A stretch of 21,773 nt of DNA, the filler included, from an uncultured virus (IMG/VR IMGVR_UViG_2061766007_000461) (Duplodnaviria; Heunggongvirae; Uroviricota; Caudoviricetes). It is 2 parts of one record of this genome, joined end to end, with 100 filler letters (N's around TTAATTAATTAA, not from the genome) between each part and the next. Parts side by side here need not be neighbours in the genome. Positions count along the whole stretch, not along the records: positions 10,616 to 21,773 come from IMGVR_UViG_2061766007_000461; 1 more part is not named here. One strand, given 5' to 3'. The notes below the pieces were generated by a model. The model did not search any database and was not told the DNA's origin. It worked only from the letters and a program-made list of their open reading frames with translations. Positions 1 through 21,773 of this stretch are shown piece after piece (the first letter of the stretch is position 1; the number at the start of each line of letters is the position of its first letter). A program made the translations under genes and the position numbers.

Positions 1-101
1 CCCCTCAAGTGCAAGCCTTAACTGCCGGATTTCCGCTTCCTGCTCTTTAATCAGGGCAATGGAATCCTGATTGAGTTTGCACCCATCTGTATCAACGTCT
101 T
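1..101 (-). CDS. Fragment of small phage protein (KDVDTDGCKLNQDSIALIKEQEAEIRQLRLALEG)
   Basis: Open minus frame. The DSIALIKEQ motif resembles DAITMLKEQ in 14426..14713. Both ends truncated. Confidence 0.45.
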
Positions 102-172
102 NNNNNNNNNNGCAGGGCAATGGAATCCTGATTGAGTTTGCACCCATCTGTATCAACGTCTTNNNNNNNNNN

Positions 173-825
173 ATCACGGATCAGGAACGCGAATGGATCA
201 ACACGTACTGCAAGGATCATCGGTTTTACCCGGCTGTCATCACGATGCTGTACGCGGGGATCCGGCCGCAGGAAGCCAAGGCAATGAAAATCCAGACGGC
301 CTATGACGCTCAAGCCGGTGTGCTGCACATCGTCGAAAGCGCGCACCGGGACGGGAACAACCGGTACAANNNNNNNNNNNNNNNNNNNNNNNNNNNNNNN
401 NNNNNNNNNNNNNNNNNNNNNNNNNNNNNNNNNNNNNNNNNNNNNNNNNNNNNNNNNNNNNNNNNNNNNNNNNNNNNNNNNNNNNNNNNNNNNNNNNNNN
501 NNNNNAAGGCTCTGAACAACGGATTGGAGCGGCGCTGGTATAAGAAAACCCGGGCGCATAAAAAAATCCTTGCTGCGGCTGAGAAGCTTCGCAAGGAAGG
601 GAAGATCAAAGAGGCTGAGGCCAAAGAGGCGGAAATCCCGCCGTATATCGAATTCACGGTCGTTCCGTATGACCTGCGACATTCTTTTTGCACCATGTGC
701 CGGGACAACGGTGTCGAGTTGCATACCTGCGTCGAGTGGATGGGCCACGCGGACGCGACAATGATAATGAAAATATATGATGAAGTTTCGGAAAACCGGA
801 GCGAAAAAGAGGCCGAAAAACTGAG
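173..825 (+). CDS. Phage tyrosine integrase, catalytic C-terminal part (gapped)
   Basis: Motifs LYAGIRPQEA (catalytic R), YDLRHSFCT (HxxR box variant) and WMGHADATMIMKIY (H, catalytic Y). Start and stop fall in gaps. Confidence 0.92.
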
Positions 826-893
826 NNNNNNNNNNNNNNNNNNNNNNNNNNNNNNNNNNNNAATCAACGGGAGTAGCTGCGTAGACACTTTGA

Positions 894-936
894 TTCATAC
901 CCGGAGTGTCATAGGTTCGAGTCCTATTTGAGCCAC
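894..936 (+). other. att core: 3' half of an elongator tRNA-Met(CAT)
   Basis: TTCATAC anticodon loop, CCGGA, T-arm ATAGG-TTCGAGT-CCTAT, 3' acceptor TTGAGCC-A. No D-arm or 5' anticodon strand upstream. Lies directly after the integrase. Confidence 0.85.
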
Positions 937-942
937 GCAAGG

Positions 943-980
943 AATCCCCGTGATTTATAAGGTCACGGGGATTTTGTTTT
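943..980 (+). terminator. Hairpin terminator after att core
   Basis: AATCCCCGTGA / TCACGGGGATT 11-bp stem followed by TTGTTTT. Confidence 0.7.
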
Positions 981-1080
981 CCCTGTTGGGTATGTCCAAA
1001 ATGCTCAAAATGTATCAANNNNNNNNNNNNNNNNNNNNNNNNNNNNNNNNNNNNNNNNNNNNNNNNNNNNNACGGTAGTC

Positions 1081-1103
1081 AGAAAAACGGCCCTTTCGGG
1101 CCG
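1081..1103 (-). terminator. Rho-independent terminator of the minus-strand early block
   Basis: CGGCCC-GAAA-GGGCCG-TTTTT on the minus strand, just after the stop at 1106. Confidence 0.8.
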
Positions 1104-1105
1104 CT

Positions 1106-1276
1106 TCATTTTCCGTTCTTCTTGTCGGTGACTTTGGTCGTGATCTCGTGGCCGGGATTTTCCCGCTTCAGCTTTTCTATCAGCTCGCTCGTGAACATGT
1201 TATTGTCGAGCGCTGCCTGAATCACTTCGCAGAGGGGCTCCCCGTCAAGGTAAGCCCAGATATACTTCCTTTTCAT
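1106..1276 (-). CDS. Hypothetical phage protein (56 aa)
   Basis: MKRKYIWAYLDGEPL...; GGAGGAGG upstream; abuts the stop of the upstream ORF. Confidence 0.7.
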   Translation of the reverse strand: MKRKYIWAYLDGEPLCEVIQAALDNNMFTSELIEKLKRENPGHEITTKVTDKKNGK

Positions 1277-1278
1277 TC

Positions 1279-1566
1279 TCACGCGGATTCCTCCTCCCAT
1301 CCAACGTACTTCTTGAGGCGCTGGATTGCCTCATCCACGCTGCCGCCCTTGTGCAGTAGCCGTCCAATCATGAAGGGCTTTGCGGTCAGGATCGCCCAGA
1401 TGAAGCCGGTAGATGCCCGGCCGGTCGCAATGTACCACTTCAGCGGATCAATATCCCGCGCCGCCTGAGCGCTGCCGTACTTCTGAAGCAGGTAGCGCTC
1501 AATGTGCCAGAGGCCGGTCTCAATCAGCGTGGCGCTGAGGTAAGTGTTCGCCGGACGAATTGTCAT
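1279..1566 (-). CDS. Hypothetical phage protein (95 aa)
   Basis: ATG preceded by GAAAGGGG SD; operon-like packing. Confidence 0.75.
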   Translation of the reverse strand: MTIRPANTYLSATLIETGLWHIERYLLQKYGSAQAARDIDPLKWYIATGRASTGFIWAILTAKPFMIGRLLHKGGSVDEAIQRLKKYVGWEEESA

Positions 1567-1669
1567 TGGAAACCCCTTTCTCCCGGTCTTTCGCCCGGCC
1601 GGGAGGGCTNNNNNNNNNNNNNNNNNNNNNNNNNNNNNNNNNNNNNNNNNNNNNNNNNNNNNNNNNNNN

Positions 1670-2062
1670 CCCCGGGGAGATCCGGAACCAACGGGGGCTT
1701 CCGCGGGGCCTTCCGGCGCTTCGGCCGGTTCTCAGAAGCCTCGACCTGAGAAGCCTTGAAGAAGAAGGCCAGCTTCCGGAACATCCGCGTGGACTTCTCG
1801 TCGGTCTCGTTGCCGTCTTCGTCCTTCAGGTGAACCTCGGAGCCCTTCCAGATCATAAAGGAAGCAACCGCGTGTTCGCCCTTCTTGACGCTGNNNNNNN
1901 NNNNNNNNNNNNNNNNNNNNNNNNNTGTATCGGTTCGGGCTCCATGATGGTCTGGCTGCTGCCGTCAGGCAGATCCACGGTCAGCGTCCGGCCGGTGGTG
2001 CCGATCACACCGGCGTTCATGAGCTCTACGCTCTGCCAGAAGATAATCATCGCATTCGTCAT
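1670..2062 (-). CDS. ArdC-like (DUF1738-type) ssDNA-binding protein, read across a gap
   Basis: Joining the frames gives MTNAMII...EPEPI[gap]SVKKGEHAVASFMIWK...FFFKASQVE. The VKKGE..IW and FFxxSQVE motifs are typical of ArdC N-terminal domains. GAGGAGG SD; 3' end in a gap. Confidence 0.65.
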
Positions 2063-2076
2063 CGTCGTTCCTCCTC

Positions 2077-2277
2077 TCAGTACCCGCGCCGGGCCGCGTC
2101 CAATTGAATGATCTGTGTGTAAACGTCCTGAATCCCAGCCAGAACCATGTCGCGCATGCGCTCTCGCTCATGCCGGTGTTCGGGGTTGAGCTGGCAGAAC
2201 CTCTCGCAGTACTCGCGCTCTCTCCGCTCGACCATCAGCACCGCATCAATGACATCGTCGTAAGCAACCTTGACCAT
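2077..2277 (-). CDS. Hypothetical phage protein (66 aa)
   Basis: GGAGG SD before the ATG; tight packing. Confidence 0.7.
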   Translation of the reverse strand: MVKVAYDDVIDAVLMVERREREYCERFCQLNPEHRHERERMRDMVLAGIQDVYTQIIQLDAARRGY

Positions 2278-2292
2278 TCTCAGCGCCTCCTC

Positions 2293-2556
2293 TCAGTCCC
2301 AGCCGAACGTAACCTCGGCCTTGTACGGGCACTTCGTGCCTTCGGTATCAATCGTCTTGGCCTTGACGATCCAGAGACTGTTCCAGTCAATGCCGTTCGC
2401 CTCCAGCCAGTTTTCCGCAGCTTCCTCAGCGGCCTTCCGGCCCGGAGCGGTCTCGCTCAGATTACCGAACATTTTCTTAACACCGTAGAAGCTGGCCCGG
2501 TTGGCCCTCTCGATCATGGCGGCGGGGATGCCCACCACAGTGACAGTCGCGAACAT
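2293..2556 (-). CDS. Hypothetical phage protein (87 aa)
   Basis: Open frame; upstream region lies in a gap. Confidence 0.65.
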   Translation of the reverse strand: MFATVTVVGIPAAMIERANRASFYGVKKMFGNLSETAPGRKAAEEAAENWLEANGIDWNSLWIVKAKTIDTEGTKCPYKAEVTFGWD

Positions 2557-2678
2557 CTCAAANNNNNNNNNNNNNNNNNNNNNNNNNNNNNNNNNNNNNN
2601 NNNNNNNNNNNNNNNNNNNNNNNNNNNNNNNNNNNNNNNNNNNNNNNNNNNNNNNNNNNNNNNNNNNNNNNNNNNNNN

Positions 2679-2866
2679 ATATCCTCTCGGATAAGTCCCT
2701 TCAAATACTGTCCTTGGTTCGGCTGCTTGTTTACCCAGTTCAGCATCTCCACGTCTTCTGGGATCTGGTCATTGAAGTTGATCCTCTTCTGCGTAATATG
2801 CGCCAATACATAGTTGGTATCATATGCAGCTTTCTTTCTTTTTGCTTCATCGCTCAGGTTCGGCAT
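2679..2866 (-). CDS. Small ribbon-helix-helix-like DNA-binding protein (3' end in gap)
   Basis: EAKRKKAAYD...RINFN...EDVEMLNWVNKQPNQGQYLKGLIRED pattern, common in Firmicute phage RHH-like proteins. Confidence 0.65.
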
Positions 2867-2867
2867 T

Positions 2868-3062
2868 CTATTTTCCCCCATCCTTTGGCTCTGCCTCAGA
2901 ACAATAGCCATCTACATAGGATATGTTGTGCCCCGCTTCGCAATAGGAATTGCATCCATTCGCGTAAATTCTGCAATGTTTGCAGTCTTTGCAGCGTATG
3001 AACTCTACGCGGTCAATTCCGTACATGTCTCCTTCCGGCGCTTCGCATAGCCATTCTTTCAT
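2868..3062 (-). CDS. Small Cys-rich phage protein (RCKDCKH family)
   Basis: IRCKDCKHC...YC...YCSEAE; same motif in ORFs at 11040-11513 and 14426-14713. Confidence 0.75.
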   Translation of the reverse strand: MKEWLCEAPEGDMYGIDRVEFIRCKDCKHCRIYANGCNSYCEAGHNISYVDGYCSEAEPKDGGK

Positions 3063-3250
3063 TTTTGGCTTTCCTTTCTGTATTTCCCGGTGCGGATCCG
3101 GCGATCCGTGTTCGGCTCTTTTTCATCAATCAGCCAGTCCCGGCCAATCTTGACAGCCGTCTTGTAGGTGCCACGGCGGCACTTGTGCCTGACGTTATCG
3201 TGCAGTAGGCCATTTCGCTCAGCATACTCTTTAATGGTAATTAAAGCCAT
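3059..3250 (-). CDS. Excisionase-like (HTH_17/MerR-type) DNA-binding protein
   Basis: LITIKEYAERNG...VRHKCRRG...AVKIGRDWLID winged-HTH signature; AAGGAGG SD. Confidence 0.8.
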   Translation of the reverse strand: MALITIKEYAERNGLLHDNVRHKCRRGTYKTAVKIGRDWLIDEKEPNTDRRIRTGKYRKESQK

Positions 3251-3273
3251 GGGATACAACCTCCTTTTGAGAG

Positions 3274-3302
3274 ATTGTATCCCGTTCCCGGACTATTGTC
3301 AA
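3274..3302 (-). promoter_or_regulatory. Sigma-A type promoter for the HTH gene
   Basis: TTGACA (3302-3297), 17 nt, TACAAT (3279-3274). A 9-bp inverted repeat GGGATACAA/TTGTATCCC (3251-3259, 3275-3283) overlaps the -10. Confidence 0.8.
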
Positions 3303-4276
3303 GCGACGTGTTTCAGGTAAGAGCTCTTGATTCNNNNNNNNNNNNNNNNNNNNNNNNTATCAATCTTGTCGTGTCCGGCGACAATTGCGACCTCCTGAAT
3401 GGGCATATCATGATTGAGCAGCATCGTGATCAATGTTCTCCGGAATCTGTGAGGGTGGACGTTCTCAACCCCGGCCCGCTTGCCAAGGGCCTTCAGCATG
3501 ATTCTCACTCCGTTGGGAGATAAGCGTTCTCCGCGCAGTCCCGTAAACAGCGGTTCCTTGTAGCTGCGGTTTTTCAACGCCAGATACTCGCGTAGCGTCA
3601 TAAGCGCAATGTCGTTCAGGTACACTGTCCGCTGCTTGTTGCCTTTCCCCAGCACCGTGCATTCGCCATTCTCAAGGTCAACGTCATCCTTGTTGAGTTG
3701 GGTTACCTCGCTGATTCGGCATCCGGTGCTCAGCAGAAAATTGATAATCGCCATATCCCGGGGATTTTTGCAACTTCTCCGGAGCTTTTCAATCTCGGAA
3801 TCGCTGAATGCTTCCCTGACCTTTTTCTGGCATTTGATAGGGCCCACGTTTCGCATGGGGTTGATCATGATGAGCTTTTCCTGCTCAAGCCATCCAAAGA
3901 AAGCGTTGAGCACTTCCCGGATCCCGTTCACGGTTGAGTCTTGCACACCGCGCGTCTGCTCCGCGGCCAGATAATCCCGGACTGTAAAGGNNNNNNNNNN
4001 NNNNNNNNNNNCGTCAGCGGCTTTCACGAACCGCTCAATAATGTACCTGTACCGGACAAGCGTTTTGTCGGACTTGTTCTCGGCCTTCTTGGCGTTGATA
4101 TACGCATCAATCATGTCGCTCGCGCTGCCTGTTGCGGTCGTTGTCCGGGTAATGTCGTACCCGTCCAGATGTTCGTTGATCTCTTCCATCGCTTCGTCAA
4201 ACATATTTGCGAACATACGAGGCCGTAAGGTGCCGTCCACCTGATGCAGAAGCATCACTTTGTCTTGGATTGCCAT
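3299..4276 (-). CDS. XerD-like tyrosine recombinase with N-terminal SAM-like core-binding domain
   Basis: LLSTGCRISE (R), VLGKGNKQR (K), HPHRFRRT (HxxR), AGHDKID (H); catalytic Tyr region in a gap; GAAAGGAG SD. Confidence 0.93.
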   Translation of the reverse strand: MAIQDKVMLLHQVDGTLRPRMFANMFDEAMEEINEHLDGYDITRTTTATGSASDMIDAYINAKKAENKSDKTLVRYRYIIERFVKAADXXXXXXXXFTVRDYLAAEQTRGVQDSTVNGIREVLNAFFGWLEQEKLIMINPMRNVGPIKCQKKVREAFSDSEIEKLRRSCKNPRDMAIINFLLSTGCRISEVTQLNKDDVDLENGECTVLGKGNKQRTVYLNDIALMTLREYLALKNRSYKEPLFTGLRGERLSPNGVRIMLKALGKRAGVENVHPHRFRRTLITMLLNHDMPIQEVAIVAGHDKIDXXXXXXXXXIKSSYLKHVA

Positions 4277-4324
4277 GATAATACTCCTTTCGCCCGGGAT
4301 ATGCCGCCCGGGCCCGGCAGTCGT

Positions 4325-4819
4325 TCAGGCTACGCCATCCAGCTCGAAAGATCCCCAGCTCTTCCGGTCATCACGTTTGCGGTCGGTCAGTCCAATGAGG
4401 CCGGTAATGATAAACCGGAACCAGTCGTTGACCTGTTCGTTATCGACCTCATCTTCGATCTGGTAGTTGACGGAGCTCGCGAAATGCGACAGCTCGTGGA
4501 TCATATCCAGCAGCTTTTCAACATCGTAGGCCGCCTTGCGAGCATAGTTGCGATAGGCCGCGTAGTCGGCCAGATAATCATCGTCATCGTTGTAGATGCT
4601 CGGATCATCGTGATACTGCTTGGACACGCTGTCCACGTTCAGCTCCCAGCACCGGACAAACCGCGCCCGGATGCGGTCATCGTTCATCTCGCAGCCGTGC
4701 TCTTCGTCCCAGATGTAGAGCCGGTTGAATCGATGGGCATGGTTCGCATAATCCCGGATCCCGGATACCATTCCCGCCACCCGAACAAACGCCTTCTTTT
4801 CAATCACAAAACTGGACAT
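4325..4819 (-). CDS. Hypothetical acidic phage protein (164 aa)
   Basis: Long ORF with GAAAGGA SD. Confidence 0.75.
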   Translation of the reverse strand: MSSFVIEKKAFVRVAGMVSGIRDYANHAHRFNRLYIWDEEHGCEMNDDRIRARFVRCWELNVDSVSKQYHDDPSIYNDDDDYLADYAAYRNYARKAAYDVEKLLDMIHELSHFASSVNYQIEDEVDNEQVNDWFRFIITGLIGLTDRKRDDRKSWGSFELDGVA

Positions 4820-4850
4820 CTCAGATTCCTTTCTCCCGGTNNNNNNNNNN

Positions 4851-5290
4851 GGATACTGGCGATGGCGGGAGGGTCAGGAATGGTAGGAAATTTCAGTCAA
4901 TACTATAAAACCACAGCAACGTTTCCTAATGCTCAAAACACAACTGCATGGGGAGATGATGTAAGCGTTGCGTGCTCGTTTGAACCGAAAGTAGTATTTT
5001 TCCATGGCGGTGACAGTACGGTAGCGGGAAATATTTTTGCTGGTGCATTCATTTTTGATTGTGATAACAACGGCAATCATATAAATGCTGGTGTTGTGGA
5101 GTATTTAAATTCGGCAGGTACAGCGATAACAAGAGGCGTATACACGGGATACGATGTTGGTACAGAAGGTTCCAGCAAGGGAGGAACCAACCTATTCAGA
5201 TATTACGAAGGCTTATTTCAGGCAACAAAACAAGGAAATGACCGCAGATATTCAACAACAGACACATACACATTTGAATTTTACGGTTAA
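4851..5290 (+). CDS. C-terminal fragment of a probable tail-associated protein
   Basis: Open frame from the gap to TAA at 5290; G/T/N/aromatic-rich and beta-like; AT-richer DNA. The track ORF 4244..5290 is a false join across the gap. Confidence 0.55.
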
Positions 5291-5308
5291 GAAAGGATGG
5301 TAATAATC

Positions 5309-5668
5309 ATGGCACTCAGACAGATTTTCGTAGTCAACGCAACACAGGTAGTTATCAGTGATTCCCATCCAGAAGGGCTCTTTTCCACGGTCAGCGGTTA
5401 CCCGAAAACATTCGATTCCCGTACCTACAACGCCACGGAAGACAATCCCAACGGCGATGCTGATGCGGCACTGAAAGCGGCGAAATCCGAATACTTCTCC
5501 CGCCTGTCTGCCAACTATTCCGGTTCTGCTACCCGTGTAATGGCAACTGTCACGCTGGAAACCGCACAGGGCAGGACGGTACTTCATGAGAGCATCGGTG
5601 CTTTCCCGGACATGACACCACCGGAACCGGAGTCCGAACCCGAACCCGAACCGGAAGAGGAACAGTAA
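5309..5668 (+). CDS. Tail-region phage protein with acidic (EP)n C-terminus
   Basis: MALRQIFVVNAT...PEPESEPEPEPEEEQ; AAAGGATGG upstream; alternative start at 5297. Confidence 0.75.
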   Translation: MALRQIFVVNATQVVISDSHPEGLFSTVSGYPKTFDSRTYNATEDNPNGDADAALKAAKSEYFSRLSANYSGSATRVMATVTLETAQGRTVLHESIGAFPDMTPPEPESEPEPEPEEEQ

Positions 5669-5696
5669 CGTTTATTGTGACCGAGGAGAAACGAGC

Positions 5697-5798
5697 ATGA
5701 AGTATATAGCAAATCTGATTGTCAGAACATTCAGAGTGCTGACTGCTAAATTCGGACTTTGGTTGTTCAGAAAATCAGCGGATAAGATTGTAAGTTAA
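5697..5798 (+). CDS. 33-aa basic/amphipathic peptide MKYIANLIVRTFRVLTAKFGLWLFRKSADKIVS
   Basis: GAGGAG SD at 5683-5688; below the ORF-track cutoff; lies between two GTGACC-core sites. Confidence 0.5.
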   Translation: MKYIANLIVRTFRVLTAKFGLWLFRKSADKIVS

Positions 5799-5816
5799 AG
5801 TGACCAATAACTTACA
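5789..5816. other. Putative tyrosine-recombinase site (11-6-11, dif-like)
   Basis: TGTAAGTTAAA-GTGACC-AATAACTTACA; the outer 9 bp form a perfect inverted repeat. Confidence 0.6.
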
Positions 5817-5949
5817 CAAACTGTTGCCATGAATAGCCCTCAACCCATTGAAAAATAAGGCTTGACAGCGTTTCAATTATGTGTTAGCGTGATATTGATC
5901 GGTGCGCACGATTGGAACTGTTGGCAAAGGGAGTTTATGGAGGGCTAAG

Positions 5950-6174
5950 ATGAAAAGGATTACGTTTGGACAGTTATTGCAGTATTCAGACCCGGTAGAC
6001 CGGGTGCAAGTGGTTTCCGGTGATCAGGACTGGGAGGAAGCGGACGAGCTGAACGTGAAGTCTGAGCTTCTGAAACCTTTCGGGAATTATGTTGTTCTGT
6101 TTATGCGGCTTGAGAAAACCGTTGGTGGCAATCCTGTTATCAGGGTAGCTATAGAAAAAGAGAAAGGGGTATGA
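5950..6174 (+). CDS. Hypothetical protein (74 aa)
   Basis: GGAGGG SD before ATG 5950; directly upstream of the holin. Confidence 0.7.
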   Translation: MKRITFGQLLQYSDPVDRVQVVSGDQDWEEADELNVKSELLKPFGNYVVLFMRLEKTVGGNPVIRVAIEKEKGV

Positions 6175-6177
6175 ACT

Positions 6178-6420
6178 ATGAACATTGACTGGAAGCGGAA
6201 ACTGACGAGCAGGAAATTCTGGGCGGCTGTATGCAATTTCGTTGGTATGCTTGTTATCGCCTTTGGTGCTTCTGCCGGGACTGCCGAAAAGGTAACCGCC
6301 CTGATTATGGCGGGAGCAACGGTGATTGCGTACATCATAGCCGAAGGACTGGTTGATGCGGCGAACGTAGATACGATTGAGCTTGATCCGGTTGAGGTTG
6401 AGATAAAACCGAAAGCGTAA
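6178..6420 (+). CDS. Phage holin
   Basis: IDWKRKLTSRKFWAAV N-terminus, two hydrophobic helices and YIIAEGLVDAA, typical of a Firmicute phage holin family. Confidence 0.88.
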   Translation: MNIDWKRKLTSRKFWAAVCNFVGMLVIAFGASAGTAEKVTALIMAGATVIAYIIAEGLVDAANVDTIELDPVEVEIKPKA

Positions 6421-6553
6421 CCGCCTGAAGAAGCGGAAGAATAATGCTATCAGTGGTTGCTTCCGAAATGGAAGCAACCACGCCTTGGTTGAAGTCAACA
6501 TTTTATGGTATTTTATGGTGGTTTAGGGTAACCCGAAATATTCAGGAGGAAAC

Positions 6554-6811
6554 ATGGAGAATAAATGTCAGAACTGTGACGAAAAGCAAGCCTGTATTCC
6601 CTTTTTCGCCCACGAAAATACGCTGATGCACTACAACCACGCCAACCGCAGAATGCTGATTGCGCTGGTCTGCGTTTGCGTCACGTTCATCCTGACCATC
6701 GTTATTTTCGTGAGCGGATATACCCAGCGGGAAAAGAACTGGTTGGACACGATTGACCGGATACAGCGCACGGAGGTGACGGATGGAGTACAGCAACAGC
6801 CAAATCCGTGA
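6554..6811 (+). CDS. Single-TM phage membrane protein (85 aa)
   Basis: AGGAGG SD; NRRMLIALVCVCVTFILTIVIFV transmembrane segment. Confidence 0.75.
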   Translation: MENKCQNCDEKQACIPFFAHENTLMHYNHANRRMLIALVCVCVTFILTIVIFVSGYTQREKNWLDTIDRIQRTEVTDGVQQQPNP

Positions 6812-6983
6812 GCTGATCGGGGAGTATATCCACAGCGAGCGTGACCGGAAGATTCTTGAGCGGCGGCTGATTGACGGAATCGTCTTTGAGCGGCTGGCTG
6901 AAGAGTTTGAAATGAGTCCGAAACAGGTGCGGGTCATCGTCCATCGTCAGGAGGAAATTCTCTTCCGGCATCTTCCCGGCTGA
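6783..6983 (+). CDS. Small HTH protein (sigma-70 region-4-like)
   Basis: ERDRKILERRLIDGIVFERLAEEFEMSPKQVRVIV helix-turn-helix; GGAGG SD. Confidence 0.8.
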   Translation: MEYSNSQIRELIGEYIHSERDRKILERRLIDGIVFERLAEEFEMSPKQVRVIVHRQEEILFRHLPG

Positions 6984-6997
6984 AGCCGGGATTTTTT
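6974..6997 (+). terminator. Rho-independent terminator
   Basis: TCCCGGCT-GA-AGCCGGGA-TTTTTT overlapping the stop codon. Confidence 0.75.
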
Positions 6998-7003
6998 GTT
7001 TCA

Positions 7004-7381
7004 CCGAAAAATGAATATGCCTATTTGTGCGTAAAAGGCACATCTTACGCATTTCAACCCGTAGATGGACTCTTACCCATTTGAATTGCGAGACGCAGGT
7101 AAATGCGTAGGAGCTTGGTAGCTCCAGCGGTTTCGGGCTTGGATTTTTTTCGGCTTTCCGGACTGTTTCCGGACTGTTTCCGGTGCGTTTTTACTCCGGA
7201 AGCGAAAATTGATATATGCTTATTTGTGCGTAAAAGGCACCTTCCTGCCATTTTACCCTCCGGATGGACTCTAACTCATTCAAAGAGCGAGACGCAGGTA
7301 AACGCTTCGGAGCTTGGTAAATCCACCACTCCGGGACTTGGATTTTTTCGGTGATTTTCCGGGCGGGAAGCCAGCGAAATT
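7004..7381. repeat. Diverged tandem repeat, two copies, period 199 nt
   Basis: Identical blocks TATTTGTGCGTAAAAGGCAC, GATGGACTCT, GCGAGACGCAGGTAAA, GGAGCTTGGTA and CTTGGATTTTTT at about 7015-7153 and 7214-7351. Confidence 0.9.
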
Positions 7382-7391
7382 NNNNNNNNNN

Positions 7392-8516
7392 AACAGCCGT
7401 CCATGATATTGACCTCATACGTTTTGTTCGCTTCCAGTGCTGTCGGGTCTGCACCAATCCACTTCATGGTCTGGCCTGTCGGCGGGGTAACCGTCAGCAC
7501 GGTAGCCGTGNNNNNNNNNNNNNNNNNNNNNNNNNNNNNNNNNNNNNNNNNNNNNNNNNNNNNNNNNNNNNNNNNNNNNNNNNNNNNNNNNNNNNNNNNN
7601 NNNNNNNGCTGATGGTTTCAGGGGCGTTGAGCATATCGCTGATTGCGGATTTTGCAGATTCGGTGTAGGTGCCGACAGCGTTACTGGACGCAGACTGCGT
7701 GGAGTCTCCGGCGGCTTTGGCAAGGCCATAGAAAACAGACCTGTGTTGTCTGTTTGGTGTTATAGGCTTATTTGTAGCTGTTCCCTCTTTGGTGTTTGTA
7801 TCATTCGCCGGGACTGTCTGTATTATCCCGGTATTTGAGATATTAACTCCATATGCCGTTTCACCAGTATACGCCTTTACAACGCCCGGAGCGGTTGAAC
7901 TTGCAAGTGGAATATTCGCCACGCCCTGACTGACAACGGAAGCTCCGTCTATCTGAACATCACTGACACCCCCGCCACCGCTGGCTTCCNNNNNNNNNNN
8001 NNNNNNNNNNNNNNNNNNNNNNNNNNNNNNNNNNNNNNNNNNNNNNNNNNNNNNNNNNNNNNNNNNNNNNNNNNNNNNNNNNNNNNNNNCATCACTGGAA
8101 ATTGGCAACAGTTTATCCGCGCTCCACGTCTTGTCGGTATCCCCGGTTCCGGCAGTATCGTCAATCAGGATGGTCGGATCTCCGTCCGCTCCATCATTGA
8201 CCGTCTGTGTCGTGGTGCCGTTTTTATCGGTAATGGTAATCGTCGCTACCTTCCCGGATTTGGTGACGGCTGCGGTAGGGGAAAAACCATCGTCGCCGGG
8301 GTCGCCCTTTGAACCGTCGGTTACAGTCGCTGTCGTGGTTCCGTTTTTATCCGTAACTGTTATTGTCGCAACATTGCCGGATTTGCTGACTGATGCAGCA
8401 GGGGAAAAACCATCGTCGCCGGGATCGCCTTTGTCGCCCTTCAGGCAATCCGCGCTCTGATACTGCCCATTCTCTTTTTTATATTTGAGCGTGGCCGGTT
8501 GAATCGTTATAGGCAT
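7392..8516 (-). CDS. Tail fibre protein with collagen-like and ~42-aa repeats (gapped)
   Basis: KGDKGDPGDDG; two copies of GFSP.A.V.KSG.VATIT.TDKNGTTT; IDDTAGTGDTDKTWSADKL; GGAGG SD. Continuity across three gaps is assumed. Confidence 0.75.
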
Positions 8517-8605
8517 ACCATCCACCTCCGGATCTCATAATCTCGTATTATATGCTTCTAACTGTTAAAAATTCTCGGTTCGCATTTCGGTCACAATTAC
8601 TAATC

Positions 8606-10515
8606 TCAGAATGTCCCATAAGTGTCATACACTTCCGACCAAAGCATGACAGCAACTTTGCCCTGTGTTACGTTTGTCTGAATAAGGTCAAGCACATCAC
8701 GCAGGAAAGTTTCCGTCACATCAACCCCTATCTCATGCATTACAAGCGTTACCCATACAGGGGTTTGATATGCTGTCCTTGTGTTCAGCCATGATTCAAA
8801 ATCATCAATATCATTATTGAAATTGTTCATCATGGTGAATGTCATGCCGTTGTATGGGGGATTTGTGCCGTAAGCATCGGAGAAGTCATAATACAAATAC
8901 AGATAAGGATCAAGTTTTTCCTTTAACGCTGCATCAGGTGTAGAATTTGCAACAGCAGTTCCCCTAATATGGATTCCGTTATCTTCAAAGGTTCTTTTAC
9001 TGTCAAGGAACAGTTCTTTGATTTTTGTCGCATCAGCAAACGTTGTGTCAGGATGTACTAAAACCNNNNNNNNNNNNNNNNNNNNNNNNNNNNNNNNNNN
9101 NNNNNNNNNNNNNNNNNNNNNNNNAACTGTCTTGTCGATGTTTTTCACACACGCAGCAACATCAAGCGGAAAACCATATTCTCCTGTGATAATCTTTGCA
9201 AACAGGTCAATATCTGTCCGCAGATCATCAACACGGAGAGATATTATCATTTTCGGATAAGTACCCCATGAGAAGTTTTTCGCAATAGCCATAAACCGCT
9301 GACGAAGTACACTATTCAAATAATCGTCATCGTTTTTGATTGCTGTGATATTCTGTGCGTTTTTCTGCACCTTGCTCCCCATGCTGATTCTTTCAAGTGC
9401 AACCGTGCTGTTAATGTTGCCTTGCACAACCGCATGAGTAGCACCAACAGGAACTGTGACTTCCTGCTCTGTAAATGTCACAGTTTGACCTGTGTAGCAA
9501 TCGTATGAAATAAACGTGCTTTCAGATGCGGAACTTGAATCATAGAACAGAATACCTGCAACAGATGCCTGTGATTTTGCTGTGACATACAATTTTTCAC
9601 CGGCAGTAACTTCAATTACCTGTGAACACTTTGCCTGATCGTATGTTCCATACTTGCCTGTCAGTTTATAGTATTTCCCTTCTGTCATTGTAAGCGCAAC
9701 AGAAGAATGTTCCTCTTCAAAAACTGCATCGTATGTATCATCAACCTTGTCCTCATCAATCTGCAAGGCTGCAATATCTGTTGCGTTTTTGTCTATCTTG
9801 TTTATTGTTTCACGTTTTTTCAGCGCAAGTGAACCGTCAATGTCACCCTGTACTATGCAATGTGTAGCACCTGTCGGAACTGTTACTTCCTGATTTGTGA
9901 ATGTTACGGTTTCCCCTGTATAGCAATCGTAAGAAACAAAGGTGCTTTCTGAAAGTGTATCCGAATTATAAAAGATGATTCCTGCAACTGCGCTGCGTGA
10001 TTTGGCAGTTACTAATACTTTACTTCCTGCCGTGACGGGAATAACCTGTGAGCATTTTGCCTGATTGTATGTCGAATGTTTCCCGGTTAATTTATAGTAT
10101 TCACCTTCACTTATTGTGAGTGAAACATCAACATTATTTGTCTGATAAATCGCATCGGAAAAGGAAGTTATTGCGCTCTGTAAATCGGTTAGTTCCGTAT
10201 AAGTAGGAACCTGTACACTCTGAGGAGGGGTCTCTGTAAACCAAACCTTATTCGCATGCTCCGTAGGCTGCAAGTCCTGTACTTTGACAATATCGTCGGC
10301 ATAATCTTCGGTGTCCGAAAGGATCTCGGCCTTGTCTGCCGTTGTCCAGTAGTCAACCCCACGAACAGGATCGTGACCGTCTTTTCCGTCATGCCCGTCG
10401 GCAACGTCAAACGTCTTCGCCCCTTCCTTGTCGGTTATAGTTACATTGTGGCCATCTGCGCTCGGTGTAACTTCAACAATAGGGGAGAACCCGTCAAACG
10501 CGCCGGATTCTTTCG
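8606..10515 (-). CDS. Tail fibre/receptor-binding protein with two beta-repeat domains and a C-terminal NodB-type polysaccharide deacetylase domain (5' end in gap)
   Basis: The frame stays open upstream of 10273 (GFSPIVEVT...DGKDGHDPVRGVDYWTTADKAEI). Duplicated EGxYYKLTG...VPxGATH domain; ISLRVDD, VLVH and TLVMHEI motifs. Confidence 0.8.
10162..10189. other. Putative recombinase site inside the tail gene
   Basis: AGGAAGTTATT-GCGCTC-TGTAAATCGGT; the left arm resembles TGTAAGTTATT of 5789-5816; encodes TDLQSAITS. Confidence 0.5.
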
Positions 10516-10615
10516 NNNNNNNNNNNNNNNNNNNNNNNNNNNNNNNNNNNNNNNNNNNNTTAATTAATTAANNNNNNNNNNNNNNNNNNNNNNNNNNNNN
10601 NNNNNNNNNNNNNNN

Positions 10616-10947
10616 CTCATGGGCGGGTAACTGTCCACGCCTGTGCCGGTCGGATTTTCTGCAAGATGAATCTGATACCGGAGTGCCTGATAGATGTTGT
10701 ACAGCATGTACCACTCTTCGTCTTTGTAGTTACCCGGTTCGTGATCCCGGAACATGATCCTGAACGCGGCTTTGAGTAATGGTTCCGATTCATTGCGCTT
10801 TTCGGCGTACTTATCATCTCCCAAGTCCAGAATGCAGTAGGGGAGCTGGTCGTACTGTTCCAGCTTCAGCCGCATCAGCAGCTCGACGGCCTTTAGGCAT
10901 TTCCGCGCCTGTTCACTCTCCATGGTCAGTGTGTACTTGATTTTCAT
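10616..10947 (-). CDS. Hypothetical phage protein (3' end in gap)
   Basis: AGGAGG SD; more than 110 open codons. Confidence 0.75.
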
Positions 10948-10957
10948 TCCTGCCCTC

Positions 10958-11020
10958 CTACGCGGTTTTGTATATCCAGATAATAATCGCCACCAACACT
11001 ACGATCCAGATCCACGACAT
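10958..11020 (-). CDS. 20-aa hydrophobic peptide MSWIWIVVLVAIIIWIYKTA
   Basis: AGGAGG SD 7 nt before the ATG; fills the space between flanking ORFs. Confidence 0.5.
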   Translation of the reverse strand: MSWIWIVVLVAIIIWIYKTA

Positions 11021-11039
11021 ATCATCCCTCCTCTGCCCC

Positions 11040-11513
11040 TTAAACGTGAGCGTATCCTATCCAACCGCACTCGCATTCATACTGATATTTGGCTGGATAT
11101 GATGTCAGTACGATATCCAACCGTTTGTAAATTTTCTTTCCGCACTTCGGGCATTCAATATCTGTTTTTATACGATTTGTATAGAACGAAGTATCCGGAT
11201 ATTGCTTTTCAATTTCTTCCCATTTCATTCGACTGTCTCCTTTTTTGTCAGACTTCCGTTCCCCGTCAGCACAATAAAATTCATCCGGTCTTACACCGTT
11301 GTAACTGTGCTTTTTGCATATAATTGCGTTGTCAAGCCATTTGAGAACTTCTGCATTTTTACAATCCTTGCACCGGACAACCTCTTCCATATTTTCCAGC
11401 AGTTCCAGAGCGGCTTTTGCTATGTTCTGCACCTCGCTGTCGCTGTGGTATGGTGCCCAGTCATCCTCCGTCAGACCGTCCAACCAACTCATAACAACAT
11501 TTATGTCTTGCAT
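11040..11513 (-). CDS. Cys-rich phage protein, possibly two fused small genes (RCKDCK module plus Zn ribbon from about 11228)
   Basis: VVRCKDCK...YCADGERK; internal AAAGGAG SD before MKWEEI; CPKCG...CECG. Confidence 0.7.
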   Translation of the reverse strand: MQDINVVMSWLDGLTEDDWAPYHSDSEVQNIAKAALELLENMEEVVRCKDCKNAEVLKWLDNAIICKKHSYNGVRPDEFYCADGERKSDKKGDSRMKWEEIEKQYPDTSFYTNRIKTDIECPKCGKKIYKRLDIVLTSYPAKYQYECECGWIGYAHV

Positions 11514-11554
11514 ACTGTCCTCCGTTTATAAGTATCACTTCTGCCTGCTCCCTG

Positions 11555-11854
11555 TCAAGCATCTGATTCACCTCTTACAGCTTTGTTCCATTTTGCATGG
11601 ACATTAATCTCGTTCTTTCCAGCCACTTCAAAACCACACTTGCAGCATTTGAGAATTTCTGATCTTTCGGATGTTGTCCCAAACCAATGTTCACGGCGTT
11701 TACATCCGCATTTGCATGGGAGCAACCGTTCAGGTCTCTGCCTGATCTTAACCGCCTCGCATTTACTGTGTTTCATCATGGTATCCGGGAAATACACCGT
11801 CACATCCCGTCCGATCTGCCACTCTGGAACATCAAGATAGATTACTGCTTTCAT
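11555..11854 (-). CDS. Phage protein with Lar-like Zn finger
   Basis: LLPCKCG...KCCKCG...AKWNKAV; GAGGTG SD. Confidence 0.7.
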   Translation of the reverse strand: MKAVIYLDVPEWQIGRDVTVYFPDTMMKHSKCEAVKIRQRPERLLPCKCGCKRREHWFGTTSERSEILKCCKCGFEVAGKNEINVHAKWNKAVRGESDA

Positions 11855-11857
11855 ATG

Positions 11858-11885
11858 TCACCTCTATTGTCTCCTTTAAGTTACA
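11858..11885 (-). other. Putative recombinase site
   Basis: TGTAACTTAAA-GGAGAC-AATAGAGGTGA; left arm 10/11 identical to the 5789 arm. Confidence 0.55.
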
Positions 11886-12001
11886 GTTCGCCCATGAATT
11901 TTTCATCGGTTTCAANNNNNNNNNNCTGTGTAATATGGACATCCGATGCATCCCTTTGTGTCGCAATGCTCCAATGCTTTGATAACCTTTCCCCTGTCCA
12001 T
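11881..12001 (-). CDS. MDRxKVI-family small phage protein (gapped)
   Basis: AAAGGAG SD; MDRGKVIKALEHCDTKGCIGCPYY[gap]ETDEKFMGEL. Confidence 0.55.
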
Positions 12002-12020
12002 TCTGCTCTCCTTTTCAATA

Positions 12021-12145
12021 TCCGTGGGTTGGGATTTGCACCCAACATGGCAACCTTCAGCACCGGATCAAGCAGTTGCCGTGGAGGTGAATTGCTCTGG
12101 TCAGCAAATCCGGTTTCACACGTCTACCTATTCCGTCACCACGGT
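12021..12145 (-). ncRNA. tRNA-like structured RNA with an enlarged central domain
   Basis: Acceptor CCGTGG/CCACGG, D-arm ACG-GAATAGGTAGA-CGT, T-arm GTTGGG-TGCAAAT-CCCAAC; two hairpins replace the anticodon arm. Confidence 0.65.
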
Positions 12146-12313
12146 TATTAGCGGCTGTTTCCCGCTGAAAAGTGTTCCTGCTAACCGAATGCACTGCCGG
12201 ATTCCATCCCGACATGGGTTCGTAACCTCGGAACTCGCCTGAAGCGTTGGCAGGTACAATCGTTTTCTCGTAGGTGGAAAAGCTACTGCAACGATCTCCC
12301 CCAATGGTACGCT

Positions 12314-12341
12314 GTGCGGTTAAATTGTCCTTTAAGTCACT
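12314..12341 (-). other. Putative recombinase site
   Basis: AGTGACTTAAA-GGACAA-TTTAACCGCAC; contains the stop of 12332..12523. Confidence 0.55.
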
Positions 12342-12523
12342 TGTAACTCGTTTGTATAACGTTTATCAGAATCTAACGGGCATCTGTAACGGATATAATA
12401 TCCGTCGCAATCATCCACTTGAACTTTCAAAATGTCACAGACAGAAGTCCAATCATCTACTGACATATCCCACGTTTTGTAATGCGGACATTCTGTAGTG
12501 CAATCCAACGGAAAGCATTTCAT
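12332..12523 (-). CDS. Small Cys-rich protein (63 aa), cassette-borne
   Basis: GAGGTG SD; flanked by two dif-like sites. Confidence 0.7.
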   Translation of the reverse strand: MKCFPLDCTTECPHYKTWDMSVDDWTSVCDILKVQVDDCDGYYIRYRCPLDSDKRYTNELQVT

Positions 12524-12537
12524 TCCAACTTCACCTC

Positions 12538-12565
12538 TGTAACTTATTGTGTCAATTTATGCTCC
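12538..12565. other. Putative recombinase site
   Basis: TGTAACTTATT-GTGTCA-ATTTATGCTCC; same core hexamer as 15168-15195. Confidence 0.55.
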
Positions 12566-12598
12566 GGATGCGGCATCACCGTGCTCGCTTAATCCGGA
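12564..12598 (-). repeat. Bulged hairpin element, copy 1
   Basis: 32/35 identical to 15794-15828; CCGGAT/ATCCGG outer stem. Confidence 0.8.
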
Positions 12599-12610
12599 CA
12601 ACCCTGCGCC

Positions 12611-12901
12611 TTACTGCACGTTATTTTCATTATTCGCCTGAAGAAACTGCTTGACCGTGATCGCGATTGCATCAATAAAGCTCTCGTCAAGCCCAGCAGC
12701 TAAAATCACCTTTGCAATTCCCTCGGCGATACATACTCCCATCAGATCCGACCTTCCGGCCGCAAAGTAGCTCCGGATCCCACTGTCTAACCCTATAAAC
12801 CCAAAACAAGCTGAATCCGGGCCCTCGTACCCGCATGCGATCTTCCGGATTTCATCTGCATCCCGCTCAACCCGGAACTTGTTGAATTCGTCTTTAGTCA
12901 T
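12611..12901 (-). CDS. Hypothetical phage protein (96 aa)
   Basis: ORF overlapping the upstream stop; coupled packing. Confidence 0.75.
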   Translation of the reverse strand: MTKDEFNKFRVERDADEIRKIACGYEGPDSACFGFIGLDSGIRSYFAAGRSDLMGVCIAEGIAKVILAAGLDESFIDAIAITVKQFLQANNENNVQ

Positions 12902-13088
12902 ACCCGTTATTACGCTCCTCCCGGCCTTTCATTACGGCGTAGATCACAGACATGCTGTTGATTGCAAGCTCCATATCTTCGCTTTCTTTTTCATTCAGTG
13001 CTATCCGGTCTTTCAGATCCGTTAGCCCGCGTATCGCATCATCCAACTCGTCTGTTGTCTTTCCGTAGAACAACACTGTTTCTGCCAC
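12894..13088 (-). CDS. Hypothetical phage protein (64 aa)
   Basis: GTG start with GGAGAG upstream; helical acidic protein. Confidence 0.65.
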   Translation of the reverse strand: MAETVLFYGKTTDELDDAIRGLTDLKDRIALNEKESEDMELAINSMSVIYAVMKGREERNNGYD

Positions 13089-13293
13089 CTGTCATCTCTC
13101 CTGTAATCGGATTGAAAAAAACCAGACTTCCACCAACTCTCCGGGCTACCCTGATTGCATTCTGCGCATCCCGTGTTCGCCATGCGTCCCACGGGCTCCG
13201 GCTCCATCGTAGATCCATCGAATACATTATGGTTCCTACGAGATAGATATCATCCTTTCGGACAATCAGCCCACTCAAACCCGCCGTTGTCAC
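13039..13293 (-). CDS. Hypothetical phage protein (84 aa)
   Basis: AAGGAGG SD; WSRSPWDAW...FNPITGE. Confidence 0.65.
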   Translation of the reverse strand: MTTAGLSGLIVRKDDIYLVGTIMYSMDLRWSRSPWDAWRTRDAQNAIRVARRVGGSLVFFNPITGEMTGGRNSVVLRKDNRRVG

Positions 13294-13317
13294 GCTTTCC
13301 CTCCTTACTTCCAGTCT

Positions 13318-13479
13318 TCATTCTTCTGCCTCCCTCCTGATCTTCATGATTCGACACTTCTCGCACTGCTCAGGCTTCCGGGAAAGGTATTCCTCGCACT
13401 CTTCGCAGGCCCGGTTTGCCGCCTCTATGGCTTTCTGCTTCCAGTACTCGATACGGTCAAACGCTTCTCGCTCTGTCAT
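13318..13479 (-). CDS. Small Cys-containing phage protein (53 aa)
   Basis: ATGA overlap with the upstream stop; CEEC...CEKC. Confidence 0.65.
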   Translation of the reverse strand: MTEREAFDRIEYWKQKAIEAANRACEECEEYLSRKPEQCEKCRIMKIRREAEE

Positions 13480-13667
13480 ACCCGTTCCCCCAATTCTCTC
13501 TTGACCTTCTGAATCTTTTTGCTCTTGCCGTCGAATTTCCGCATGCATCCCCATGAACAGAACAGGGTATTTCTCCGGCGGTATACCCATGATTCCTCAT
13601 AGGCCATAAATGGACTCTTGCAGATCGGGCATTTCCGCTCTTTTGAAAATATGGACAATCCTGTCAC
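13476..13667 (-). CDS. TRASH/MYM-like zinc-finger protein
   Basis: KCPICK...FCSWGCMR. Confidence 0.7.
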   Translation of the reverse strand: MTGLSIFSKERKCPICKSPFMAYEESWVYRRRNTLFCSWGCMRKFDGKSKKIQKVKRELGERV

Positions 13668-14137
13668 CTCACTACCGNNNNNNNNNNNNNNNACCGCTTG
13701 GAATAGTTTGTTACGAACTTCCGGTTCATGCCGCTTATAATCTCCACCCAGCTCAGGCACTCGACTTTTTTCATTTCCAGCACGGCCCACTGACGTTCGC
13801 CGAGCGCACCCATGACCGTCTCCACCACGCGCAGCTCAGGGCCCAGCTTCATCCGCTCTGCCTCAGCAATCGCGATGTCTTCCCGGATCTCTTTCACGAA
13901 GTCGCTGACCTCCCCGCTGGCAATGTCAATCGCCAACCGGCCTACCGGATCCCCCACGGAAGATCCGTGGGGCATACCGGTGATTGCCTGACTCAGGGAG
14001 ACCTGATCGCTGACCATGTGTCGTTCACAGATCGCGAGACTCCGCTGAAGAAACTCAAGCTGATGTGTCAGGTAGGCGAACCGCGCCTTTGTTGACCTGT
14101 GATCTCGTAATATCTCGTCCAACCGTTGCGGGCTCAT
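13664..14137 (-). CDS. RinA/ArpU-like phage transcriptional regulator
   Basis: Coiled N-terminus, ITGMPHGS, and C-terminal LGERQWAVLEMKKVECLSWVEI HTH; GGGAGG SD. Confidence 0.7.
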   Translation of the reverse strand: MSPQRLDEILRDHRSTKARFAYLTHQLEFLQRSLAICERHMVSDQVSLSQAITGMPHGSSVGDPVGRLAIDIASGEVSDFVKEIREDIAIAEAERMKLGPELRVVETVMGALGERQWAVLEMKKVECLSWVEIISGMNRKFVTNYSKRXXXXXXVVR

Positions 14138-14159
14138 ACTGCGCCTCCCTCAGGGAAAT

Positions 14160-14235
14160 TTAGAACGGGAGTTCATCCGTCTCCACTTCCTGCATACCGG
14201 TCTGTGCGTCCCTCTGCATCGGTGGCGGGGGAGCG
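14160..14235 (-). CDS. ssb: C-terminal fragment of a second SSB
   Basis: PPPMQRDAQTGMQEVETDELPF* acidic SSB tail. Confidence 0.8.
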
Positions 14236-14253
14236 NNNNNNNNNNGTCTCCTT

Positions 14254-14415
14254 TTAATCAGAATCATCTACAATCGTGAACCTATCATCTTCTTCGATTT
14301 CACAGATTCTCCAATAAAACTCATATGCAAGTTTTTTATCGCTGATAATTTCCTCGCATTTTTCCTTGAGCATTCTACGCAAGTCTTGAATTTCAACCTG
14401 TAGCGTCATCCACAT
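14254..14415 (-). CDS. Hypothetical protein (~53 aa)
   Basis: AAAGGAAG SD; AT-rich; bounded by dif-like arms. Confidence 0.6.
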   Translation of the reverse strand: MWMTLQVEIQDLRRMLKEKCEEIISDKKLAYEFYWRICEIEEDDRFTIVDDSD

Positions 14416-14435
14416 TTCACTTCCTTTAAGTGTCT
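14408..14435 (-). other. Putative recombinase site
   Basis: AGACACTTAAA-GGAAGT-GAAATGTGGAT; contains the stop of 14426..14713. Confidence 0.45.
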
Positions 14436-14713
14436 TTCCGTTTCCCGTCAGCGCAGAACCAATTACCACGGTTATCGAGCATAAACAATGGGAAATCCTT
14501 CTCTTCCGATATTGCAGAGAGAACGCATTTTTCAGAATTCCCCCTGTGTTTGCAATCCTTACACCGGACGATCTCCGGTTGCTCTTTCAGCATGGTAATG
14601 GCATCATTTTGATGCTGAATCAGCCTTTCAATATGCGTTCCTACATGGCATCTTAAATACGATATCGTTTCTTCAATGCCGTCAATAACCTTCTCCCTGT
14701 CCATTTCGTTCAT
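14426..14713 (-). CDS. MDREKVI/RCKDCKH-family phage protein
   Basis: MDREKVIDG...LKEQPEIVRCKDCKH...WFCADGKRK. Confidence 0.8.
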   Translation of the reverse strand: MNEMDREKVIDGIEETISYLRCHVGTHIERLIQHQNDAITMLKEQPEIVRCKDCKHRGNSEKCVLSAISEEKDFPLFMLDNRGNWFCADGKRKDT

Positions 14714-14723
14714 CCGGTTCTCA

Positions 14724-14903
14724 TTAATAGTTATCCACCCAATCGTCTATTTTGCCTTCTTCATAAATCAGATTTCCTTCATCATCAACCGCATTACATT
14801 CATCATTTTTTTGCTTTGATTCTCCGATAATTACGCACCATTCATCTTTATAGTCATAAAATTTGCAGTTCTTGCATCTTTTGATAACCTTCTTCCTGTC
14901 CAT
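14724..14903 (-). CDS. 59-aa Cys-rich MDRKKVI-family protein
   Basis: Translated by hand: MDRKKVIKRCKNCKFYDYKDEWC...DDWVDNY*; GGGGTG SD. Confidence 0.7.
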   Translation of the reverse strand: MDRKKVIKRCKNCKFYDYKDEWCVIIGESKQKNDECNAVDDEGNLIYEEGKIDDWVDNY

Positions 14904-14907
14904 TTCA

Positions 14908-15006
14908 TCACCCCATTCTCTTAAAAATCAGTATCAATGACAGACAGACAAATATCAAAGACATGATAAATCTGATATCTTTCAACACTTCAACGAGTTC
15001 ATCCAT
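14908..15006 (-). CDS. 32-aa single-TM peptide
   Basis: MDELVEVLKDIRFIMSLIFVCLSLILIFKRMG*; fills the intergenic space. Confidence 0.5.
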   Translation of the reverse strand: MDELVEVLKDIRFIMSLIFVCLSLILIFKRMG

Positions 15007-15012
15007 TCTTGT

Positions 15013-15147
15013 TTACCGCCCATTCTTGTGAAATCCATTCCAATCGTGATATCTGCCCATTTTTCTTTTGAATCGTGCTTTCTTATATGCTTTTCTTATT
15101 GGAACAACACAACCATTGATTACAGTATATAGAACTATTCTGTTCAT
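15013..15147 (-). CDS. 44-aa basic peptide
   Basis: MNRIVLYTVINGCVVPIRKAYKKARFKRK...; GGTGAAG upstream. Confidence 0.45.
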   Translation of the reverse strand: MNRIVLYTVINGCVVPIRKAYKKARFKRKMGRYHDWNGFHKNGR

Positions 15148-15167
15148 TTTCACTTCACCGATCTTTC

Positions 15168-15195
15168 TGCGACTTAAAGTGTCATTTCTGCCTGT
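15168..15195. other. Putative recombinase site
   Basis: TGCGACTTAAA-GTGTCA-TTTCTGCCTGT; marks the right edge of the AT-rich block. Confidence 0.55.
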
Positions 15196-15409
15196 ATGAT
15201 TTCAGCCGTATTCGTCCGCATCGTTCGCACCATTCGACCTCATCGTCCTGCTCTTTCATCGGGCACCAGTCGGGTCTGCAATCGCTGAACTCTCTAACAT
15301 CATTCTCACCCCATTTTCTGCCATTGACCGGAATTGCACACATCAGATATTCATTACAGGCAGGACAATCAATGCAGTTTCCCGGCATCGGCATATCAAC
15401 CAGTATCAT
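15182..15409 (-). CDS. Cys-rich phage protein (75 aa)
   Basis: DMPMPGNCIDCP...RPDWCPMKE...CERCG. Confidence 0.75.
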   Translation of the reverse strand: MILVDMPMPGNCIDCPACNEYLMCAIPVNGRKWGENDVREFSDCRPDWCPMKEQDDEVEWCERCGRIRLKSYRQK

Positions 15410-15435
15410 TCCCACTTCACCCCTGTAAAACAATT

Positions 15436-15642
15436 TTAGCAATTTCCCCTGTTTCTTCGATTCCGGCTTGTCTTCGCCATCTTATCCAAGATTTCTTTCG
15501 GAAGCGGGCGTTTTGCGTCCCGCACCCTCTGTCTTTCCGCTTGTGCTTTCTCTACCTCTACACGGTAAGCCTGATAACGTTCACAGCTTCCGTGGCAGAG
15601 CAGTTTCCGATCTGTACAGCCCTTACATGGTGAGTTTTTCAT
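15436..15642 (-). CDS. Small Cys/His phage protein (68 aa)
   Basis: SPCKGCTDR...CHGSCERY. Confidence 0.8.
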   Translation of the reverse strand: MKNSPCKGCTDRKLLCHGSCERYQAYRVEVEKAQAERQRVRDAKRPLPKEILDKMAKTSRNRRNRGNC

Positions 15643-15793
15643 ACCTGTTCAATCCTTACTACGTGTGTTTTGAATGAAACAACCCGGTTGCAACCATGAA
15701 CCACTGCTGTTCGGAGAATACGGGAGTCGAACCCGTCACCGGAAAAGACCATCCCATCCACCGGAACATTCAGAACATGGTTGTTAAGGTCAC

Positions 15794-15828
15794 CCGGATG
15801 CGGCATCGCTGTGCACGCTTAATCCGGA
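15794..15828 (-). repeat. Bulged hairpin element, copy 2
   Basis: 32/35 identical to 12564-12598; 4 nt after the ssb stop. Confidence 0.8.
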
Positions 15829-15832
15829 TAAA

Positions 15833-16246
15833 TCAGAACGGCAAATCAGGCAGTTCATCCGTTTCGATCTGTTCCATGCCGCTCTGTTGATCTACCTTCG
15901 GCGCAGGGGTTATTGATACGGCTTCCTTCTGTACACCCTGACTCAGAAACTCAACCTCTTGCGCTAAAACATCCATAGACGCACCGTGTTTGCCGCTCTG
16001 CGTCTCGTAAGTGCGTAGGCTGATAGAACCCACAACCGCAACCTTCCGGCCTTTTATGAGCCATTTACCGCAGTTTTCGCCCAATGCGTTCCAAGCCGAT
16101 ATCCGGAAAAAATCCGCTTCAGGCTGTCCTTCAACCTTGCGGCGGCGATTGACAGCCACCGTAAAAGTCGTAACTGTTTTCCCGTTCTGTGTTGTCCTTA
16201 CCTCCGGGTCTGCTGTAAGATTTCCAATAATGGTCAACCGATTCAT
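15833..16246 (-). CDS. ssb: Single-stranded DNA-binding protein
   Basis: MNRLTIIGNLTADPEVRTT...FTVAVNRR...KGRKVAVVG...DLPF. Confidence 0.97.
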   Translation of the reverse strand: MNRLTIIGNLTADPEVRTTQNGKTVTTFTVAVNRRRKVEGQPEADFFRISAWNALGENCGKWLIKGRKVAVVGSISLRTYETQSGKHGASMDVLAQEVEFLSQGVQKEAVSITPAPKVDQQSGMEQIETDELPDLPF

Positions 16247-16249
16247 TTT

Positions 16250-16777
16250 TCAATCCTCCCAATCTGCTAACATATATGGACAGAGCAGTCCATTGTCATA
16301 ATCGTCCAGCGGCGAATAAGATATCAGGAACTTGTACAGCTTGCATTTCCGGCAACTCACATCGTCTTCCGTACAGCCCTTGCACCTTTCCCGTGCGCTG
16401 TCGATCAGCGTCATAGCGTCTTCCCGTGTCATAATCACGTTCTGAGCGCAGTGAGCGGCTTTCGGAATAATCCGCACATCAAAGTCCTTCATTATTCCGT
16501 GGAGCGTGTGCGCCTGACTCTGTGTTGTAGTTCCTATCAGGTCATCGGATATGGCCTTGAAGGATATCATGGCCTTGCGCATCCGCTTCCTTCCGTCCGG
16601 AATAGCATCCAGCCTTTTCGCCAACGCCTTTTCCCCATCCGCTGTCGTACAGAGCATCGCCAGCAACCACTTCATAGCGTTCAGCTCATTCCGGGTCATC
16701 CGTACACAGTCTTTTTCATCCAGCCAAACCCGTTCAGGGTCTGGTTCCGGGCGTGTCCGTGCTACAATCAATCTCAT
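16250..16777 (-). CDS. Conserved phage protein with C-terminal Cys cluster (175 aa)
   Basis: GGGAGG SD; ATGA overlap; CKGC...CRKC...CPY. Confidence 0.8.
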   Translation of the reverse strand: MRLIVARTRPEPDPERVWLDEKDCVRMTRNELNAMKWLLAMLCTTADGEKALAKRLDAIPDGRKRMRKAMISFKAISDDLIGTTTQSQAHTLHGIMKDFDVRIIPKAAHCAQNVIMTREDAMTLIDSARERCKGCTEDDVSCRKCKLYKFLISYSPLDDYDNGLLCPYMLADWED

Positions 16778-17166
16778 ACCTCCCGTATCTCAATTCCAAG
16801 CCGCCAGCGCAGGAGCTTCTTTTTGAGCTTGTAAACGTCCGTCCTGCATCCTTTCACATCCTCAACAACCCTATTCCAGCCGCCAAGCTTGTTCTTTTCC
16901 AGATATTCAAAATCAGCCCGATAATATACAGCCCTCTGAGCTATTTTCCCGTTGCTTCCCTCAAGCGTTGGAATCAGGCAATATTTCGGCTGAAGCTCCA
17001 AGCACCGTATCAATCCAGCCCGTTCCATGTATTTCAGCTCAATATATCGGTCAGCTTCCTTCTTTGAGTCAAATGTTATTCCGTCAACAACTGTCTTCCG
17101 ATTTCCGTACTTGGATTGAACATCGCCCATACCATTGATAAAGCTTCCTGCTGTTTTTCGATCCAT
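16774..17166 (-). CDS. DUF1064-family putative endonuclease
   Basis: SKYGNRKTVVDGITFDSKKEA...YRADFEY...VVEDVKG. Confidence 0.9.
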   Translation of the reverse strand: MDRKTAGSFINGMGDVQSKYGNRKTVVDGITFDSKKEADRYIELKYMERAGLIRCLELQPKYCLIPTLEGSNGKIAQRAVYYRADFEYLEKNKLGGWNRVVEDVKGCRTDVYKLKKKLLRWRLGIEIREV

Positions 17167-18188
17167 TCCAGCCGCACCTTCATCCTCTCAATCTTTTCTG
17201 TCAGCTCATCCTTTTCCCGCTTCAGGATTCCGTACTTTTCCTCAAACTGCTCTTTAATATCCGGCAGTGCGCTCTGATTGTTCTCCGGCAAGCTTCCCAC
17301 ATTTCCTTCCGGGCTTCCCGGCTCCGCTTCCGTATATGCCGGGTTCCCCTCATCGTTATCCGGATTGCCCTCAGAACCGCCTTCACCCAGTCCTTCAAGG
17401 AACTCTTCCACGCTGATCTCATCCGCTTCCTCCATTTTCCTCACCTCAATCTCTCCGTATGCTTTCTTCCAGCAAGCAAGCCTGTTCTTTGCCACCGCAA
17501 GCTTGGTTCCGTGATGTTCCATAAGCCACCCAATCGGGTCACCGCTTTCCATCGCTTCACGGTACTCTTTCTTCGCCATTTCCGTGCTTCTTCTGTGGGT
17601 TTCCACATCCTTTCGGTGAATCTTTATATCAGCCGGGAACAGTTCCGGATAATGTATTCTCCAAGAACTCACCCGTGAGTAAGCCGTGTTCCTTTCAACT
17701 CCGAATTTTTTCATCACATATTCAATAGGGTTCCCGCTGGCTATAGCTTCCCGGCACTCCGCTTTCGCTTGTTCCCGCTGTATATACTGAACCTCTCCGC
17801 ACTTCTTGGCTTTTTCAAAATAATCCGGATAAAGGTTCCTCCACCTCCGCACAGTTTCATTGGCGCAGTGCCGTGTCCTTCCGTGATCTATCAGCCATTG
17901 TTTCGGGTCACCGCTGGCAATCGCTTCCATCATCGTGTTCCAGCTTTTTTTCTGTGCCGGATGGTTGAAAACTGGTTCCGCAATCTCTTTCTTCGGCTCC
18001 GTCTGTCCGTCCAGAATCACCCAAACCCGCTGTCCCGTCTGACAGCCGCTGACCCCCGGACAGTTCAAGCACTCCATGTACCAGTCAGCCTTGTGCTGGT
18101 TCTTCGGGCAAGCGTATTTTTTCAACGCTTCCAAGCCCAGATTGCTGATTTTCTCTTCCTGCTTTTCCATCTGAATAGCCCTCCTCAT
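17076..18188 (-). CDS. Phage protein with N-terminal Cys cluster, three helical repeats and a coiled-coil tail
   Basis: Three copies of EA(I/M)xSG(D/N)P...W(R/K)xxY; likely start 18170 after GAGGAGG. Confidence 0.8.
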   Translation of the reverse strand: MRRAIQMEKQEEKISNLGLEALKKYACPKNQHKADWYMECLNCPGVSGCQTGQRVWVILDGQTEPKKEIAEPVFNHPAQKKSWNTMMEAIASGDPKQWLIDHGRTRHCANETVRRWRNLYPDYFEKAKKCGEVQYIQREQAKAECREAIASGNPIEYVMKKFGVERNTAYSRVSSWRIHYPELFPADIKIHRKDVETHRRSTEMAKKEYREAMESGDPIGWLMEHHGTKLAVAKNRLACWKKAYGEIEVRKMEEADEISVEEFLEGLGEGGSEGNPDNDEGNPAYTEAEPGSPEGNVGSLPENNQSALPDIKEQFEEKYGILKREKDELTEKIERMKVRLEWIEKQQEALSMVWAMFNPSTEIGRQLLTE

Positions 18189-18190
18189 TT

Positions 18191-18408
18191 TTATGCTTGA
18201 CCAAGTTCTTCACGCTTTTGCTTTTCCTGTTCCTCTTGACACATCTGGACGAAATTTTGCATCACAATCTCATCCAAGCCTTCATAGCTCCGCTGTCCTT
18301 CGTAATGCGACCAGTCCTTTTTCCCGGATGACTTCCCGGAGGAATGACTGAATGTTTCCCGCTTTTCCCACGTTCTCACAGCGGCTTTCCAGTCCTTCAT
18401 CGGCTGGG
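18191..18408 (-). CDS. C-terminal fragment of a phage replication protein
   Basis: PMKDWKAAVRTWEKR motif typical of replisome-organiser C-termini. Confidence 0.75.
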
Positions 18409-18418
18409 NNNNNNNNNN

Positions 18419-18552
18419 TGGCAGTTCTCTCCAAGCTCGCGCCACGCGGAGATATTGAAAAAGTCTGCCTCCTGATTCTGGGTCTGGCTGTTCTTCCGTC
18501 TGTTCACGGCGACCGTGAAACTGCATACTGAGATGCCTGTCTGCGTCGCCCG
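18419..18552 (-). CDS. ssb: Internal N-terminal fragment of the second SSB
   Basis: RATQTGISVCSFTVAVNRR...ADFFNISAWRELGENC. Confidence 0.85.
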
Positions 18553-18627
18553 NNNNNNNNNNNNNNNNNNNNNNNNNNNNNNNNNNNNNNNNNNNNNNNN
18601 NNNNNNNNNNNNNNNNNNNNNNNNNNN

Positions 18628-18943
18628 GCCCGTCTTCTCATAGGCCTCATCCACGATTTCCTGATCTTCGATACATGTCACTACCTGCCGGTCAATCTCT
18701 TTCAACAGGTCAGCGGCCTTGTCTGCGTCCCATCCGTGATGCTCGCACATGGTGATGAGGATCGCGGCGTATATCACGTGAAAACAGAACTGCTCCGTGT
18801 CCTCTTTACCTTGCGTCCATCCGTCCTTGTGAGCGTCCTGCAAATCATCCAGCGTGATGCCGTTCCGGAAGAGCATCGCCTGTTTCCGTTCCGTGGAGGT
18901 CGCAGCAACCTCCATCAGGAACTTTTTATCATTCCGGGCCTTT
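18628..18943 (-). CDS. Hypothetical phage protein fragment
   Basis: Open between two gaps; LFRNGITLDDL...YAAILI. Confidence 0.7.
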
Positions 18944-18987
18944 NNNNNNNNNNNNNNNNNNNNNNNNNNNNNNNNNNNNNNNNNNNN

Positions 18988-19361
18988 ATCTCGATCCCCT
19001 TGAAATAGCGCATCAGCTTTTTCTTCAGCCGGTACAGATCGGTCTTGGTGGCCTCGCTCTTCGCATCCTCGACAACCAGATTGCCCACCCGGTCGAAGTA
19101 AACGAAATCTGCGATATAGTTCACGGCCCGCTCGACAACCCTCCCGGATGCGTCAACCTGTCTCGGCAGCAACTCAAACTTGACCTGTCGATCCAGATCC
19201 CGGATGTGTCCAACCCGCTCCATCAGCTTCAGCTCGGCCCATCTCTCGGCCTCATGCTTGCTGTCGAAGCTGATCCCGTCCAGCTCTGTTTTCTGGCTGT
19301 GATACTTGCTCTGCTTCTGGCCGAGCAGCCGGTTCGCCTCGGATTTTGATAATCTGATCAT
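18988..19361 (-). CDS. Second DUF1064-family putative endonuclease
   Basis: SKYHSQKTELDGISFDSKHEA...YIADFVY...VVEDAKS; GGAGG SD; stop in a gap. Confidence 0.9.
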
Positions 19362-19469
19362 CGCTTGCCTCCGGAGACCATATTGGGATGCCAAACAGGT
19401 TGCACCAAACCCCGTGCTGTGTACGCTTGCGCCGTGCGTACTCGCAGCCGGAGCAGTGCTTCCCACACT

Positions 19470-19931
19470 TCAGGGGCTCAGTTCGATACATGACGTTCTG
19501 ATGAACCCGCGAGTGGTCACGGCCCATTCGGAAGTGATCGCCCACACAGTCAATTCCGCACATGTCCGCGCCCACGCTTTTCGCGGGCCATTCACCCATC
19601 TCCGGCAGGCAACGCGTCCGTTGGCGCAAATGATGTACGGATCGCCGTCCGGGATGATCTCAGGTTCCTCAAACACCACATATCCGGCATATACCCAGCC
19701 TTCGCTCTCTTCGAAGCTCAGGCCTGTGCAGTGCAGGAAACCGCCTCTTTTTTTGCCGTCCGTCCGGATCTCGTCTCCCAGCTCCAACCGCCCGAGCGCC
19801 GGGGTCGCTTTTGAGGCCCCGGCCCGGGCAAACACGTAGGAGTCAGGCTGGCAGAAGATCCATGCACCCTGCGCTGACGCGCTCTGAATGATAATCAGCA
19901 TCAGGATGAACATGATTGCCCACTTCTTCAC
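19470..19931 (-). CDS. Signal-peptide protein with SH3b-like domains
   Basis: MKKWAIMFILMLIIIQSASA signal; VFARAGASK...LGRL...GWVYAGYV; second repeat ending WAVTTRGFI. Confidence 0.7.
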   Translation of the reverse strand: MKKWAIMFILMLIIIQSASAQGAWIFCQPDSYVFARAGASKATPALGRLELGDEIRTDGKKRGGFLHCTGLSFEESEGWVYAGYVVFEEPEIIPDGDPYIICANGRVACRRWVNGPRKAWARTCAELTVWAITSEWAVTTRGFIRTSCIELSP

Positions 19932-20696
19932 TATCCAACCCCCGCTTTCGATTCGTGTTCTGCTTTCCTGCGTTCACGCGCCTCCCGCATGCGGTCAACG
20001 TCTTCATGGGAGTCCACCACATACAACCCTTGGCCTTTTGCCGCAAACCGCATCGCGGTCAGCTCCTCGGCCTCTTCCGGGGTCGTTACGTGCTCGAATT
20101 GCCAGTCATCAAAGATCTTGGTTACGTACTTCACGAGGTTCAGGGCGTGGTTCTCAGCAGCCGTCTTGATTGCCAGTGCTACCATGCCGGGAGAAAGCCC
20201 GAAGAGCTGGGCCCGGGTGGCGATTTGTGCGATCTCTGCCGGTGCAGCCTTTCTCCCACACTGAGCCTCTACCGCTGTTTCGACAGCAGATTTCCATTCC
20301 GTCTCTTCCTCGCGCGCGCCCGCACTGTAGTTGTCTTCATCATCATCTTCATCATCAATATATTTCTGATTCTGATTCTGATTCTTATTGTCAGCATTTG
20401 CTTCGGTTTGCTTGTTTCCGGAAGCAAAATAAGCATTTGCTTGATTTGCTTCATTTTGCTTCTTCGGGCGTTGCATGCCGCCCTTGCGCCCAGCCTCAGA
20501 GCGTTTGCTTNNNNNNNNNNNNNNNNNNNNNNNNNNAAATCGCGAAGCTGCCTACCAATGTGCTGGGCAAGTCCGGTTCTTTGCCTGTCATGGTGTATGA
20601 CCATAGTGCCTTGACAAGTTGCCCGGCCTCTTCATCAGAGAGGCTCAGGAACGCAGCCCCCCACACGTTGCGAGCCTTGAACCAATCTTTCATCAT
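19931..20696 (-). CDS. Phage replication initiator (DUF6291-like N-terminus, DnaD-like C-terminus), gapped
   Basis: LSDEEAGQLVKAL; KRSEAGRKGG; KNQNQNQ linker; VKYVTKIFDDW...VTTPEEA. Confidence 0.85.
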
Positions 20697-21067
20697 CACG
20701 CCACCTTTTCGAAGCCCGGAATCAGGCTGACTATTAACGCACCCGTCAGATCCTTTGTGCAATTCAGGTACTCACCAATGAGGCCCTGAGGGAATCCGGC
20801 TTTCAGAATCCCCAACATCTTGCTGCCGTTCTCAATCCTCTTGGCCCGGCTCTCACAGACCGTCGTGAGTTTCCAGTCCCCGCCGGGAGTTATTTTCATG
20901 ATCCGGCGTTCCCGGTTGATGGAGATATGGACGCTTGTCACGCCTTCACCCATCAGCTCCATCGCTCCGGCGCTCAGGTAGAGGATCCGGGGTGTGAACC
21001 GGATATATTCCTTGACTCCCGCTGGCGGGTGATACCGCCTCTTGTGTGGCTCTGCCTTAACGAACAT
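20696..21067 (-). CDS. Hypothetical phage protein (123 aa)
   Basis: AAGGAGG SD before ATG 21067; stop overlaps the next start. Confidence 0.75.
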   Translation of the reverse strand: MFVKAEPHKRRYHPPAGVKEYIRFTPRILYLSAGAMELMGEGVTSVHISINRERRIMKITPGGDWKLTTVCESRAKRIENGSKMLGILKAGFPQGLIGEYLNCTKDLTGALIVSLIPGFEKVA

Positions 21068-21107
21068 TGTTGATACCTCCTTGTGTAATATGGAATCCAT
21101 GCCTTGA

Positions 21108-21773
21108 TTTTCGCTGCTCCGCTTTGCCTCTGCCCTGTCTCTCCATGCAATGCCGTTTCAACTCTTGGCCGTGCTATGCCATATCAATGCCGCTCCTCGC
21201 CTTGCCGCAGCATTGCTCTTCTTTTCTGTTCTATGCGTTGCCCCAGCCCCGCTCAGCCCTTCCGTTGCAATTCGGTTCGTGGCCCTGCCTTTCCAATGCC
21301 TTGCGTCTCATTTCCGATGCGTATCAAACCACTGCCTTTCCGAGGCCCTGCCGCTCTATTCCATTCACTTCCCCCGGCCCGGCGAATCTCCGCGCTGCTA
21401 TGCCGGTGCTGATCCTAACTGAGCNNNNNNNNNNNNNNNNNNNNNNNNNNNNNNNNNNNNNNNNNNNNNNNNNNNNNNNNNNNNNNNNNNNNNNNNNNNN
21501 NNNNNNNNTCAATTCCATTGCGTTACTTGTCCAATCGCTGCTTTGCCAATGCTTATCATTTCCAATCGTTGCTTCTCCGCCGCGTGGCATGTCTATGCAA
21601 TTCCTCCGCATTGCAAAACTCTTCTGTTCCTTTCCGCTGCGGTTCTGTACGCTGCTTTTCCGCTGCTGCTCAGCTCGACACCCTTCCATGGCCGTGCATT
21701 TCCCATCGACTCCCCGCATCTCCGCTGCCCATCGCATTCTCTCTGCACCATGCACATCCCATGCCCTTCGGCT
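21108..21773 (-). repeat. Degenerate pentamer-lattice array with 5n+1-nt units
   Basis: The plus strand parses into NN-T-(G/T)-C-like pentamers with a C at almost every fifth base and one extra base per unit. Runs off the right edge. Strand assumed from neighbouring genes. Confidence 0.85.

Follow-up and report, generated by a model that had tools for sequence, protein, structure and literature searches.

The tail-fibre tip encoded in the window (the whole stretch of DNA analysed here, 21,773 nt from an uncultured tailed phage) is, to judge from comparison with related sequences, exchanged in frame at a short DNA-encoded joint; a recombinase gene in the same stretch encodes a candidate enzyme, and an effect on host range is putative. 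Phage tip switches already known (Rin and, according to PMC6109161, Gin/Cin/Min) shuffle tips that are stored within one genome. For window-type tips, the store seems to be the phage community as a whole, with a uniform in-frame joint as the place of trade. The window supplies a clean natural experiment: its tip recurs, at 94–98% identity, behind another anchor, and the two sequences part within the site. If it is enzyme-driven, such exchange would explain why fibre genes are so extremely mosaic in rumen phages, and would provide a small pair of site and recombinase.

An in-frame joint between fibre anchor and tip

The tail-fibre- or spike-like gene occupies positions 8606–10516 of the minus strand, with 636 codons visible. 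Its 5′ end is lost at an artificial contig linker (10516–10615; 44 N, TTAATTAATTAA, 44 N) that places stops in all frames, and it is interrupted by one assembly gap (9066–9124) in which 59 N stand for 80 real bases and the frame is kept. With 25 N runs in total, the window is a gapped phage bin. The gene encodes an anchor (10186–10513, minus strand), composed of a collagen-flanked surface repeat that scores below cut-off and a QPT module, followed by a 105-aa tandem repeat and a C-terminal domain. Repeat 1 (9806–10120, minus strand) is a predicted β-sandwich resembling carbohydrate-binding modules in weak fold matches, and repeat 2 (9380–9694, minus strand) is identical to it at 71 of 105 aa. 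The C-terminal domain (8609–9259, minus strand) has a CE4/NodB-like (polysaccharide deacetylase) fold when modelled on the homologue P0183, and the corresponding activity is predicted. The P0183 model (mean pLDDT 64) contains the NodB-type barrel and matches CE4 structures (e.g., 7ax7; E 1.2e-5, target TM 0.65). Likewise, Atlas features place the tip C-terminal domain at 0.93 to PF01522 clusters, and the words RVDD and HP are invariant in five sequences. The tip had been described as a repeat plus a deacetylase: the repeat is confirmed, and the deacetylase holds as a fold on the homologue but not as a domain match, since a Pfam search of the window fibre protein returned no deacetylase. The protein's own model is poor (mean pLDDT 45.7) and gave weak fold matches, and a sequence search of solved structures gave 0 matches. 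When whole chains are compared, the fold of P0183 comes closest to the Haloferax tailed virus 1 turret (E 2.6e-7, TM 0.36). We use the name ‘tail fibre’ because of the collagen-flanked repeat (itself below cut-off), the place of the neighbouring module in tail regions, and this turret match. The tip may act in receptor binding and host range.

Anchor and tip meet at the in-frame joint S1 (10169–10182, minus strand), whose sequence TACAG-AGCG-CAATA encodes L-Q-S-A-I and matches the consensus TAWWG-N4-CWWTA at 9 of 10 positions. The 28-mer that the initial annotation described here (10162–10189) is present, its minus strand encodes TDLQSAITS, and the reported shift to AT-richer DNA past the site is real: GC falls from 0.47–0.53 in the anchor (GC3 0.45–0.55) to 0.36–0.45 after it (GC3 mostly 0.30–0.40).

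Searches for loci carrying the tip confirmed none in viral, metagenome or genome collections or among GenBank phages, so the DNA of tip relatives rests on contigs from sequencing runs. Nineteen runs share words with the stretch, and those that best hold its DNA are labelled bovine gut. Contigs were compared from four runs belonging to four studies (X1, X3, X4 and X6), with X1 serving as the source-like run; contigs of the other three leave most of the anchor uncovered, which we do not count as absence.

Homologues of the fibre gene were expected to lose identity at the LQSA codons, and the drop is sharp. X3, an independent cattle-gut run, covers 8608–10170 at 94–98% identity in several contigs of similar depth (110–150) and also holds a rarer, more distant variant. 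Its 2,218-nt contig departs from the window at 10170 and continues into a different anchor, whose V-K-S-D-L-T-S end again contains a family site. A 167-nt contig from X4 matches 10067–10183, and its remaining 50 letters are unmatched. The converse arrangement is seen in locus L015, which carries a QPT anchor like that of the window, a site at the same codon and unrelated DNA beyond; identical bases number 67 of 107 before the site, 12 of 18 within it and 20 of 65 after it. The anchor is also common to P0089 and P0034, each of the three having another C-terminus (searches with the anchor returned mostly the generic collagen-flanked repeat, and those with the QPT module yielded 0 and 1 loci). 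At the protein level, all four tip homologues (40–48%) have unrelated N-termini, ending in LKEAI, IKNAL, VKNAL and VKSAI. Their likeness to the window does not in every case start exactly at the junction word: P0181 and P0183 have one repeat, and P0184 has ∼200 extra residues. Moreover, although their tips are 94% alike, the window and X3 differ in the three bases that directly adjoin the spacer on its tip side, so the site arm does not simply travel with the tip. These comparisons indicate that the 5′ joint is a real, DNA-encoded exchange joint at which anchors and tips meet in new combinations. In L015, the site connects two different anchors, at 8543 and 10737, with downstream stretches that are homologous (89%, 129 nt). 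The contig of L116 ends within the in-frame site, as an assembly branch at a joint would cause.

A palindromic site family encoded at the DNA level

At DNA level, the codons for LQSA are at the same time an imperfect palindrome of 14 bp, TAWWG-N4-CWWTA, which forms a family across many rumen phages; we found no description of this family in the open-access literature (main texts). Its conservation in the DNA was examined in 58 viral loci, collected through another anchor module (DDTAG-WSADK, from gene 2) and picked on protein alone. Scoring covered 59 distinct module occurrences in 49 loci, with a site counted at ≥9/10 (at least nine matches) within 20 codons. The palindrome is present at 16 of the 59 junctions, against 2.2 ± 1.4 (maximum 8) in 1,000 synonymous shuffles, a figure that is flattered because the W positions were read off the same loci; 14 of the 16 matching junctions use one reading frame. 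The stricter TTAAAG-N4-CTTTAA, which had been fixed earlier from non-coding copies, occurs at 4/59 junctions versus 0.38. In 15 words picked by protein pattern, leucine is TTA in five of six cases (background 12%) and serine is AGY in 10 of 11, and the second residue is Lys encoded by AAG (5/5), Leu encoded by TTG (5/5), or Met (ATG). The constant use of AAG, TTG or ATG at this residue points beyond a protein constraint. A profile built from 19 junctions of other phages ranks 10165–10186 first among 43,504 positions of the window; the joint scores 19.5 bits (leave-one-out range 7.9–24.1), and 0.115% of 20,000 synonymous recodings of the window codons reach this score. The shuffles and the codon skew show that the motif is conserved at synonymous positions, as the initial annotation required of a swap site. 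These patterns establish the site family, its frame and its constraint at the DNA level.

The same data bear on a protein hinge, in which L-K-S-A-I would be a coiled-coil neck and the DNA pattern would merely follow the amino acids. Under synonymous shuffling the protein is unchanged yet the motif disappears, which largely refutes this explanation, and copies of the motif exist in non-coding DNA. The joint does lie within a predicted helix (residues 107–126, low confidence), but we judge a hinge alone to be very improbable.

Sites of the family also occur outside the fibre frame. Of 73 loci with gene 4, which encodes a small protein conserved in this kind of tail locus, nine carry a perfect site within 200 nt of that gene (0.4 expected). 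Where DNA homology ends, a site lies no more than 15 nt away in 15 of 841 cases, against 4.3 ± 2.1 (maximum 12 in 100), in a test that left out five duplicate loci (L122, L029, L051, L056 and L127). An earlier count of such ends, 3/130 versus 0.3, was set aside, as two of the three were one event counted twice. General enrichment of sites behind stop codons is weak (34/837 versus 23.5 ± 4.8), and the loci contain 56 perfect sites where 25–32 arise by chance, so about half are expected. The arms of 54 perfect sites, compared for a possible division into two pure palindromes and their hybrids, include TAAAG/CAATA (12), TAAAG/CTTTA (9), TATTG/CATTA (7) and TATTG/CAATA (4). In-frame spacers are AGCG, AGTG, AACG and GACG; downstream spacers are TGAC, GTCG and GACA. 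An in-frame site combined with a downstream TGAC site is also present in L110, L117 and L131. On the second contig of the window, two site-like sequences lie at or just past the stops of small genes: 12321–12334 (9/10, with GACA, a common spacer; second in profile rank) and 11865–11878 (10/10). Four loci (L017, L018, L049 and L120) have ORFs interrupted at TAG, which suggests that they read TAG as a residue.

Real gene order and the 3′ side of the exchange

The scaffold misplaces the genes that follow the fibre gene. In X1, a single contig connects 4851 to 7392 on opposite strands, and genes 2, 3 and 4 are consecutive in the six loci examined; 4851–7381 is therefore flipped in the scaffold. 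The true order is the fibre gene, the element at 8585–8598, gene 2, gene 3, gene 4, the element at 5673–5686, a mini-ORF, the site at 5796–5809 and the holin-like gene (6178–6420, plus strand). Gene 2 (7392–8525, minus strand) is a second fibre-like gene that carries the DDTAG-WSADK module, contains two gaps and continues into 4851 in the real DNA. It is followed by the C-terminal part of gene 3 (4851–5290, plus strand) and by gene 4 (5297–5668, plus strand). Since the segment is flipped, the elements at 8585–8598, 5673–5686 and 5796–5809 share one orientation, as direct repeats, and the inverted orientation of the two post-stop elements was rejected as a product of the scaffold error. The flipped contig is bordered by ten-N joins at 4841–4850 and 7382–7391, where strand-based readings mislead. 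A 135-nt direct repeat (7015–7149 and 7214–7348, 76% identical) lies beside a scaffold gap and may be two variants set in tandem by the assembler. The gap at 7990–8089 in gene 2 (118 real bases) directly follows the WSADK module, a position at which an in-frame site is common among relatives. Just past the stop codons of two early genes is a 38-nt direct repeat (12564–12601 and 15794–15831, 89%). A promoter scan of the window gave one site, with 3.0 expected.

The initial annotation placed a 3′ crossover at 8589–8594, inside an element behind the fibre stop. This element (8585–8598, minus strand; AATTG-TGAC-CGAAA) is a degenerate site, 7/10, and is not the edge of shared DNA. In X3 and X6 alike, the sequence shared with the window ends on the stop codon (8608), which leaves 13 nt before the proposed spacer; over these 13 nt the window and X3/X6 are alike at 4/13 bases, so the post-stop bases are not carried along with the tip. 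The proposed crossover therefore fails, and the tip is not established as a unit cut at 10173–10178 and 8589–8594; what stands of the in-frame swap is its 5′ joint, with edges in X3, X4 and L015. The downstream edge of an exchange need not be a site directly after the stop.

A similar element follows gene 4 (5673–5686, plus strand; TATTG-TGAC-CGAGG); it is a half site, also 7/10, and its right half overlaps the ribosome-binding site of the mini-ORF. The sequence said to be shared behind the two stops does exist, as ATTGTGACCGA is exact at 8587–8597 (minus strand) and 5674–5684 (plus strand), but its significance is marginal: a shared 11-mer among 33 post-stop 30-mers arises in 4.9% of 3,000 simulations, and a consensus score of 7/10 is reached by ∼2% of window positions. 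Both copies score about −12 bits (rank ∼1,400–1,700) on the profile, which was trained on in-frame sites only. Behind gene 4 of the relatives ATTGTGACCGA is not kept, with 2 of 77 post-stop regions within two mismatches. The two elements carry the left arm of the family and the TGAC spacer found in L110, L028 and L131, and may be at most worn or half sites.

The departure of X3 and X6 at 8608 weighs against a self-contained tip cassette, cut at both 10173–10178 and 8589–8594 and moved by excision and integration or by Rin-like inversion. The spacers are also unlike (AGCG at the 10169 joint, TGAC at the 8585 element), neither spare tips nor an inversion at a site was seen in the window or the contigs, and the sole opposite-strand joint (4851/7392) lacks a site and restores the normal gene order. 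Such a cassette would account for the family left arm and TGAC spacer of both post-stop elements, for the marginal 11-mer and for the sequence TATTG-TGAC-CATTA after the stop in L131. It would also fit the string behind the stop in X3 and X6, which has GACC at the same offset and matches at 8/10 in register (by eye), but that string can also be read as a gene start (MAKKTIKE). We consider the two-site cassette improbable.

A 3′ edge on the stop codon is what selection on coding DNA would produce, and it agrees with short-homology exchange that uses no dedicated enzyme. The motif would then be micro-homology for general phage recombination, conserved by repeated copying, with only in-frame products surviving. 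T-even phages provide the model: receptor-binding parts of the adhesins gp37/gp38 are swapped between phages near conserved motifs, with no dedicated site or enzyme described in the accessible portion of PMC3157838. The window motif, however, is a DNA palindrome that recurs outside genes and tolerates Lys, Leu, Met or Gln while the DNA pattern stays, and fourteen degenerate bases with variable spacers offer little homology. Even with the weak enzyme link found under a fixed rule (4/14 versus 3/27; see below), we regard short-homology exchange as unlikely.

The initial annotation missed an intact downstream site, TAAAG-TGAC-CAATA (5796–5809, plus strand), which is one of two 10/10 matches in the window and lies behind three more genes and the mini-ORF from the tip. 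The mini-ORF (5697–5798, plus strand) encodes 33 aa and is basic, and the site begins with its TAA stop codon. Because the 5673 left arm and the 5796 right arm complement each other exactly, the mini-ORF is possibly a mini-cassette that entered one palindromic site.

A candidate recombinase and a model of exchange

The candidate enzyme is a XerA-like tyrosine recombinase without an arm domain (3299–4276, minus strand). R187, K211, H276, R279 and H302 are present, and the region of the tyrosine falls in an N gap. The protein scores below the cut-offs for XerC (147 versus 335 bits), XerD (132 versus 330) and XerA. Its gene is not adjacent to the fibre gene, lying among small early-type genes beyond assembly gaps, and the false join at 4841–4850 hides the true distance; no site at ≥9/10 was found near it in the window.

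Several relatives associate this enzyme family with the site. L147, L120 and L065 each have a site, a tip, a second site and then, directly or within 1 kb behind that downstream site, a recombinase that is 50, 34 and 36% identical to that of the window, respectively. A search with a profile of five sequences detected the recombinase in 7 of 21 records picked by eye for their sites and in 0 of 20 others (p 0.009), a count that includes two profile members, with one shared record dropped; without the two it is 5/19 (p 0.02). Under a fixed rule with sites at ≥9/10, the recombinase is present in 4/14 versus 3/27 records (p 0.20), and among records at least 90% complete with sites at ≥8/10 in 4/6 versus 1/10 (p 0.036); all these p values ignore the relatedness of records. 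Strong matches (361–525 bits) all fall within the set picked as site-bearing. Five of seven carriers have the gene in a neighbourhood of small non-tail genes, which is also its setting in the window, and the five relatives examined in GenBank lie outside tail loci. The link between site and enzyme is thus suggestive, with 3299–4276 as the candidate.

The palindrome could instead be a true recombinase site served by another enzyme, such as the host Xer pair or a helper element, with the window recombinase otherwise engaged, e.g., in resolving genome dimers. G010, G013 and G015 bear sites, are at least 90% complete and yielded no member of the recombinase family, and the setting of the window gene among early-type genes is compatible with such a role. 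This explanation, which we rate as distinctly unlikely, is set against by the three loci with the same family right behind the downstream site and by the confinement of strong matches to the site-bearing set.

The explanation we favour, at about even odds, is that tips pass between phage genomes through a XerA-like tyrosine recombinase acting at sites with like spacers, as dif modules move in Acinetobacter. The recombinase would bind both arms of a site and cross over in the spacer, and the phage-borne enzyme at 3299–4276 is the candidate actor. Because in-frame and downstream spacers differ, the tip would be neither excised nor flipped inside one genome. Rather, when two phage genomes reside together, a crossover between the in-frame site of one and that of the other would be followed by resolution, either at another site with a like spacer or through homology farther downstream. 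The tip would thereby be traded in frame, often together with the genes behind it, and the tip of the window phage would stay fixed until a donor arrives. In favour of this exchange are the X3 and X4 edges, L015, the unrelated N-termini of the four tip homologues, the codon constraint, the non-coding copies, the homology ends, and the loci L110/L117/L131 and L147/L120/L065. Against it are the 3′ edge at the stop codon, the three differing bases beside the spacer in X3, tip homologues whose likeness starts away from the junction word, the weak enzyme link under the fixed rule, the position of the enzyme gene away from the tail in most carriers, the weak post-stop enrichment, and the chance expectation for about half of the perfect sites. 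The contigs of the four runs (contigs, not reads) contain no joints at 10169–10182 or 8585–8598 and no recombination in progress. It is possible, if somewhat doubtful, that recombinase-driven cassette exchange is community-wide among rumen phages, with a phage-borne XerA-like enzyme moving tips and accessory mini-genes between unrelated genomes through a fixed-frame fibre site and unlike-spacer partners downstream, much like dif modules but in virion genes.

Integron cassette arrays, with the integrase IntI and attC sites of a long hairpin type, share with the window the unit of an ORF plus a site: the stop codon is the start of the site, at offset 0, in 13 of 34 cases, and 5697–5809 is a possible mini-cassette. 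They differ in that the window enzyme is far below the cut-off for integron integrases (TIGR02249, 47.9 versus 265 bits) and its sites are 14 bp, with no long attC-type hairpin noted. A precedent for the proposed mechanism is the dif modules of Acinetobacter plasmids, in which gene modules lie between two-arm pdif sites with differing short spacers; in PMC13141974, whole genes move by host XerC/XerD, in a model where a cointegrate forms and is resolved at a pair of sites with like spacers. pdif sites have 11-bp arms and a 6-bp spacer (11-6-11), whereas window-type sites are two-arm palindromes with 5-bp core arms and a G-N4-C centre, are carried by phages, include one site in a reading frame and have a candidate enzyme that the phage itself encodes; a need for like spacers is assumed by analogy.

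The Rin shufflon, as far as the accounts at hand for Bifidobacterium prophages (PMC6109161) and Eggerthella prophages (PMC8778435) extend, likewise has a short site at which the reading frame passes from a constant N-terminus into a variable, receptor-binding C-terminus, has a second site after the stop and uses a tyrosine recombinase without an arm domain. An in-frame crossover site at the boundary of constant and variable parts is present in the window too. Rin, however, has several silent Rv tips, exact asymmetric 8–11 bp repeats, some of them inverted, an adjacent invertase and inversions visible in reads. The window has one tip, degenerate palindromes in direct order, unlike spacers, an enzyme that is not adjacent as assembled and no inversion seen at a site in the contigs. 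The profile scan gave one strong in-frame site, and downstream genes have their own starts, in a gapped window whose 118-nt gene 2 gap could hide another. With silent tips and exact asymmetric repeats lacking, we do not file the window system as Rin. Arm-less recombinases are reported on some phages in PMC8138268, the available part of which describes no such exchange system.

Contig depths in X1 bear on where the recombinase lies in the real DNA. Contigs break at the 5796 site, one ending at 5810 and another starting at 5781, and depth falls from 16.5 over the shared genes 3–4 to 10.3 on the holin side; fibre and recombinase contigs have depths of 5.9–7.8. These values suggest that the bin mixes two related phages and that genes 3–4 are common to both as far as the site, and the recombinase contig may follow the 5796 site in one of the two. 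A second tyrosine recombinase, an integrase-like fragment with gaps that is distinct from 3299–4276, lies at 71–931.

Follow-up and report, generated by a model that had tools for sequence, protein, structure and literature searches.

VIPR systems, CRISPR relatives described only in 2026, consist of a lone minimal RAMP protein, Vipr, with an RRM core, a G-loop and a thumb, and of vrRNAs built from YNNGG steps (bioRxiv 10.64898/2026.04.26.720920, 10.64898/2026.04.26.720927), and in the text of these preprints only the GGY/NN type II is worked out. The vrRNAs of VIPR are small RNAs that co-purify with Vipr, and targets are recognised in a gapped manner, in type II by a 1-nt skip rule. Seven types are listed there, together with the alternative repeats NNNGG, YNNNG and NNNNG, and some vrRNA arrays are described as 'staggered', with guides offset by 1 nt, each guide beginning where its predecessor ends (bioRxiv 10.64898/2026.04.26.720920). 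According to the VIPR structure preprint, residue R138 of the Vipr protein of phage SUSP1 contacts the second G of the repeat. Related preprint texts add that solo vrRNAs are known for satellites and for VIPR-null phages of the SUSP1 family (bioRxiv 10.64898/2026.10.15.759431), and that an entropy-periodicity survey recovered 21 non-canonical VIPR array clusters, comprising 6,318 sequences, near Vipr-like folds (bioRxiv 10.64898/2026.10.21.760802).

Here we examine a pentamer-coded locus at one end of a 21,773-nt stretch of DNA, filler included, from an uncultured virus (the window). We consider it very likely, by analogy with its relatives, that positions 21108-21773 represent a vrRNA array forming the distal part of a VIPR locus in a temperate phage of gut Clostridia, with the vipr gene lying beyond 21773. 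The locus is made up as follows:

21108..21424, minus strand: predicted guide array, promoter-distal part; 61 pentamers in 12 units (one partial), in the format of 83 unique arrays found beside Vipr-like genes.
21425..21508, no strand: masked stretch of 84 N inside the array, with the array register on both sides; contigs of runs X1, X3 and X5 bridge it.
21509..21773, minus strand: predicted guide array, promoter-proximal part; 50 pentamers in 10 units (two partial), reaching the last base of the window.

A five-base rhythm had been claimed from 21108 onwards in a sequence-only reading, and direct measurement bears this out. Base identity at lag 5 is 0.47 in 21108-21425 and 0.42 in 21510-21773, compared with 0.23-0.26 in the flanks (20530-21100 and 19000-20500), and no other 150-nt stretch in the whole window exceeds 0.375. 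Lag-3 identity inside the array is 0.24-0.26, showing no 3-nt periodicity. Dynamic-programming parsing of the plus strand, with 200 shuffles as control, yielded 61 + 50 = 111 visible pentamers of the form NN-T-K-C, with scores of 110.5 for the 61-pentamer part (shuffles 43.2 +/- 4.5, maximum 56.5) and 82.0 for the 50-pentamer part (shuffles 35.5 +/- 4.4, maximum 46), roughly 10-15 standard deviations over the shuffles. As proposed earlier, position 5 is nearly always C (109/111) and position 4 is G or T (104/111); these two frequencies are partly by construction because the parse score favours K-C at positions 4-5, a bias of which the lag-5 autocorrelation and the shuffles are free. Position 3, previously read as mostly T, does carry T in the majority of pentamers (64/111) but is only weakly fixed.

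The rhythm is punctuated at regular intervals. All 20 register slips on the plus strand consist of C only (19 single C and one CC), are spaced 21-36 nt apart and shift the register by +1. The earlier suggestion that all spacings are 1 mod 5 thus holds for these 21-36 nt slips and fails for two spacings adjoining the CC slip; most of the unit ends proposed with it agree with the parse, in which those near 21237, 21563 and 21703 move to 21242, 21578 and 21723. Read on the minus strand, each step is G-M-N-N-N (M = C or A), with second-base counts of C 55, A 49, T 6 and G 1 among the 111 pentamers, and the steps are grouped into units of 4-7, each opening with an extra G. Two bases are therefore fixed and three vary, which replaces the constant triplet and variable dinucleotide of the sequence-only reading. 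The minus-strand RNA has no significant fold (z -0.89), and this absence fits a guide RNA because guides are expected to be unfolded. Our scan of 20500-21773 returned no promoter-like site, and terminator-like hairpins are absent from the minus strand and number two on the plus strand, no more than in shuffles; Rfam gave no match in 20000-21773. We conclude that 21108-21773 is a non-coding array and that its five-base rhythm is real, and the array presumably continues through the masked stretch 21425..21508 for about 16 pentamers. One relative from another bovine sequencing run carries a 5-nt insertion at 21307, one whole step, with the register kept.

Arrays of this format are widespread among phages. 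A degenerate pattern describing two consecutive 26-nt units, TKCC(NNNKC)4NNTKCC(NNNKC)4NNTKCC, had no matches in 100 shuffles of the window and matched IMG/VR contigs at least 120 times; each of the 119 IMG/VR loci examined has a periodic array, 100-1000 nt long. On the G strand, 83 unique arrays with 6183 pentamers define the family step: G comes first, C (56-70%) or A (22-38%) second, and the remaining three bases are nearly free; the detector favours K-C, so that frequencies at the first two bases of the step (g1, g2) are partly by construction, a restriction that does not apply to the slip base, the unit length or g3-g5. Units are mostly 5-7 steps long in arrays selected by the pattern and in those selected through the partner protein described below alike. 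The slip base is G in 992 of 1101 slips in the array-selected set and in 791 of 885 slips in the protein-selected set, and the two sets also match in logo and unit lengths. Family units typically open with a G-M-A step (g3 = A in 81%) and mostly close with GCAAN (g2 = C in 91%, g4 = A in 79%). The window array follows this grammar, with last-step pentamers that are less conserved than the GCAAN of its relatives. About 10 IMG/VR loci carry two arrays 700-900 nt apart (L002, L004, L010, L021, L043, L053, L055 and L079 among them). Terminator-like hairpins near 148 family arrays number 30 on the G-strand 3' side, 21 of these on the other strand, and three on the 5' side, a placement that gives a weak hint of array direction.

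The partner of these arrays was sought by clustering ORFs within 4 kb of them at 80 IMG/VR loci with long flanks, of which L002 and L003 are overlapping pieces of one contig. In 79 of the 80 the array has a gene for a protein of about 208 amino acids next to it, without exception on the G strand and at a median distance of 28 nt; in L077, the sole locus without it, the array sits at a contig end. Followed along the G strand, the gene precedes the array in 41 loci and comes after it in 33; in five more (L023, L032 and L044, for example) two arrays enclose it, much as guides do in the published layout of SUSP1. The array pairs of L002 and L043 have the gene outside them. Six IMG/VR loci (L005, at 10468-11106, and five others) have an ORF of about 205 amino acids, without a Pfam match, inserted between gene and array, and in the other IMG/VR loci the two are less than 100 nt apart.

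Several comparisons point to the same fold for this protein. It matches no Pfam family, and its invariant C-terminal GxGQWRNxxxG motif corresponds to the RAMP glycine-rich loop. When a profile of 19 representatives was searched against the PDB, type VII CRISPR Cas7 (E 0.0015) and Csm4 (E 0.03) were returned. The AlphaFold (AF2) model (pLDDT 84.4, pTM 0.79) gave 199 PDB matches in Foldseek at E <= 0.001, the best being type VII Cas7 (8z4j_J, E 3.6e-8), and those listed are almost all type VII, type III (Csm/Cmr) and Cas7-11 CRISPR effector complexes. On the strength of this model and these searches, we identify the protein as a Cas7-like RAMP.

To relate it to Vipr itself we turned to the genome of SUSP1 (NC_028808.2), where agp039, a gene of 195 aa, and another of 146 aa lie between GGYNN tracts. 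We take agp039 to be Vipr because its product has every residue named for SUSP1 Vipr in the structure preprint: H17, E71, M72, R138, C173, D177, W178 and R179 are all present. In hhalign the ~208-aa family aligns with agp039 over 173 columns (probability 83%, E 8.8e-6), with the G-loop GIGQWRNSGKGRF set against GVGDWRPRFGRF of SUSP1 agp039 and with SUSP1 D177-W178-R179 aligned with the invariant Q-W-R of the family. The position of SUSP1 R138 is occupied by an invariant Glu (E155 of L005). By this alignment, at an hhalign probability of only 83%, we take the ~208-aa protein to be a Vipr homologue.

Linkage between protein and array also holds in the reverse direction. A search of GTDB species genomes in which the protein was the sole query yielded 169 relatives, most of them from metagenome-assembled genomes of gut Clostridia, and among the best 80 of these 169 loci a same-strand array was called in 70 and an opposite-strand array in 2, with the detector finding no array in 10. 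Gene and array are less than 200 nt apart in 63 of the 80; of these, 51 have the array downstream of the gene, 8 have it upstream and 4 have arrays to either side. The linked RAMP gene anticipated in the sequence-only reading is thus recovered from either end, beside the array in 79/80 array-selected loci and with an array in 70/80 protein-selected ones. Its expected position upstream of the array is the one seen in 55 of the 63 protein-selected loci with an array within 200 nt, though none is visible in the window. The relatives' loci border on the lysogeny switch (cI-like repressor, integrase and antirepressor) at one end and on the ERF/SSB module at the other, and their SSB homologues have the same side and strand relative to the array as in the window.

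In the window itself, every gene in the vicinity of the array is encoded on the minus strand, and the first two after it are these:

20696..21070, minus strand: ORF of 124 amino acids with an AGGAGG ribosome-binding site, its start 37 nt downstream of the array.
19931..20762, minus strand: DnaD-like replication initiator in two ORF pieces split by an N run (Pfam DnaB_2, 2.3e-11; PHROG 186, DnaD-like helicase loader, 1.4e-9).

The 124-aa ORF is probably co-transcribed with the array, since no terminator separates them. It has no Pfam or PHROG match and only five homologues, all metagenomic, with none in IMG/VR, GTDB genomes or JGI metagenomes; its AF2 model (pLDDT 77) has no PDB match in Foldseek at E <= 0.001. 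An AbrB-like DNA binder had been guessed from its sequence, for which Pfam, PHROGs and Foldseek provide no backing. This ORF is no conserved partner of the array system. The replication module downstream of the array begins with the DnaD-like gene, whose protein has only three weak IMG/VR matches; we regard this gene as context rather than as part of the system. Reading away from the array, the order is the 124-aa ORF, the DnaD-like initiator, two DUF1064 genes, SSB and, far off, an integrase. The replication module holds two DUF1064 and two SSB-like genes at 15833-16246, 16774-17166, 18397-18915 and 18915-19466, all on the minus strand, a doubling that suggests a duplicated or mosaic module. 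Further away, a 343-aa protein encoded at 7494-8525 on the minus strand has collagen-flanked surface repeats (Pfam CFSR, 7.4e-8). The window contains 25 masked N runs in all. The surroundings of the array are the early or replication module of a temperate phage, and the phage location that characterizes VIPR is seen here in the integrase, SSB, DUF1064 and DnaD-like initiator genes. Sequencing-run labels give the phage a bovine-gut origin.

The array stops where the assembly stops. The window is probably a whole contig, because a Logan contig of the likely source run extends 14 nt past 21773 and then ends. A second short Logan contig of that run shares only the 35-nt unit at 21627-21661 and has other sequence on both sides of it; this too is pentamer-coded, and the sample therefore contains more array sequence. 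Units common to several contigs probably broke the assembly. An exact 54-mer from the window end is absent from IMG/VR, and the phage collection contained no DNA or protein match to the window queries. Within the visible 21.7 kb no vipr homologue was found (best tblastn E 0.039), so that vipr is linked to the phage in the window by analogy only. The common order in relatives is vipr, array, early genes; the window shows the last two of these, and its contig ends at the place where vipr should follow, which is why we read it as the distal part of a VIPR locus.

The main rival reading, which we consider improbable, is a solo, or orphan, vrRNA array: the phage would carry guides but lack a vipr gene, and would borrow or misdirect the Vipr protein that a co-infecting phage supplies. 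Such solo vrRNAs have been reported, as far as the text of that preprint goes (bioRxiv 10.64898/2026.10.15.759431), and the 21.7-kb window does lack a vipr gene. What makes us doubt it is that the gene stands beside the array in all 79 array-selected loci with both flanks visible, and that the window array is itself cut on the side where vipr usually sits. We therefore continue with a vrRNA array whose own vipr would lie just beyond the contig end.

How the arrays change over time provides a further view of their nature. Among 191 pairs of units differing by one to three bases we counted 363 substitutions, distributed as 3% at g1, 14% at g2, 26% at g3, 21% at g4 and 36% at g5, so that what relatives keep is the 5-nt register and not a protein frame, as the sequence-only reading had foreseen. 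Unit content is lost quickly: phages with Vipr proteins at least 99.5% identical have on average 0.67 of their units in common (15 pairs), those at 97-99.5% have 0.31 (86 pairs, 15 of them with none) and those at 90-94% only 0.014, with none in 36 of 38 pairs. Both whole-unit replacement and point changes occur. By these comparisons the arrays turn over far faster than the vipr gene.

This pattern bears on whether the array might instead act as DNA, as an origin or partition site at which a protein binds a fixed motif in phase with the duplex. The geometry is suggestive: five pentamers and one base make 26 bp, a mean step of about 5.2 bp or half a helical turn, units recur at intervals of 21, 26 and 31 bp, or nearly 2, 2.5 and 3 turns, and the array lies just upstream of a replication initiator gene. 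However, this class of array is tied to a Cas7-like RNA-binding protein, with the G strand as the coding strand (70 vs 2), and its free positions change fast, with whole units swapped between near-identical phages, which fits guides and not iterons. We reject the half-helical-turn idea because of the strand-specific RAMP linkage, a duplex site giving no reason for strand bias, and consider it very improbable. That the stretch is coding or degenerate coding sequence is next to inconceivable: a 235-aa ORF (21067-21771, plus strand) is open through the array to the window end, but this is a by-product of an A-poor strand with few stop codons, and, in keeping with the denial of a codon origin in the sequence-only reading, lag-3 identity is 0.24-0.26 against 0.42-0.47 at lag 5 and the frame shifts every 21-36 nt, while substitutions in relatives follow the pentamer register. 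A guide-RNA array read from the minus strand, by comparison, agrees with both the register conservation in relatives and the same-strand RAMP linkage.

We also attempted to decode what the guides would target, using eight rules in which either NN (g4-g5) or NNN (g3-g5) is read with skips of 0-3 nt, and order-shuffled units as the control. Exact 6-step words showed no excess over shuffled units in 2.6 Mb of local loci plus the window, a set to which competitor genomes do not belong, and junction-spanning words showed none over order-shuffled units in a small local set likewise free of competitor genomes. Seed-and-extend matching with up to 2 mismatches in a 3.7 Mb local set, again free of competitor genomes, gave no excess over shuffled units either. 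The only decoded matches (NNN, skip 2) were to other arrays. As competitor genomes fall outside the 2.6-3.7 Mb local set, these target searches are without power. Stop triplets are mildly depleted among the NNN (105 observed vs 148 expected), a shortfall that tracks the general lack of TA, and for this reason we draw no inference about a codon-like NNN signature.

Taken together, our results favour a mechanism modelled on the VIPR of SUSP1. The array would be transcribed from the minus strand, in the direction of the replication genes that follow it, and the RNA would be processed into its units. Each step pairs its anchor, G followed by C or A, with three free bases, units contain four to seven such steps, and an extra G closes every unit, which gives n+1 G anchors around n variable segments; the +1 slips arise from this extra G. 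By homology with SUSP1, the lone Cas7-like Vipr would polymerise along the RNA with one protomer per step, holding the anchor bases and leaving the free ones exposed for gapped base pairing to DNA from competing phages or satellites, and the outcome would be transcriptional silencing of these targets. For the vipr gene of the phage in the window the most likely place is immediately upstream, past 21773 on the minus strand, the assembly having broken inside the repetitive array.

The anchor positions invite a more speculative proposal. Glutamate is a hydrogen-bond acceptor, and the invariant Glu that stands in place of R138 could select the amino bases A and C at the second anchor position. We tentatively suggest, while thinking it rather unlikely, that the VIPR branch of gut Clostridia phages uses a different recognition code, in which every step has two anchors, G and an amino base (A or C), and three bases that are read, and in which guides of 5-7 steps approximate one turn of a six-subunit Vipr filament, each guide having its own extra G anchor and the change of anchor being explained by the Glu at R138. 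If this were true, the arrays would pack dozens of 15-21-nt specificities into a few hundred bases.

The window array belongs to a branch that is common in phages of gut Clostridia, with at least 120 IMG/VR contigs and 169 GTDB species genomes, and whose grammar (G-M-NNN steps, +1 G punctuation, conserved first and last steps) and decoding rule are undescribed in the text of the VIPR preprint, figures aside. The window contributes one more, incomplete example; analysis of the family as a whole yields a clear grammar, open to testing, for a second VIPR code, and points to one residue as a candidate determinant of specificity. The interpretation offered in the sequence-only reading is supported in substance, with the adjustment that, of its likeness to VIPR, the RAMP protein and the pentamer RNA stand and the parallel system gives way to membership in VIPR itself.

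Comparison with known systems makes the basis of that membership explicit. VIPR type II, represented by Escherichia phage SUSP1 and a P. fulva prophage, combines Vipr, vrRNA and vap1. Like it, the family described here has a lone Cas7-like RAMP of about 200 amino acids, homologous over its full length, and an array of 5-nt steps with fixed G anchors and hypervariable bases that adjoins the gene on the same strand; it is phage-borne and comes without a CRISPR array and without adaptation genes. The tandem pentanucleotide repeats with fixed anchors and hypervariable bases are present in the window (fixed G in 109/111), and same-strand adjacency to vipr is seen in its relatives (70 vs 2 calls, median 28 nt). 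There are also differences. Type II steps are GGY with two free bases, whereas the canonical GGY/NN consensus is absent here and the consensus is G-M-NNN, an anchor with three free bases; this does not exclude VIPR membership, because the preprint text admits 'a related consensus' (NNNGG, YNNNG, NNNNG). Type II vrRNAs are about 100 nt long, with 9-16 repeats and a folded tail, whereas our units have 4-7 steps in 21-36 nt with an extra G, run consecutively with no conserved 3' tail and no significant fold, and fill family arrays of up to about 900 nt with dozens of units. The vap1 neighbour of type II has no counterpart, there being no conserved accessory (vap) gene beside vipr in the 80 loci, and the residue aligned with SUSP1 R138 is an invariant Glu in the ~208-aa family.

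Closer parallels are found among the less canonical arrays. Read in tandem as G-Y-NNN, the published YNNNG repeats likewise have one G, one semi-fixed base and three free bases, and the 1-nt guide offset of the 'staggered' arrays fits the +1 punctuation of the window array; the second base in the window is C or A and not a pyrimidine, however, and as the comparison is one of text descriptions, it does not establish identity with a published type. The non-canonical clusters of the entropy-periodicity survey are also 5-nt periodic, with non-GGY fixed motifs near Vipr-like folds, but theirs are GAC/NN, CAC/NN, WGT/NN and TGH/NN, fixed triplets repeated about 10 times, and G-M-NNN with +1 punctuation is not named among the motifs in the text of that preprint (bioRxiv 10.64898/2026.10.21.760802). 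More distantly, class 1 CRISPR effectors use a 6-nt rather than a 5-nt step and rely on a repeat-spacer array, Cas5, Cas6, a large subunit and an adaptation module, all of which are missing here; their backbone, a Cas7/Csm3 filament on crRNA, nevertheless shares with the family the fold of the partner protein and the underlying plan of one protomer per fixed RNA step with flipped-out bases.
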